A DNA stretch of 64,000 bases, from NCBI GenBank assembly GCA_944393715.1, contig CALYBB010000038.1, positions 15,325 to 79,324 on the forward strand, written 5' to 3'. The notes below the pieces were generated by a model that searched no databases, was not told the origin of the DNA, and worked only from the letters and a program-made list of their open reading frames with translations. The translations under genes were made by a program, and so were the position numbers. This DNA is from an uncultured Alphaproteobacteria bacterium. Lineage in GTDB: Bacteria > Pseudomonadota > Alphaproteobacteria > RF32 > CAG-239. This document shows positions 1 to 64,000 of this stretch, in pieces (within the stretch, counting starts at the first letter, position 1; every line of letters starts with the position of its first letter).

Positions 1-1403
1 ACCGAATTTTTCGGATGGCGCGGTCAAAAGCTTTTTTGTTTAAAGGAATTAAAATCAACTGGCGCTGCGCACCGGAAATTATTGGCGAAGGAGAAACGAC
101 ACCGCTGGAAGCCGAGCTTTGTTTTCCGAACGGCATTTTAGACTTTTTAAATTATCAGATCGGCGCAAAAGCGACCATTAACCGGCGGCCGTTTGCCGGC
201 GAGGCAGAGCTTGACAATGACGAGGGCAAGGTTGAATGGGCCATTACCTGGCCGGAAGATGAAAACGGCTTCTGCCATTCCTACTGCAACACCGTTATTA
301 CGCCGCAGGGTGGTACGCACGAAACCGGATTTAAAGCTGCGCTTATCAAAGGGCTTAAAGAATATGGCGAGATGGTCAATAACAAAAAAGCTGCTTCCAT
401 CACCGCAGAAGATTTTTTGAGTGATGCGGCAATTATGTTGTCGCTATTCATCAGAGATCCGCAGTTTCAGGGGCAGACTAAAGACAAACTGACCTCAACC
501 AAAGCAACCCGGCTGGTCGAATCCGCGGTTAAAGACTCTTTTGACCACTGGCTGTCATCGGACCTGGAAAACGCCGCGGCGCTGCTTGAGTATGTTGTTG
601 AACGCGCCGAAGCCCGTAAAAAGAAAAAAGAAGAAAAAGAAAAGGTGCGCAAAAGCCCGACCAAACGCCTGCGGCTGCCCGGCAAACTGGCCGATTGCTC
701 GCAGGCATCGGCTGAAAATACCGAAATATTTATCGTTGAGGGTGATTCCGCCGGCGGTTCGGCAAAACAAGGGCGAGACCGCGTTACGCAGGCTATCCTT
801 CCCCTGCGCGGCAAAATTTTGAACGTGGCCAGCGCCTCGCTTGAGAAAATCACCCAAAATCAAGAAATAAAAGACATGATTGAGGCTTTGGGCTGCGGAA
901 CAAAAGAAAATTACAAAGAAGAAAACCTGCGCTATGAAAAAATTATTATCATGACCGATGCCGATGTTGACGGCGCGCATATTGCTTCATTGCTGATGAC
1001 GTTTTTTTACCAGCATATGCCGCAGCTGATTGCTAACGGACATTTGTTTATTGCTACGCCGCCTTTGTACAAAATCGCTATCGGCGGCAAGAATTATTAT
1101 GCTCTTGATGATGAGGACAAAGACAAAATCCTTGCCAAGGTTGTTAAAGGCAACCAAAAGCCGGATATCAGCCGTTTTAAGGGTTTGGGCGAGATGAGCG
1201 CGCAACAGCTTAAAGAAACAACCATGGACAAGAAAAACCGTATGCTGCTGCGGGTGATGATCCCGTCAACCGCTACCGAAGAAGGCAAAGAAGAGGCTTT
1301 TGAAACCAGACGGCAGGTTGAAAGGCTGATGGGCAAAAACCCCGAGCTACGCTTTAAATTTATTATTGAGCGCGCTAAATTTGTTGATGATTTGGATATC
1401 TGA
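1..1403 (+). CDS. parE: DNA topoisomerase IV subunit B, C-terminal part; 5' end lies outside the window
   Basis: Toprim motif EGDSAGGS and the GyrB/ParE box DADVDGAHIASLLMTFFY...PPLYK are present. The tail after PPLYK is short and lacks the ~170-aa GyrB insertion, so ParE is preferred over GyrB. The frame is open back to position 3. Confidence 0.75.
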   Translation, partial: RIFRMARSKAFLFKGIKINWRCAPEIIGEGETTPLEAELCFPNGILDFLNYQIGAKATINRRPFAGEAELDNDEGKVEWAITWPEDENGFCHSYCNTVITPQGGTHETGFKAALIKGLKEYGEMVNNKKAASITAEDFLSDAAIMLSLFIRDPQFQGQTKDKLTSTKATRLVESAVKDSFDHWLSSDLENAAALLEYVVERAEARKKKKEEKEKVRKSPTKRLRLPGKLADCSQASAENTEIFIVEGDSAGGSAKQGRDRVTQAILPLRGKILNVASASLEKITQNQEIKDMIEALGCGTKENYKEENLRYEKIIIMTDADVDGAHIASLLMTFFYQHMPQLIANGHLFIATPPLYKIAIGGKNYYALDDEDKDKILAKVVKGNQKPDISRFKGLGEMSAQQLKETTMDKKNRMLLRVMIPSTATEEGKEEAFETRRQVERLMGKNPELRFKFIIERAKFVDDLDI

Positions 1404-1405
1404 CG

Positions 1406-2362
1406 GTGAAAGAAATGAAACTATCGGCGATTTTTCTTTCTTTGTTGGTGGTCTTTATCTGGGGTATTAACCCTGCGACCAGCAAACTCGGATTGGAACA
1501 GATACCGCCGTATACTTATTTGACTATAAGATATCTGATTATCTCGTTTTTGGTGCTGCCATTTGCTGATAAACCCACCAAACACGAGTTGTGGCAGTTG
1601 TTTATTGTCGCGATAACTTCAAACGTCATCAATAATATTTTGTGCTATATTGCTTATTCCGAGTTGTCGCCGTCGGCCAGTACGCTTCTGATGCAGACTG
1701 AGGCACCTATTTCGGTTTTGATGGCTTGCATTTGGGCAAAAGAACACATTACCTTGCGGCAGGTATTGTCTATTTTGCTATCGTTTGTCGGGGTTATGGT
1801 GATTTTGGGCATGCCACAAATGAGCCTTTTGGGCGTGGCGTTGATTTTGCTGTCGCGCGTTTTTTGGGGCGCCTGCCAAATTATATTCAAAAACACCAAA
1901 CATATGTCGATGACGACGTTTTTGGCATATTCGTATTTGTTTGCGGCACCGTTCACCGCCGCTGGTTCGATTTGGGTTGAAAATTATGATTACCGCAATT
2001 TGGTTGAGGTCAACTGGCATATCGCCGGATGGGCTCTGGCTTTTGAAGTGGTTATGTTGTCGTTGGCAATGGTTTTGTGGCAAAAGCTGATTGCTGCTAA
2101 CGGTGTCAGCAAAATTGCACCGTTTTGTACGCTGCGAATCGTTTTTGGTATTGCAGCGGGCGTTATTGTTTTTAATGATCCTCTTAACTGGCAGATTTTG
2201 CTTGGTGCTATTTTGGTTACGTTCGGCGTTTTGTTAACAATGCGCGATTTTAACATTATTTTGAAAGCAAGAACAAACTCCGTCGCTGTTTATCGCAATG
2301 CCCACCGCGTTTTAATGGAACGGCGGCTGAAAAGAATATCATTAAGGAAAAGACACAGATGA
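1406..2362 (+). CDS. EamA/DMT-family membrane transporter
   Basis: 318 aa and highly hydrophobic throughout, with about 10 predicted TM segments. GTG start at 1406, or ATG at 1415. Start abuts the parE stop. Confidence 0.65.
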   Translation: MKEMKLSAIFLSLLVVFIWGINPATSKLGLEQIPPYTYLTIRYLIISFLVLPFADKPTKHELWQLFIVAITSNVINNILCYIAYSELSPSASTLLMQTEAPISVLMACIWAKEHITLRQVLSILLSFVGVMVILGMPQMSLLGVALILLSRVFWGACQIIFKNTKHMSMTTFLAYSYLFAAPFTAAGSIWVENYDYRNLVEVNWHIAGWALAFEVVMLSLAMVLWQKLIAANGVSKIAPFCTLRIVFGIAAGVIVFNDPLNWQILLGAILVTFGVLLTMRDFNIILKARTNSVAVYRNAHRVLMERRLKRISLRKRHR

Positions 2363-2829
2363 TCAGAAAATATCGGGCGGAAGACGTTGATAAAGTTTTA
2401 GATATATGGCTGAGGGCCAGCGTGCAATCACACAGTTTTGTCAAAGAAGAATATTGGCAAAAAATGGTTCCGGTGATTAAAAAATATTATTTGCCGAATA
2501 CCGACAGTTTTGTATTTGAAGACAAGCACAAAATTAAGGCTTTTATGAGCATTATTGACGACAAACACATCGGCGCATTGTTTGTTGATCCTGTTTATCA
2601 AAATCAGAAAATCGGTACTAAACTGGTTAATTATGCCAAAAAAATTTATCCGGAACTGACCTTAAAAGTCTATATCAAAAATCTTGAGGCAACGCGCTTT
2701 TATCAACGCAACGGATTTAAAATCATTGCCGAACAAACCGACGACGATACCCAAGAACAGGAGTTGTTGATGAGCTGGTCTTTGGAATGTAAAAGCGGCT
2801 GGACGAAAAAATATCCTGGTGATTCTTAA
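2359..2829 (+). CDS. GNAT-family N-acetyltransferase
   Basis: 156 aa. Acetyl-CoA binding-like motif VDPVYQNQKIGTKLV...RFYQRNGF. Its ATGA overlaps the upstream stop by 4 bp. Confidence 0.7.
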   Translation: MIRKYRAEDVDKVLDIWLRASVQSHSFVKEEYWQKMVPVIKKYYLPNTDSFVFEDKHKIKAFMSIIDDKHIGALFVDPVYQNQKIGTKLVNYAKKIYPELTLKVYIKNLEATRFYQRNGFKIIAEQTDDDTQEQELLMSWSLECKSGWTKKYPGDS

Positions 2830-2832
2830 AAA

Positions 2833-2869
2833 AAGCTCCGATATCTGTTTAAGACAGAGATCGGAGCTT
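2833..2869. terminator. Bidirectional rho-independent terminator hairpin between convergent GNAT and adk genes
   Basis: Near-perfect 16-bp stem aagctccgatatctgt / acagagatcggagctt with a 5-nt loop. A T-run lies on the minus strand downstream of adk. Confidence 0.45.
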
Positions 2870-2873
2870 CCGG

Positions 2874-3497
2874 TTAAAAATGTTTTAGATATGCAAGAAC
2901 ATCTGAAAGACCTTTTTCTATATTTATGCCGTTAACGCTTATCACTTTGCACCAAAAAATTATCTTTTCCCGCAAAACAGGCTCTGTTGTTTCGAGGTAG
3001 TCGAAAATTCGGTTGTGAATAAGCGCATCGTCTTCTCTAACGATTGAGCGGCCGCTACATTTCGGACAGCAACCCTGAGAGGCAAAATGCGTGGTGCCGC
3101 AATTTTCGCAAATACGGCGCTGGCTAATGCGGGACAAAATGTCTTCAATCGGCGTGTTGAGATAGACACAAACCGGATCATAAATATCTTTTACACATTG
3201 TTTCAAAAACTCAAACTGGGAAAAACAACGAGGATAACCGTCCAAAAGGACACCGCCTGCCGCTTCGTCCAAAGCTTTTTTAACAATCGGATTAACGATA
3301 GCGTCATTAACCAATATTCCTGTTTTGACACGAGAAGCGATTTTACGTCCAAGCGATGTTTGATCTTTTACTTCTCGGCGCAGAATATCCCCCGTCGAAA
3401 TTTTGGTTAAACGCATCTGCTCCATGATCTTGTCGCCCAAAAGGCCTTTACCGGATCCCGGAGCACCAAACATAATGATTAGAATCTTTTTTTCCAT
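2874..3497 (-). CDS. adk: Adenylate kinase (long form with Zn-binding lid)
   Basis: P-loop GAPGSGKG, LDGYPR motif, lid CENCG...CCPKC and C-terminal AMP/ATP domain. Confidence 0.8.
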   Translation of the reverse strand: MEKKILIIMFGAPGSGKGLLGDKIMEQMRLTKISTGDILRREVKDQTSLGRKIASRVKTGILVNDAIVNPIVKKALDEAAGGVLLDGYPRCFSQFEFLKQCVKDIYDPVCVYLNTPIEDILSRISQRRICENCGTTHFASQGCCPKCSGRSIVREDDALIHNRIFDYLETTEPVLREKIIFWCKVISVNGINIEKGLSDVLAYLKHF

Positions 3498-3596
3498 AAA
3501 ATTTATTTTTTATAATAACGACAATAATTTTTGAACATGCGCCATTTTATAAACACAAAAAAGTTTTTTGTATAGAGTTTTTTGCGTATTTTTGGC

Positions 3597-3625
3597 TTGA
3601 CTTTTGGCAAAAATTTGGTTACTTT
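3597..3625 (+). promoter_or_regulatory. Putative sigma70 promoter for the tRNA-Ala pair
   Basis: TTGACT (3597-3602), a 17-nt spacer, then TACTTT (3620-3625), sitting 12 nt upstream of the tRNA 5' end. Confidence 0.35.
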
Positions 3626-3637
3626 GCTGTCGAATTC

Positions 3638-3713
<76 letters not shown>

Positions 3714-3722
3714 GTTTTGACA

Positions 3723-3750
3723 GGGCCCGTCAGCACGGCGGGCCTTTTAT
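3723..3750 (+). terminator. Hairpin plus T-run between the two tRNA-Ala genes
   Basis: Stem ggcccg, loop tcagcacgg, stem cgggcc, followed by ttttat. Confidence 0.45.
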
Positions 3751-3770
3751 AAATAAAAATTATTAACTAT

Positions 3771-3846
3771 GGGGTCATAGCTCAGTTGGGAGAGCGATTG
3801 GTTCGCAATCAATAGGTCGGGAGTTCGATCCTCCCTGGCTCCACCA
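3771..3846 (+). tRNA. tRNA-Ala (anticodon CGC)
   Basis: 76 nt. Acceptor stem ggggtca/tggctcc with G3:U70, anticodon loop tTCGCaa, T-loop GTTCGATCC, and encoded CCA. Confidence 0.85.
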
Positions 3847-3854
3847 ATTTTTAG

Positions 3855-3890
3855 AAAACCTGCCTTATAACAAGGCAGGTTTCTTCTTTT
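3855..3890. terminator. Bidirectional terminator after tRNA-Ala(CGC) and the convergent lipoprotein gene
   Basis: aaacctgcctt ataa caaggcaggttt, followed by cttcttttt. Confidence 0.5.
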
Positions 3891-4537
3891 TACCACGGGC
3901 TTATTTTAACCGTCAGCCGCGGAAACAAAGGATCGGTACTGCCAAAATGCGAATAAACGTATTCGCCGTATTTATCAGCCGTCAATAACGAATTAAACGG
4001 CCATGTTGATTTTAGTTCCGGTGTAAACTGGTATTTATAAAAATCTTGTTTTGTATCATTATAAATCAAAAAGTTTTTGGTTGCAAAAGGCCGTTTTGTT
4101 ATGGTTAGGACGCCGTTTTTGGCTGACGATAGGCGGATGATATCCAGCGTCGGAAAAAGTTTTTTTACTTCGTTGTAGGACAGTTCAACCGGCAAAAAAT
4201 AGCTGTTTTGCCAGACAACATCGTAGAATTTGAAGTTAGCCGAATTGTAGCCGATCAGCCGATTGTCGACAATAAATTCAAAGTTGGAGGCAAACTCGTC
4301 TAGTCGTGTGCCGCCAGCGCCGATATATTCGGAATAGCCGCCGGAGCCGTGCGAATAGTGTTTGGTAAAGACCATGCGGTCTTCAACCATCCCTCCCATC
4401 GACCAAAAATGTCCCGAAGGCGAGTATAATACCTGATGATTTTCTCCAATCTGATTATCCAAAATAGTCGCCGGAACCTGATACCCACTATCGCAAGCCG
4501 CTAAAAACAAACAAAAAATTAAACCGTATTTGCGCAT
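3890..4537 (-). CDS. Hypothetical lipoprotein
   Basis: Signal peptide with lipobox LFLAAC|DS. 215 aa with no recognisable catalytic motif. Confidence 0.5.
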
Positions 4538-4626
4538 AAAAAACTCCGTTAAATTGAGATTTGTTGTTGCAGTTTTGTCTAAAGGATATTAGCTTAAGAT
4601 AAAGTTTTAATCAAGGAGTTCTTCTA

Positions 4627-5832
4627 ATGTCTGCCGAACAAACACCACGGGCGCTGCGCCATAATATTGTTATTGTCGGTCGCCGCAATGCCGGAAAATC
4701 GTCATTGCTTAATGCCATGACCGGACAGGATATATCCATTGTTTCGGCCGAAGCCGGCACCACCACTGACGCCGTCCAAAAGGCTTATGAGCTGTTGCCT
4801 CTAGGACCGGTTACTTTTTATGATACCGCCGGATTGGATGATGATTCAGTACTCGGGCAGGAGCGGATCCGGTCAACCCGCAAGACATTGTTTAAGGCTG
4901 ATGTTGCGGTGTTTGTCATTGGCGAAAAGGGCTTGGATAATTTTGATAAACAGATTATTGCCGACATTCGTCGGATGCAAATTCCGTTGGTTGTGGCTTT
5001 CAACAAAAGCGACCGGAAGACACCGGAAACAGCCGACACAGCCTATTGCCGCGACAGTAATATTGCCTGCATAAGCGTTTCGGCAACCGAAGGGCATGGT
5101 ATTGATCGGTTGAAAGAGTTGATTATTGCGGCTGTGCCGGAAGAAGACAAAAAGCCGGTTTCGCTGCTTGGAGGGATTGTTGATGCTAAGGATAAAGTGG
5201 TTTTGGTAACGCCGATTGACTCTTCTGCTCCTAAAGGACGTTTGATTTTGCCGCAAGTGCAGCTTTTGCGTGAAATATTAGATATGCAAGCGGTGGCCAT
5301 GGTGACCCAAACCAACGAATTGGCTGGCACTCTGGCAGCGCTTAAAGAGAGGCCGCGAATCGTGATTACCGACTCCCAAGCCGTTTTACAGGTTGATAAA
5401 ATCGTGCCACAAGATGTTGCCATGACCACCTTTTCGATTTTGTTTGCGCGGCTAAAAGGAGACTTGCCTATTTTGGCAGAAGGATCCAAAACCATCGACA
5501 AGCTTGAAAACGGCGCTAAAATTCTGATTGCCGAAGCCTGCTCTCACCACGCGCAGACAGATGACATTGCAAAAGTTAAAATTCCGAACTGGCTGCAAAA
5601 ATATTGCGGTAAAAAACTTGAGTTTGATTTTTGCACCGGCAGCGATTTTCCGGAAGATTTGGAAAAATACCAATTGGTTATTCACTGTGGCGCCTGTATG
5701 CTCAATCGGGCAGAAATGAATCGCCGACTCAAAGAATGCGTGCACCGCGGCGTGGCAATTACCAATTATGGTTTAACTATTTCTAAGACTCAGGGTGTTT
5801 TGGAGCGCGTTATAAAGCCTTTTGGCTTGTAA
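4627..5832 (+). CDS. hydF: HydF-like GTPase ([FeFe]-hydrogenase H-cluster maturation GTPase family)
   Basis: N-terminal G domain with G1 [12 protein letters not shown] and G3 DTAG. The C-terminal cluster-binding signature C-S-H, then 45 residues, then H-C-G-A-C matches the HydF CxHx(44-53)HCxxC pattern. Confidence 0.55.
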   Translation: MSAEQTPRALRHNIVIVGRRNAGKSSLLNAMTGQDISIVSAEAGTTTDAVQKAYELLPLGPVTFYDTAGLDDDSVLGQERIRSTRKTLFKADVAVFVIGEKGLDNFDKQIIADIRRMQIPLVVAFNKSDRKTPETADTAYCRDSNIACISVSATEGHGIDRLKELIIAAVPEEDKKPVSLLGGIVDAKDKVVLVTPIDSSAPKGRLILPQVQLLREILDMQAVAMVTQTNELAGTLAALKERPRIVITDSQAVLQVDKIVPQDVAMTTFSILFARLKGDLPILAEGSKTIDKLENGAKILIAEACSHHAQTDDIAKVKIPNWLQKYCGKKLEFDFCTGSDFPEDLEKYQLVIHCGACMLNRAEMNRRLKECVHRGVAITNYGLTISKTQGVLERVIKPFGL

Positions 5833-6054
5833 GATGATCAGAAAAAACATCGTCCTTTTAAAATTTATGAACTTTTTTAACGGCTTTTAGTTGTTTTCGC
5901 CGCTGGCTGTTATTTATTTTGAACAGGTAACGCACTCTTATGTTTTGGCCATGCTGGCCTTTTCCTTAGTTACGCTGGCCCAAAGCTTGTCAGAAGTTCC
6001 CTGCGGGATGTTTTCTGACCGCTGCAGCCGCAAATAGCCTCCTTTCCTTCTTCT

Positions 6055-6065
6055 CCCCCCCCCCC
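6055..6065. repeat. Homopolymeric C11 tract followed by a T7 tract, about 65 bp upstream of the BOF-family gene
   Basis: Read directly: ttctcccccccccccttgttttttt. Confidence 0.9.
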
Positions 6066-6128
6066 TTGTTTTTTTGCCATCAAAGCTTATCTCTTTGGCG
6101 AACATGTTATTTTATAAGGAGAAAGCTG

Positions 6129-6524
6129 ATGAAAAAACTATTGTTGTCGTTGATTTGCGTTCTGTTGGCTGCGGCTAATGCACAAGCCAAAGATAAACAC
6201 AAAAACAAAGGATTTGTTTTTGTGCCGGAAAATGTTGTGGTCGAAACCGTGGCCGATGCCAAAGACAAAGCTGATGATACGCTGGTGGTGCTACAGGGAC
6301 AGATTGTTAAGGCTTTGGGTGATGATAAATACCAGTTTACTGACGAAACCGGCGAGATTATTCTGGATATTGATCAGGAAGATTTTGACGGCGTTACCGT
6401 TACCGAAGGCGAAATTATTCAGATTACCGGCGATATTGACAAGGAAATGATGAAACCGACAGAAGTCGATGTCAAACAGATAAAAAAGATTAAGGACAAG
6501 AAAAAAGATAAACATAAAAAATAA
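6129..6524 (+). CDS. BOF (YgiW/YdeI) family periplasmic OB-fold protein
   Basis: Signal peptide MKKLLLSLICVLLAAANAQA. OB-fold core resembles the YgiW family, and the C-terminus is lysine-rich. RBS aaggag upstream of the ATG at 6129. The longer ORF from 6066 is rejected. Confidence 0.65.
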   Translation: MKKLLLSLICVLLAAANAQAKDKHKNKGFVFVPENVVVETVADAKDKADDTLVVLQGQIVKALGDDKYQFTDETGEIILDIDQEDFDGVTVTEGEIIQITGDIDKEMMKPTEVDVKQIKKIKDKKKDKHKK

Positions 6525-6584
6525 GCTGTTTATTATGTTTTAGCAATTATTTTTGGAAAGGGCTGAAGCTTAAATAAACTCGTG

Positions 6585-7020
6585 GCATTTATTTAATTAC
6601 GCTGTCATGCCGCCTTGCTATTTAAACCTGTCACCCCGCCTCAAGAGGAATGCCTCTTGAGGCTAAGGGGGCTTCCGCTTATTAAAAACAGTGGAAGATG
6701 CCTGAGCCTCACTTTGTTCGGCGGCATGACATTGTTTGGGTGTGTCTAAAGCCTCGGAGGAATGACAGTTTAAATCTTACGGTCATTCTGAGGAGCATTT
6801 CTTTTCCCTGTCATTCTGATCTTTTCTTTTTCTGTCATTCTGAGGGACGAAAGTCCCGAAGAATCTAAGAGATCCTTCGCTCCGCTCAGGATGACAAGAA
6901 AAGGGGCTCAGGATGACAGTAAAAGGGGGGATAGGATGACAAGAAAAAAAAGGATGATGGGAAAGAGCGCCTCAGGATGACAAATGAAAAACGGTCAGAA
7001 GAGGGGGGAAAGAGGCTGGG
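6585..7020. repeat. Composite intergenic repeat region with MITE-like units and at least two short repeat families
   Basis: Contains a 62-bp unit (6834-6895) bounded by 11-bp TIRs gtcattctgag / ctcaggatgac. There are at least five further TIR half-sites. Motifs are shared with 15470-15900 and 29930-30330: ctatttaaacNtgtcacccc and ttaaaaacagtRgaagatgcctSagcctc. Confidence 0.7.
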
Positions 7021-7031
7021 GATTAACAGTT

Positions 7032-8267
7032 TTAGATAACACTTTTCAGGTTATCAACCTGCACCAAGAGCTGCTCTTTAGTCAAATCAAAATCCGAATC
7101 GATCCAGATTTGCTCAAGCCCTTTTAAAATCCGGCCGACGTTATTTTGATCTGCCAAGCCCATTCCGATAAGCTCTTTGCCTGAAAGTGGAAAAAAAGGT
7201 TCTTGTAAAGAGGACGTTTTATCGTAGAAAGACCAAAAATCTTTTGGAACTTTTTGCTCATGGGCGACAGCCGTCAATAATGACGCCTGATAAAAGCTTT
7301 TGTCTTGATTGTAGATAATTTTTATTTGTTTTTTAGAATCCAGCATATCGCTCAGAGACAAATTTTTTGCGGCCAAAGATGTAAAAAGCTGCTTTTCGCG
7401 GCGGCTGATTTTCAGACGGACAGCTAAATTCTCCGCTAAAGCTTCGTCCGGATGATACAAAACAAAAAACTTTATCAAGGCTATGTTATCTATTTGACGG
7501 CTGCCCAAGATTTTGTTTAAAAAGATCAGATCATCTATAAAGGTCGCATCCGGCATAATATGGCTCAGAATATTGTTTTCTTGCATCAACTTATAGATTT
7601 TTGGCGCGTTAGGCGTTTTGATGATCTTAAATAATTCGTCACGGATACGTTCCATTGGAACTTTCTTTAGATTTTCGCAATTTTTCCGACAGGCATCAAG
7701 CGCTTTTACATCCGGTTCACCGACACCAAAAAGCGAATAAAAACGAAAATAACGCAAAATACGAATATAGTCCTCTTTTATGCGGCGATCTGCCGAACCG
7801 ATAAAGCGTACACAGCCTTTTTCCAGATCTTCGATGCCGTTATAATAGTCAAAAACATTGCCTTGCTCGTCGGCATAAACCGCATTGATGGTCAGATCGC
7901 GGCGGGAAGCGTCTTCTTCCCAGTTGTCGGTAAATTCGATTTCTGCCGTGCCGTCTTTTTGCAAAACGTATTTATAAAGCGAACTGACCTGTAGCAAAAT
8001 GTCGTCTATAACAACGCCGATCGTTCCTTGTTTGATGCCTAGAGGAACGGTTTTGATACTTTCGTCGGCACAAGCCTCGGCTATTTCTTCCGGACTCAGA
8101 TCCGTGGCCAGATCCAAATCTGATCCTTTGAGCCCTTTTAGGGCATCGCGCACGGCACCGCCAACAAATCTCAAGACACCGCCATGACGGGAAACCAGCC
8201 GAAAAAGCGCCATAATTTGCGGGCTTGAAGTCAACTTGGAAATATCAAGATAATTGTCTCGTATCAT
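7032..8267 (-). CDS. cca: CCA-adding tRNA nucleotidyltransferase (alphaproteobacterial ~410-aa type)
   Basis: PolyA-polymerase head domain GGAVRDALKGLKGSDLDLATD and downstream RNA-binding region. Confidence 0.8.
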   Translation of the reverse strand: MIRDNYLDISKLTSSPQIMALFRLVSRHGGVLRFVGGAVRDALKGLKGSDLDLATDLSPEEIAEACADESIKTVPLGIKQGTIGVVIDDILLQVSSLYKYVLQKDGTAEIEFTDNWEEDASRRDLTINAVYADEQGNVFDYYNGIEDLEKGCVRFIGSADRRIKEDYIRILRYFRFYSLFGVGEPDVKALDACRKNCENLKKVPMERIRDELFKIIKTPNAPKIYKLMQENNILSHIMPDATFIDDLIFLNKILGSRQIDNIALIKFFVLYHPDEALAENLAVRLKISRREKQLFTSLAAKNLSLSDMLDSKKQIKIIYNQDKSFYQASLLTAVAHEQKVPKDFWSFYDKTSSLQEPFFPLSGKELIGMGLADQNNVGRILKGLEQIWIDSDFDLTKEQLLVQVDNLKSVI

Positions 8268-8369
8268 TGTGCCTCAGGTATTGTGCAAATTTTTTTTGAA
8301 GTTAACAGTTTTTATATATTTTGCAATTATAATTGTTGTAAAATTAACCATAATTGTGAGTGAAAAAGT

Positions 8370-8876
8370 ATGAAAAAATATTTTATTTTCGGACTATTGG
8401 CTTTAATCGGACATGCTGGTGCCGCTATGGCTGCCGCACCGCAAATTTTGGGCGAATACGGTGATTGGATGGCCTATTATTATCGAGACAGTGCCGGTCC
8501 GGTGTGCTATATGGCCTCAACACCTAAAAAAGATGAGGGAAAATATACCAAACGCGGCGAGATCTTTGTTGTGGTTACCCACCGCCCGAATGAAAAAAGT
8601 TATGATGTCGTCAATATCAACGCCGGTTATGATTATAAAAGAAACTCGCCGGTTGAACTCAAAATCGGCGCCAAAACATTTCAGTTGTTTACCGACGGCG
8701 ATAAAGCATGGGCTATGAAAGACAAAGATGATAAAGATATTGTGGCAGCTATGAAACGCGGCAGCCGAATGATCGTCAACGGCACTTCGTCTCGCGGAAC
8801 AAAAACCAAAGACACTTATTCGCTCAAAGGTTTTACTTCTGCTTATCGGGCAATTTCTAATAAATGCAAACGATGA
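8370..8876 (+). CDS. ialB: Invasion-associated locus B (IalB) family secreted protein
   Basis: Signal peptide followed by the IalB-family core GDWMAYYYRD...CYMAS...FQLFTDGDKAWA. 168 aa. Confidence 0.65.
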   Translation: MKKYFIFGLLALIGHAGAAMAAAPQILGEYGDWMAYYYRDSAGPVCYMASTPKKDEGKYTKRGEIFVVVTHRPNEKSYDVVNINAGYDYKRNSPVELKIGAKTFQLFTDGDKAWAMKDKDDKDIVAAMKRGSRMIVNGTSSRGTKTKDTYSLKGFTSAYRAISNKCKR

Positions 8877-9943
8877 AAAATCTTATCGGCTTATCAAAAG
8901 ACGAACTGGTTGCCGAGCTTGAACATCTTGGCGAGAAGCCTTTTCGCGCCAAGCAATTGTGGCAGTGGATTTATTTTAGGGGCGAAAACGACTTTGACAA
9001 GATGAGCAATTTGTCGAAAGAGTTGCGAGCCAAACTCAAAGAAAACTATACCTTGCAACGACCAAAAATCGTTGCCGAACAGATATCTAAAGACAAAACC
9101 CATAAATGGCTTTTGGAGTTTGATGACGGACAACGAATCGAAACGGTTTATATTCCGGAAGAAGACCGTGGCGCGGTTTGCATCTCGACGCAGGTTGGTT
9201 GTGCGGTCGGATGCAAGTTTTGTCATACCGGAAGCCAAAAAATTACCCGTAACCTGATTGCCGGCGAAATTGTCGCACAATTTATGGTGGCGCGCGACGC
9301 TTATGGCGAATGGCCCTCCCCCACCAATGAAACCCGCTATTTATCCAATATCGTGGTAATGGGTATGGGCGAGCCGCTGCATAATAAAGAAGAAACCTTT
9401 AAAGCACTCAAAATATTATCCGACGGCGACGGAATCGCCATATCTAAGAGGCGAATTACATTGTCAACCTCGGGAATTGTGCCGAATATTGAGGCGGTGG
9501 CGTCAGAACTCGGGGTTAAGCTTGCGATCAGCCTGCATGCATCGAATAATGAAAAACGCTCGCAGATTATGCCTATTAACAAGCGTTATCCGATTGAAAA
9601 AGTGTTGGAAGCCTGCCAAAAATATCAGAATATTATGGGCATGAGCCGAATGATCACTTTTGAATATCTGATGCTTAAGGACTTTAATGACGCACCGGAA
9701 GACGCCAAAGAGCTGATTACCCTAATGAAAAAATTTAACCTCGGCGCCAAATTTAATTTGATTCCATTCAATCCTTGGCCGGGGTGTCATTTTGAGCCAA
9801 GTTCCAATAACAGAGTTCATGCTTTTGCGCGGATTTTAGAGGCTGCCGGTTATGAGGCTCCAATACGCGTGGCGCGTGGGCAAGATATATTGGCCGCCTG
9901 CGGTCAGCTTAAATCAAAAAAACAAGATGAAAATCCCGCTTAA
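8864..9943 (+). CDS. rlmN: Dual-specificity RNA methyltransferase RlmN (radical SAM)
   Basis: N-terminal GEKPFRAKQLWQW and CxxxCxxC as CAVGCKFC. Alternative start at 8873. Confidence 0.9.
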   Translation: MQTMKNLIGLSKDELVAELEHLGEKPFRAKQLWQWIYFRGENDFDKMSNLSKELRAKLKENYTLQRPKIVAEQISKDKTHKWLLEFDDGQRIETVYIPEEDRGAVCISTQVGCAVGCKFCHTGSQKITRNLIAGEIVAQFMVARDAYGEWPSPTNETRYLSNIVVMGMGEPLHNKEETFKALKILSDGDGIAISKRRITLSTSGIVPNIEAVASELGVKLAISLHASNNEKRSQIMPINKRYPIEKVLEACQKYQNIMGMSRMITFEYLMLKDFNDAPEDAKELITLMKKFNLGAKFNLIPFNPWPGCHFEPSSNNRVHAFARILEAAGYEAPIRVARGQDILAACGQLKSKKQDENPA

Positions 9944-10290
9944 AAAGCGTTCGGAATATGTTTTACTTTTAACGGAAACTTTACCAAAATTGCGTCAAAC
10001 CGAATATCAAAGTCGGTATATTCGGGATGATGCGCCCAAAAGACTTCGGCTGCACGACGAATCCGTTCTTGTTGAGCAGGCTTGACGGCATAGGCGGCTT
10101 CGGTCAATGTCTGGCGTTTCTTGACTTCAACAAAGACTAGGGTCGTTTTGTTTTTGACAATCAAGTCAATTTCGCCGGCGCCGGTTCCGCGACCGGTAAC
10201 ATAATTGCGCGCAACCAAAGAATATCCTTTGAAGCGCAGATACTGCAAGGCTATAAATTCTGCCGTCTTTCCAGAAACCTCAGCGGCCAT
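9940..10290 (-). CDS. yraN: YraN/UPF0102 family endonuclease-like protein
   Basis: Motifs GEIDLI, VFVEVKKR and RFDAI. Sits in the rsmI-lpoA-yraN neighbourhood as in E. coli. Confidence 0.75.
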   Translation of the reverse strand: MAAEVSGKTAEFIALQYLRFKGYSLVARNYVTGRGTGAGEIDLIVKNKTTLVFVEVKKRQTLTEAAYAVKPAQQERIRRAAEVFWAHHPEYTDFDIRFDAILVKFPLKVKHIPNAF

Positions 10291-11110
10291 TTTTCAGCTC
10301 CAGCGCGGCTTGATAAACCTCGTTTTTGTTTAAGCCGTATTTTTCCGTTATTTTTTGAACCGCGGTTTTAAGAGAGCCTTTTTGGAGTTCGACAGCAAGC
10401 TCCGCTTGATAGTCAACAGTTTCTTTTTCTTCCGGCGGCGCAACTAAAAGCACAATCTCTCCTTTGGGCGGATTGGCGGCGTAATATTCTGCCAATTCAG
10501 CCGCCGTTCCGGCACGGCATTCTTCATAAAGTTTGGTTATTTCTCGGGCAACAGCCATTTCACGGCGGCCAAAAATGTCAGCGGCAGTAGACAGGGTTTT
10601 CAACAACCGATTGGCGGTTTCATAAAAAATCAGCGTAGCTTCAACATCTTTGTATCGGCTTAAAGTTTCTTTGCGAGCTTTGTCTTTGTTGGGAATAAAA
10701 CCGGCAAACAAAAATTTATCGCTCGGCAGACCGGACAACTGCAAAGCACAAATTGCCGCACAGGATCCGGGGACTGTTGTCAGATAAACATTTTGCTTTC
10801 GGCATAAACGAACTAGTTTGTATCCCGGATCAGAAATAAGGGGCGAGCCGGCGTCGGATATATAAGCAACTATGTTGCCGGCTAAGGCCAAATCAATGAC
10901 TTTTTGCGCTGTTTCTTCTTCGTTATGATCATGCATTATGACAAAAATCTTGCCACTGCTTGAAATAGCCAAAAGAGACAATAATTTTTTAGCAATGCGT
11001 GAGTCTTCACAAGCAATAACGGCGGCATTTTTTAAAACTTCCAATGCCCTAAGCGAAATATCTCCCATGTTGCCAATCGGGGAGGCAACAAGATAAATCC
11101 CGTTTTTCAT
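10280..11110 (-). CDS. rsmI: 16S rRNA (cytidine1402-2'-O)-methyltransferase
   Basis: Tetrapyrrole-methylase fold with N-terminal LYLVASPIGNMGDISLRALEVL. Confidence 0.85.
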   Translation of the reverse strand: MKNGIYLVASPIGNMGDISLRALEVLKNAAVIACEDSRIAKKLLSLLAISSSGKIFVIMHDHNEEETAQKVIDLALAGNIVAYISDAGSPLISDPGYKLVRLCRKQNVYLTTVPGSCAAICALQLSGLPSDKFLFAGFIPNKDKARKETLSRYKDVEATLIFYETANRLLKTLSTAADIFGRREMAVAREITKLYEECRAGTAAELAEYYAANPPKGEIVLLVAPPEEKETVDYQAELAVELQKGSLKTAVQKITEKYGLNKNEVYQAALELKNGR

Positions 11111-11189
11111 AAAGACCTCTCTTTACATTAAATATTTTTTAAGCTAAAACCGATTATAAGATTGTTTTCTATTTTAGGATAAAAAGCAA

Positions 11190-12653
11190 GTGTTAAAAAA
11201 ATTTTGTTTTGCAATTATGAGCCTGCTGGTCGTTTCTTGCAGCTCAACCGACGTCATAAAAGACGAAGGCGGCGCGGACAGTTATCAGACGGATATTGCC
11301 GAGATTGGCATATCAACGGCAGAGAGTTTTCGCGTTGGCATGCTGTTGCCGCTTACGGGAAAAGATGCCCGATACGGACAAGGGCTCAAGAATGCTTCAA
11401 TGCTTGCACTGAATGATATCAACAATCCAAATTTGGTTTTGCAATATTATGATACTGCCAGCACACCTTCTGGCGCTCGAACGGCTGTTGAAAATGCTAT
11501 TAATCAACGTTCTGATTTGATTATAGGTCCACTTAAAAGCCTTGAAGTTCAGGCTATTGCTAATGAAACAATTTACCGCGGCGTTCCGGTTATTGCTTTT
11601 TCTACTTCTCAGGAAGTTTTGCAACCGACAATCTATACGCTCGGTTTGTTGATTGATGAACAGGTTGATCGAATTATGACTTATGCCGCAGGACAAGATC
11701 GTAAAAGATTTGCGCTGTTGTTGCCGGATAACGGAACGGGGGCGGCCGTGGCTCGTGCGGCCGTTAAATCTGCTCAAAAAAACGGCGTTGAAGTTACTGT
11801 TATCGGTTTTTATCCGCCGGGAGCATCCGATTTTTCGGCTATTGCCAAACAAATGACAAATTACGGGCACAGGCACGCCAGAGTTGCGCGACTGAAGAAT
11901 CAGCTGCAAGCCAAAGCAAACGGCGGTGATGCGGCGGCAAGACAAAACCTGAAAAAGTTATCAACTCGTGAAGGGCTCGGCGATATTGGGTTTGATGCCC
12001 TGATCATACCGGAAAGCGGCGCTAAGTTGACGGCGGCTATTTCTATGTTTGCTTATTATGATGCTGCCTATCCGCAGGTTCAGTTTTTGGGAACTTCTAT
12101 ATGGGAAAGCGGCAGACTAAACAACGAAGCAGCCATTAATAAAAGTCTGTATCCTGCTGTTACCAGACCTTTAGCCGGACAGTTTGCCGGACAATATTAC
12201 ACTGTTTTTGGCGAAAAACCGAGCAGCCTTTTTACATTGGCTTATGATGCGATAGTTATTGCCAATCGTCTGGCACAAATAAGAAGCGAAAACTTGAATA
12301 ATGATATTGCCGCAGAATCCGGATTTGGCGGCATTAACGGGCGTGTTAGATTTTTTGCGGATGGTTCCAGTCAACATTCGCTTGATGTTGTTGAGATTCG
12401 CGCTGACGGTAATGTTGTTGTGGACAGCGGAGAAAAATATTTTGAAACTGTCGCCGAACCTCTGCCGCCGGTAATGATAGATGAATATTACCGTGCACCC
12501 CGTATTTTGGGCAAAGATGTTTCTTTGGCTCAGGTTATGATCTACGGACAAGTGTTGCCGGAAGAAAATTCTTATCATGCCGGTTTTGACAATGCTGCCG
12601 ATGATGCCGCCGTGAACCAGCAACTCCGCGCAATGGGCATTTATATAAATTGA
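11190..12653 (+). CDS. lpoA: LpoA-like penicillin-binding-protein activator lipoprotein with a periplasmic-binding-protein domain
   Basis: Lipobox LVVSC|SS. LivK-like periplasmic binding domain. Conserved position divergent from rsmI and next to yraN, as for E. coli yraM/lpoA. Confidence 0.55.
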   Translation: MLKKFCFAIMSLLVVSCSSTDVIKDEGGADSYQTDIAEIGISTAESFRVGMLLPLTGKDARYGQGLKNASMLALNDINNPNLVLQYYDTASTPSGARTAVENAINQRSDLIIGPLKSLEVQAIANETIYRGVPVIAFSTSQEVLQPTIYTLGLLIDEQVDRIMTYAAGQDRKRFALLLPDNGTGAAVARAAVKSAQKNGVEVTVIGFYPPGASDFSAIAKQMTNYGHRHARVARLKNQLQAKANGGDAAARQNLKKLSTREGLGDIGFDALIIPESGAKLTAAISMFAYYDAAYPQVQFLGTSIWESGRLNNEAAINKSLYPAVTRPLAGQFAGQYYTVFGEKPSSLFTLAYDAIVIANRLAQIRSENLNNDIAAESGFGGINGRVRFFADGSSQHSLDVVEIRADGNVVVDSGEKYFETVAEPLPPVMIDEYYRAPRILGKDVSLAQVMIYGQVLPEENSYHAGFDNAADDAAVNQQLRAMGIYIN

Positions 12654-12705
12654 TTCAAAAAGCAAATTGTGCTTGAAATCAAGGCGGCTTTTTGTTAAGT
12701 ATGGC

Positions 12706-12800
12706 TATTGGAGGAGGACGGGTCAGCGTTTCGCCAACTCGGTCAGGTTCGGAAGAAAGCAGCCGTAACGAAGTTTGCTGAGGTCGTTTCTTCTCCGCTT
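12706..12800 (+). ncRNA. ffs: Signal recognition particle 4.5S RNA
   Basis: Conserved domain-IV sequence ggtcaggttcggaagaaagcagcc. The 5' and 3' ends pair (ggaggaggacg / cgtttcttctcc), followed by a T-run. Located immediately upstream of dnaX in the conserved ffs-dnaX-ybaB-recR arrangement. Confidence 0.65.
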
Positions 12801-12823
12801 TTTGTTTTTGATAACAGGAAAAT

Positions 12824-14539
12824 TTGATGGCTGAAGAAGATAAGCAAGATTATGTCGTTTTAGCGCGCAAGTACCGCCCGCAGAATTTTAATGAACTGCT
12901 GGGACAGGATGCTTTGGTTAGAACGATTACTAATGCCATTAAAAATAACCGGCTGCATCACGCTTATATCTTGACGGGAATCCGCGGTGTCGGCAAAACG
13001 ACCACTGCCCGCATTATTGCTAAGGCTCTTAATTGTACGGGAAAAGACGCAACTGCCGGTGCAACGGTTAATCCTTGCGGTATTTGCGAAAATTGCCGCG
13101 CTATTGCCGAATCGAGGCATATTGACGTATTGGAGCTTGATGCGGCTTCGCGCACCGGCGTGGATGATATTCGCGAAATTTTGGACGGTGTTCGCTACAA
13201 ACCAATCAATGCCCGTTATAAAGTCTATATCATTGATGAAATCCACATGCTTTCCAAACAGGCTTTTAATGCCTTGCTCAAAACTCTGGAAGAGCCACCG
13301 TCTCACGTCGTGTTTATCTTTGCAACGACTGAAATTCGCAAGGTTCCGGTTACCATTTTGTCGCGCTGCCAAAGATTTGATCTGCAACGGTTGTCGATAG
13401 AAACTCTTTTTAATCATTTCAAAAATATTGCCGACAAGGAAAACGTCAAAGCCGAAGACGAGGCTTTGCATCTGATTGCCCAAGCGGCTGACGGCTCTTG
13501 TCGTGACGGGTTGTCGCTTTTGGATCAAGCGATCTCACTCGGCGGCGGCGAAGTTAAAACCGATGTTGTCAAAAATATGATCGGGCTTGCTGACCGGACT
13601 TTGACCTTTGAACTATTTGAAAACTTGGTTTCTGGCAATATAGAGAAGGTTATTGCTAATTTGGATTTGCAACATAGAAACGGTGCTAATCCGCTGAATC
13701 TTTTACAAGATTTGGTTGGTATCACGCATCTTTTGGCAAAGGTTAAAATTGTGCCGGAAGCTGTTAATGATCCGGCTTTGTCTGAAAATGAAAAAGATTT
13801 TTGTTCTCGGTTGGTGCCGAAAATTTCGATCGCCGTTTTGTCGAAAATATGGCAGATGTTGATTAAGGGGCTGAGCGAGCTTAATATTGCGCCGCTGCAA
13901 GATGATGCCCTAGAAATGGTGCTTATTCGCATAGCTTATTCGGCTAGCCTTCCTTCTCCGGCGGAAATTCTGGACGGCTTAAAAAAAAACTCTGATTTGA
14001 CCGGAGCAATTGTAAAAGAGATTGCGGCACCGAGGTCTTTGGAGCAAGCGCCTTTGTCAACTTCAGGCAAAGAAAAAACGGTAGAAACCCGCGCCGATGC
14101 CCTTTGTTTTAATACACCGGAAGATTTGATTAAGTATCTGTCGGATATAAAAGAGCTTATGACGGCGTACAGCCTCAAAAATGATGTTTCGTTTGTTGAA
14201 TTTAAAAACGGTGCCATGAAAATTAATGCCTCCGATAAAATTAACAACGACTTTTTGCTTAACCTACAGCGCCTTCTGACCAAAGCTACGGGAATTTGCT
14301 GGAATATTGACATTCGGAGCGGCGTTTTGGGTGAAACAATCGCCGACAAAGAGGCCGCTAGAGATATGGAAAGCAAAAAAGACGTTATGGATCTGCCCTT
14401 GGTTAAGGCTATTTTGGCAGAATTTCATGGTGCCAGAATCGACAGCCTGACCCGCAAAGCAACGCAACAAGAAGAAAATGCCGAGGCGGCATCTTTTGAG
14501 GAAGAAAACAACTATTTTGATGAGGACAACGACGCATGA
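12824..14539 (+). CDS. dnaX: DNA polymerase III subunits tau/gamma
   Basis: AAA+ clamp-loader motifs GIRGVGKTT, DEIHML and SRC. Contains an internal A9 tract (13981-13989) at about 67% of the gene length. Confidence 0.9.
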   Translation: MMAEEDKQDYVVLARKYRPQNFNELLGQDALVRTITNAIKNNRLHHAYILTGIRGVGKTTTARIIAKALNCTGKDATAGATVNPCGICENCRAIAESRHIDVLELDAASRTGVDDIREILDGVRYKPINARYKVYIIDEIHMLSKQAFNALLKTLEEPPSHVVFIFATTEIRKVPVTILSRCQRFDLQRLSIETLFNHFKNIADKENVKAEDEALHLIAQAADGSCRDGLSLLDQAISLGGGEVKTDVVKNMIGLADRTLTFELFENLVSGNIEKVIANLDLQHRNGANPLNLLQDLVGITHLLAKVKIVPEAVNDPALSENEKDFCSRLVPKISIAVLSKIWQMLIKGLSELNIAPLQDDALEMVLIRIAYSASLPSPAEILDGLKKNSDLTGAIVKEIAAPRSLEQAPLSTSGKEKTVETRADALCFNTPEDLIKYLSDIKELMTAYSLKNDVSFVEFKNGAMKINASDKINNDFLLNLQRLLTKATGICWNIDIRSGVLGETIADKEAARDMESKKDVMDLPLVKAILAEFHGARIDSLTRKATQQEENAEAASFEEENNYFDEDNDA

Positions 14540-14856
14540 TGAATATTCAAAATTTGATGAAACAAGCGCAGATGATGCAAAAGAAAATGCGAGAAGAGCA
14601 AGCCAAGCTGGCAGAAGAGGAAGTTGAGGGATCTTCAGGCGGCGGCATGGTTAAAGTAACCTTGAACGGCAAATATGTTATGACCACACTTCATATTGAC
14701 AAAAGTCTGATTGATCCGGAAGAAGCAGAAATTTTGGAAGATTTGGTTCGCGCGGCTTATAATGATGCCAAGGAAAAAATTGATGCCAAAATGAATGACA
14801 GTTTAAGCGCTCTGACCGGAGGGCTTAATCTCGGCGGAATGAAACTGCCATTTTAA
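14536..14856 (+). CDS. ybaB: Nucleoid-associated protein YbaB/EbfC
   Basis: 106 aa with the YbaB-family pattern. 4-bp overlap with dnaX. Confidence 0.85.
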   Translation: MMNIQNLMKQAQMMQKKMREEQAKLAEEEVEGSSGGGMVKVTLNGKYVMTTLHIDKSLIDPEEAEILEDLVRAAYNDAKEKIDAKMNDSLSALTGGLNLGGMKLPF

Positions 14857-14865
14857 GAGAAAATT

Positions 14866-15459
14866 ATGGCCGGAAAAGATATTGAAATTTTAATTAAACA
14901 AATGGCTAAACTGCCGTCGCTGGGATCGCGTTCAGCCAGACGCATTGTTTTGCACCTTTTGGAAAAACGCGAATCGGCTTTTCTGCCGTTAATTGAGGCC
15001 TTAAATAATGTGGCACAGAATATCAAAACCTGTGAAATCTGTGGCAATTTTGATACCGTAAGCCCCTGCCCTATTTGTAGCTCTACCGTTCGAGATGACA
15101 GCCTGATTTGTGTGGTGCGCGATGTGGCCGATTTGTGGGCAATGGAGCGCGTATCGCTGTTTAAGGGCAAATATCATGTTCTGGGCGGTATTTTGTCGGC
15201 TATGGAGGGTGTGGTGCCGGAAGACCTGAATATTGACTCTCTAGCCAAAAGAATCGCCTCAGGAACGATAAAAGAGCTGGTGTTGGCGCTGCCGGCAACC
15301 ATCGACGGACAAATCACTTCGCATTATCTGTTATCGCGCTTTAAGGATAGCGGTGTCAAAATAACCACGCTGGCGCAGGGAATACCGATGGGCGCCGAGC
15401 TTGATTATATGGACGAAGGCACACTACAGTTGGCACTGAATTCACGCAAGGTGTTGTGA
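14866..15459 (+). CDS. recR: Recombination protein RecR
   Basis: C4 zinc finger CEICGNFDTVSPCPIC and a Toprim domain. Confidence 0.9.
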   Translation: MAGKDIEILIKQMAKLPSLGSRSARRIVLHLLEKRESAFLPLIEALNNVAQNIKTCEICGNFDTVSPCPICSSTVRDDSLICVVRDVADLWAMERVSLFKGKYHVLGGILSAMEGVVPEDLNIDSLAKRIASGTIKELVLALPATIDGQITSHYLLSRFKDSGVKITTLAQGIPMGAELDYMDEGTLQLALNSRKVL

Positions 15460-15469
15460 GGACAGGTTT

Positions 15470-15900
15470 CTTTCCTTTTTCGTCATCCTGAGCGCTGCGA
15501 AGGATTTCCTAGATTCTTCGGGACTTTTGTCCCTCAGAATGACAAAAAGAAAAGATCAGAATGACCAAAAGAAAAGATCAGAATGACGTGGAAAAAAGAA
15601 TGTTATCACTCCGTTAGGCAAGCATTCTTCCTATTTAAACATGTCACCCCTTATATTAAAAACAGTAGAAGATGCCTCAGCCTCGGCTTAAAGTCTCGGC
15701 GGCATGACAACTTAAATGTTGCGGTTATTCTGAGGAATGTATCGACGAAGAATCTATACTTAATGCGATGTTTCGCTTACGCTCAATATGATAGCAAGGA
15801 GATCCTTCGCTACGCTCAGGATGACAGTCTGGAGGCTGGGTGACAGTCTGGAGGCTGGATGACAAGGAAAGAAGAAGGATAACAAAAAGTAAGGAAAGAT
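15470..15900. repeat. Composite intergenic repeat region
   Basis: Second copy of the 62-bp TIR element (15482-15543), internally inverted relative to the 6834-6895 copy. Tandem gatcagaatgac half-sites, the shared motifs ctatttaaacatgtcacccc and attaaaaacagtagaagatgcctcagcctc, and a tandem ggctggRtgacag duplication. Confidence 0.7.
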
Positions 15901-15940
15901 ATCAGTAGTCGTAAAAAATACGACAAGTGAAGCTTAAAAT

Positions 15941-16648
15941 TTATTCAACACTATCTATCAGGCGGTCAAGATCGTCGCGCTCAGATTGCTGATACCCTTC
16001 TTCTAAACTTTCTTTGAGCTTTTTGGTCTGCGTTTTGACGGCTTTTTTGATCTTTGGCTGTGCCAGTCGTTCGAACAAATCGTCTGTATCGTTTTTATCA
16101 GAAGTTTCGGTTTCTTCCTCCGTCTTTTTGTCTTCATCGCTCAGAGATTTGGTCTTTTCCTTAATCAAATCCAGTGTTTCTTGCGGGATCAGCTCTTCGA
16201 GCGGTTTGGCAAAAGATCCGGCTAATTGGTAATATTTTGACTCACGCAAAACGTCGGACTGTTTATCTTCCGGCACAATCCAGCTAACCATAATGTTAAA
16301 CAAAATAACCAGCAAAAAGGCTCGCATCACGCCGAAAAACAACCCCAATAAACGATCTAGACCGTTGAGCTTGCTGGTGCGGATTTTGCCGATAATCTGG
16401 CTGGTTGAATAAATCCAAACCACAAAAAACAACACAAAAATTGCCAGAGCCGTCAAAATACCGGCTAAAATACCGCTGGCAACAAATTTTTTGGTAAACG
16501 GCAGGCATACTGGTAGCAGGTAAATAATTGCCGCCGTGGCTAAAACCCAGCCGACGATTGATAAGACTTCTTTAACCAGACCACGATTAAGGGCTATTAG
16601 CGCCGAAATGGCTACAATAATCAAAATAATGACATCTAAATTATTCAC
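15941..16648 (-). CDS. cvpA: CvpA-family membrane protein with an acidic C-terminal extension
   Basis: Four TM helices at the N-terminus. Position next to radA is conserved. Confidence 0.7.
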   Translation of the reverse strand: MNNLDVIILIIVAISALIALNRGLVKEVLSIVGWVLATAAIIYLLPVCLPFTKKFVASGILAGILTALAIFVLFFVVWIYSTSQIIGKIRTSKLNGLDRLLGLFFGVMRAFLLVILFNIMVSWIVPEDKQSDVLRESKYYQLAGSFAKPLEELIPQETLDLIKEKTKSLSDEDKKTEEETETSDKNDTDDLFERLAQPKIKKAVKTQTKKLKESLEEGYQQSERDDLDRLIDSVE

Positions 16649-16661
16649 CCTTGTACCCCTC

Positions 16662-18035
16662 TTAGTTAAACAGATTTATCAGCCGCTGGACATTGCCGAT
16701 TTCGTGTAAGTTCATATCTACTGAAAATTTTTTGTCAGTGGAGCGTCCTTGCGGAATAATTGCGCTGTGGAAACCAAGTTTTTTGGCTTCTTTGAGCCGC
16801 AATGACGGCTGCGCTACCGCCCTTATTTCGCCAGACAAACCAATTTCGCCAAACATAACCATATCCGCCGGTAGGGGCTTGTTGGTCAAGGAAGAAATGA
16901 CCGCCATAGCTACCGCCAAATCAGCCGCCGGTTCGGAAATGCGCAGGCCGCCGGCAATATTTAAGTAGACATCCTGTGAGCTTAAATTTAGACCGCAGCG
17001 AGCCTCTAAAACTGCCAGAACCATCGCCAGACGATTGGAATCCCAGCCGACAACCGCCCGCTTTGGGCTGGCGTAGCCGGTCGGACTAACCAGAGCCTGA
17101 ATTTCGACTAAAAGCGGCCGTGAACCTTCAATACCGGCAAAAACACAAGAACCAGATATATTTCCCTGACGTTCGGCTAAAAACAATGCCGACGGGTTGG
17201 CGACTTCGATCAAGCCTTTATCCTGCATTTCAAAGACGCCGATTTCATCGGTGGCTCCATAACGATTTTTGACGGCTCGCAAAATACGGAAATGGTGCCC
17301 TCTTTCGCCCTCAAAATATAAAACGGTATCAACCATATGCTCCAAAACCCGCGGACCTGCTATCTCTCCTTGTTTGGTAACGTGACCGACCAAAAACAGG
17401 GTAAATCCTTTGCGTTTGGCCAGTTTTATTAACTCGTAACTGCAGGCTCTGACCTGAGCGACACTGCCAGGGGTGGAATCGACCTCTTCCAGATACATGG
17501 TTTGGATGGAATCGATAACGACCATGGCGGCATTTGATTTTTCTAGTGTGGCGATAATATCTTTGATTTCCGTAGAAGCGGCCAAATTAACCGGTGACTT
17601 TTCGAGGCCCAGGCGCTTGGCTCGAATACGCACCTGACCGATGGCTTCTTCGCCGGAGATGTAATAAACTTCAGGATTTACAGGCAAATCAGCCACTTTG
17701 GTGCAAGCCTGTAAAAGCAAGGTCGACTTGCCAATTCCTGGATCGCCGCCGACCAAGATAACCGAACCAGCCACCAAACCACCGCCGCAAACACGATCAA
17801 GTTCTTTGATGCCGGTTGATAAACGATCAAGCTGTTCTTCGGCGCCGCTGAGCGGTACAAATTCTATTTCTCTTCCTTTGGTTTTACGCGGATTAAAATT
17901 GGAAAAACCACCACCGCCGACAACTTCTTCAACAATGGTATTCCATTCGCCGCAGGCATCGCATTTCCCCTGCCACTTCGGATAAACCGCGCCGCAGTCC
18001 TGACAAATATATTGTTTAATTTCCTTTTTAGCCAA
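16662..18035 (-). CDS. radA: DNA repair protein RadA/Sms
   Basis: N-terminal C4 zinc finger CQDCG...CDACGEW, RecA-like Walker A GDPGIGKST, KNRYG motif and Lon-like C-terminal domain. Confidence 0.9.
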   Translation of the reverse strand: MAKKEIKQYICQDCGAVYPKWQGKCDACGEWNTIVEEVVGGGGFSNFNPRKTKGREIEFVPLSGAEEQLDRLSTGIKELDRVCGGGLVAGSVILVGGDPGIGKSTLLLQACTKVADLPVNPEVYYISGEEAIGQVRIRAKRLGLEKSPVNLAASTEIKDIIATLEKSNAAMVVIDSIQTMYLEEVDSTPGSVAQVRACSYELIKLAKRKGFTLFLVGHVTKQGEIAGPRVLEHMVDTVLYFEGERGHHFRILRAVKNRYGATDEIGVFEMQDKGLIEVANPSALFLAERQGNISGSCVFAGIEGSRPLLVEIQALVSPTGYASPKRAVVGWDSNRLAMVLAVLEARCGLNLSSQDVYLNIAGGLRISEPAADLAVAMAVISSLTNKPLPADMVMFGEIGLSGEIRAVAQPSLRLKEAKKLGFHSAIIPQGRSTDKKFSVDMNLHEIGNVQRLINLFN

Positions 18036-18036
18036 G

Positions 18037-18801
18037 CTAGACTCCCATTTTTATGGGCCCCTGTGAACGGCCGTTGATAAACTGGACAACATATGGATTT
18101 TCGGTTTCATCCATTTCTTTGACCGTTCCCTGCCAGATGATTTCTCCTTTGTACAGCATAGCGACGCGGTCGGCTATCTTGCGGACAGAAGCCATATCAT
18201 GCGTGATGGTTAACGCCGTGGCGCCAAGCCCCTTGACCGATTCAACAATCAAATCGTTAATCACATCTGCCATAATCGGATCAAGCCCCGTGGTCGGTTC
18301 ATCAAAAAAGATGATCTCCGGCTTGGATATGATAGCGCGTGCCAAACCAACACGTTTTTGCATGCCTCCGGAAAGCTCCGCAGGCTCAAGATCAGCGACT
18401 TCAGGATCCAGCCCAACCGAGCGTAAAACTCTGATGGCTTCGTTTTTGGCATCAATCTTGGAATAGCCTTTGTTTTCCAGCAAGTCAAAAGCAACGTTTT
18501 CCCAAACGCTTAAGCTGTCAAACAAAGCCCCGCCCTGAAACAGCATGCCCATTTTTGAGTGCAAAGCTTCTTTGCCTTCTTCATCAATGCCTACAACCTC
18601 TTGCTCGTTGACCAAAATTGAGCCTTCTTCCGGAGTCAATAAACCTTGGATGCATTTAATCAGCACCGATTTTCCCGTGCCTGATCCACCGATAACCACT
18701 AGAGATTCACCTTTGTAGATATCCAGATTAAGACCGCGCAAAACTGTCTTTTTGCCAAACGATTTATAAACATTTTTAAGCTTTATTTTTATTTCCGACA
18801 T
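18037..18801 (-). CDS. mlaF: Phospholipid (Mla) ABC transporter ATP-binding protein
   Basis: Walker A GGSGTGKS, signature LSGGMQKR and Walker B IIFFDEPT. Confidence 0.75.
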   Translation of the reverse strand: MSEIKIKLKNVYKSFGKKTVLRGLNLDIYKGESLVVIGGSGTGKSVLIKCIQGLLTPEEGSILVNEQEVVGIDEEGKEALHSKMGMLFQGGALFDSLSVWENVAFDLLENKGYSKIDAKNEAIRVLRSVGLDPEVADLEPAELSGGMQKRVGLARAIISKPEIIFFDEPTTGLDPIMADVINDLIVESVKGLGATALTITHDMASVRKIADRVAMLYKGEIIWQGTVKEMDETENPYVVQFINGRSQGPIKMGV

Positions 18802-18814
18802 TGGTTCTTAATCC

Positions 18815-19609
18815 TTATCTTGAGAAGAACAGCTCGGTAACGATGTAGTTAAAAATCAAAATCAAAATCGACGATGATACAACCGCGTTTGTTGTTGCCT
18901 CACCAACACCTTGAGCCCCGCCTTTAGAACGATAGCCGTTATAACAACCCATAAGAGAAATAATAAAACCAAATACCGCCGCCTTAACCACACCGGTGGT
19001 AACATCAAGCGCTTGTAGCTCGTCAAGCGTTGCATTGATATAATTGGCAGGGTTAAAACCAAGCTTGTAGACACCGACAACATAACCGCCGAAAATGCCG
19101 ATGACATCGCCGATTAATACCAAAAGCGGCATCACAACCAAACCGGCCCAAATACGTGGTGCTACCAGATATTTCAGCGGATTGGTCGACAAAGTCGTTA
19201 ACGCGTCAATCTGTTCAGTTACACGCATGGTGCCAATTTCCGCTGCCATGGCCGCGCCAATGCGACCAGCAACCATCAGAGCCGACAAAACCGGAGCCAA
19301 TTCGCGGGTAACCGAAATTAAAACCACGCTGGCGACCATGCTTTCGGCACCGACCGAAGCAAAACCGGAATAGCTTTGCAGCGCAATAACCATGCCGGCA
19401 AAAATCGTTGTTAAACCGACAACAGGTAACGAATAAAAACCCATGTCCATAACCTGACGCAAAAAATTGCGACCGTAAAAAGGCGGCGTGAGGCAATTGT
19501 AAACTGATTGGATAATGAAGCTGAACAGCTCTCCAACTTTGAAAATAAAATTGACCAGAGGCTTGCCCTGACGGCGCAAAAATTTTTCGATTTTTCGGAG
19601 GAATAACAT
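18815..19609 (-). CDS. mlaE: Mla ABC transporter permease
   Basis: MlaE/Ttg2B-type permease, 264 aa, upstream of mlaF in the same operon. Confidence 0.75.
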   Translation of the reverse strand: MLFLRKIEKFLRRQGKPLVNFIFKVGELFSFIIQSVYNCLTPPFYGRNFLRQVMDMGFYSLPVVGLTTIFAGMVIALQSYSGFASVGAESMVASVVLISVTRELAPVLSALMVAGRIGAAMAAEIGTMRVTEQIDALTTLSTNPLKYLVAPRIWAGLVVMPLLVLIGDVIGIFGGYVVGVYKLGFNPANYINATLDELQALDVTTGVVKAAVFGFIISLMGCYNGYRSKGGAQGVGEATTNAVVSSSILILIFNYIVTELFFSR

Positions 19610-19691
19610 ATTAATATCCTGAGCTAAAATTAAAATCTGGGCGTATTTTAATGCGAAGATTGCAAATAATCAACCGTCATTTGGCAAATCC

Positions 19692-20099
19692 TCACAGCAA
19701 ACTTAAGGCTGCCAAAATCTTGGCCGGAGCCGACGCTTCAAAAGGATTCAGACAAATAAAGGGGATTTTGGTACCGTCGATTTCATAGAATGATTCTTCG
19801 GGAAGGCGCTCTTGCGGCCGTTTTGATAGGTCTACCGCTAATTTTAATTTTGTTTTTTTTACTGACGGCAGTTTGATAATGCCGATGCCTCTTATCTCTA
19901 ACAAGTCTTTAAGATTTTTTGGTGCCGAAGCGATAACCTGCCTATTTTTAATTAATATGTTTACCCGATCATCGGCAACAAGTTTTGCCTTAAACGATGC
20001 TATCAGCCTAAGCGCCAAATCCGATTTTCCGGAACCTGATGCCCCCAAAAGTAAAACCCCTTTACCTGAGATATCAATACAAGTTGCATGAATGTTCAT
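19692..20099 (-). CDS. hprK: Truncated HPr kinase/phosphorylase-like protein (C-terminal kinase domain only, alphaproteobacterial type)
   Basis: P-loop GASGSGKSDLALRLI with a downstream LEIRGIGI. No N-terminal domain. Confidence 0.6.
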   Translation of the reverse strand: MNIHATCIDISGKGVLLLGASGSGKSDLALRLIASFKAKLVADDRVNILIKNRQVIASAPKNLKDLLEIRGIGIIKLPSVKKTKLKLAVDLSKRPQERLPEESFYEIDGTKIPFICLNPFEASAPAKILAALSLL

Positions 20100-20548
20100 C
20101 CGATTTGCTCCAAACGGGCAATTTTATCGGCCGAAAAGGCACTAACTATAATTTTGCGCGCCTCTTTTTCAGGAATAAACTCTATCTTAAAAACATCGTG
20201 CGGCAGCCATGATCCAGCTTTTTCGGGCCATTCGATCAGGCTGACGCCTCCGTAAACGGCATCTTCAAAACCCAATTCGTAGACTTCGTCCGGCGATTTA
20301 AGACGGTATAAATCAAAATGATTTATTTCAAAATCCGGCGCAGAATATCCCTGCACCAATGTAAATGTGGGGCTCGGAACCTCTTTTGCCCCTGTCAGGG
20401 TTTGGATGAAAGCACGAGCAAAAACACTCTTGCCCATGCCTAAAGTTCCATGAAGAGCAAAAATATCTCCCTTGTGCGCCAATCTTGCAAACTGCCCAGC
20501 TAAAAACGAGGTCTGTTGTTCTGAGTATGTTATAAACTCTCTTTTCAT
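20096..20548 (-). CDS. tsaE: tRNA threonylcarbamoyladenosine biosynthesis protein TsaE
   Basis: Walker A HGTLGMGKS and the YjeE-family pattern. Confidence 0.8.
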   Translation of the reverse strand: MKREFITYSEQQTSFLAGQFARLAHKGDIFALHGTLGMGKSVFARAFIQTLTGAKEVPSPTFTLVQGYSAPDFEINHFDLYRLKSPDEVYELGFEDAVYGGVSLIEWPEKAGSWLPHDVFKIEFIPEKEARKIIVSAFSADKIARLEQIG

Positions 20549-20551
20549 TTG

Positions 20552-21511
20552 CTAATCATTAAAAGGATTAAACCAAACACGGCGGCGGCCGCTGGCGTTT
20601 TTATTTTTGATAACCTTAATATTTGCCTTGCGTGCCTGAATCTTTTCCCAGTCCCACGGCATGTAAAACTCTCCTTGCCACAGGCCGCGTTTATTGGCCA
20701 GAGCCTGATTTTGATACGGGATATAAACCTGTGTCTGACGCGTATCCGCAACAGCCCAACCAGCATTGACCAGCGCCGCTCCTATATCATAAGGTCCTAG
20801 CATGCAAACTGCCGTTAAAACACCCCGATCGTCTTCGCCCAATATATGGCATTTAATTTCGTTATTTGCTAACCAACCTGTTAACCAAGAAATAGCCTGC
20901 TGTCCGCATTTGTAACCTCGCCCTGAGGCATCAGCACAGGTTTGAGATATATCCGGCGCCGCTATGCCAAAAAGCTGAATTACTCTGCCGTTTTGGGTTA
21001 AGGTATCACCGCTGACAACTCGTGAAACGCCAATAATTGCTGGATAATTAAGCGGATTAAATGTTTGCTTTTGAGGCTCTTTTTTTTCAGGCAACAACAT
21101 ATCAACCATATTTTCTGTCAGGATCGGATGCTGGTCTTCCCCAATTAAATTGATTGTCCCTTCGTTTTTGGCGGATTGCGCTTTTGTATTGGCAACAACA
21201 TCTTGCGATGTTTGAATCCCCTGGCCTAAAAATGTCTTAATATTTTGCCCGATGCCATCTATTCCGTTGTTAAATGCGCCGATAGCGTATAAAATGAAAA
21301 ATACAACCGCAAGAATAACAATCAGAGATGGTAAGCACCCTATCGCGCGCCATGCCATTTTGGCAAAAATGTACAAAACGATGAGGCCGATGATCAGCCC
21401 CAAAAAACCGCCGCCCTGAAGCAACGTGCTGTCGCTTTGAGTGCCGGCGCCGCCAACCAAAATGAAAAACAATGCCGCAAAACCAAAAACAGCTTTTTTC
21501 AGAAAACTCAT
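20552..21511 (-). CDS. Membrane-anchored thermonuclease (SNase-like) domain protein
   Basis: N-terminal TM helices. C-terminal staphylococcal-nuclease-like core with VVSGDT...RGYKCGQQA...ALVNAGWA. Confidence 0.55.
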   Translation of the reverse strand: MSFLKKAVFGFAALFFILVGGAGTQSDSTLLQGGGFLGLIIGLIVLYIFAKMAWRAIGCLPSLIVILAVVFFILYAIGAFNNGIDGIGQNIKTFLGQGIQTSQDVVANTKAQSAKNEGTINLIGEDQHPILTENMVDMLLPEKKEPQKQTFNPLNYPAIIGVSRVVSGDTLTQNGRVIQLFGIAAPDISQTCADASGRGYKCGQQAISWLTGWLANNEIKCHILGEDDRGVLTAVCMLGPYDIGAALVNAGWAVADTRQTQVYIPYQNQALANKRGLWQGEFYMPWDWEKIQARKANIKVIKNKNASGRRRVWFNPFND

Positions 21512-21589
21512 GACCGCCTCATTTTTATTGTAGATGAAACATCTTTCTCGACGTTAGCCTAATTAAGTAAAAATATTGTTAAACCTAAA

Positions 21590-21621
21590 ATAAAAAAGGC
21601 TCTTTGACAGAGCCTTTTTTA
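21590..21621. terminator. Rho-independent terminator hairpin
   Basis: aaaaaaggctct ttgac agagcctttttt, symmetric and flanked by A/T runs. Confidence 0.5.
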
Positions 21622-21855
21622 TTAGCCAACCTTTTTGCAATAGCAGTGGCAATGGCACTCGCCGTCACGTTCAATATCCTGACGACATAGCGGCGAAATG
21701 CAATATCTTTCTGGATTTTGGCCATCACAAGGACAACGCTGCCATTCGGCTTCGCCAAACATCATCTGTTTGGCATTGGCTATTTTTTGAACATTTTTGG
21801 TTGTGGAATATCCTGCTTTTTCGCAGTTTTCTAGCATTTTTTCAAGAATTGTCAT
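21622..21855 (-). CDS. Ferredoxin-thioredoxin-reductase catalytic-subunit-like small Cys-rich protein
   Basis: CPC...C...C...CHCHC arrangement (WQRCPCDGQNPERYCISPLCRQD...ECHCHCYC) resembles the FtrC CPC/CHC cluster motif. Confidence 0.4.
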   Translation of the reverse strand: MTILEKMLENCEKAGYSTTKNVQKIANAKQMMFGEAEWQRCPCDGQNPERYCISPLCRQDIERDGECHCHCYCKKVG

Positions 21856-21873
21856 TGTATTTAACTCCTTAAT

Positions 21874-22827
21874 TTATTCAACAAATTTGATTGAAAATTT
21901 ATCATTAGGCGCTTCCGGTCCTTTAAATACAGTGTTCTGCGGCGCAATATTGGTCTGTTTTTTTTGTTCTAGTATATTGATAATCATATCAAGTTCGGCT
22001 ACAGAAGCATATTGGAGGACAACTTTGCCACCGCCTTGTTTATTGGGGCTTATTTTAATTCTTAACCCCAAATTTTGGTTTAGACTGCGTTCAATATCCA
22101 TGATATCGCCATTTTTGGCTGGTTGTGACTTTTTTGTCTGAACCACATCCTTGTTTTCTTTTTGTTTGGCCACCAAGGCTTCAACTTGACGAACATTGAG
22201 TTCCTCTTTGATAATTTTATCGGCTAAGACAAGTGCATTGTCAAGGCCGATCAAACAACGTGCGTGTCCCGCTGATAATTTTCCTTCGCTTACAAGTTTT
22301 TTAACTTCTTCGGGCAGGGCAAGCAAACGAACCGTATTGGCAATATAACTGCGCGATTTTCCGACAAGAGATGCTACTTTTTCCTGTGTATGTGAAAAAT
22401 TGGTCATAAGTGTTTGATAAGCGTTAGCCTCCTCAATAGCTGAAAGATTTTCGCGCAGTAAGTTTTCTATCAGAGCTATTTCCAAAACTTCGTTATCTGA
22501 CATCTCTTTGACAATAACAGGAACTTCTGTTAGTCCGGCTTCTTTGGACGCACGCAAGCGACGCTCGCCGGCAATTAGTTCATATTTGCCGTTTTTGGGA
22601 CGAACAATCAAAGGCTGCAAAATGCCTTTTTCTTTGATTGAGACAGCCAGCGATTTTATGGCTCCTTCATTGAAATCTTTGCGTGGTTGCCATTCGCCGA
22701 TGGTTATGTCTTCGATTTTTATTTTATCGGAAGCTTTGGCCGCCGGTTTGTCTTCGCTCAAAATGTCTTCACCAAGCAACGCTTCAAGACCACGACCTAA
22801 GCTTTTCTTTTTATTTTCTTCTAGCAT
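21874..22827 (-). CDS. parB: Chromosome partitioning protein ParB
   Basis: ParB box GERRLRAS, HTH and C-terminal dimerisation region. Confidence 0.9.
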   Translation of the reverse strand: MLEENKKKSLGRGLEALLGEDILSEDKPAAKASDKIKIEDITIGEWQPRKDFNEGAIKSLAVSIKEKGILQPLIVRPKNGKYELIAGERRLRASKEAGLTEVPVIVKEMSDNEVLEIALIENLLRENLSAIEEANAYQTLMTNFSHTQEKVASLVGKSRSYIANTVRLLALPEEVKKLVSEGKLSAGHARCLIGLDNALVLADKIIKEELNVRQVEALVAKQKENKDVVQTKKSQPAKNGDIMDIERSLNQNLGLRIKISPNKQGGGKVVLQYASVAELDMIINILEQKKQTNIAPQNTVFKGPEAPNDKFSIKFVE

Positions 22828-23600
22828 GCTATTAACTCTCTTTCTCTTTTTAAAACTTCTTTAGTAAGACCTATATAAGCCTGAGATCCCGAGCACTTAA
22901 AATCGTAAAGCAAAACCGGTTTGCCGTGCGAGGGCGCCTCTGATATGCGGACATTGCGCGGAATTACCGTATCATAAACTTTTTTGCCAAAGAATTGACG
23001 GACATCATCTTCAACCATCTGGGTTAAATTGTTGCGTTTGTCGTACATCGTCAGAACAACCCCCTGCAAAACCAGATCAGGATTGAAGTTCTTTTTGATG
23101 ACATTAATGTTGCGAATTAAATCTGAAATTCCCTCTAAAGCTAAAAATTCGCATTGAAGAGGAATAATAACCGCATCAGATGCTACAAGAGCATTAATCG
23201 TTATCAGACTCAGGGACGGCGGACAATCAATTAAAACATAATCATAATTGACTGTTTCTTTTTCCAAAGCTCTTTTTAGGGCAAATTCTCTTTTCTCAAC
23301 CTCAACCAATTCTATTTCGGCGGCAGCCAAATCGGGAGAAGAAGGGACTATTGAAAAGCTCGGAATTTCTGTCCACACAACCGCATCCGTCAAACGGCAA
23401 CTGCCTAACAAAACATTATAGGAAGAAGGCATGCTGCCTTTTTTATCAATTCCCATGGATGTTGAAGCGTTGCCTTGGGGATCAAGATCAATAACCAACA
23501 CTTTTTTACCCGCAGCAGCCATGGCCGTAGCGACATTAATTGTGGTTGTTGTTTTGCCAACACCACCTTTACGATTAGCAATGGCTAAAATTCTAGGCAT
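22821..23600 (-). CDS. parA: Chromosome partitioning ATPase ParA
   Basis: Deviant Walker A KGGVGKTT. Confidence 0.9.
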   Translation of the reverse strand: MPRILAIANRKGGVGKTTTTINVATAMAAAGKKVLVIDLDPQGNASTSMGIDKKGSMPSSYNVLLGSCRLTDAVVWTEIPSFSIVPSSPDLAAAEIELVEVEKREFALKRALEKETVNYDYVLIDCPPSLSLITINALVASDAVIIPLQCEFLALEGISDLIRNINVIKKNFNPDLVLQGVVLTMYDKRNNLTQMVEDDVRQFFGKKVYDTVIPRNVRISEAPSHGKPVLLYDFKCSGSQAYIGLTKEVLKRERELIAC

Positions 23601-24224
23601 TTATTTCCTCCTTTTGTTTGCGATATCGGTAATGATTAAAACTTTTCCGTCCGGTGATTCTTCACTGGCTTCAATGCGACATTTGAAATGCCACTCCTTG
23701 TGAGCTTCCGCCAATTCGGCTGCATAGTTTTGCCCTTTTGGAAAGATGCAGATTGTTTCTTTATGACAGAAAGGCGCCGCATATTTGAGCAAATCTTTTA
23801 ATTTTGTCAAAGCACGTGATGTTATGACATCAAATTTTTGCGGTGGCAAATTCTCTATTCTGTCATTGACGATAACTACAGGTGCATTCAGCCGGTCAGA
23901 CACTTCTTTTAAAAACAGTGTTTTCTTTCTAATGCTTTCAACCAAGGTAACTTTTAAATACGGCGTTTTTTCTTGAGCCATGATAGCTAAAACCAACCCA
24001 GGAAATCCAGCTCCAGAGCCAAAATCTGCCATTGTTTTTGCTGTATTCGGCACATATTTAAACAGCTGCACGGAATCTAAAAAATGGCGATTCCACGCAT
24101 CTTCCAAACTTGATTTACTAACCAGATTAAACTTGCTTTGCCATTCAGTAAGAAGCGCCTGATAGTCTTTTAGTTTGGTTATTGTTTCATGTGAAACATT
24201 ATATTTTTCTGCAAAATTTTTCAT
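23601..24224 (-). CDS. rsmG: 16S rRNA m7G527 methyltransferase RsmG (GidB)
   Basis: SAM motif DFGSGAGFPG. Immediately follows parA. Confidence 0.85.
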   Translation of the reverse strand: MKNFAEKYNVSHETITKLKDYQALLTEWQSKFNLVSKSSLEDAWNRHFLDSVQLFKYVPNTAKTMADFGSGAGFPGLVLAIMAQEKTPYLKVTLVESIRKKTLFLKEVSDRLNAPVVIVNDRIENLPPQKFDVITSRALTKLKDLLKYAAPFCHKETICIFPKGQNYAAELAEAHKEWHFKCRIEASEESPDGKVLIITDIANKRRK

Positions 24225-24349
24225 GATTTATTTGTATCTTTTTTACAAAAAATTTAAAACAGAAAAAAGACAGTTATAAACATTCTTTTTTTGCAAAAAT
24301 AAAATTTATTTTAAAACAAGCTATTAAACACCTGAAATTGAATCTTTTA

Positions 24350-25171
24350 TTAAAAATAAAATCGATTTTTACAACCGAATTCAGCCAGCTTGGTTTCAAC
24401 TTCGGTAAAGCCGCTGCCGATATCTGCTGCAAGATGAGCATCATCGCTGATAAGCAATGGAATATTGCGATTCACTAATTCCTTAACAATCCACCAATCA
24501 GGGTAGGGGCGTCCGATACGACGAATTCCTCCGGTATTAATTTCACAGGCGGTATTTGTGCCGGTGAAAGCGTCAACAACTTCAAGCTTTGTTTCGCGCC
24601 ATTCATCGCCGGTGCATAGATTAAACTGGCAACAATAATCCGGATGTGCGATAAAATCAAAATATCCGCTTTCTATTGATAAACGAACATTTTGCCAATA
24701 GTTGTGCAACAGCGTATTTTTTTCTGATTTTGATATTTTTGCCGGCATGTTTTCTAGATGATAGATGTTGCACAAAAAGCTTTCGTCATTATTACGAATA
24801 AAATGAGTGGCGCCGATAAGATAATCAGGTTTTAGTATTTTTATTGCTTTTTCAAATTGCCTGCGCCATCCGGCGGATGGGAAAAAATCAACCTCAAGAC
24901 CTTTAAGAACTTTTATTTTGTGTTTGGCTGCCGTTTTGTCTATGGCTGTAAAACACTCTTGGAACAAAGATATGAGTTGCTGATTGTCGGCAAAGAACAT
25001 CGGAGATACTGCCGGTAAATGGGCAAAACTCGGATGATAAATATAATGATTGCTGATACCTATTGTATTAAAGCCTTTGGATTCGGCACCCGAAATCATT
25101 TTGTCAATTGTGCTGCGACCATCAAAAATTCCTTCAAACGATGTGTGGCAATGATAATTAAATTGTTGCAT
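24350..25171 (-). CDS. PHP-family phosphoesterase (HisK-type histidinol-phosphatase-like)
   Basis: N-terminal HCHTSF..DG (HxH), GFNTIGISNH, and downstream His/Asp metal ligands typical of the PHP domain. Confidence 0.55.
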   Translation of the reverse strand: MQQFNYHCHTSFEGIFDGRSTIDKMISGAESKGFNTIGISNHYIYHPSFAHLPAVSPMFFADNQQLISLFQECFTAIDKTAAKHKIKVLKGLEVDFFPSAGWRRQFEKAIKILKPDYLIGATHFIRNNDESFLCNIYHLENMPAKISKSEKNTLLHNYWQNVRLSIESGYFDFIAHPDYCCQFNLCTGDEWRETKLEVVDAFTGTNTACEINTGGIRRIGRPYPDWWIVKELVNRNIPLLISDDAHLAADIGSGFTEVETKLAEFGCKNRFYF

Positions 25172-25243
25172 TTTTAATCCTTTTCTTTGCGCCTAAGATA
25201 GAGTTAAATGTTTAATAAAAGCTTTATGCTCCAATTAAAGACA

Positions 25244-25861
25244 TTACTTTTCGATATGCAGCAATTCGTATACATTACAACCGCATTTGGCATCAAAATA
25301 GGCTTTATTTTCGGATGCTTTTTTCTCAAGTCTGGCGATTTGTTCTTTTTTTAGATTATATCTATAACAAATATTTTTAAGTCTTTTTTGAAAACTTACG
25401 ATTGCTGTTCCTTCAAAGAAAAGATCACAAAGCTGAATAAGCTTATCATAATCATCATAAACAATATCTCGTATAAGCTCTTTGGCGCGGCGCAAATCAT
25501 CAAAAGGATATGAAGAATAATCTTTATAGTCAAAATTTTGTTCAGGAAAAGAGTGTGTTAGGTTTATCCGCGCTGCATCCGACCACCCCAAAAGCATTAA
25601 ATCATCATATCCGACCATAAAATGGCTTTTACCTGTTTGTTTTTGGCTTTGTTTTTTACCATAGTCATGGAGCAAACCCAAAACATAGGCTTTTTCATAA
25701 TCAAGGTTGCAACAAGATGCTATTTTGGCGGCGCTTTCGCCGACACCGACAGTGTGAAAAATATATTCTCGCAGATGCTGCTCGGCTATCCATACGGACA
25801 TTTCAGAAATTGATTTTTGCCATATTGCGACAGCGGTTTTAATATCTGGATAAGGAGTCAT
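25244..25861 (-). CDS. HD-domain metal-dependent phosphohydrolase
   Basis: H...[11 protein letters not shown] motif. 205 aa. 4-bp overlap with the mnmG stop. Confidence 0.5.
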
Positions 25862-27705
25862 TTTTTTATATATCCTAACAAGGCTGTTATGGCTGCCGGT
25901 GTTACGCCAGGAATACGAGAAGCCTCGCCGATGGTCGAAGGCCGAACGGCAGAAAGCTTGCTGATCATTTCGCGGGACAAACCGCCTATTTTAGTGTAAT
26001 CAATATCATCTCGTATTTTGAGATTTTCGTCTTTTTTAAAAACTTCTATATCCGCCATTTGGCGTTTAATATAACCGGCATAGCGCGCTTCTATTTCGAC
26101 TTGCTCATATATATCTGCGGCAACAGAAGCCAATTGCGGCCAAATTTTTATAATTGTTTCATATGAAACATTATTATAGGACATTACGTTAAAAGCGCTG
26201 CGGCGAACACCATCTTGTTTAACAACAACACCGTGTTTTTCAAGTTCTGTTGGTGTGATAAATAGAGTTTCGCTCAGATTTTTAAAATTTTCTATGGCTT
26301 GTTTTTTATTTTTAAATACAGTGTATCTTAAACTGTTGACGCAGCCTATGTTATAGCCTTTTTCGGTCAGGCGCATGTCGGCGTTATCTGCGCGCAAAAA
26401 CAGGCGATATTCCGAGCGAGAAGTAAACATACGATAAGGTTCATCAACCCCTTTGGTTATCAAATCATCTATCATAACGCCAATATAAGCCTCCGAGCGG
26501 TTAATGACAAATTCTTTTGATCCACCGAAAGATTTGAGCGCGGCATTAATTCCGGCTAACAATCCCTGAGCGGCAGCTTCTTCATATCCGGTAGTCCCGT
26601 TTATCTGGCCGGCTAAAAACAAACCGGAAACTTTTTTGGTTTCTAGACAATGATTGAGTTCGCGCGGATCAACAAAATCGTATTCAATAGCGTAGGCAGG
26701 CCGCAGAATCTCGACATTTTCAAGTCCTTTCATGGTATGAATAAAAGCTTCCTGAACATCCGCCGGTAAAGATGTTGAAATGCCATTTGGATAAATAACA
26801 TCAGTATTGAGGCCTTCGGGCTCCAGAAAAATCTGGTGTGACGTGCGGTCAGCAAACTTAACCAGCTTGTCTTCAATACTTGGACAATAACGTGGACCGA
26901 TACCGGTAATAAGTCCGGAAAACAGGGCACATTTATCAAAATTATCACGAATAATCTGGTGTGTTTTTTCATTAGTGTGGGTTATATAACAGCTGATTTG
27001 TGGTGTCGTAATTTCTTTGCTTAAAAAAGAAAAAGGGCAGGGATGCTCGTCGCCGTTTTGGCGTTCCAAAATATCCCAATTAATCGTTTTGCCATTCAAA
27101 CGGGCAGGGGTTCCGGTTTTTAAGCGACCGAGCCGAAAGCCTTTTTGTTTTAAATACGGTGTTATACCACTGCATGAAACATCGTTAACCCGACCGCCAA
27201 TTGTAGCTTTATGGCCGGTAAACATGACACCGTTTAAAAAAGTTCCGGTTGTCAAAACAACAGCCTTGGCTTTTATTTTCTCATTGTCAGCAAGAATGAT
27301 ACCCAAAACAGCATTTTTATCAAAAAGCAACCCTTCAACTGCTGCTTCGATAATTGTCAGATTTGGCTGCGCCTGCAAAGCTTCAAGCATATATTTGCGG
27401 TATAAATCGCGGTCTGCCTGAGCGCGTGGACCTCTGACTGCCGGACCTTTTGAGGCGTTAAGCATGCGAAATTGAATGCCGGCTTTGTCAATAACTCTTC
27501 CCATTAAACCATCAAGTGCATCGATCTCCCGCACTAAATGCCCCTTGCCTAAACCGCCGATAGCCGGATTGCATGACATCTCTCCTATAGTACTTTTTTT
27601 ATGAGTTATCAGCACGGTTGCGGCTCCCATACGCGCCGCCGCTGCTGCTGCTTCGCATCCGGCATGTCCTCCACCAACAACAATAACGTCAAAATTTGTT
27701 TTCAT
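25858..27705 (-). CDS. mnmG: tRNA uridine-5-carboxymethylaminomethyl synthesis enzyme MnmG (GidA)
   Basis: FAD motif [14 protein letters not shown]. 615 aa. Confidence 0.92.
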
Positions 27706-27706
27706 T

Positions 27707-29038
27707 TTATTTACCTATGCAAAATGACCCAAAAATTTTATCTAAAATTTCATCGACTTCTATTCGCCCGCTTATTTTTCCGATTTCGCGTGCTGCCAGA
27801 CGAATATCTTCAGCCGAGAGCTCTATTTCTTTATTAAAATTAAATTCTTGCAAATAGTTAGCTGCGTTTTTTAATGCTTCGCGGTAACGTTGGCGAGTAA
27901 TTAATGCACCTGATCCGGCAGAAAATTTTTCTTTTATCTTGCTGCCGATGGCTTTCAATAGAATATCTATGCCTTGGTTATATTTGGCAGAGATTAGTAA
28001 ATAGCCTTGATGCTGTAAATTTATTTTTTGTTCGTCGGTTAATTTGTCGACTTTGTTGGCAACATATATTTTTTTATTTTCAGCAATTAAATCAAACTCT
28101 TGGGGGATGTTTTTTAATCCATCAAATAAACAAACGACTATTTCTGCGTTTTTGGCCTTGTCCAAGGCCATGGCAATCCCTTTTTGCTCAATCATGCCGG
28201 CAGCTTCGCGCAGACCGGCCGTATCAGTAAATATAACCGGATAGCCGTCTATATCAAGATGAATATCTATGGCATCACGTGTGGTTCCGGCTATATCGGA
28301 GACTATAACAGCTTCGCGTTTGGCAACAGCATTTAATAAAGATGATTTTCCGGCGTTTGGTTCACCAATAATAACCACACGAAAACCATCGCGCAAACGT
28401 TCTCCAGCTGTATTGTTTTCAAGATGGGACAAGATGTCTTCTTTAATTTTAAATACAGTGTTTTGAATATTATCTATAATATCAGATGGCAAATTTTCGT
28501 CGGGAAAATCAATATATGCTTCTAAATGAGCCATTATATTTAATAGTTCTTGGCGCCAATTTTCATATAAATCTTTGAGTTCACCTTCCATTTGGCGCAA
28601 AGCATAGTTTTGTTGGGCTGCCGTTTCGGCGTCTATCAAGTCGGCCAAACCTTCGGCTTCGGTTAAATCCATTTTACCATTGTAAAAGGCGCGTTTTGAA
28701 AACTCTCCCGCTTCGGCCAGACGAAAATCAGGTAAAGAAGATAAGGATTCCAAAACAGATGTGATTACAGCTTTAGAACCGTGAATTTGAAACTCAACAA
28801 TATCTTCTCCGGTGAAAGAATAAGGGGATTTAAAATATAAAACAACAGCTTTATCCAGAATATCGCCTGCCGTATTTTTGATATTGGTAAAATAAGCATA
28901 GCGAGGTTTAATGTCTTTGTCGCTAATATCTGTCATTGTTGCGATGGCATCAAGCGCTTTGGTTCCGGATATGCGAACAACGGCAATTCCTGATTTACCA
29001 TAAACCGTTGATAAAGCATATATTGTCTTATCATCCAT
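27707..29038 (-). CDS. mnmE: tRNA modification GTPase MnmE
   Basis: N-terminal TIYALST...[10 protein letters not shown] domain [13 protein letters not shown]-terminal CIGK. Start chosen at MDDKTIY; the ORF extends back to 29089. Confidence 0.9.
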
Positions 29039-29200
29039 TATCTTTTCCTTTCGGAAAGGTGTTATAAATTCATTGCTTAAATCTTGCAAGTTTAAAAAAG
29101 CCTTTTTTTTGACTTTACAGAGGCTTTTTATGCTTTCTTAATAAATCTATCATATATTGGTTAAAAATCGCTTATACGAGCTTTAGATGAGGTCATTTTT

Positions 29201-29857
29201 TTGATGAAAAAATTAATTATATGGGATTTTGACGGTGTTATTGCCGATACCGAAAAATTATGGGTTAGTTCCCGAATGGAATTACTGAATCGAGATTTTG
29301 GGCTTGGATGGAATTTTGAGACCGCTAATAAACATATCGGCGGACGTAGTGAAAAAGACAAAAAAAGAATTTTAGAAAAACTTGGTATTTATACTGACGA
29401 TGCTTTTTGGAAAGAAGCTATGCAGCTTGATATGCAAAAACTTCGTTTGGGAATCGCTTTAACACCTGATATTGATAATATTTTTGAAATGAATGGTTTT
29501 GAGCAATGTATTGCCACCGGAGGCAGCGCCGAAAAAACGACGGCTAAAATAAAGCAAGTAGGCATTGAAAAATTTTTTCCACCGGAAAAAGTATTTTCTG
29601 CCGATCTTGTCGAATACGGCAAACCGGAGCCCGATTTGTTTTTACTGGCGGCTCATAATATGGGATATAGTCCTGAAAATTGCATAGTCATTGAAGATTC
29701 CTTGGCGGGTTTAACAGCGGCACAGCGGGCAAAAATGTTGCCGATTGCTTTTGTTAAATATAATTCACCTGAATATATTGAAGAAATAAAAAAAATAGGT
29801 GTTCAATATATTTTTGATGATATGATTGAGGTTAAAAAATTTTTAGAAGCTTTTTAA
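29201..29857 (+). CDS. HAD-superfamily hydrolase (subfamily IA)
   Basis: Motif I IWDFDGVIADTE. 218 aa. Confidence 0.7.
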   Translation: MMKKLIIWDFDGVIADTEKLWVSSRMELLNRDFGLGWNFETANKHIGGRSEKDKKRILEKLGIYTDDAFWKEAMQLDMQKLRLGIALTPDIDNIFEMNGFEQCIATGGSAEKTTAKIKQVGIEKFFPPEKVFSADLVEYGKPEPDLFLLAAHNMGYSPENCIVIEDSLAGLTAAQRAKMLPIAFVKYNSPEYIEEIKKIGVQYIFDDMIEVKKFLEAF

Positions 29858-29929
29858 GTCTCGTTCGTTATTTTTTAGCATTTTATGATTACCGAGGATT
29901 GGATATCTTCTGCTTTTTATAACAAATAA

Positions 29930-30330
29930 GGAAGCTCTCTTAGCCTCGGGAAGGATGCTTTCCAAGAAGGGAAACAGGTTTTGTTACTCGGAGGGAGACG
30001 GTCTTTTTTTGTCATATTGAGGAACGCTTGTGACGAAACATCCTGATCCTTCGGCGCTGACGCGCCTCGAGGATGACGTGCTCCAAATCACCAACCCAGA
30101 TAAGCAAAAATATTTTTACATTTAGCGTTAATGATAGCAAAAAATTTAAAATGTCATGCCTCTGAGGCTTTTAGCCGAGGATCAGGCATCTTCTACTATT
30201 TAAAAAGGCGGAAGATCGCTTATCCCTCTCTCCGTTTGGGAGCGATGACATTGTTGAGTGTATTTCCGTTCGGGAGCGATGATAGTAGTTTCTACTTAGG
30301 CATCTAAATTGGTTTCGGTCATTTACATTT
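29930..30330. repeat. Composite intergenic repeat region
   Basis: Inverted copies of the shared motifs: aatgtcatgcctctgaggc at 30150-30168 and gaggatcaggcatcttctactatttaaaaaggcggaag at 30178-30215. TIR-like gtcatattgag...ctcgaggatgac at 30017-30080. Motif aggcatctaaatt is also found at 57853. Confidence 0.6.
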
Positions 30331-30458
30331 TTGTTTTCAAGAGGCAGTTTTGTTTTTTTCTGAAAAGAGTTAAAAACTGATGAGTGCAACTTTTCAAAAA
30401 TATCTGTTAACCCCGCTCGGGGCAAAAATTCTGGAATCTCTGATTTGACTTAAATGAA

Positions 30459-30480
30459 AAGCCCCGAAAATTCGGGGCTT
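30459..30480 (-). terminator. rho gene terminator hairpin
   Basis: gccccgaa aa ttcggggc perfect stem, with a T-run on the minus strand. Confidence 0.5.
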
Positions 30481-30488
30481 AAAAAATT

Positions 30489-31742
30489 TTAAGAATTCAT
30501 ATTGGCAAAGAAATCTTTATTGTCTTTGCTGACGCGCAGCTTATCCAGTAAAAATTCCATCCCGTCGGTCATACCCATTTGCATCAGCACGCGGCGCAAA
30601 ACCCACATTTTGGTTAATGTTTCGCGGTCAACCAAAAGTTCTTCCTTGCGGGTGCCGGAACGAGTAATGTCAATGGTCGGGAACAAACGCTTGTCGGTTA
30701 ATTTACGATCCAAAATAATTTCGGAATTACCGGTACCTTTAAATTCTTCAAAAATAACTTCGTCCATGCGCGAACCGGTATCTATCAACGCCGTGGCAAT
30801 AATTGTCAGTGAACCGCCTTCTTCAACATTGCGTGCAGCCCCGAGCAAACGTTTTGGACGTTGTAGTGCATTGGCATCAACGCCACCGGTTAAAACCTTT
30901 CCGGAAGAAGGAATTACCGTGTTATAGGCACGACCAAGACGCGTTATCGAATCCAGAAGAATGACCACATCTTTTTTGTTTTCAACCAAACGTTTGGCTT
31001 TTTCGATGACCATTTCGGCCACTTGGACATGGCGAGAAGCCGGTTCATCAAAGGTAGAAGATATAACCTCGCCTTTGACTGAACGAGTCATATCGGTAAC
31101 TTCTTCAGGGCGCTCATCAATCAACAACACCATTAGATAGCATTCAGGGTGATTGGTTGCGATGGCATGGGCAATGTTTTGCAGCATAACGGTTTTTCCG
31201 GTGCGTGGCGGCGCCACAATCAAACCACGTTGGCCTTTGCCCTGAGGCGCTATTAAATCAATAACACGGGTCGTATAATCTTTTTCACCGCATATAATGT
31301 CAAAATTGAGCTTTTCGGTAGGATAAAGCGGCGTTAAGTTGTCAAAATTAACGCGTAATTTTGATTTTTCAGGATCATCAAAATTAATTTTATTAACTTT
31401 GACCAATGCGAAATATTTTTCATTTTCTTTGGGCGCTCGTATTTCACCTTCAACCGTATCACCCGTTCGTAAGCCAAAGCGTTTGACTTGGGTTGGTGAT
31501 ACGTAAATATCATCGGGTCCGGCAAGATAATTTGATTCCGACGAGCGCAGAAAACCAAAACCGTCCGGCATAACCTCTATAGTTCCTTCGCCGGTGATGG
31601 CTTCATCTTCGCCGACGATTTTTTTTAAGATGCCAAACATTAAGTCTTGTTTGCGCATTGATGATGCATCATCAATGCCGAGTTCTTCGGCTTGAGCCAA
31701 AAGCTCTGCCGGAGATTTTTGTTTTAAATCTTGTAAATTCAT
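30489..31742 (-). CDS. rho: Transcription termination factor Rho
   Basis: N-terminal domain, RNA-binding OB fold, Walker A APPRTGKT. 417 aa. Confidence 0.92.
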
Positions 31743-32217
31743 GAAAACCTTATTTTTAGTGAAAAGCTTAAAGAATTAGAGAAGATCTCTTGGTTGTACA
31801 GAGTATATAAAATTTTTTTGTGATAAAGTCAATCGGATATTTGTAAACAGCCGAAGGCTCCCATCAATATATTTTTAAATGTTATTGTTTATTGTTTATC
31901 GTTGTGCATTATGTGCATAAGTTTTTATCCTAAAATTTATGCAGGTGTTGTTTGTTTGTTGATAACAATAAGAGAATCCGAACTTCTATATTTTATTAAG
32001 TGTTTGCTTTGTTTAAAACTTTTGTATTTAAAGAAAAATTTTAACAGTTTGTTAATAATTATGGTTATTAACAGGATGTGGATGATAAATCACCTGTTTA
32101 TAAGTCAGAAATTTAAATTTTGAATAACGGTAATAAGTTAAACTGTAATAATTAAAAACGGCAAGTTGTTCACAGATTGCCGGTTGTTTGTGGATAAATG
32201 AGATTTGGATGTAAGTA
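31743..32217. promoter_or_regulatory. AT-rich 475-bp intergenic region: candidate chromosomal origin (oriC) and rho/coaE promoter region
   Basis: Perfect DnaA box TGTGGATAA (32189-32197), a near-box TGTGGATgA (32077-32085), a CtrA-type TTAA-N7-TTAA site (32041-32055). The genomic context is parAB-rsmG-mnmGE-rho on one side and coaE-dnaQ on the other. Confidence 0.35.
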
Positions 32218-32796
32218 ATGAAACTTGTGGGAATAACAGGGTCTATCGGGTGCGGAAAAACGACTTTGGCTAATATAGCTAAAAAGCTTGGTTATGCTGT
32301 ATATGATATTGACGCATGGGTCAGGAAAATTTACAGTAACAAGGATTTTTTGAGCGAGCTGGAAAAATCTTTTCCGAAAAGTGTCTGTAACGGTTGTGCT
32401 GATAAAAGGTTTTTGAGAAATTTGGTCTTTAATGATAAAAAAAAGCTGGAGGCGCTTGAAAAGCTTATTTATCCTTTTCTAAATAAAAAAATTCGCAGTC
32501 TGCTTATTAAGAATTCTCGCCGCCGTTATATAGCTTTTTTGGATGCGGCGTTGTTATTTGAAAAAGGTTGGGACAAGTACTGCAATACTATTATTTTGGC
32601 AGATGTTGATTATGATATTCAAAAACAGCGCGTTATGAAGAGGGATAATGTTTCGGCGGAAGATTTTGAACGAATTAATAATATTCAATTGAAAAATGAA
32701 AACAAAAAAGTATTATCAGATATTGTGGTTGACACAGATAAGCCGCTGAATCTCTTGAAGGTTGAAATGATTGCTATTATAAAAGGATTAGAATAA
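32218..32796 (+). CDS. coaE: Dephospho-CoA kinase
   Basis: P-loop GITGSIGCGKTT. Confidence 0.85.
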   Translation: MKLVGITGSIGCGKTTLANIAKKLGYAVYDIDAWVRKIYSNKDFLSELEKSFPKSVCNGCADKRFLRNLVFNDKKKLEALEKLIYPFLNKKIRSLLIKNSRRRYIAFLDAALLFEKGWDKYCNTIILADVDYDIQKQRVMKRDNVSAEDFERINNIQLKNENKKVLSDIVVDTDKPLNLLKVEMIAIIKGLE

Positions 32797-32800
32797 CAAA

Positions 32801-33481
32801 ATGACTCGCGAAATAGTTTTTGATACCGAAACGACAGGTTTTGAATATGCTAAAGGGGATAGATTGGTTGAAATAGGCGCTGTTGAGCTTGTCAATCATG
32901 TGCCTACGGGGAGGACTTATCATCAATATATCAATCCTGAGCGTGATGTTCCTGAAGAAGTGGTTAAAATTCATGGTTTAACACAGGATTTTTTGAAAGA
33001 TTATCCTACTTTTGATCAGATAGCTGATCAATGGCTTGAGTTTGTGGATGATGCTGATTTGGTGGCTCATAATGCCTCTTTTGATATGAATTTTGTTAAT
33101 TATGAATTAAAACAAATCGGGAAACCAGAAATGGAATGGGACAGGTGCATTGATACGCTTGAAATTGCCCGCGGAATGTTTCCTGGAACGAAATGTAATT
33201 TGGATGCGCTTTGCAAAAAATTTGGTATTGATAATAGTGCTCGCAGTTTTCATGGCGCTTTGCTTGATGCTCAGCTTTTGGCTGAGGTTTACTTGGAATT
33301 ATTAGGTGGAAAAGAGCCCACCCTATTGTTTGGCGGAGAAAACAGTACGGAAAAGGCTATAACGCAGAAAAATGACAGACATTTTAGAGAGCCAAGAGTT
33401 TTTCAGGTTGAGGAAAATTTGGATGAAATTCATCGTCAGTTTTTGGAAAAAAATGTTAAAAATCCTTTATGGAATATTTGA
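32801..33481 (+). CDS. dnaQ: DNA polymerase III epsilon (proofreading 3'-5' exonuclease)
   Basis: Exo I FDTETTG, Exo II and Exo III (HGALLDAQL) motifs. Confidence 0.85.
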   Translation: MTREIVFDTETTGFEYAKGDRLVEIGAVELVNHVPTGRTYHQYINPERDVPEEVVKIHGLTQDFLKDYPTFDQIADQWLEFVDDADLVAHNASFDMNFVNYELKQIGKPEMEWDRCIDTLEIARGMFPGTKCNLDALCKKFGIDNSARSFHGALLDAQLLAEVYLELLGGKEPTLLFGGENSTEKAITQKNDRHFREPRVFQVEENLDEIHRQFLEKNVKNPLWNI

Positions 33482-33544
33482 TTTTGATTGATTTTATTTG
33501 TTTGTCTATTTAGTATGAAGCCGTTTGTTTAAGACAGAAGGAGT

Positions 33545-34225
33545 TTGTTTAGAGTGGTTTTTGGCAAGAATGTCGTTATCTACGATTTGGATGATACTTT
33601 ATATAATAAAACAGAGGAATTTGCCGATGTTCTGGATACAGTAATGGCGGAGGCTTTGGTTTATGATTTGGGATTAAAAATGGATGTTGCCAAAGCTAAA
33701 GAATTAGTGACAGAATCTTATAGAATTTATCGTGACGGCGGCGAGATTTTTTATCGCGATTATAATATCAATCCTCGGGATTTGTTTATAGCGTATCATC
33801 GCCGCAAGCCAGTCGAAAAAATTATTCCTTATGATAATTTGCTTGATAAAATAAAAAATATTCCTGCCGAGCAATATGTTTTTACCGCCAGTGATCGTTA
33901 TGCTTCGGAGAAAATATTGAAGCATTTGGGACTTTTTGAATTTTTTAAGGACAGGTATTATTCGGTTGAAGACTTTGGTGTTTATAAAAAGAATGAAAAT
34001 TCAAAGGTCTATCGTGAATTTTGTTATAAGATTGGTGTTAATCCTACCGATTGTGTGTTTGTTGACGACAGCTATTCAAATTTGGAATTTGCCAAAGAAG
34101 CCGGAATGACGACAGTCAGGATTTTTTATCACAACAATTCTGCTAAAGATAAAACTTATATTGATTATGCTTATAAGGGAATAGAAAGCTTTTTGGATGC
34201 GGTTTTGTCCGGAAAGGCTTTTTAG
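33545..34225 (+). CDS. HAD-family hydrolase (pyrimidine 5'-nucleotidase-like)
   Basis: Motif I YDLDDTLY, motif III/IV FVDDS. Confidence 0.5.
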   Translation: MFRVVFGKNVVIYDLDDTLYNKTEEFADVLDTVMAEALVYDLGLKMDVAKAKELVTESYRIYRDGGEIFYRDYNINPRDLFIAYHRRKPVEKIIPYDNLLDKIKNIPAEQYVFTASDRYASEKILKHLGLFEFFKDRYYSVEDFGVYKKNENSKVYREFCYKIGVNPTDCVFVDDSYSNLEFAKEAGMTTVRIFYHNNSAKDKTYIDYAYKGIESFLDAVLSGKAF

Positions 34226-34881
34226 GGGCAAAGGGCGTTTTCGTAGGTGTAGTTTTCGGGATTATCAAGTTTTTTTTGTTCGGTAAGTATTTCTTTTTTT
34301 ATAAAATTGATGACGGGCGTCATTTTTTTGTTATATGTTTTAGTCAGCTCGGTTATAGCATCTTTGATATCGTTAACGTCAGCCACCGGAACGGGTTTAA
34401 TGTTTTGGGCTATTTGGGATGCTGCGTCTTTGAATAGAGGCAAATAATATTCTAAGGTTGATTTGTTTATTTGTTGGTGGGTTTGTTCGTGACGCAGTAC
34501 CATATTGTACTCGCAAGTGTTTTCATTTAGTTCTTTGGCCAGATATATTGTCGGTGAATCAAGGCCCAAAAACAGAGATATATTTGTCGGAACAACGCAA
34601 AATCCGCCGGAAACTGGAGTTCCTAAAGCATTAATCATAATGTCAAAGGTTATATTAGCTGTTGAAAATCCGGAGGCAAAAAGACCGTTTTCAACCAGAT
34701 TTAGAGATTTGGCCAGATTTGTTATTTCTGAAAGTTTTTTGTTATGATTAATTGCCAATTTTCCGTAAGAAGAAGTTAGTTTTACGGTTGTTTCGGGCTT
34801 TATGCCTGAGCAATCTATTGCCCAGACAGGTTGTTGTATAAAAAGCAAAAGCGTTAATATAAAAAAAAGTTTTTTACTCAT
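34222..34881 (-). CDS. Secreted putative Zn-metalloprotease (DUF922-like, HExxH)
   Basis: Signal peptide MSKKLFFILTLLLFIQQPVWA. HEQTH zinc-binding motif. Confidence 0.4.
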   Translation of the reverse strand: MSKKLFFILTLLLFIQQPVWAIDCSGIKPETTVKLTSSYGKLAINHNKKLSEITNLAKSLNLVENGLFASGFSTANITFDIMINALGTPVSGGFCVVPTNISLFLGLDSPTIYLAKELNENTCEYNMVLRHEQTHQQINKSTLEYYLPLFKDAASQIAQNIKPVPVADVNDIKDAITELTKTYNKKMTPVINFIKKEILTEQKKLDNPENYTYENALCP

Positions 34882-34916
34882 ATAATAGATGGTAGGGTTA
34901 ATTTGTTAAATTATGG

Positions 34917-35336
34917 TTGATATTGATGAAAAAAATAATAGTTTTTGCCGCTGTTTTAGTTTTTTGTTTTGAGGCCGATGCTCGGTATGTGCGCAAGACA
35001 ATAGAGCCTGATTTTTTTATTCCGTCTGAGGACAGGATGCATCGTCCGGAGAAATTGCCGCCGCTTAATAAATTATTTTCGGATAAAAAAACAAAAAAAT
35101 ATTCAGCAAAAATTCCGGCTTATAAGCAAAAATACAGCCAATATTTATCCAGCATGGCGGTTTTTGCCAGCACCGGAAGTTTTCCTGTTGATAAAGATTT
35201 TGACGCTGATATGGCCGCTTTTGAGGACGGCAAAGTTTTTGAAGTTGAGCAACAGCCGGCAGCTGTTCCGGCAGAAATGCTTTCCGAGGAACAAAGAAAC
35301 TTTTATGATATGGTTGATGCTATTATCAAAAACTAG
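34917..35336 (+). CDS. Hypothetical secreted protein
   Basis: Signal peptide. 139 aa with no family recognised. Confidence 0.35.
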   Translation: MILMKKIIVFAAVLVFCFEADARYVRKTIEPDFFIPSEDRMHRPEKLPPLNKLFSDKKTKKYSAKIPAYKQKYSQYLSSMAVFASTGSFPVDKDFDADMAAFEDGKVFEVEQQPAAVPAEMLSEEQRNFYDMVDAIIKN

Positions 35337-35800
35337 AATTCAAGGGCGTACATATCAATAACGCGCCATTTAGAATCGATGTTTTTCATGACATAGACAA
35401 TGTTGCCGTTGCAGAGGCCAAACCAATTACCATTGCAAGAGCTTTGCGTATAAATTTCGACAGCTCCGTCGTTTCGAGGTTTCATCTTGTTTATTCTGTA
35501 AGATTGGAAAGTGGGACGCTGCAGGGTTTCGTCGCGCATAAAAACAAAAGATGGCATATTGCTTTGATTATCGGAACATTCGGAAAAATCGGGATTGAGA
35601 ATACATTTTATGGTCATGTTTATGGCACAGACTATTTCCGAAGTGCTTTCGCAACCCGATTTTAAGTTATTGGCATCAAAAGAAAAAACGGTTTCTTTGT
35701 CCAAATTTTTGGAGGCCTGAGGGGTCTTTTCGGCTGTGGTATCCTGTTCGCCGCAGGATATAAGCATTATGCAAAGAAAAAAAGAAAGAAATTTTTTCAT
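35333..35800 (-). CDS. Hypothetical lipoprotein
   Basis: Lipobox LISC|GE. Cys-rich, 155 aa. Confidence 0.4.
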   Translation of the reverse strand: MKKFLSFFLCIMLISCGEQDTTAEKTPQASKNLDKETVFSFDANNLKSGCESTSEIVCAINMTIKCILNPDFSECSDNQSNMPSFVFMRDETLQRPTFQSYRINKMKPRNDGAVEIYTQSSCNGNWFGLCNGNIVYVMKNIDSKWRVIDMYALEF

Positions 35801-35906
35801 CCATGTTTTCCCGTAAATAAGTGATGAGAGTTTTTATGTTGCTAAATTTATTAAATAAAATAAAAAGGAAGTTGAGATGCTTCCTTTTTATTTTGATTGT
35901 GTTTTA

Positions 35907-36437
35907 TTAAAATACGTATTTAATACCAGCCGAGAATTCGGACAGATGATCCATTTTGTCGAGTTTATCCGCCCAGATGTAACGGCCAAGTACTCTGACG
36001 GCAATATTATTGGTGATGTGGTATTGAATACCGCCACCGAGACGATAGCCTAAACCGGTGTCATCAACATCTTTGCCGAAATCATAAGAAGCGATACCTG
36101 CCGTAATAAAAGGTGCAAAAACCTGATCGCAGCCAAGAGGCAGATAGCCGTAGGCATCAAGACCATAAGCATCAAAATCGGCTGAGTATTTGGTTCCGTT
36201 GATTTTTTTATCCCAGTCACTGCTCATTTGATAAAATACTTCGGTACCGAAATATTTGTTATATTCCGTGCCGACAAAAACAGAGCCGGAGTGCATGTCG
36301 ACATCCGGTGCGCCTCTGTAATTGACATGGGTTGCGTTGTATTGGGCACCGACATAGGGTCTGAATTCCAAAGCGTTGGCACTTCCGGTCAAAGCAATGA
36401 CCGAAGCTGCGGCTAATAAGGCTATGTTATTTTTCAT
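35907..36437 (-). CDS. Outer-membrane beta-barrel protein (OmpA-like/Omp25-family 8-strand barrel)
   Basis: Signal peptide ending ANA|LE. Alternating amphipathic strands with aromatic girdle residues and a C-terminal Phe (IKYVF). Confidence 0.6.
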   Translation of the reverse strand: MKNNIALLAAASVIALTGSANALEFRPYVGAQYNATHVNYRGAPDVDMHSGSVFVGTEYNKYFGTEVFYQMSSDWDKKINGTKYSADFDAYGLDAYGYLPLGCDQVFAPFITAGIASYDFGKDVDDTGLGYRLGGGIQYHITNNIAVRVLGRYIWADKLDKMDHLSEFSAGIKYVF

Positions 36438-36581
36438 TATTTAAAGCTCCTTAAAATGGTTAACTAAAGTTTAATAACAGATGCTACTATAAATGATCTT
36501 TAAAAAAATGAAAGAAAAAAATGACATAAAATATTGTTTATCTTTTATTTTGATGATATAAGCTAATAAGGAGCGGCAAAA

Positions 36582-37202
36582 ATGGAATTAATTAAAAAAA
36601 ATCAGACCGGTGCTACAATGGTGGAAGCGCTGGGTGTTTTAACAATTGTAAGTATGCTCGGCGTGTCGGTTATCAGCTTGATTGGCAATATTTTTGATAT
36701 GTTTAATCAGGCGGTTATTGTTAATCAGGTTAGGGAACTGCAAAAAAGTATTTCTGACAGATATAAATTTGAAGGCAATTATTCGATGTTGTTTGAGGGC
36801 AGGGATGCTGAGGCCGTGGCATCTTTTCTTTGTGAGGAAAAAATGGCTCCGTTTCAGATGTGCCAAAATGGGCGTTTGCGTCATAAAGGAGGGGGAGATG
36901 TTTGGATTATGCCGGTTAGCGTTGACGAAGAAGGCACTCCTGATTACAGCAAATATTCGATGGAGTTTTGGGGATTATCTAATAAAATATGTGTTAGTAT
37001 AGCACAGATAAACTGGTGGACGCAGAAGAAATCTGATATTTACAAAATGGTCATTAATTATGGGCAGGGAAATAGGCAATTGGTTGTCAATATGCCGTCG
37101 GTTGTAGAAGAGGGTGCTGAAAATTTTCCGGTTTCGGTAAATAGTGTTATAAAAGCTTGTTCTAATGATGATAACAACGATATTATGTGGATTTTTTATT
37201 AA
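36582..37202 (+). CDS. Prepilin-type (TadE/pseudopilin-like) protein
   Basis: Class-III leader KKNQTG|ATMVE with Glu at +5, followed by a hydrophobic helix. 206 aa. Confidence 0.4.
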   Translation: MELIKKNQTGATMVEALGVLTIVSMLGVSVISLIGNIFDMFNQAVIVNQVRELQKSISDRYKFEGNYSMLFEGRDAEAVASFLCEEKMAPFQMCQNGRLRHKGGGDVWIMPVSVDEEGTPDYSKYSMEFWGLSNKICVSIAQINWWTQKKSDIYKMVINYGQGNRQLVVNMPSVVEEGAENFPVSVNSVIKACSNDDNNDIMWIFY

Positions 37203-37636
37203 GGCAGGATGGTAATTTGTTTAAAGTTGAAGATATAAGAACCACAAGCGAACCGGTTTCGGGAAAAAACGTCAAAAAAACCGGAAGCGAAAATTTTGCT
37301 GATTATCTTAAGACATCCGGCGCTTCAAAAACCAGCGGGGTTCAGGCAACAGCGGCGGTAACCTCTGCTGATGCCATATTTGCCGCACAGATGGTGGATG
37401 GTGAAGAAGAAAGGCAACGTCGTCGCAAGTTGATAAAAAAAGGCAATGCTTTGTTGGATAATCTTGAGGAGATAAGGGAAGGGCTGCTGCTTGGGGAAAT
37501 ATCTAAAAGCCGGTTGATTGAAATATCGCGATTTGTCAAGGAAAAGGATATGGTTGAAAGCGATCCGCGATTGCGGGAAATTATTGAAGAAATAGAGCTT
37601 CGGGTTGAGGTTGAGTTGGCTAAGCTTACTCGTTAG
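37187..37636 (+). CDS. FliX-like flagellar assembly regulator (tentative)
   Basis: About 149 aa. The C-terminal region RRRKLIKKGNALLDNLEEIREGLLLGEIS...EIELRVEVELAKL resembles, from memory, the alphaproteobacterial FliX C-terminus. Confidence 0.35.
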   Translation: MDFLLRQDGNLFKVEDIRTTSEPVSGKNVKKTGSENFADYLKTSGASKTSGVQATAAVTSADAIFAAQMVDGEEERQRRRKLIKKGNALLDNLEEIREGLLLGEISKSRLIEISRFVKEKDMVESDPRLREIIEEIELRVEVELAKLTR

Positions 37637-37733
37637 AAGGGCCGAAGAACAAAGAGTATTTTTTGCTTGAAATTTTATTTGTTTAATATATCTTTAGGTA
37701 AAATTTGAATTTGCTGTTTAAGGAGTTGATAAG

Positions 37734-38159
37734 ATGGATAGTACAGTTACTCTTCCGCCGGATTATAGGCCGTCTGATAAAGAAGAATATATGAACGATA
37801 TGCAGCTGGAATATTTTAGGCAGAAGCTGTTGAGCTGGAAAAAATCTTTGATAGGTCAGTCTATGGATACACTTGATGATTTGAAACAGGGAGGATTGAA
37901 TCAGCCGGATCAGATTGACAGGGCTTCGCTGGAATCAGATAAGGCTTTGGAGCTGAGAACTCGGGACAGAGCCAGAAAGCTTATTTCAAAAATTGATGAA
38001 GCCTTGAAAAGGATTGAAGACGGAACTTATGGATATTGCGAAGAAACAGGAGATCCGATCGGGTTAGAAAGACTGGAGGTTCGTCCAGTGGCCACTCTTT
38101 CGATAGAGGCGCAGGAACGCCACGAAAGAATGGAAAAAACATATGATGACGAGGTTTAA
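37734..38159 (+). CDS. dksA: RNA polymerase-binding transcription factor DksA (variant without the C4 zinc finger)
   Basis: Coiled-coil with conserved acidic tip-like residues. C-terminal GYCEETGDPIG carries only a single Cys. Confidence 0.75.
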   Translation: MDSTVTLPPDYRPSDKEEYMNDMQLEYFRQKLLSWKKSLIGQSMDTLDDLKQGGLNQPDQIDRASLESDKALELRTRDRARKLISKIDEALKRIEDGTYGYCEETGDPIGLERLEVRPVATLSIEAQERHERMEKTYDDEV

Positions 38160-38176
38160 TTTTTGATTTTAAAAAA

Positions 38177-38210
38177 GGCTTATTTTGGTGAAAAATAAGG
38201 CCTTTTTTTT
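38177..38210 (+). terminator. Rho-independent terminator after dksA
   Basis: ggcttatttt ggtgaa aaataaggcc followed by T8. Confidence 0.5.
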
Positions 38211-38234
38211 GTTTTTTAAGTATGGAATAAATGA

Positions 38235-38801
38235 ATGAATAAAAATTTTATTCTGGCTTCGCAGTCGCCGCAGCGTTTGGCTTTGTTGCGGCAGATAGGT
38301 TATGATCCGGAAAGTATTGAACCTGCCGATATTGATGAGAAGCCTGAGAAGGGTGAAAAACCGAGCCAGTATGTTAAGAGAATGGCTTTGGAAAAAGCAA
38401 GGCATGTTGCTGTAAAACATCCCGAAAAAGTTGTGCTCGCATCGGATACGATTATTGTGTGCGGAACCAAAATTATCCAAAAAGCAAAGTCCGATGAAGA
38501 GCAAACGAAGGTTATGAAAAGTTTGTCCGGCAGGGCACACAGAGTTTTGACGGCAGTGTGTGTGATTGATAAAAAAGGAAAGGCGTCTTTAAGACTTAGT
38601 ACGACGCGGATCAAAATGAAAAAAATGTCGGAACAGGAAATAAAAGATTATGTTGCCGCAAAAGAATGGGTCGGATGCGCCGGTTATAAGATAGAAGGAT
38701 TGTTAGGCGGCTTTGTTGTGCAAATCGTAGGATCGTACAGCGGGGTAATCGGGTTGCCGTTGTATGAGACACGTTGTTTGCTTGTTGGGGCGGGAGTTTA
38801 G
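38235..38801 (+). CDS. maf: Maf-like nucleoside triphosphate pyrophosphatase
   Basis: LILASQSPQRLALL near the N-terminus and a D70-like SDT motif (LASDTII). Confidence 0.8.
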   Translation: MNKNFILASQSPQRLALLRQIGYDPESIEPADIDEKPEKGEKPSQYVKRMALEKARHVAVKHPEKVVLASDTIIVCGTKIIQKAKSDEEQTKVMKSLSGRAHRVLTAVCVIDKKGKASLRLSTTRIKMKKMSEQEIKDYVAAKEWVGCAGYKIEGLLGGFVVQIVGSYSGVIGLPLYETRCLLVGAGV

Positions 38802-38803
38802 AA

Positions 38804-39955
38804 ATGCTTGAAGAAATTATTGTCGATGAGAAAGAAAGCTTTTGCCGTGTTGCCGGTTTGAAAAACGGTGATTTGCGGGAGTTTGCGCTTTGGGATAAAA
38901 ATAAGGCCAATGAAGGAAATATTTATCTAGGGAAAATAACAAAAAAGATTCAAACAGCTAATGGCAAAGAAGGATATTTTATTAATATCGGCGTGGAGAA
39001 AGAAGCTTTTATTAATGCGCAGGAAGCTGGTTTAGAAGATTTGGAGGCTCATGAGGGACAAGATGTCGTTGTTCAGGTTTTGCAGGAACAACGCGCCGAA
39101 AAAGGGGCCAGAATGACAAGATTTTTGAGACTTGCCGGCATATATCTGGTTTATTGTCCTTATGGCAGCGAGGTGGAAATATCTTCTAAAATTGTTGATT
39201 CGGACAAAAAGGATGATCTTTGTGATTTGGTAAGCCGCAGCACCGAAGAAGGCGGTTGGATTATCAGAACATCTGCTGCGGGTGCTGCGAAAGACAAGAT
39301 TTTGGCAGAAATATCCGAGTTGAAGGGACAATTTGATGATATTATTGCTAAAGCCAAAGGTTCCAAGGCACCACAAGTTTTGAATTCTAAAAACAAGATT
39401 GTTCAGGAGATGATTTGTCATAATGAACTGAGTCTGAAAAAAGTTGTGGTAAGTAGCCGAAAGCTTAAGGATGAGCTGGTTTGTCCGGTATCGGTGGAAT
39501 ATTCGGCAACAGCTTTTAATGATGCTGGAATCGAAGAAATGATTAACGATGCTTTATCTCGTACGATTAAGCTTAAGTGCGGCGGAAGAGTTATTATAGA
39601 AGAAACAAGAGCTTGTGTGGCAATAGATGTTGACAGTGGCGAAGGGACGTCTCATGGTGGTTTTGGGCGCCTTAATCAGGAAGCAGCCCACGAGATTGCA
39701 AAGCAGATTATTTTGAGGAATCTTTCGGGTAAAATAATTATTGATTTTGCTGGTTTTGCCGAATTTAAATTTTTGAAACCGGTCATAAATATTTTGGCTG
39801 AGGATTTGGCTGATGATACATTCGGGAGTCGAGTTCTCGGTATGAGCCGTGCCGGAAATGTGGAAATAGTCAGAATGCGGCGGCGGCCGAGTTTGCGCGA
39901 TTTGTTGACGGAAGAGTGCCCGACATGCTGCGGAACGGGGAGAGTCGAGAAATGA
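38804..39955 (+). CDS. rng: Ribonuclease G (RNase E/G family, short form)
   Basis: S1 domain GNIYLGKITKKIQ. Catalytic region with DSGEG resembling the Dx[ST]xG motif. C-terminal CPTCCGTG zinc link. Alternative start at 38774. Confidence 0.8.
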   Translation: MLEEIIVDEKESFCRVAGLKNGDLREFALWDKNKANEGNIYLGKITKKIQTANGKEGYFINIGVEKEAFINAQEAGLEDLEAHEGQDVVVQVLQEQRAEKGARMTRFLRLAGIYLVYCPYGSEVEISSKIVDSDKKDDLCDLVSRSTEEGGWIIRTSAAGAAKDKILAEISELKGQFDDIIAKAKGSKAPQVLNSKNKIVQEMICHNELSLKKVVVSSRKLKDELVCPVSVEYSATAFNDAGIEEMINDALSRTIKLKCGGRVIIEETRACVAIDVDSGEGTSHGGFGRLNQEAAHEIAKQIILRNLSGKIIIDFAGFAEFKFLKPVINILAEDLADDTFGSRVLGMSRAGNVEIVRMRRRPSLRDLLTEECPTCCGTGRVEK

Positions 39956-49469: not shown

Positions 49470-49945
49470 TTTTCTTCTGGTAAAATGTTTGCCCAGTTTT
49501 CAGATAGTTTTTCTAGCTTTGTGTTGATAACTTTCAGCCGATGTTGTGCGGAATTTTTGAAAATGAATACGAATAAGTCGGGGAGGACATAGTACAACAA
49601 AACTCCCAAAGCTGCGGCGCCGAGCATGATAATAATGTTGAAAATATTATCACGAATCGAGAATTCGATACCGGAGTTAAACTGGACGAAAATATTGTTT
49701 AAACGAATCATAATGCCGGCAATATTAAAGCAGCCAACGGTTGTGATTTTGTTGATGTTTTTGGTGTCGGTTATGACGATGGTCAAAGTCGGCAGAAGGC
49801 CTATGAGCAGAACAACAACCGCAGGCAAAACAGTGAAAATAACAAGGATGAGCGCCAGAAAAATTAAAATTTTCTGGATGAAATTGAAGTTGTTTTTGCC
49901 GGTTCTATTTTTTTTTGCCGGTGCTTTGATAATCGGTTTTGTCAT
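49466..49945 (-). CDS. Hypothetical polytopic membrane protein
   Basis: 159 aa with 3-4 TM helices. 4-bp overlap with the upstream kinase-like gene. Its 3' end overlaps the rpoH stop. Confidence 0.4.
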   Translation of the reverse strand: MTKPIIKAPAKKNRTGKNNFNFIQKILIFLALILVIFTVLPAVVVLLIGLLPTLTIVITDTKNINKITTVGCFNIAGIMIRLNNIFVQFNSGIEFSIRDNIFNIIIMLGAAALGVLLYYVLPDLFVFIFKNSAQHRLKVINTKLEKLSENWANILPEEN

Positions 49946-52023
49946 TTAATCACCCAATAAATTAAGCTGAAAATAAATGTGCTCAGCATGGTTAAAACGG
50001 CCAGAATCGATGAAAATCTGAAGGCAAGATCACGAGCCTCGTCTTCAATTTTTGAATCGCCGGATAAGATTTTGGCTTTTTCCGTTAGTAAAAAATTGGC
50101 GGTTTTCAGCGCTTCGGAATATTCTGACCTGTCGCGATTACGCGCTTCGTCGTTTTCGAGAATATTGACGATGTCGATTAATTTTCCGTTTTTTGAAATT
50201 TGCAAAAGCTCTTGCTCAAGATATTTTTGATATTTGATGTTGTGATAACTTTGGATCAACGGTTTGGATGTCTTTACGAGCCACTGGGTTAAATTGACTA
50301 GTTGTGCGGGGCCGTTTTTGTTTTGGATATTGGCATATAAACGGATAATGGCACCAATTTTAAGGGCATCTTGATTGGCGTTGATATCTATTAAGATGCC
50401 GTCAATTTTTTTGCCCATTTTGCAGCGGAGAAAAGCGATGATGTTTTTATCAAAAGGTTTGGTTTCGCTGTCGCCGTTAAAATGATCCAGAGCCTTAAGA
50501 AGGCGGGAAGGGCTGTTGACGAGGTTTTTGCCAACCAGAGGGCTTATGCAGGGCAAATCTTCGTCAAAATCGTACATTATGCGATCAAAACCGTAGCCAT
50601 AGTCGTTGCGCGCCAGATAAAGCTTGAATTCTCCGGCATTACTCGGGGCGCGTTGAGATGGCTGTTCTTGGTACCAAAGTTTTATTATGTCCGAGACAAC
50701 AAGTGTTTGCAAAGGGGTCAGAGCTAAGTTATTTTTCTTATAATAAAAGATTGTTTTGGCTATCCCGCCGGGAAACAGGTAAAAGTCGCCGCATCTCAGA
50801 GGGAGAGAATAATCCAAATAGATACATATTCTGGCTAGGAGCAGACTTTTATCAAGATTTTCTTTTTCGGACAAAATCTGTTTTTCTATTTTTGTATAAA
50901 GTTTTTCGTTTTCCAAACCGGTTTTTATCCACTCAAGCAATTTTCCGCTTTGGATAACTTCTATGCCAAAATCGGTGTTGGTAAGCATGTTGAGAGCAAC
51001 ACTTTTGCGCGTGTAGCATTTTTCGCCGTTTATGGTCAAGGCCCTAGTGGAACGTTCAAGAGCGTCGCTGTTCATAAATCCTGTTGTTTTGCCATCGTAG
51101 TAGTTGTACAGGCGGTTGTAGTCGCAACGGTTTTCGGGGTTGTCTTCCAGCATAGAGCGCAGAACGACGGCTATTTGATTGCTGATTTTTCTGTTCTCGG
51201 AGAGAAAAACAAAAGAAGAATTTTTTAATTTTTGTTTGATGAGTTCTCCGGCAGAAAGTTCTGATGTTATTTCATGGTTGAAAAACAATCCAAGCATAAC
51301 CACGCCGGCAGAATAAATATCCTGTTCGTGTGTGCCGTTGCCACGAGCAAATGGTTTGCAGAGCATATTTTCGATTGTTTCGTAAACAAGAGGTTGGTGA
51401 TATCCAGGAAAATCAGCCAGACAATCTCCTAAAACAAGTTCGTTGCGTGAGGGATCTTTATACCAAATGTTGTTCAGACGAATAGCGCGGTGATTCAGGC
51501 CAAAAGTTTTGAGAACGTCACAGGCGGATAAAAGCGACAGAGACAGTGATTTGAACTTTTCAAAGGATATTTTTTCTGCATCGTCGTCGAAAACATCGGC
51601 TCGAGGGCCAGAGGGTTTGTTGTAAATCAGGGCGATGGTTTCGCGGCCATCTTTGGTTGTAATGAATCCATATTCTACCAGTTTTAGAATATTTGGGACA
51701 TCTATGGATTTCATATAGGAAAGATATGATAGGCGGGGCGCATTTTTCTCTCCACAAACCAAAGCAAACAGACTGCGCTGAGGATTAATATTGTCCTTGG
51801 TTTCATAGGCAAGAGCGCCGTTGCTGTCATATTGAGGCAGAGGCTGGTTGAAGCGAATCTCGTAGCGTTCTTTTAGCAGAAAATTGTCAATGTCTGCCGG
51901 TTCTGGGTTTTCAGCGGAAACTTCTGTTTGTGGTTCGTTGCTCATTTCGCAATCTTTCTGTTTGTTTATTAAATATACATTTTTTAGCAAAATATTCTTA
52001 ATAAAAAGCAAATTTTTTATCAT
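49942..52023 (-). CDS. Eukaryotic-like Ser/Thr protein-kinase-like protein (probable pseudokinase) with a C-terminal TM anchor
   Basis: HRAIRLNN sits at the catalytic-loop position of HRDLKPEN, with Ala replacing Asp. LGDCLADF is DFG-like. DIYSAGVVMLGLF matches subdomain IX. C-terminal TM helix. The real start may be the internal Met at MSNEPQ. Confidence 0.5.
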   Translation of the reverse strand: MIKNLLFIKNILLKNVYLINKQKDCEMSNEPQTEVSAENPEPADIDNFLLKERYEIRFNQPLPQYDSNGALAYETKDNINPQRSLFALVCGEKNAPRLSYLSYMKSIDVPNILKLVEYGFITTKDGRETIALIYNKPSGPRADVFDDDAEKISFEKFKSLSLSLLSACDVLKTFGLNHRAIRLNNIWYKDPSRNELVLGDCLADFPGYHQPLVYETIENMLCKPFARGNGTHEQDIYSAGVVMLGLFFNHEITSELSAGELIKQKLKNSSFVFLSENRKISNQIAVVLRSMLEDNPENRCDYNRLYNYYDGKTTGFMNSDALERSTRALTINGEKCYTRKSVALNMLTNTDFGIEVIQSGKLLEWIKTGLENEKLYTKIEKQILSEKENLDKSLLLARICIYLDYSLPLRCGDFYLFPGGIAKTIFYYKKNNLALTPLQTLVVSDIIKLWYQEQPSQRAPSNAGEFKLYLARNDYGYGFDRIMYDFDEDLPCISPLVGKNLVNSPSRLLKALDHFNGDSETKPFDKNIIAFLRCKMGKKIDGILIDINANQDALKIGAIIRLYANIQNKNGPAQLVNLTQWLVKTSKPLIQSYHNIKYQKYLEQELLQISKNGKLIDIVNILENDEARNRDRSEYSEALKTANFLLTEKAKILSGDSKIEDEARDLAFRFSSILAVLTMLSTFIFSLIYWVIK

Positions 52024-52089
52024 TGTTTTTTTGAAAAATAGGTTTTAATATGCGAAGAATAGTATGAAAAGTGGTTGGTGGAATAAAAA

Positions 52090-53163
52090 ATGACGGAACG
52101 GCAGCCAGATTATGTTTTGCAACAGCTTGAAGGTGAAAATTTGTTTCCGGCTGTCAGTGCTGATGTTCGTGTTTTGGGTGAGGCTGCCCAATATAACGTC
52201 AATTTAAATGCATTGGAGACGCCAGAAAAAACTGAAAATCGCCGGCGCCACTCAGAACAGAAAAGAAAAGAAGATTGGCGAAGATTGGATGTTAATTTAT
52301 CAGACATTCTGAATCTGATTGTTGCAACTTCGGAAAGACCGACTTTTATGGTACGGGATGATAAATTGGTTTATCTCAATCCGGCGGCTATGCAGCTTTT
52401 GGATATTAGTTTGGATAAAAATGTTATTAATAATGATTTTTTGAATTTGGTGGTTAAGGATGATTGGAATTTGCTGGCTGAAAATATCGGCGAGATGTTG
52501 ACGGATTCAAAAAGTTTAAGGATTAGGTTGTTGTCGGCAACGGGAAAAATTATTCCAATGCGCTTTCAGGCTATTTATTTGTCGGAAATTGAACATTTTT
52601 CGTTTATTTTGTTGGGAGAGCATATTCGTAAAGAGATTAAGCCGACATTTAATAATTTGTATGACGATATGACAGGGCTGCCGAATTTCTTTTTGTTTGA
52701 AGACAGAGTTCAGGTGGCGACGGCTTTGGAAAATGCTAAAGAGAACGCCAAGGATCAACGGATGATTGCGGTTGCGGTTATCAGTATAGATAATATTGAT
52801 TCTTTTCGTAAAATGCATATTGAGGAGTTGATTATAAAAAAAATAGCCAATAATTTGGTTTTGAATTTGCGAAAAAGTGCTACGGTCGCATTGGGACTGA
52901 AGTATAATTTTTGGATTATGCTTCCCAATCTGAAAACTATGGCGGAGGTTAATCACGAAATAAGACAGATTGCCGAAATCTTAAACGACGGCGTCAGTGA
53001 TAATTTTACGAGGCACGAATTGCTTTTTTCAATGGGGGTTAGCGCTTTTCCGCGGCCAGGGCATTCGGCAAAAAAAATAATAGAACAGGCTATTGCGGCC
53101 ATTAAAACAGCACAGACAAATCCTAAAAACTCAGTTGAATTTTTTAGAAGCGAGACAATTTAA
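52090..53163 (+). CDS. PAS-like / degenerate GGDEF domain protein
   Basis: GGDEF-domain entry motif DDMTGLPNFFLFEDR. The GG[DE]EF active site is replaced by ALGLKYNF. Confidence 0.45.
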   Translation: MTERQPDYVLQQLEGENLFPAVSADVRVLGEAAQYNVNLNALETPEKTENRRRHSEQKRKEDWRRLDVNLSDILNLIVATSERPTFMVRDDKLVYLNPAAMQLLDISLDKNVINNDFLNLVVKDDWNLLAENIGEMLTDSKSLRIRLLSATGKIIPMRFQAIYLSEIEHFSFILLGEHIRKEIKPTFNNLYDDMTGLPNFFLFEDRVQVATALENAKENAKDQRMIAVAVISIDNIDSFRKMHIEELIIKKIANNLVLNLRKSATVALGLKYNFWIMLPNLKTMAEVNHEIRQIAEILNDGVSDNFTRHELLFSMGVSAFPRPGHSAKKIIEQAIAAIKTAQTNPKNSVEFFRSETI

Positions 53164-53166
53164 TTA

Positions 53167-53202
53167 AAAGAACAAAGCCTCCGAAGAGGCTTTGTTCTTT
53201 TT
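53167..53202. terminator. Bidirectional rho-independent terminator
   Basis: Perfect 15-bp stem aaagaacaaagcctc, loop cgaa, gaggctttgttcttt, flanked by T/A runs on both strands. Confidence 0.6.
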
Positions 53203-53206
53203 AAGA

Positions 53207-53926
53207 TTAACGGCGGTCGCCAAAAAAGCGCAGCAGGTATAAAAACAGGTTGATGAAGTCTAAATAAAGACTTAAAGCTCCGGTCAAGGCTTTTTTGACG
53301 GCTGTTTCGGAATCGTCCGTTGATCTGTAAATTTCACGGATTTTTTGCGAATCATAAGCTGTCAGGCCGCTGAAGATTCCAACGCCGATGATTGACAAAG
53401 CCCAGTCCAGTCCGCTACTCTTTAAGAAAATGTTGACAAGAGTGGCAATAATAAGGCCAATCAATCCCATGTAGAGAAAAGAACCGAATCCGGTCAGATC
53501 CCGTTTGGTCGTGTAACCATAAAGACTCAGTCCGCCAAAGGCTCCGGCCGTTATCAAGAAAACGCGCACCAAACTGCTTTGTGTATAGAGTAGGAAAATC
53601 GGTGCCAAGCTTATTCCCATCAGTGCGGCATAACTCCAAAACAAAAGCTGGACTTGTTTTGATGTTCCCGTACGGACAACCCAGTTGAAGGCAAAAACCA
53701 TAATCAATGGTGCAATGAAAGCTAACCAACCGAAACCGGATAAAGAAGCTCCTTGCGGTGTTACGTTAAAAAACAAATTCATTAAAGATGTATTGACAAC
53801 CAGCCATGCGGCTAAAGCTGTTACGCAAAGACCACCGGCCATAAAGTTGTATACTTTTTGCATATAGCCGCGCAAACCAGCGTCTACGGCAGGGGAAGTT
53901 GTTTGGGTATAAATTTCGTGTTGCAT
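53207..53926 (-). CDS. Bax-inhibitor-1/YccA family membrane protein
   Basis: Seven TM helices. Typical BI-1 N-terminus and basic C-terminus. Confidence 0.8.
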   Translation of the reverse strand: MQHEIYTQTTSPAVDAGLRGYMQKVYNFMAGGLCVTALAAWLVVNTSLMNLFFNVTPQGASLSGFGWLAFIAPLIMVFAFNWVVRTGTSKQVQLLFWSYAALMGISLAPIFLLYTQSSLVRVFLITAGAFGGLSLYGYTTKRDLTGFGSFLYMGLIGLIIATLVNIFLKSSGLDWALSIIGVGIFSGLTAYDSQKIREIYRSTDDSETAVKKALTGALSLYLDFINLFLYLLRFFGDRR

Positions 53927-54005
53927 TTAAGAATCCTTTTAGTGAATTGTTACCAAGGATTAATATAGTGAGAAAATTTTTAAAAATCAACAAACATGCT
54001 GATTT

Positions 54006-54713
54006 TCAGACGTATTGGTACAATGTTTTGCCACGGATTTTAAGCCAGTGGCGGCTTTGTTCATAATTTGGGCAGAGAAAACGAACCGTCTGCCAGAAAG
54101 CGGCGGAGTGATCCGGATGTTTAAGGTGCGAGACTTCATGGCAAACCAAGTATTCAATAACATCGGCCGGAGCCATAGCAATGCGCCAATTGTAATTGAT
54201 GCAGCCACGGGTTGAGCAACTTCCCCAGCGCGATTTGGTGTCTTTGATTTTTACAGAAACCACGCGACAGTCAAGAATTTTGGCTTTGGCCAAGCTCATT
54301 TCGGAAAGTTTTTTTAGGGCTTGTCGTTTGATATAATCCGTTACCCGTCGATGCAAAAATTCTGGTTTGCCGCCAATTTTCAGAACAGTGTTTTCAAATC
54401 GGACTCCGCGTAATTCGGATATATGCTGAACAGTGTATTTTGAACCAAAAAATTCAAATTGGGCACCGTCAACAAAATGCTTCGGCTGCGGCAGGCGTGC
54501 CAGATTATTGATGATCCAATCGCGATGCTCTTCCAAAAATTTGAGCGCTTTGGTGCGGCTGCAATACTTGGGCAAGGTTAAAACGGGACGCCGTTTTTTT
54601 TCATCAATACGCAGAGTCAGATGTTTGGCTAACGGCGATTTGACCACGCTGATTTCAAAATCAAAATAATCGTTAAAATTAAAGGTCTGGCCAGTCAATA
54701 ATGTAATCTTCAT
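54006..54713 (-). CDS. YgjP/DUF45 (M48-like) metal-dependent hydrolase
   Basis: HEVSHLKH HExxH motif near the C-terminus. 235 aa. Confidence 0.7.
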   Translation of the reverse strand: MKITLLTGQTFNFNDYFDFEISVVKSPLAKHLTLRIDEKKRRPVLTLPKYCSRTKALKFLEEHRDWIINNLARLPQPKHFVDGAQFEFFGSKYTVQHISELRGVRFENTVLKIGGKPEFLHRRVTDYIKRQALKKLSEMSLAKAKILDCRVVSVKIKDTKSRWGSCSTRGCINYNWRIAMAPADVIEYLVCHEVSHLKHPDHSAAFWQTVRFLCPNYEQSRHWLKIRGKTLYQYV

Positions 54714-55185
54714 AGTTTTTTACTTCGGTTTCGGATATTAAGGGCCGTCCTTTTAGGGACATACCTGCTTGATGGACTGAATCGGCTCTGCCGGTTATTA
54801 AAGGGTGCCATGAAGGGAGATCTTTGCCCTGCGCCAGAAGCCGATAAGCACAGGTGCACGGCAGAAGTTCCGGTTCGGTCAGAACTGTTTTTAGATTTAT
54901 GTCGCGACAGTCAAAGACTTTTTCAAAACGGTGTTCGTAAATACGGCAAAGACAGCTTTCGGGATCCAAGAATCGGCAGCGGGCATTGGTAAAACATATC
55001 TTTCCACGACGTTCCAGTTTATTTAGGCAGCATTTGCCGCAGCCGTCGCACAGAAGTTCCCATTCTTCCGGAGATAGGTCGCTGAGGGCTTTTTTCTTCC
55101 AAAATTCCGGTTCAAAAGACGCGATGTTTTGATAGCGGTTTTTAGGAAGAGGATTTTTTTCGGGCCAAAAACGCATGTTTACCAT
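54679..55185 (-). CDS. ycgN: YcgN/UPF0260 family Cys-cluster protein
   Basis: SPEEWELLCDGCGKCCLNKL and downstream CRIYE...CAYRLL, co-linear with E. coli YcgN. Confidence 0.7.
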   Translation of the reverse strand: MVNMRFWPEKNPLPKNRYQNIASFEPEFWKKKALSDLSPEEWELLCDGCGKCCLNKLERRGKICFTNARCRFLDPESCLCRIYEHRFEKVFDCRDINLKTVLTEPELLPCTCAYRLLAQGKDLPSWHPLITGRADSVHQAGMSLKGRPLISETEVKNYEDYIIDWPDL

Positions 55186-55604
55186 TCCTCATCTTCAATA
55201 ATATAGTCTTCCATATCTTGTTCGGCAACCAAAATATCCGGCGTTAGGTTTTGTGGAAGCGATGGGATATTATGTCCGCCTTTAAGAGGATGCCATGGCG
55301 GCAGGTCTCCGGTTTCGTTCAAAATTCGGTAAGCGCAGGTTTGCGGCATCCAAGTTAAAGAATTGATATTTTGAGGTGTTATTTTTAGGCATTTTGGCAC
55401 CAGTCGGCAACGATTTTGATATTCGAGGCAAGAATGGTTTTCTATATTAAAATAACGGCATATAATGCGGGTGTAATAAACTTCATCGGTTGTTTCATCT
55501 TGTAGCTTGACCAGACAACAACGCCCGCAACGGCAACAAATTTTTTCCCATTCTTCCGGCGATAAATCCGTTAGTCTTTTCCTTTTCCAAAAAGCGGTAT
55601 TCAC
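55179..55604 (-). CDS. Second YcgN/UPF0260 paralog
   Basis: SPEEWEKICCRCGRCCLVKL...CAYRIL. 7-bp overlap with the downstream paralog. Confidence 0.6.
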   Translation of the reverse strand: MNTAFWKRKRLTDLSPEEWEKICCRCGRCCLVKLQDETTDEVYYTRIICRYFNIENHSCLEYQNRCRLVPKCLKITPQNINSLTWMPQTCAYRILNETGDLPPWHPLKGGHNIPSLPQNLTPDILVAEQDMEDYIIEDEEW

Positions 55605-55614
55605 AGCTTATTCC

Positions 55615-57129
55615 TTATTCGGCACCGATACGATCCGGCAGGTATTCTTCTTTTGCTAAATTGCCAAATTGGGCATAATCGCCGTTCCAGAAGAGCTGAA
55701 TTGTGCCAGTCGGGCCATGGCGTTGTTTGCCGATGATGATTTCTGCCAGATTTTGGGTTTCTCTTTTGCGAGCCTCCCATTCGTCAAGGCGTTTTTGCAG
55801 ATGTTCTGGGGTTTCGCCTGATTTGAGTTTGGGTTCTTCGTTTTGGATGTAATAATTCTCGCGGAAAACAAACATGACGATATCTGCATCTTGTTCAATG
55901 GATCCTGATTCACGCAGATCAGACATTATCGGGCGTTTGTCATCGCGGCTTTCGACCCCGCGGTTCAACTGTGACAGGGCAATGACGGGAACTTGGAGCT
56001 CTTTTGCCAGTATTTTAAGACCTCGCGAAATTTCGGAAAGTTCTTGAACGCGGTTTCCTTCGGTTTTTTTGCTGCCAGTGCCGTTGATTAATTGGATATA
56101 GTCAATAACGATAAGGCCCAAACCTTTGTTACGTTTAAGACGGCGGGCTCGGGTGCGGATATTATTGATGTTGAGTCCGGGGGTGTCATCAATATAGAGA
56201 GGAATGTTTTCCAGCTCGCGCACGGCAGCAGCAATGCGTGTAAATTCCGCATTGTCTAATTCTCCGGTGCGCATTTTGTGGTTGTTGGTTTGAGTAACGG
56301 TCGAAAGAATGCGGGAAGCCAGTTGATCTGCCGACATTTCGAGAGAAAAAAAGGCAACGCCGCGGTTCTTGGCCGGCGTGTTTTTATCGTGGGCAATAAA
56401 TTCGGCGACATTATAGGCAATATTGGTGGCTAGTGCGGTTTTGCCCATGGCCGGACGGCCGGCAATAATAATTAGGTCGGAATCGTTCAGGCCGCCTGTT
56501 TTGGCGTCCAAAGCATCAAGACCGGTCGGCAGGCCGGAAATTTTGCCTTCTTTCTGATAAGCCGCTTCAATGCGTTTGATTGAATCGGTTAAAGCTTGGC
56601 TGAAGTCTATAAATCCGGTTGATGTTTCGCCTTGATTGGCTAAATCAAACAAACGCTTTTCGGCAGTCTCAATTTGCTCGGAGGCATCGGAGTCCAGATC
56701 CTCTTTGATGGCGTTGTTGACGATATCAAAACCAGTGGAAATTAATTCTCGGCGTAGGTATTTGTCATAAATAAACCGCGCATAATATTCAGCGTTGGTT
56801 AACGGAGTGGCGGAATCGGCCAGTTTGATTAGATATTTGTGTCCACCGACTTCGTTTAAAGAACCGTCTTGTTCAAAATAATTTTTCAGGGTAATCACAT
56901 CGGCAACATGGCCGCGCGTGATTAGTTTGCTGATAACATCAAAAATCTTGGCATGGACAGGATCGGCAAAATGTTCCGGACGCAGGAATTCGGAGATCTT
57001 TTCAAAAGTTTTGTTGTTGGCTAAAAGCGCTCCGAGCAAAGCTTGTTCGGCCTCAATATTTTTAGGGAGTTGTTCCGGTTGGATGTTTTCCATGGTTGAC
57101 GAGTCCTTTTTGTAAAAATCATATTGCAA
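55615..57129 (-). CDS. dnaB: Replicative DNA helicase DnaB
   Basis: N-terminal IEAEQALLGALL, Walker A GRPAMGKT, and the H2-H4 motifs. Confidence 0.92.
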   Translation of the reverse strand: MQYDFYKKDSSTMENIQPEQLPKNIEAEQALLGALLANNKTFEKISEFLRPEHFADPVHAKIFDVISKLITRGHVADVITLKNYFEQDGSLNEVGGHKYLIKLADSATPLTNAEYYARFIYDKYLRRELISTGFDIVNNAIKEDLDSDASEQIETAEKRLFDLANQGETSTGFIDFSQALTDSIKRIEAAYQKEGKISGLPTGLDALDAKTGGLNDSDLIIIAGRPAMGKTALATNIAYNVAEFIAHDKNTPAKNRGVAFFSLEMSADQLASRILSTVTQTNNHKMRTGELDNAEFTRIAAAVRELENIPLYIDDTPGLNINNIRTRARRLKRNKGLGLIVIDYIQLINGTGSKKTEGNRVQELSEISRGLKILAKELQVPVIALSQLNRGVESRDDKRPIMSDLRESGSIEQDADIVMFVFRENYYIQNEEPKLKSGETPEHLQKRLDEWEARKRETQNLAEIIIGKQRHGPTGTIQLFWNGDYAQFGNLAKEEYLPDRIGAE

Positions 57130-57243
57130 CTACTTATAATCAATAAAAGAATAAAAGACAAAATTTTTTAGTCTTTAGGATTGTGAATTATGGGGATAAA
57201 AAAACCCGCTCAGAAAAGCGGGTTAGGAGAGACTTGATGATAT

Positions 57244-57534
57244 TTATTTTGTTGCTGCCTTTTTTTTGGCGATCGCTTTTTTTATTTTTTTTGCTTCATC
57301 GGACAGCTTGGCGTTTGAGGTCGATTCCAAATAAGAATCCAATCCGCCGTTGTGTTCAATAGAACGCAGTGTCTTGGAACAAATTTTTAACTTGAAAGTC
57401 TTTCCCAAAACATCGCTCAGCAAAGAGACAATTTGCAAATTGGGCAAAAAACGACGACGTGTGCGATTGTTTGCATGGCTGACATTGTTGCCACTCATGG
57501 CGCCGGTGCCCGAAATTTCACATTTTCTAGCCAT
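57244..57534 (-). CDS. rpmB: 50S ribosomal protein L28
   Basis: MARKCEISGTGAMSGNNVSHANNRTRRRFLPNL. Start is at the internal Met of the longer ORF. Confidence 0.8.
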   Translation of the reverse strand: MARKCEISGTGAMSGNNVSHANNRTRRRFLPNLQIVSLLSDVLGKTFKLKICSKTLRSIEHNGGLDSYLESTSNAKLSDEAKKIKKAIAKKKAATK

Positions 57535-57694
57535 TGTTATAATCCTTTTTGTAAAAACTTTTTGCCTCTTAATACATATTATTCTTTGAATAGTCAAGAG
57601 AAAAGTTGGTTGTATATGGTTTTATTTGTGGTTTTGTAAAAATTTTGCTGGAATTTTTTCTAAAAGTGGTGTATTCAGGGGTAGATTTTGTTTG

Positions 57695-57771
57695 GTACCC
57701 GTAGCTCAGTTGGATAGAGTATCAGCCTCCGACGCTGAGGGTCGTGGGTTCGAATCCCTCCGGGTACGCCA
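57695..57771 (+). tRNA. tRNA-Arg (anticodon CCG)
   Basis: Perfect 7-bp acceptor stem gtacccg/cgggtac, anticodon arm tcagc-cTCCGac-gctga, T-loop GGTTCGAATCC, and encoded CCA. Confidence 0.85.
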
Positions 57772-57818
57772 GTTAAAAAGAACCGCTCTGCTGCGCAAGA
57801 GCGGTTTGTTGTAGGAGC
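57757..57818 (+). repeat. 62-bp direct repeat copy A (last 15 nt of tRNA-Arg plus its terminator)
   Basis: Identical to 57965-58026. Confidence 0.9.
57781..57812 (+). terminator. tRNA-Arg terminator hairpin
   Basis: aaccgctct gctgcgca agagcggtt followed by tgttg. Confidence 0.5.
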
Positions 57819-57964
57819 GTCCCGAGAGGGTCGAACCCACGGGTTCGTTCTCAGGCATCTAAATTCGCTGCGGTCGACAAGTGTGTCGACCTAGCTTATT
57901 AAGATGTTACAGAGAACTTGCAGAAAAAATTAACCGGAGCGGCGGTTAATTTTTCTTAGCGTTT

Positions 57965-58026
57965 CCTCCGGGTACGCCAGTTAAAAAGAACCGCTCTGCT
58001 GCGCAAGAGCGGTTTGTTGTAGGAGC
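57965..58026 (+). repeat. 62-bp direct repeat copy B (att-like duplicate of the tRNA-Arg 3' end)
   Basis: Identical to 57757-57818. The two copies are separated by a 146-bp spacer. Confidence 0.9.
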
Positions 58027-58045
58027 ATTTCGGGAGTGATGTAAG

Positions 58046-58480
58046 ATGGATGATAAAATTTATATTTCATGGGATGAATTTCATCGGGATGTTCGGGCTT
58101 TATGCAATAAAATAAGAGAAGATGGCAGATATGATAAGATAATTGCCATAAGTCGCGGCGGGATGCTTCCGGCAGGAATTATAGCTTATGAACTTAATAT
58201 ACGGCAGACGGCCGTTGTCAATATAGCGACCTATGTCGGTTCAAAGCATTTGAAAATTGATAAAATAGATATATTTGGAAATATTGCAGAAGCGGATGAG
58301 AAAACGTTGATTGTTGACGATTTGTCAGACAGCGGGCAAACATTACAAATTATGCGTCGCCGGTTTCCTAGAGGAAAATTTGTTACGGTTTATGTTAAGC
58401 CACGGGGAAAGGGAGAGGCAGATCTTTTCTCCCGCGAAATGCCAGATGAATGGATTGTTTTTCCGTGGGATGTTGAATAA
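58046..58480 (+). CDS. gpt: Xanthine-guanine phosphoribosyltransferase
   Basis: Co-linear with E. coli Gpt: ISRGG, PRPP motif LIVDDLSDSGQT, and C-terminal FPWD. Confidence 0.8.
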   Translation: MDDKIYISWDEFHRDVRALCNKIREDGRYDKIIAISRGGMLPAGIIAYELNIRQTAVVNIATYVGSKHLKIDKIDIFGNIAEADEKTLIVDDLSDSGQTLQIMRRRFPRGKFVTVYVKPRGKGEADLFSREMPDEWIVFPWDVE

Positions 58481-58481
58481 A

Positions 58482-59417
58482 CTATTTTTTTAGTCGGCAG
58501 GTAGCGCCGATGAGTTTGTTATCCAAGCGCTCTTCCGGCAGGCCAGAAGGGTCTTGGTGAATGATAATTTGAGCATTGGGATAAACTTCGCGGATAAGGT
58601 TTTCTACTTCGTCGGTATATTTATGGGCGGTATATAAATCCAAACTGCCATCCAATTCAATATGAAACTCAAACATGTATGCGCCGCCCAAACTGCGTGT
58701 GCGCAGATCGTGAATCTTTGGAGCCAGCGGGTGTTTGCTGACGATTTTATAAATTGAGCGGCGAATATCATCGCTCAATTCCCGATCCAGAAGCAGAAAA
58801 ACAGCATCTCGGCCGAGTATATATGCGTTGTAAAGAAGATAAATCGAAATGGCTCCGGCCATAATTGTATCAATCCAGCTAATCTGCCAAAAATGAACGA
58901 TAACCAGAGAAATGATAATGGAGCTATTGGTCAGGATATCGACGCTATAGTGCATCGAATCGGCTTTAATTGCCGGAGAAGAGGTTTTTTTGGCTACATA
59001 ACGCTGGAAGGCAACCAAGATTAAAGTTAGAATCAGGCTTATGATCATGATGGTTAAGCCAAACCCTGTTTGGCTCAGCGGAAAGGGGGCTTTTAGTCGG
59101 AGAGCGGCATCATATAAAATAAACAGGCCAGATACAGCAATAAAGGCCGCCTGAAACAGTGCGCTTAGGGCTTCGGCTTTGCCATAGCCATAACGGTAAG
59201 AACAGTCTGCCGGCCGTACAGAAATTTTGACAGCTACCAGAGTAATTAATGAGGCAAAAATATCGGACAAGCTGTCGATCATGGAGGATAAAACAGCGAG
59301 AGATCCGGTATAAAAAACACCGATGCTTTTTATCAGGCAGAGGGATAATGCCAAACAAATTGAGCCAGAAGCTGCAATTTGTTTGAGCTTATTTGCTTGT
59401 TGCTGGGTTAACGGCAT
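58482..59417 (-). CDS. Cation diffusion facilitator (CDF) family metal efflux transporter
   Basis: Six TM helices with the SxxxD (SLSD) metal-site motif, and a C-terminal cytoplasmic domain. Confidence 0.8.
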   Translation of the reverse strand: MPLTQQQANKLKQIAASGSICLALSLCLIKSIGVFYTGSLAVLSSMIDSLSDIFASLITLVAVKISVRPADCSYRYGYGKAEALSALFQAAFIAVSGLFILYDAALRLKAPFPLSQTGFGLTIMIISLILTLILVAFQRYVAKKTSSPAIKADSMHYSVDILTNSSIIISLVIVHFWQISWIDTIMAGAISIYLLYNAYILGRDAVFLLLDRELSDDIRRSIYKIVSKHPLAPKIHDLRTRSLGGAYMFEFHIELDGSLDLYTAHKYTDEVENLIREVYPNAQIIIHQDPSGLPEERLDNKLIGATCRLKK

Positions 59418-62400
59418 TGATTAATTCCTTCATATCTTGAGCGGAAATTTGATAGAACCGTCCTTGCATTTTGTCGGCAAAGGCTTGTAACATGGTGTTA
59501 TTTATGGCACCATTGAAGCGAAATTGAACATAAAAGTTTTGTGCCTGTTCGTAAAATGCGAGTTCAAGATCTTTGAAGTATTCGCCGCTGGCATGAATGT
59601 GAAGAATTGGTTCTTGGGTTTTTGGTGTATCGGTTGTTGCTTTTAGCGGCGTGTTTAAAAATAAACCGACAATAGGTGCTGTGTCATCAGCGTTGTTGTT
59701 TCCGTTGATGGTACTGAAACGACCAAAGCCTAAATTCCACAGCGAGGCATAGGTCCAGTTGTGAAAATCAAGATTGAGATCAATCAGCTCTATTGCGGCG
59801 AGCCAGATTTGAAATTGTTCCGGCAGGCGGATATAGGCACCGAGAGAACCACGGCTCAGCTCAATATTGTAATTGCCTATATCAAAAGAGAGGAGCGGTT
59901 TTCCACTACCGCTATTGAGGCTGACGGAAACGGCAGAACTTGAGGAATTGTTCAGAGGCAAAAGCCCGAATCGCGGCAGATTTTCCAGTTTGTCGGCTTT
60001 TTTTTCATAAATGGATGCTTGGAGAAGAGATGTTAAAAAACTGCGGATACGATTTTGATTTACAAGAAAATCGGGTTGTTCTTTTAATATCCAGATATTG
60101 TTTTGTTTGGCAAAAGTCAGCTGTTTGTCAACGGTTTTGATAACGAGTTGTTCGACTTCATTAATTTTGGATGCCAGATCAGGAAAGAGAGGACGCCCTT
60201 CGTAAATCACAGAATTTTTTTCCGGAAGGAGCCAAATGCTGCCGAAACCAAGGCTTATGCAAATGACTGAAACAATTAGAACGATCCCAAAACAACGATT
60301 GAATTGCGGGTAAGCCGGTCGGCCGAATCTGATGCGGCGGAGCTTAAACAGCAGTGCGCCCAAAATAATCAGGCAGGGGATACTGTAAATGTCAAAGAAT
60401 TTGACCCAAAATTCAATTTTTTTCAGATTATCGTTCAGCTCGGTTCGGATGGCAAAAAGCTCATGCCGCTGTTGCTCAAGATCTTTTTTTATTTTGTTTA
60501 TGATTGACAATTCTTCGGGGGTAAAATTGTGCCGACCTTCAAAGGTCTTTTTATTCCAAATTTCGTTTAATCCGCGTTTGATTTGTCCTATTTTATCGAA
60601 GATATCTTTTTCTTTGATTTTAAATCGGCGCAAAATTTGTTTTTGCTGTTTATCCAAGGTAGTGAAAGGACGGATTGTCCGGCTTTTGCCGCGTAAATCC
60701 AAGAGCAAAGTGCTGCCGGATAATACGTCAAGCGCATTTAGAACAAAATTGCCGTTATCCAAGAGAGGAATGTTATATTGCTGATTGCCGACAAGAGCAG
60801 AGGTGGTCCAAAAAGAATCGTAAAGCATGTCGGAATCGCCGACGATGATAATATCCAGAGGTTGATTATTATTTTTGCCAAGGATGTGTGCCGCAATGAT
60901 TTTTGGGCGGTTATCGGCTTTGAAATGACGCAAAATTTCGGCGGGATGAATGTTTTGGGTTACAACTTCCGAGGACAGAAGCTCGGATTGATCACTGGCT
61001 TGAATTAAGGGAATGAAATGAGTGGGAGCGTCTTTCAGAGGCATGAAAATCGATGCCGAAGTAACCAGCATTCGTTTGAGATTGCGCGTTTCGGGCAATC
61101 CGGAGGTGAAACCTGACGGCATTAAGTAAAATTGGATTAGGTCTTGGGTGGTGCCGGCATAATCGGCTGTTTCAATACTGATTTCCGATGAGTTGTCGAG
61201 GTCAGCAACTACAGCGTTATCAAAAAAGCGAAAACCCCATTTTTCGGGAAGAGTTCCGTAGTCTGACTGATGGGATAGTTTTGTTTGGGGGCCGGCAAGT
61301 TTTAGAGCTTCCGCCGCGATGTCAAAAAAAGCCAGAATTTTGCCGCCGTCGACGGAATAATCGTAAATGGCACGCTCCATATCTTTCGGCATGGATTGCG
61401 GATGTGCGATTAGTAAAATATCGATGTTTTCAAGGTCTTTTGGGTTTTTGACAGGTTTAATATCGTAATATTTTTTCAGCTCAGAAGCAATTTTCCACTC
61501 GGGAAGGATAATGTTGTCGACGGAATTGCCGAGGAGAGGCAAGGAAGTCAATAAACCGAGAGTTTTCTTTTGGTGTTCCATAAGATAGATGTTTTCGGTT
61601 AAATCCTGTTCTAAAAGATTTTGCCGAGATAAGGGTAAGAAAGGAAGTGTCTGGCTTTTGCCGTTTTCGTTAACAAAAACAATGCCAAAATAAGCGGCGG
61701 CATTTAGATCAGGGACAGGTAAAGCCTGAAGTCCGGCAGTTATTGCGCGGTCTTCCGTGTCACTCAGAGGCTCGGGATTGTAAACGAGATAATTGAATTT
61801 TCCGTCGGAAATATCACGGTATGTTTGTAAGGTAAGCCGCAGTTTGTCAAAAAATAATCGCATTTGTTCATCGCGTTCGCCTAAAATTGGTGAGTAATAA
61901 ACCTTAGCTGTAACGGGTGCCGGCAGATTTTGGAGAATTTTGCGAGTAGAATTGCTGGGTGTGAAAAGCTGTTCTTCGGTAAAATCAATGCGCCATTGCC
62001 GTAAGGTGTTATTGGCAAACAAGTTGATCCCGACAAAAGACGCAAAAATAAGCAATGCGGCAATTATGCCTCCGCTGACCGATGTTGTTTTGAGCCAGCT
62101 TAAGATTCCAGATGTCTTGAATACGATGATCAGGACGGTAAAAAAATTAAACATCAAGATCAGCGAAGCGAAAAAAATAAGATCACGTAATTCGAAAATG
62201 CCTAAATTAAAATTGGCGGCGTGCGTCAGAAAGCTGAAAGACGATATCATATCAATGATGTAATCCGGCGCAAAATTTCTGAAAAATCCCAAAACATATT
62301 CCAAACCGCTCAAGAAAAACAGCAGGTTTATAAAAAAAGCAATAACCAGGGCAATTACCTGATTTTTGGTAAGAGCCGAGGCCGTTTGTGAAATAGCAAG

Positions 62401-62841
62401 CATGGCGCCGGAAAGCAAAAAAGCGCCCAGATAGCTGTTAAAGATAACAAAATTGTCCGGTTTGCCGAGAATGTTGACGGTGATGATAAAAGGAAAAGTC
62501 AAAAGTAATGCCAGCGTGCAGAAGATCCAAGCTGCAAAAAATTTGCCCCAAACCCATGCCGCTGCCGGTATGGGCAGAGTCATGGTTTGTAAAATTGTTC
62601 CGCTTTTGAATTCTTCTGCCCACAACCGCATGGCAATGCCTGGAATAAATAAAAGCAAAATCCATGGTAAATAGGCAAACATTGGGTGCAAAGAGGCGTT
62701 GCCGGATGTAAAAATACCGCCGAAATACAGCGCAAAAGAGCTATTCAGGAGCAAAAAACAAACAAGATAGACATAAGCCAGTGGTGAAATAAAATAGCGA
62801 TAAAATTCGCCTTTGGCGATTTGAAAAGTTTTTGATATCAT
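59389..62841 (-). CDS. Fusion protein: ABC-2 type permease (GldF-like) + GldG-like ABC auxiliary domain + C-terminal DUF4340-like domain
   Basis: N-terminal ~260 aa polytopic ABC-2 permease. Central extracytoplasmic domain, another TM helix, and a C-terminal ~400-aa domain. Translationally coupled by a 4-bp overlap to the upstream ATPase. Confidence 0.6.
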   Translation of the reverse strand: MISKTFQIAKGEFYRYFISPLAYVYLVCFLLLNSSFALYFGGIFTSGNASLHPMFAYLPWILLLFIPGIAMRLWAEEFKSGTILQTMTLPIPAAAWVWGKFFAAWIFCTLALLLTFPFIITVNILGKPDNFVIFNSYLGAFLLSGAMLAISQTASALTKNQVIALVIAFFINLLFFLSGLEYVLGFFRNFAPDYIIDMISSFSFLTHAANFNLGIFELRDLIFFASLILMFNFFTVLIIVFKTSGILSWLKTTSVSGGIIAALLIFASFVGINLFANNTLRQWRIDFTEEQLFTPSNSTRKILQNLPAPVTAKVYYSPILGERDEQMRLFFDKLRLTLQTYRDISDGKFNYLVYNPEPLSDTEDRAITAGLQALPVPDLNAAAYFGIVFVNENGKSQTLPFLPLSRQNLLEQDLTENIYLMEHQKKTLGLLTSLPLLGNSVDNIILPEWKIASELKKYYDIKPVKNPKDLENIDILLIAHPQSMPKDMERAIYDYSVDGGKILAFFDIAAEALKLAGPQTKLSHQSDYGTLPEKWGFRFFDNAVVADLDNSSEISIETADYAGTTQDLIQFYLMPSGFTSGLPETRNLKRMLVTSASIFMPLKDAPTHFIPLIQASDQSELLSSEVVTQNIHPAEILRHFKADNRPKIIAAHILGKNNNQPLDIIIVGDSDMLYDSFWTTSALVGNQQYNIPLLDNGNFVLNALDVLSGSTLLLDLRGKSRTIRPFTTLDKQQKQILRRFKIKEKDIFDKIGQIKRGLNEIWNKKTFEGRHNFTPEELSIINKIKKDLEQQRHELFAIRTELNDNLKKIEFWVKFFDIYSIPCLIILGALLFKLRRIRFGRPAYPQFNRCFGIVLIVSVICISLGFGSIWLLPEKNSVIYEGRPLFPDLASKINEVEQLVIKTVDKQLTFAKQNNIWILKEQPDFLVNQNRIRSFLTSLLQASIYEKKADKLENLPRFGLLPLNNSSSSAVSVSLNSGSGKPLLSFDIGNYNIELSRGSLGAYIRLPEQFQIWLAAIELIDLNLDFHNWTYASLWNLGFGRFSTINGNNNADDTAPIVGLFLNTPLKATTDTPKTQEPILHIHASGEYFKDLELAFYEQAQNFYVQFRFNGAINNTMLQAFADKMQGRFYQISAQDMKELINAVNPATSK

Positions 62842-63605
62842 TGATTTGCCTTTGTCAGTTTACTAAAAGCCTTTTCAAGCGAAAAACAGCGGGTTTGTTT
62901 TAAGATAGCGTCAAAGCTTCCGTCAGCTTTTATCTCACCTTTATCCATAATTAGAATTCGGTCGGCGACGGATTTGGCCTCTTCCAGAAGATGAGTCGAA
63001 ATCAAAATAGTCTTTTCTTTACGCATGGATGAGATCAATTTGAGCATGTGCTCTTTTTGGTTTGGGTCAAGTCCGTCTGTTGGTTCGTCAAGCAGCAGAA
63101 TCGGCGGATTGCCGAGCATGCTCGCGGCAAAACCGACGCGACGCTTATAGCCTTTTGAAAGTGTTTCGATTTTTTGGAAGGCCACATTTTTCAAGTTTGC
63201 CAGTTCTATCACTCTGTCGGTTTCTGTTGGCGGCAGAGATTTAAGTTTGGTCATGTAGTGCAGAAAATGTCGAACGTTCATATCGGTATAAAGCGGAGAA
63301 CCTTCGGGCAGAAAGCCGAGACAGCCTTTTGCTTTTAAGGGTGACGAAGCAAGATTGTGATTCAGGATGCTGATATGTCCGGCTGTCGGCGTTAGGTAAC
63401 CGACAATCATGTTTATCAAGGTTGATTTTCCCGCGCCATTCGGCCCCAGAAGGGCAACAATTTCTCCTGAAAACAGCTCTAAGCTTAAATCATTGACGGC
63501 TCGGATATGGTCAAAAAATTTGCTTAAATGGTCTATTTTAATGGTTGCTGACAAATTGTTATTCCTTAAAAAGATGGTAAAGGGTATTGTAATCCATAAA
63601 TGCAA
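62838..63605 (-). CDS. ABC transporter ATP-binding protein (GldA-like)
   Basis: Walker A GPNGAGKST, signature LSKGYKRR, Walker B LLLDEPT. Confidence 0.85.
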   Translation of the reverse strand: MHLWITIPFTIFLRNNNLSATIKIDHLSKFFDHIRAVNDLSLELFSGEIVALLGPNGAGKSTLINMIVGYLTPTAGHISILNHNLASSPLKAKGCLGFLPEGSPLYTDMNVRHFLHYMTKLKSLPPTETDRVIELANLKNVAFQKIETLSKGYKRRVGFAASMLGNPPILLLDEPTDGLDPNQKEHMLKLISSMRKEKTILISTHLLEEAKSVADRILIMDKGEIKADGSFDAILKQTRCFSLEKAFSKLTKANQ

Positions 63606-63622
63606 AGAAGCAAGAATTTAGT

Positions 63623-64000
63623 TTAGGGTTTGTTGACCTCATAAAGCACTATGGCTGCTGCCGCAGAGACATTCAGACTTTCTGTCAGAGAGGATATCGG
63701 CAGCCGGACGGAAATATCACAATTTTCTTCAACAAGACGGCGCATGCCTTTGCTTTCGGAGCCCATGATGATTGCAAGTTTTCCGGATTTGTCCAGCAGG
63801 TCTATGGTTGTTTGGGCGTGACCACTCATGCCAATAATCCAAAAATTGGCTTTTTTGAGTTGTTCAATGGCTCGTGATAAGTTGGTTACTCTGACGATAG
63901 GCAGATGTTCAATCATACCGGCAGCGGCTTTGTCCATAACGCCGCTTTCAAGGGGTGAATTTTTGTCTTGGACAATCAACGCCAAGGTATTAAAGGCGAC
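63623..64000 (-). CDS. SpoU/TrmH-family RNA 2'-O-methyltransferase (RlmB-like), C-terminal catalytic domain; N-terminus lies beyond the window
   Basis: SpoU motifs GSESKGM and LNVSAAAAIVLYE. Confidence 0.6.
   Translation of the reverse strand, partial: VAFNTLALIVQDKNSPLESGVMDKAAAGMIEHLPIVRVTNLSRAIEQLKKANFWIIGMSGHAQTTIDLLDKSGKLAIIMGSESKGMRRLVEENCDISVRLPISSLTESLNVSAAAAIVLYEVNKP

Follow-up and report, generated by a model that had tools for sequence, protein, structure and literature searches.

The DNA analysed here, a 64-kb stretch that we refer to as the window, carries an open reading frame whose product resembles HydF, the GTPase scaffold of [FeFe]-hydrogenase maturation. The locus raises the question of where the partners of such a protein, HydE, HydG and HydA, might be. 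The initial annotation had offered two answers, namely that a maturation system lies elsewhere in the genome or that the gene encodes a HydF-like scaffold with another role. We favor the first: with a probability of roughly 0.88, the gene encodes the canonical HydF of a dispersed HydE/HydF/HydG system whose partners are expected elsewhere in the genome.

The features of the gene and its product are as follows.

4627-5832, plus strand: hydF coding sequence, ATG start, 401 amino acids plus stop (ORF list, TIGR03918 and PDB HydF matches)
4613-4618, plus strand: Shine-Dalgarno-like AAGGAG, 8 nt 5' of the hydF ATG (sequence inspection)
4660-5139, plus strand: N-terminal small GTPase domain, residues 12-171 (PF01926 at residues 14-127, TIGR00231 at residues 12-165, and motifs)
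4678-4701, plus strand: G1 (P-loop), G18RRNAGKS25 (regular expression on the translation, as for the other motifs below)
4759-4767, plus strand: G2, TTT (T45TT)
4822-4833, plus strand: G3, DTAG (D66TAG)
5002-5013, plus strand: G4, NKSD (N126KSD)
5164-5460, plus strand: HydF dimerisation domain, residues 180-278 (PF18128, E=3e-38, profile positions 1-99 of 99)
5473-5820, plus strand: HydF [4Fe-4S] cluster-binding (tetramerisation) domain, residues 283-398 (PF18133, E=4.7e-48, profile positions 3-118 of 118)
5539-5547, plus strand: C-x-H (C305-S-H307)
5683-5697, plus strand: H-C-x-x-C (H353-C354-G-A-C357)

The initial annotation had called the product HydF-like and proposed that it be scored against a HydF model. 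Scored in this way, the 401-aa protein matched TIGR03918, the NCBIfam equivalog GTP_HydF, with 535.6 bits (E=6.3e-161) against a curated cutoff of 325.55 bits, and the match was full length, residues 5-396 covering profile positions 1-392 of 392. Three Pfam families were found on the product, MMR_HSR1 (PF01926), HydF_dimer (PF18128) and HydF_tetramer (PF18133), each matched along its entire profile, and the PDB HydF entries 5LAD, 3QQ5 and 5KH0 matched residues 9-399 with E-values of about 1e-100. The identification thus held, with the model matched end to end and above its cutoff. From these matches, we assign the product of the 4627-5832 plus-strand frame as a true, canonical HydF, the GTPase scaffold of [FeFe]-hydrogenase maturation, to judge by its sequence.

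The architecture described at the outset, a GTPase domain followed by C-x-H, 45 residues and H-C-x-x-C, was reproduced to the residue level by regular expressions: the gap between H307 and H353 is exactly 45 residues, and motifs G1 to G4 and both HydF-type C-terminal domains are present. We found that these residues are highly conserved among the 120 closest HydF homologues. G1 to G3 and the G5 serine are invariant in 119-120 of the 120, the G4 residues N126, K127 and D129 are retained in 114-118, and C305, H307, H353, C354 and C357 are invariant in all of them, as is the x45 spacing between CxH and HCxxC (P0001-P0120). This spacing is one residue short of the x46-53 range in the published HydF Fe-S motif, CxHx(46-53)HCxxC (PMC6212873). 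It arises because, by alignment, the cluster motif has its halves joined by a loop two residues shorter than that of Thermotoga HydF. Despite the x45 spacing, the protein carries the CxH/HCxxC signature of HydF, with all five residues invariant in its homologues.

What such a protein would do is well described for HydF elsewhere. The published C-terminal domain binds a [4Fe-4S] cluster via the three cysteines of CxH...HCxxC, and the 2Fe step requires the conserved histidines; GTP, when bound by the N-terminal domain, triggers a conformational switch that controls partner contacts (PMC6212873, PMC11826987). Upstream, HydG makes the Fe(CO)2(CN)(Cys) synthon from tyrosine, cysteine and Fe(II), and HydE converts two synthons into the Fe2(SH)2(CO)4(CN)2 dimer; HydF takes this dimer, is the proposed site at which the bridging dithiolate is completed, and passes the product to HydA (PMC6212873, PMC11826987). 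By homology, the window HydF would form a homodimer with one [4Fe-4S] cluster per monomer, bound via C305, C354 and C357. It would receive the dimer that HydE makes from the HydG synthon and would deliver the [2Fe] unit to apo-HydA, with GTP binding modulating its contacts with these partners. Binding of the [4Fe-4S] and [2Fe] units, GTP hydrolysis and activation of apo-HydA are all predicted activities of the protein. The host genome would likewise be predicted to carry hydE, hydG and hydA, which in the favored reading would lie elsewhere in the genome, scattered among housekeeping genes. This reading would call for a single HydE of about 337-339 aa, probably encoded beside gltX-cysS or lpxI-lpxB as in loci L062 and L043, a single HydG of about 476 aa and one or more HydA proteins.

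The window itself yielded no sign of these partners. Among its ORFs of 90 aa or more, the CxxxCxxC motif had RlmN as its sole match; tblastn with the HydE and HydG proteins of relatives gave no match above 60 bits across the 64 kb; and the H-cluster motif of hydA was not found in any of the six frames of the window, in a search that did detect it in the Ferrimonas loci, the positive control. The observation that no HydE, HydG or HydA is visible is therefore correct at the scale of the 64-kb window, and the opposite outcome, hydA, hydE and hydG close by, was not seen there by the motif scans or tblastn. The word "orphan" is a different matter: it stands at the scale of the window only and is an artefact of that scale, since hyd genes are dispersed in this lineage and a 64-kb window is therefore too small for hydF to be called an orphan.

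The genes next to hydF belong to other systems.

3890-4537, minus strand: putative lipoprotein gene, 215 aa, lipobox L-A-A-C by inspection, a context gene outside the Hyd system
6129-6524, plus strand: gene for a BOF (bacterial OB-fold) periplasmic protein (PF04076), a context gene
3638-3713, plus strand: tRNA-Ala, anticodon GGC, first of a tandem pair between adk and the lipoprotein gene
3771-3846, plus strand: tRNA-Ala, anticodon CGC, second of the pair

As had been described, hydF lies between a lipoprotein gene, recognized by its lipobox, and a BOF-family gene, recognized by PF04076. The 215-aa putative lipoprotein matched no Pfam family; its gene is divergent from hydF and is kept beside it in close relatives. 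The mechanical ORF at 3503-3736 on the minus strand, which overlaps the first tRNA-Ala, is probably spurious.

To describe the wider context, 52 ORFs were scanned with Pfam, and most of the first 15 kb was annotated via precomputed Pfam matches on syntenic contigs. The housekeeping genes found include parE, an EamA transporter, GNAT, adk, pcnB-like, IalB, rlmN, rsmI, dnaX, ybaB and recR, together with radA, mlaEF, tsaE, parAB, rsmG, mnmG, mnmE, rho and coaE; dnaQ-like, dksA, maf, RNase G, sigma factor and dnaB genes are also present. The window further holds FliX, a GGDEF protein, a type IV secretion coupling protein, ABC transporters and unassigned ORFs. We found no respiratory-chain, oxidase or oxygen-dependent gene among the 52 Pfam-scanned ORFs and the annotated first 15 kb. 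The initial annotation's description of the context as "aerobic-looking" is therefore without basis: the annotated ORFs are housekeeping genes, secretion genes or ORFs of no family.

Other parts of the window have features of their own. The parAB-rsmG-mnmG-mnmE set is often found near the replication origin, and here a minus-strand block at 15.9-31.7 kb, with radA, mlaFE, tsaE, parB, parA, rsmG, mnmG, mnmE and rho, coincides with a change of sign in GC skew. From 32 to 40 kb, GC content is low (0.34-0.42) and GC skew strongly positive (up to 0.33). The minus strand at 40154-47388 encodes a VirD4/TraG-like coupling protein of type IV secretion (PF02534, PF12696) and, after it, five ORFs; four of these (407, 156, 661 and 292 aa) matched no Pfam family, and the fifth is 91 aa long. 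The region may belong to a module for conjugation or effector secretion.

The same gene order occurs in MAGs of uncultured Alphaproteobacteria, BRZ_PK__bin103 and one Hadza gut MAG among them, and in others assigned to an uncultured proteobacterium. Together with the FliX gene in the window, these MAGs agree with the alphaproteobacterial context first proposed. The best HydF matches in species-representative genomes were 83% (CASFJS01) and 77% (CALXTU01, the BRZ_PK__bin103 MAG) identical; CAKQRQ01, CASEYY01 and CASFRM01 are further congeneric MAGs. The exact window HydF was found on short ENA metagenome contigs (BRZ_RF, BRZ_AI, k87_..., ONAT22-1), one of which matches the window at 100% identity along 2.9 kb. 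Relatives of the HydF came from human-gut contigs, and one syntenic MAG from a Hadza sample; HydE genes of the clade were found in human-gut, rumen and bovine assemblies. Given the syntenic MAGs and the gut origin of these HydF and HydE relatives, the window belongs among uncultured, largely gut-associated Alphaproteobacteria, and its host is probably gut-dwelling and anaerobic.

Within this group, complete but scattered maturation sets have been reported. According to Degli Esposti et al. 2016 (PMC4967309), the gut Rhodospirillales CAG:239, CAG:260 and CAG:977 encode HydE, HydF and HydG as well as [FeFe]-hydrogenases of type A and/or M3, and the accessions of their hyd genes are mostly non-consecutive. 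In our own survey, over 120 HydE clusters reached at least 79% identity; their names attribute them to Alphaproteobacteria, Rhodospirillales or Acetobacter MAGs. In one sister-group locus (L027), hydE adjoins hydF (TIGR03956, 389 bits), and in another (L041, GCA_017470585.1) the two genes lie 6.3 kb apart on one MAG contig; co-occurrence of hydE and hydF was seen in sister lineages only. When HydF clusters were compared with HydE/HydG clusters by the length of their longest contig, three pairs from sister lineages coincided (63162, 25227 and 14067) and none from the syntenic clade. Two further loci (L043 and L061) have the order lpxB-lpxI-hydE-x-hydG, with a 476-aa HydG that scores 841 bits against TIGR03955, and among the genes called on these 21-kb loci (10 kb either side) none had a HydF domain. 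On other contigs hydE stands alone, in a gltX-cysS-hydE-hemN context with a hemN-like gene. Dispersed hyd genes are thus the norm in the clade, and because they are dispersed among the relatives, a solitary hydF is normal in the lineage. Of the two answers with which we began, a maturation system elsewhere is much better supported than another role, on account of the dispersed hyd genes of the clade (PMC4967309), a dispersal seen in the relatives rather than in the window's own genome.

The survey also brought out three points about the partner genes themselves. First, HydE has diverged far less than HydF in the alphaproteobacterial clade: among the top 120 clusters of each, the lowest pairwise identity was 70% for HydE (P0241-P0360) versus 49% for HydF. 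Second, hydE lies near ompH and lpxI-lpxB in several lineages, with the order hydE...ompH-lpxA-lpxI-lpxB-hydF in L041, the lpxB-lpxI-hydE-x-hydG order of L043 and L061 given above, and, in L062 and L067, cysS-hydE-hemN-ompH; this proximity may be what is left of a loose hyd neighbourhood in an ancestor. Third, the HydG that adjoins hydF in locus L030 belongs to another lineage, all of its named matches being from Firmicutes or Clostridia; its identity to the HydG of L043 is only 51%.

The relatives closest to the window share its gene order. In eight loci (L005, L007, L044, L048-L051 and L054; HydF identity 62-99%), hydF occupies the same position in the series parE-EamA-GNAT-adk-hydF-BOF-pcnB-IalB-rlmN, and in none of the members of this syntenic clade examined was a hyd partner found 10 kb or less from hydF. 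All hydF genes of the clade have 401 codons with the motifs intact, and their pairwise dN/dS values range from 0.06 to 0.20 at dS from 0.03 to above 2; the gene is under purifying selection. Together, the conserved synteny, the intact 401 codons and the low dN/dS indicate that hydF at the parE-adk-BOF locus is, as read from sequence comparison, an old, vertically kept and functional gene. In a neighbor-joining tree, gut alphaproteobacterial HydFs that are linked to hydE form the sister group of the syntenic HydF clade, and the next outgroup is Ferrimonas, where hydA motifs, hydG, hydE and hydF are compactly clustered.

These findings also bear on the most serious alternative, namely that the syntenic clade has lost hydE, hydG and hydA and retains HydF in another role, such as that of a GTP-gated Fe-S cluster scaffold or carrier serving some other client. 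The solitary state of hydF in every syntenic-clade member examined, with no partner within 10 kb, speaks for this alternative, and the strong purifying selection on hydF is compatible with any function, canonical or other. In the closest relatives, moreover, the gene 35 nt after hydF encodes an MFS transporter instead of a Hyd protein. Finally, no HydE, HydG or HydA was tied to the syntenic clade by a shared contig or a shared sample. For HydE in particular, the variants looked up (P0362, P0363, P0442 and P0439) come from samples STEW19-1, bovine PRJEB23561 and LIJU20-1, which differ from those of the window HydF (BRZ_RF, BRZ_AI, ERZ17292901 and ONAT22-1_SAMEA6814632), and no specific HydE lineage could be linked with the syntenic HydF clade via shared contigs or samples. 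GC content did not serve to discriminate the lineages.

Against this, the residues specific to the 2Fe-scaffold role, both histidines included, are all invariant in the homologues, and no report of a HydF function independent of HydE and HydG was found in the literature. Partners are present in the sister lineages and in the Ferrimonas outgroup with its hydG-hydE-hydF cluster, and the contigs of the same broad clade that carry HydE or HydG without a nearby hydF have the look of a dispersed but complete system. In addition, cluster membership is 41 and 16 for the divergent pair of HydE lineages and, by a rough count, about 58 and 18 for the main pair of syntenic HydF subgroups, sizes close enough to hint weakly, as a circumstantial match, at pairing. 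We therefore consider it very unlikely that hydF of the clade is a true orphan. It is likewise very unlikely that a whole family-level, probably gut-associated clade, with HydFs 62-100% identical and always at the parE-adk-hydF-BOF locus, lacks HydE, HydG and HydA and uses HydF, under purifying selection, as a stand-alone GTP-gated Fe-S scaffold; if this were so, HydF would here have its first function apart from H-cluster assembly.

A second alternative is that hydF is a decaying relic, its partners gone, the gene only seemingly intact and heading for loss. Local gene decay is real, as the MFS gene directly downstream of hydF is a pseudogene remnant.

5867-6034, plus strand: MFS_1 transporter gene remnant, aligning to the 5' end of the MFS gene of L005 (11241-12377)

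Compared with the L005 gene, the remnant is cut short by a premature TAG at codon 8 and lacks about 958 bp internally, and from position 6027 onward the window rejoins L005 at 12367. It lies in the 297-bp gap between hydF and BOF (5833-6128). In the same-species contigs (L001-L004), hydF and BOF are separated by the same short distance. An intact MFS gene stands 35 nt after hydF in L005 (378 aa) and L007. Alignment of the window with L048 revealed the same extra MFS segment in L048, where the MFS gene is intact; no MFS gene was present between hydF and BOF in L044 or L049. The decay, however, stops short of hydF: it keeps an unbroken frame of 401 aa, the length found in every relative, its motifs are invariant, a good ribosome-binding site is present, and the dN/dS range given above is that of a gene under constraint. 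That the gene is a relic is highly unlikely.

The same alignments revealed a mosaic of identity around hydF. Between the window and L005, nucleotide identity is 62-90% in the flanks (62-69% in the adk region) and rises to 95-99.3% at 4501-6034; between the window and L007, only 5401-6034, from the 3' third of hydF onward, is highly similar (95-97%). This pattern points to a recent exchange of hydF alleles, and suggests that diverged relatives have undergone homologous recombination, one breakpoint of which falls within hydF.

The last alternative, that the protein is an Era, Der (EngA), EngB or MnmE-type GTPase with a Cys/His pattern by chance, has in its favor only the similarity of the N-terminal domain to the Der, MnmE and Era families and has next to no chance of being right, since the Der, MnmE, Era and EngB models scored 98.4, 89.9, 84.2 and 26 bits against cutoffs of 306.7, 380, 237 and 164, the models for Der, MnmE, Era, HflX and EngB reached residues 12-176 or fewer and fell far under their cutoffs, and the C-terminal 220 residues are HydF-specific domains, with the HydF equivalog model matched end to end. 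Neither the scores nor the extra domains specific to the Era, Der, EngB and MnmE families (KH domain, tandem G domains, and the N-terminal and helical domains of MnmE) were found, and the possibility raised in the initial annotation that the best HMM match might be to an EngB or Era-like family was not borne out.

Our results indicate that the window hydF is a gene of a familiar type; its lineage had already been shown in the literature to have the full [FeFe]-hydrogenase maturation set. A standard annotation pipeline would name it HydF, a routine ortholog, and partners that seem to be missing from a 64-kb window carry no meaning where hyd genes are dispersed. The finding would become interesting if the full genomes of the clade did lack hydE, hydG and hydA. 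The alphaproteobacterial hydrogenase maturases and their bearing on the origin of hydrogenosomes are the subject of a published debate (PMC4967309 versus PMC7449678), to which a single hydF in one window adds nothing decisive.

The protein and its locus can be compared with three known systems. The crystal structures of Thermotogales HydF (5LAD, 3QQ5 and 5KH0) have the same order of domains as the window HydF, GTPase, dimerisation and cluster-binding, and the same G1-G4 motifs and Cys/His residues of CxH...HCxxC (PMC6212873). The crystallised proteins come from thermophiles, whereas the host of the window HydF is a proteobacterium and its protein is known from sequence alone. In the gammaproteobacterial Ferrimonas loci (L052, L053 and L058), the HydF is about 55% identical to that of the window, and hydA motifs, hydG, hydE and hydF all lie within about 6 kb; the window hydF, in contrast, stands among unrelated genes only. 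The third comparison is with Azospirillum sp. CAG:239 and CAG:260 and Acetobacter sp. CAG:977, which belong to the same class as the window's host and in which hydF is usually unclustered with hydE and hydG (PMC4967309). Here too there are differences: in CAG:260 hydF adjoins hydG (PMC4967309), whereas the window hydF has no adjacent hyd gene, and the HydF of the human-gut contigs is about 61% identical to that of the window, which belongs to a distinct syntenic sub-clade with 62-100% identity.

Follow-up and report, generated by a model that had tools for sequence, protein, structure and literature searches.

Why and how bacteria make the shorter gamma form of DnaX beside full-length tau is an old question, for which three routes have been described, namely, ribosomal frameshifting, transcriptional slippage and proteolysis. 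In E. coli, dnaX undergoes a −1 programmed ribosomal frameshift at A_AAA_AAG, flanked by a Shine-Dalgarno (SD)-like element upstream and a stem-loop downstream. Transcriptional slippage on the A9 run of Thermus thermophilus dnaX was reportedly described by Larsen et al. in 2000. For Alphaproteobacteria only proteolysis has been described to our knowledge, in Caulobacter crescentus, the one member studied; the processing of its DnaX by ClpXP is said to have been described by Vass and Chien in 2013. The dnaX gene in the 64,000-nt stretch of alphaproteobacterial DNA analysed here (the window) carries nine consecutive adenines at the tau/gamma junction, which raises the question of whether gamma is made at this site, and by which route. 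Based on comparison with related sequences, we consider it about two-thirds probable that the run at 13981-13989 is a selected poly-A recoding site of the Thermus type, probably acting through transcriptional slippage.

The gene was listed as an open reading frame at 12824..14539 (+), 571 aa from TTG 12824. The ATG at 12827 gives 570 aa and 63.0 kDa instead, and a database protein 100% identical to the window DnaX (P0001) begins with MAEEDK at this ATG. The product matches Pfam families PF13177, PF22608, PF12169 and PF12362, which identify it as DnaX, and the gene is followed by its usual downstream neighbours, ybaB (14536..14856, +; PF02575) and recR (14866..15459, +; PF13662, PF21175, PF21176 and PF02132), in an order also found in relatives. 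Clamp-loader domain III (aa 245-385, 13556..13978, +; PF12169, model positions 2-142 of 143) is the last domain common to gamma and tau and ends one codon before the A tract. Beyond the tract lie two tau-only regions: a hypervariable linker (aa 389-430, 13990..14113, +), translated only if the frame is kept, and a C-terminal domain (aa 431-539, 14114..14440, +; PF12362, E = 5e−20) of the family that forms the DnaX C-terminus in Alphaproteobacteria. In an alignment to solved E. coli structures, residue 379 pairs with residue 366 of E. coli DnaX. On this alignment the A tract maps to about E. coli residue 373-375, where domain III ends; the crystallised E. coli gamma core comprises residues 1-373.

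The initial annotation had described an A9 slippery tract at this junction, and such a tract is indeed present at 13981..13989 (+), just past domain III. It is made up of the third base of Leu386 (TTA), two AAA codons and the AA of Asn389. The codons in frame are GGC TTA AAA AAA AAC TCT GAT TTG, encoding G385 L386 K387 K388 N389 S390 D391 L392, and include the heptamers A_AAA_AAA (in phase) and A_AAA_AAC. The peptide L-K-K-N-S and the position at about codon 386 of 571 (67.6%) had been given correctly, but the codons had been quoted one base off, as 'ctt AAA AAA AAC', because CTT is a codon of the −1 frame and the true one is TTA. Likewise, the position was said to be the same as in E. coli, which is right as a percentage of gene length but not by alignment, where the site lies about 55 residues earlier, and nearer domain III, than residue 430, at which the E. 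coli frameshift takes place. The −1-frame stop reported two codons downstream, with a product ending ...KKKL*, was borne out. It is a TGA at 13993..13995 (+), 6 nt after the run (AAA AAA AAA CTC TGA), and the predicted product, ...LKKKL*, has 389 aa and 43.0 kDa. A second TGA, in the +1 frame, had been missed; it lies at 13998..14000 (+), 11 nt after the run (AAA AAA ACT CTG ATT TGA), and would end products of 390-391 aa and about 43.1 kDa in ...LKKTLI* or ...LKKKTLI*; over both frames the predicted gamma sizes span 43.0-43.2 kDa. Thus, the window gene combines a run of at least nine A after domains I-III, an unbroken tau ORF and stops in both off-frames, as in Thermus; the reversed, two-ORF architecture is absent from it, tau being in frame through the run.

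In the window taken alone, the tract exceeds chance only weakly. It is the sole run of nine or more A on the forward strand of the 64,000 nt, but three other sense-strand A9 runs occur within ORFs on the reverse strand, two in 46221..47099 (46478-46486 and 46511-46519) and one in 49466..49945 (49908-49916), and the argument that a unique A9 must be significant was therefore rejected. Since A9 runs are not rare in this genome, the significance of the dnaX tract comes from conservation only. The tolerance of other sense A9 runs also calls for caution, efficient slippage at every A9 being costly; AT-rich organisms that do not avoid such runs may have less slip-prone polymerases (Baranov et al., PMC1088944).

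Conservation in orthologues had been named as a test of the tract from the outset. The comparison covered dnaX of related gut and rumen Alphaproteobacteria at 79 loci, with counts also made over 69 unique sequences and over 51 independent clusters at <90% identity. An A8-A11 run was found at the homologous codon in 79/79 loci, 72 of which hold intact in-frame genes with A9 or A10; over the 51 clusters, the run is A9 in 29 and A10 in 22. Candidatus Scatocola faecigallinarum is one of the species with A9. At the protein level, [LVI]KK[NK]S is present in all 120 homologues compared (69-100% identity), and conservation collapses right after it, at the start of the hypervariable linker. The two lysines of this motif, K387 and K388, are encoded by AAA in 51/51 clusters each (AAG 0/102), as against 80% AAA overall, with 4-22 AAG each, at the eight further columns of the gene in which Lys is invariant. 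Codon 386 is TTA, GTA or ATA, so that the residue varies among Leu, Val and Ile, yet the third base is always A; across these genes just 23% of Leu/Val/Ile codons end in A. AT-rich codon bias as the cause of the run was rejected on the basis of this internal lysine control and of low-GC Alphaproteobacteria outside the clade (L148, GC 0.39; L155, GC 0.41), from which the run is absent, as it is from the GC-rich Alphaproteobacteria sampled.

The off-frame stops are kept as consistently as the run. Both occur within 25 nt of it in 51/51 clusters and 69/69 unique sequences, compared with null fractions of 0.50 for the −1 frame, 0.40 for the +1 frame and 0.17 for both at random positions in the same genes. 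In the A9-type clusters, the −1-frame stop lies exactly 6 nt past the run in 29/29 and the +1-frame stop at 11 nt in 26/29. The codons that form these stops vary: codon 391 is GAT, AAT, AGT, AGC, GAA, AAC or AAA, in every case opening with GA, AA or AG and preceded by a codon whose last base is T (with serine encoded by AGY only), and codon 392 varies among TTA, TTG, GTA, CTA and ATA with the +1-frame stop kept. All three stop codons are used, in 49 distinct 14-nt contexts over the 51 clusters. In addition, a second A9 or A10 run, again followed by stops in both frames, is found 31-101 nt downstream in 12/51 clusters, whereas the remaining ~230 kb of these loci contain only five other A or T runs of nine or more. 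Collectively, relatives retain the tract and the stops in both other frames much more often than chance would allow.

The run is A11 in at least two sister species, one from the human gut (L133-135, L161-167) and a second of the same architecture (L139 type, a cluster of 53 members). In these loci a 0-frame stop follows the poly-A and the tau C-terminus lies elsewhere; in the first species the 0 frame ends ...VKKKI*. As the 0 frame with A11 ends as gamma, tau there must come from recoding, and, as judged from sequence, making it requires that the run lose one A or gain two, or that the frame shift by +1. In the human-gut species, a tau tail of 190 codons is open in the +1 frame, and the tau C-terminal domain is called as a separate downstream ORF of 136 aa. 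Between two A11 strains the tau tail has pN/pS = 0.12; the ratio is meaningless against the more distant tails of L096 and L100, for which the linker has no gap-free alignment. The truncated ORF of the A11 type was found on 935 + 256 + 111 + 44 contigs (1679 index blocks), which reach 0.2-1 Mb.

Could the frame be shifted by the ribosome, as in E. coli? Transcription would then be faithful, and a programmed −1 frameshift on A_AAA_AAA or A_AAA_AAC would lead to the −1-frame TGA. The in-phase X_XXY_YYZ heptamer is in place, the −1 stop follows at 6 nt here and in each of the 29 A9-type clusters, and A-rich heptamers shift at measurable rates without stimulators, the bare dnaX site at ~14-16% in vitro (bioRxiv 10.1101/2025.10.02.679949). 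However, nothing resembling the E. coli stimulators was detected. The segment 13990-14060, where a stimulatory stem-loop was to be looked for according to the initial annotation, has an MFE of −17.2 kcal/mol and z = −0.07, that is, no significant structure, and none was found upstream in 13920-13982 either (z = +0.33). In the 51 relatives, the 60-nt flanks are no more stably folded than control segments (mean z = −0.45 versus −0.61). A stimulatory downstream hairpin was rejected on these null z scores and the hypervariability of the downstream sequence. An SD-like stimulator was rejected as well, because the element is absent from the sequence upstream of the tract in the window, GAAATTCTGGACGGCTT, and any SD-like word of 4-5 nt is present 3-20 nt upstream in just 7/51 clusters (absent from 44/51). 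The Rfam DnaX element gave no match at E <= 10 in a cmscan of 13700-14300, which returned only chance hits to SNORD115 and Yar_1; the A_AAA_AAG heptamer is absent from the window, with AAG in 0/51 clusters at both Lys codons. On the anticodon repertoire, which bears on ribosomal slippage, the window is silent, a tRNA scan having found no tRNA-Lys gene in it. Furthermore, pure −1 frameshifting leaves the conserved +1-frame stop (51/51, null 0.40) unexplained, and it is unable to make tau in the A11 species, whose tau tail is read in the +1 frame. We thus regard the ribosomal explanation as unlikely. The original proposal, a truncated gamma produced either by frameshifting or by Thermus-like slippage, is supported by the sequence comparison, and with the E. 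coli-type cassette absent the Thermus alternative fits better.

Less likely still is that the tract varies only at the DNA level, by slipped-strand mispairing, with standard decoding throughout. The run would then be a contingency locus, at which A9/A10 cells make only tau and A8/A11 cells only gamma, and a population or lineage would mix genotypes. Consistent with this, A9, A10 and A11 are fixed in close relatives, ORF variants with A10, A11 and A12 coexist within one species (33, >1,300 and 38 contigs, respectively), and A10/A11 does not track strain phylogeny in the tail region, where L163 (A11) is nearer to L104 (A10) than to L161 (A11). However, it is through its C-terminal domains that tau connects polymerase and helicase to the clamp loader, and the bacteria studied need tau to live (PMC5009743), so that a pure A11 cell without recoding should be dead. 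Yet in one widespread species A11 predominates, and the tau tail of that species is under purifying selection, as its pN/pS indicates. Minority lengths of a few per cent are, moreover, equally expected from homopolymer errors in sequencing or assembly. In one A9 species, A8 is found on 91 contigs and A10 on 10, versus at least 1000 with A9; such minority assemblies point to homopolymer errors or to real heterogeneity in the DNA, either of which could make some of the counts less exact. Two run-length variants (P0139 and P0140) come from long DNA contigs (up to 29-64 kb), which makes them uninformative on transcripts. The predicted gamma ORFs of the window organism (A8 and A10 variants) are absent from the protein collection, which tells little, as the species is rare, with P0001 on one contig.

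Finally, it is very unlikely on comparative grounds that there is no recoding at all and that KK(N/K)S is kept for a protein reason (a domain III cap or a protease/processing site) with the run and stops as AT-rich by-products: although the genome has 42% GC and prefers AAA for Lys (77-80%), further A9 runs occur in window ORFs, AT-rich genes often have stops in the other frames (null 0.40-0.50 within 25 nt) and Caulobacter makes gamma by proteolysis, this explanation is at odds with the lack of AAG at the two Lys codons (0/102 versus 20% at the eight control columns), the invariant final A of a codon that varies among L, V and I, the retention of off-frame stops, using three stop codons, while codons 391 and 392 change amino acid, the absence of the run from low-GC relatives outside the clade, the recurrence of a second run with stops in the unconserved linker and the interruption of the gene in the A11 species.

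The Thermus-type reading gains from direct comparison. T. thermophilus dnaX is described (PMC5009743; PMC1088944) as having nine A's on which transcription slips, with a stop close by in each of the two other frames. The window gene shares with it a single uninterrupted tau ORF, nine sense-strand A's after the shared clamp-loader domains, stops near the run in both non-zero frames, such that any run length other than 9+3n leads to gamma, and no need for an SD-like or hairpin stimulator. The two differ in lineage (gut Alphaproteobacteria versus Deinococcus-Thermus), in the location of the run, which here directly adjoins domain III, 68% of the way through the gene, and in the flanks (TTA A9 CTCTGA here, GAG A9 GCCTGA in Thermus). 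The genome here is also AT-richer and tolerates other A9 runs, and slippage, experimentally shown in Thermus, is here deduced from sequence.

The A11 relatives (L133-135, L161-167 and the L139 type) correspond to a different group of known genes. In Antonov et al. 2013 (PMC3711429), two-ORF A10 dnaX genes are described for Chlorobi, Bacteroidetes and Verrucomicrobia, with Chlorobium, Flavobacterium, Cytophaga, Capnocytophaga, Coraliomargarita and others as examples; no Alphaproteobacteria are among the names in part of the supplementary alignment of that study. As in those genes, tau is out of frame in the A11 relatives, gamma is the 0-frame product and the gene call is split. However, the split relatives have A11 and require a +1-type correction, whereas the published cases are described as −1 at the DNA level and mostly A10. 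The window's own gene, by contrast, is of the in-frame (Thermus) type. With E. coli the site has in common the gene and the outcome, a gamma without the tau C-terminal domains, as well as a slippery stretch of lysine codons, a −1-frame stop within two codons and a similar gamma C-terminus (KKE* in E. coli, KKKL* here). Unlike in E. coli, there is no A_AAA_AAG, SD-like element, stem-loop or Rfam match, and a +1-frame stop is conserved as well. In C. crescentus, gamma arises after translation through partial proteolysis of DnaX by ClpXP, and there is no slippery tract (bioRxiv 10.1101/2022.11.10.516041). Caulobacter and this clade belong to the same class and share a PF12362-type tau C-terminus and the need for a shorter gamma; the clade appears to have evolved or acquired a nucleic-acid-level route to gamma, instead of or besides proteolysis. 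By analogy with Caulobacter, ClpXP may also yield gamma here.

If the run is a Thermus-type recoding site, an mRNA with nine A's (or 9+3n) would be decoded in the standard way into full-length tau (570-571 aa, 63 kDa), carrying the linker and the C-terminal domain, and in a fraction of expression events the frame would change within the run, most likely because RNA polymerase slips on the homopolymer and gives mRNAs that have lost one A or gained one or two. Slippage of the ribosome by −1 may contribute, given the in-phase A_AAA_AAA within the run. One extra A, or a −1 ribosomal shift, would lead to the stop at 13993-13995, and one A fewer, or two extra, to the stop at 13998-14000. In each case, termination would occur 2-4 codons past the slip, at the conserved off-frame stops, and the gamma product of ~43 kDa would consist of domains I-III with 2-4 extra residues. 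Both the production of two proteins from dnaX and their ratio we infer from sequence, and the slip would probably occur at transcription rather than translation.

Our literature search found no study joining dnaX, tau/gamma, frameshifting and Alphaproteobacteria, and poly-A slippage in dnaX, known from Thermus, is as far as we found unreported in this class. The clade would be the fourth major lineage to use a poly-A tract in dnaX and would provide independent evolutionary evidence for selection on the short form. Both architectures, with tau in frame and with tau out of frame, coexist in it, divided between species and possibly also between strains. A tentative extension, possible but rather doubtful, is that the tau:gamma balance, instead of being fixed, is inherited and can evolve, adjusted through tract length (A9/A10 in frame, A11 out of frame) and tract number, about a quarter of lineages having a second A10 run. 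Switches between 'tau by default' and 'gamma by default' would then have occurred many times among lineages and even among strains; slippage would have to be near parity both ways, and DNA-level tract mutation would serve as a tuning knob for replisome composition.

On a practical level, automatic gene calling breaks up or shortens dnaX in abundant species of the human gut, leaving a 380-390-aa 'gamma/tau' ORF on more than 1,300 contigs, and the recoding site should be allowed for when the completeness of these genomes is judged or pseudogenes are called in them. Truncating slippage is normally hard to prove comparatively (PMC1088944), and the conserved double off-frame stops offer a clean comparative signature of it. 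A regularity that speaks against the slippage reading concerns the two codons completed after the run: AAC TCT is strictly kept in the A9 group (29/29 and 28/29, respectively), a degree of conservation for which the need for a stop alone does not account.

The dnaX ORF of the window (12824-14539, + strand) encodes the clamp-loader ATPase module (PF13177), the lid (PF22608), domain III (PF12169, residues 245-385) and the alphaproteobacterial tau C-terminal domain (PF12362, residues 431-539), and is directly followed on the same strand by ybaB (14536-14856) and then recR (14866-15459). The only run of at least nine A on the + strand of the window lies within this gene at 13981-13989, in the context GGC TTA AAA AAA AAC TCT GAT TTG (G L K K N S D L), where L is codon 386 of 571. 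The initial annotation gave the right peptide, position and -1 product (...KKKL*) but partitioned the codons one base off; it correctly placed a -1-frame TGA at 13993-13995 (AAA AAA AAA CTC TGA) but overlooked the +1-frame TGA at 13998-14000 (AAA AAA ACT CTG ATT TGA). The tract starts one codon after the Pfam end of domain III. Since DnaX residue 379 pairs with E. coli residue 366 in the alignment to solved E. coli structures, the tract corresponds approximately to E. coli residues 373-375, where the crystallised gamma core (residues 1-373) ends. E. coli dnaX itself shifts frame at residue 430, about 55 residues further downstream. The predicted short products have 389-391 residues (computed masses 43.0-43.2 kDa, compared with 63.0 kDa for full-length tau) and consist of domains I-III plus 2-4 residues.

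Judged from the window sequence alone, the tract is hardly above chance expectation. Three more sense-strand A9 runs lie inside ORFs of the window, all on the - strand: two, 25 nt apart, in a 292-aa ORF at 46221-47099 (runs at 46478-46486 and 46511-46519, within ..IEKKIF.. and ..RQKKMH..) and one (49908-49916) early in a 159-aa membrane-protein-like ORF at 49466-49945. These ORFs look ordinary, and the runs show that A9 by itself is tolerated in this genome. Moreover, both other frames stop within 25 nt at 17% of random positions in related dnaX genes. The sole long C/G homopolymer of the window, an intergenic C11 at 6055-6065 followed by TTG and T7 (6069-6075), lies about 65 nt ahead of a small ORF for a signal-peptide protein (ATG at 6129, end at 6524), and may represent a phase-variable promoter or spacer.

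The case for a selected tract is a comparative one. A protein search with DnaX yielded 120 homologues (69-100% identity), nearly all from uncultured gut Alphaproteobacteria, and all 120 have [LVI]KK[NK]S exactly at the switch from conserved domain III to the hypervariable linker. At the DNA level, one genome scan and one metagenome scan gave 160 related loci. In the close clade, 79/79 loci have 8-11 consecutive A at the homologous codon, in agreement with the conservation among orthologues that the initial annotation had proposed to check. These loci come from MAGs of gut and rumen origin that carry the labels Alphaproteobacteria, 'Azospirillum sp.' or Candidatus Scatocola (a genus listed by NCBI under Rhodospirillaceae incertae sedis); 72 clade genes are intact and in frame, all with A9 or A10. 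No run of at least eight A was found at the site in the 81 other sampled Alphaproteobacteria, which include the low-GC loci L148 (GC 0.39) and L155 (GC 0.41). L148, a metagenome contig, has an in-phase A_AAA_AAG (GTA AAA AAG TTA) located 13 nt short of where the domain III match ends, with the first -1-frame stop about 8 codons past the heptamer, which may be a chance occurrence. The marine Rhodospirillaceae MAG NAT66 (L030) has an A11 about 40 nt past the end of the domain III match (GAT CAA AAA AAA AAA GCT GAA CTA A), with a -1-frame TGA at 5 nt and a +1-frame TAA at 10 nt. This context resembles the 'A-run GCT/GCC TGA' pattern of Thermus and Chlorobium, the surrounding peptide is unlike that of the gut clade, and the run is apparently independent of the clade's.

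Clustering of the clade dnaX genes at 90% protein identity gave 51 clusters, 29 with A9 and 22 with A10. Both K387 and K388 are encoded by AAA in 51/51 clusters, compared with 80% AAA overall at the eight further Lys columns that are invariant in this alignment, each of which contains 4-22 AAG codons. Codon 386 varies between Leu, Val and Ile, yet is always TTA, GTA or ATA, although only 23% of Leu/Val/Ile codons in these genes end in A. In the A9 group, the -1-frame stop lies exactly 6 nt past the run in 29/29 clusters, even though the 0-frame codon providing its last two bases (391) is GAT, AAT, AGT, AGC, GAA, AAC or AAA, specifying five amino acids. This codon always starts with GA, AA or AG, its Ser is exclusively AGY, and the preceding codon always ends in T. 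The +1-frame stop is retained across TTA, TTG, GTA, CTA and ATA at codon 392. Within 25 nt, each of the two alternative frames meets a stop in 51/51 clusters and 69/69 unique sequences (null frequencies 0.50 for -1, 0.40 for +1 and 0.17 for both), despite 49 distinct 14-nt downstream contexts among the 51 clusters. The constant AAA and xxA codons, together with the stops kept in both frames, indicate that selection is acting on the run's nucleotides and on the stop codons of the other two frames rather than on the encoded peptide. The AAC TCT following the run is also invariant in the A9 group, which the need for a stop does not by itself account for.

In some relatives the roles of the frames are reversed. 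Three metagenome contigs (L133-L135) have A11 where their closest relatives have A10; their 0 frame terminates as ...VKKKI* and the tau tail is open for 190 codons in the +1 frame. The same species type is represented by L161-L167, with the A11 at 3628-3638. In an exact look-up, the truncated ORF (two start calls, one substitution) was found on 935 + 256 + 111 + 44 contigs (>1,300), and in-frame 579-aa versions on 6 and 27 contigs, which shows that the truncation is no assembly accident. The truncated ORF occurs in 1679 index blocks and on contigs of up to 0.2-1 Mb, and 7/7 long contigs from independent samples have A11. Gene callers report two separate ORFs at this locus, one of 380 aa (380-390 aa when the second A11 species is included) and a 136-aa PF12362 ORF, with synteny as in the window; annotations of abundant gut species thus wrongly divide dnaX. 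Two A11 strains differ in the tail by 10 synonymous and 4 non-synonymous substitutions (pN/pS = 0.12), indicating that the tail is probably still translated. This architecture recurs in a second species (L139 type), in which the 0 frame ends in ..LKKKIKNE* and the tau C-terminus lies in the +1 frame; its truncated ORF sits in a 53-member cluster, and one member carries the NCBI annotation of a 390-aa gamma/tau subunit. L153, a relative of L139 at 14% nucleotide divergence, has A10 and is in frame. Tau in A11 genomes can be obtained only via recoding, either from an mRNA lacking one A or carrying two extra, or by a +1 shift; a -1 ribosomal shift on A11 would give ...KKKNLNQVP*, not tau.

Within a single species, a few per cent of assemblies show variant run lengths (database protein clusters P0138-P0140 and P0121-P0127). 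For the A9 species Ca. Scatocola faecigallinarum, the full-length A9 product was found on at least 1000 contigs, as against 91 for the A8 product (Logan only) and 10 for the A10 product; for the A11 species, A12 and A10 products were found on 38 and 33 contigs, respectively. The minority lengths are compatible with homopolymer sequencing or assembly errors, or with real DNA heterogeneity. Judging by the tail region, A10 and A11 do not track strain relatedness, which hints at repeated A10/A11 flips but could also stem from such errors.

The window site is not an E. coli-type cassette, none of the four defining features tested here being present. The stimulatory stem-loop suggested for 13990-14060 in the initial annotation did not materialise, as this segment folds like its shuffled versions (z = -0.07), and the 63 nt before the tract do no better (z = +0.33). 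Mean z-scores over the 51 clusters are -0.45 for 60 nt downstream, -0.25 for 60 nt upstream and -0.61 for an internal control segment. A Shine-Dalgarno-like word occurs 3-20 nt upstream in only 7/51 clusters, and an Rfam scan (E ≤ 10) detected no DnaX frameshift element. AAG, the codon rendering the E. coli heptamer especially shift-prone (PMC5009743), is never used at the tract Lys codons of the 51 clusters. By contrast, the site resembles Thermus thermophilus dnaX in its A9 run, unbroken tau ORF and near stops in both non-zero frames. In T. thermophilus, RNA polymerase slippage produces mRNAs of variable run length and a gamma:tau ratio of ~1:1 (PMC5009743, PMC1088944). With all tested sequence-level defining features present, the window dnaX would functionally represent a Thermus-type recoding site, for which heterogeneous mRNA and two DnaX proteins are predicted. 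We favour transcriptional slippage over -1 ribosomal frameshifting as the proposed route, because both off-frame stops are conserved, translational stimulators are absent and A11 species need to be corrected the other way. Slippage or sliding of ribosomes on the A tract may also play a part. The other A9 runs tolerated in ORFs argue against very efficient slippage at every A9, and PMC1088944 cautions that polymerases of AT-rich organisms not avoiding such runs may slip less.

The only route to gamma described in Alphaproteobacteria is ClpXP proteolysis in Caulobacter (bioRxiv 10.1101/2022.11.10.516041), and a full-text literature search combining dnaX, gamma, tau, Alphaproteobacteria and frameshifting found nothing. 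The A11 relatives parallel the two-ORF A10 dnaX genes of Chlorobi, Bacteroidetes and Verrucomicrobia described by Antonov et al. (PMC3711429); in the passage of their two-ORF alignment covered here, no alphaproteobacterium is named. Of added interest, a single clade combines in-frame and out-of-frame tract lengths as well as double tracts. A second A9/A10 run is present in 12/51 clusters (L003, L006, L010, L093, L098, L101, L102, L106, L110, L114, L115 and L124). It lies 31-101 nt downstream of the first run, in a linker that is otherwise not conserved, reads GAA AAA AAA AAT RAT ..., encodes 'EKKN' and is followed within 3-24 nt by stops in both other frames; the rest of these loci (~230 kb) contains only five other A/T runs of at least nine. 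In the window, the equivalent positions (14069-14080) read only AAAGAAAAAAC.
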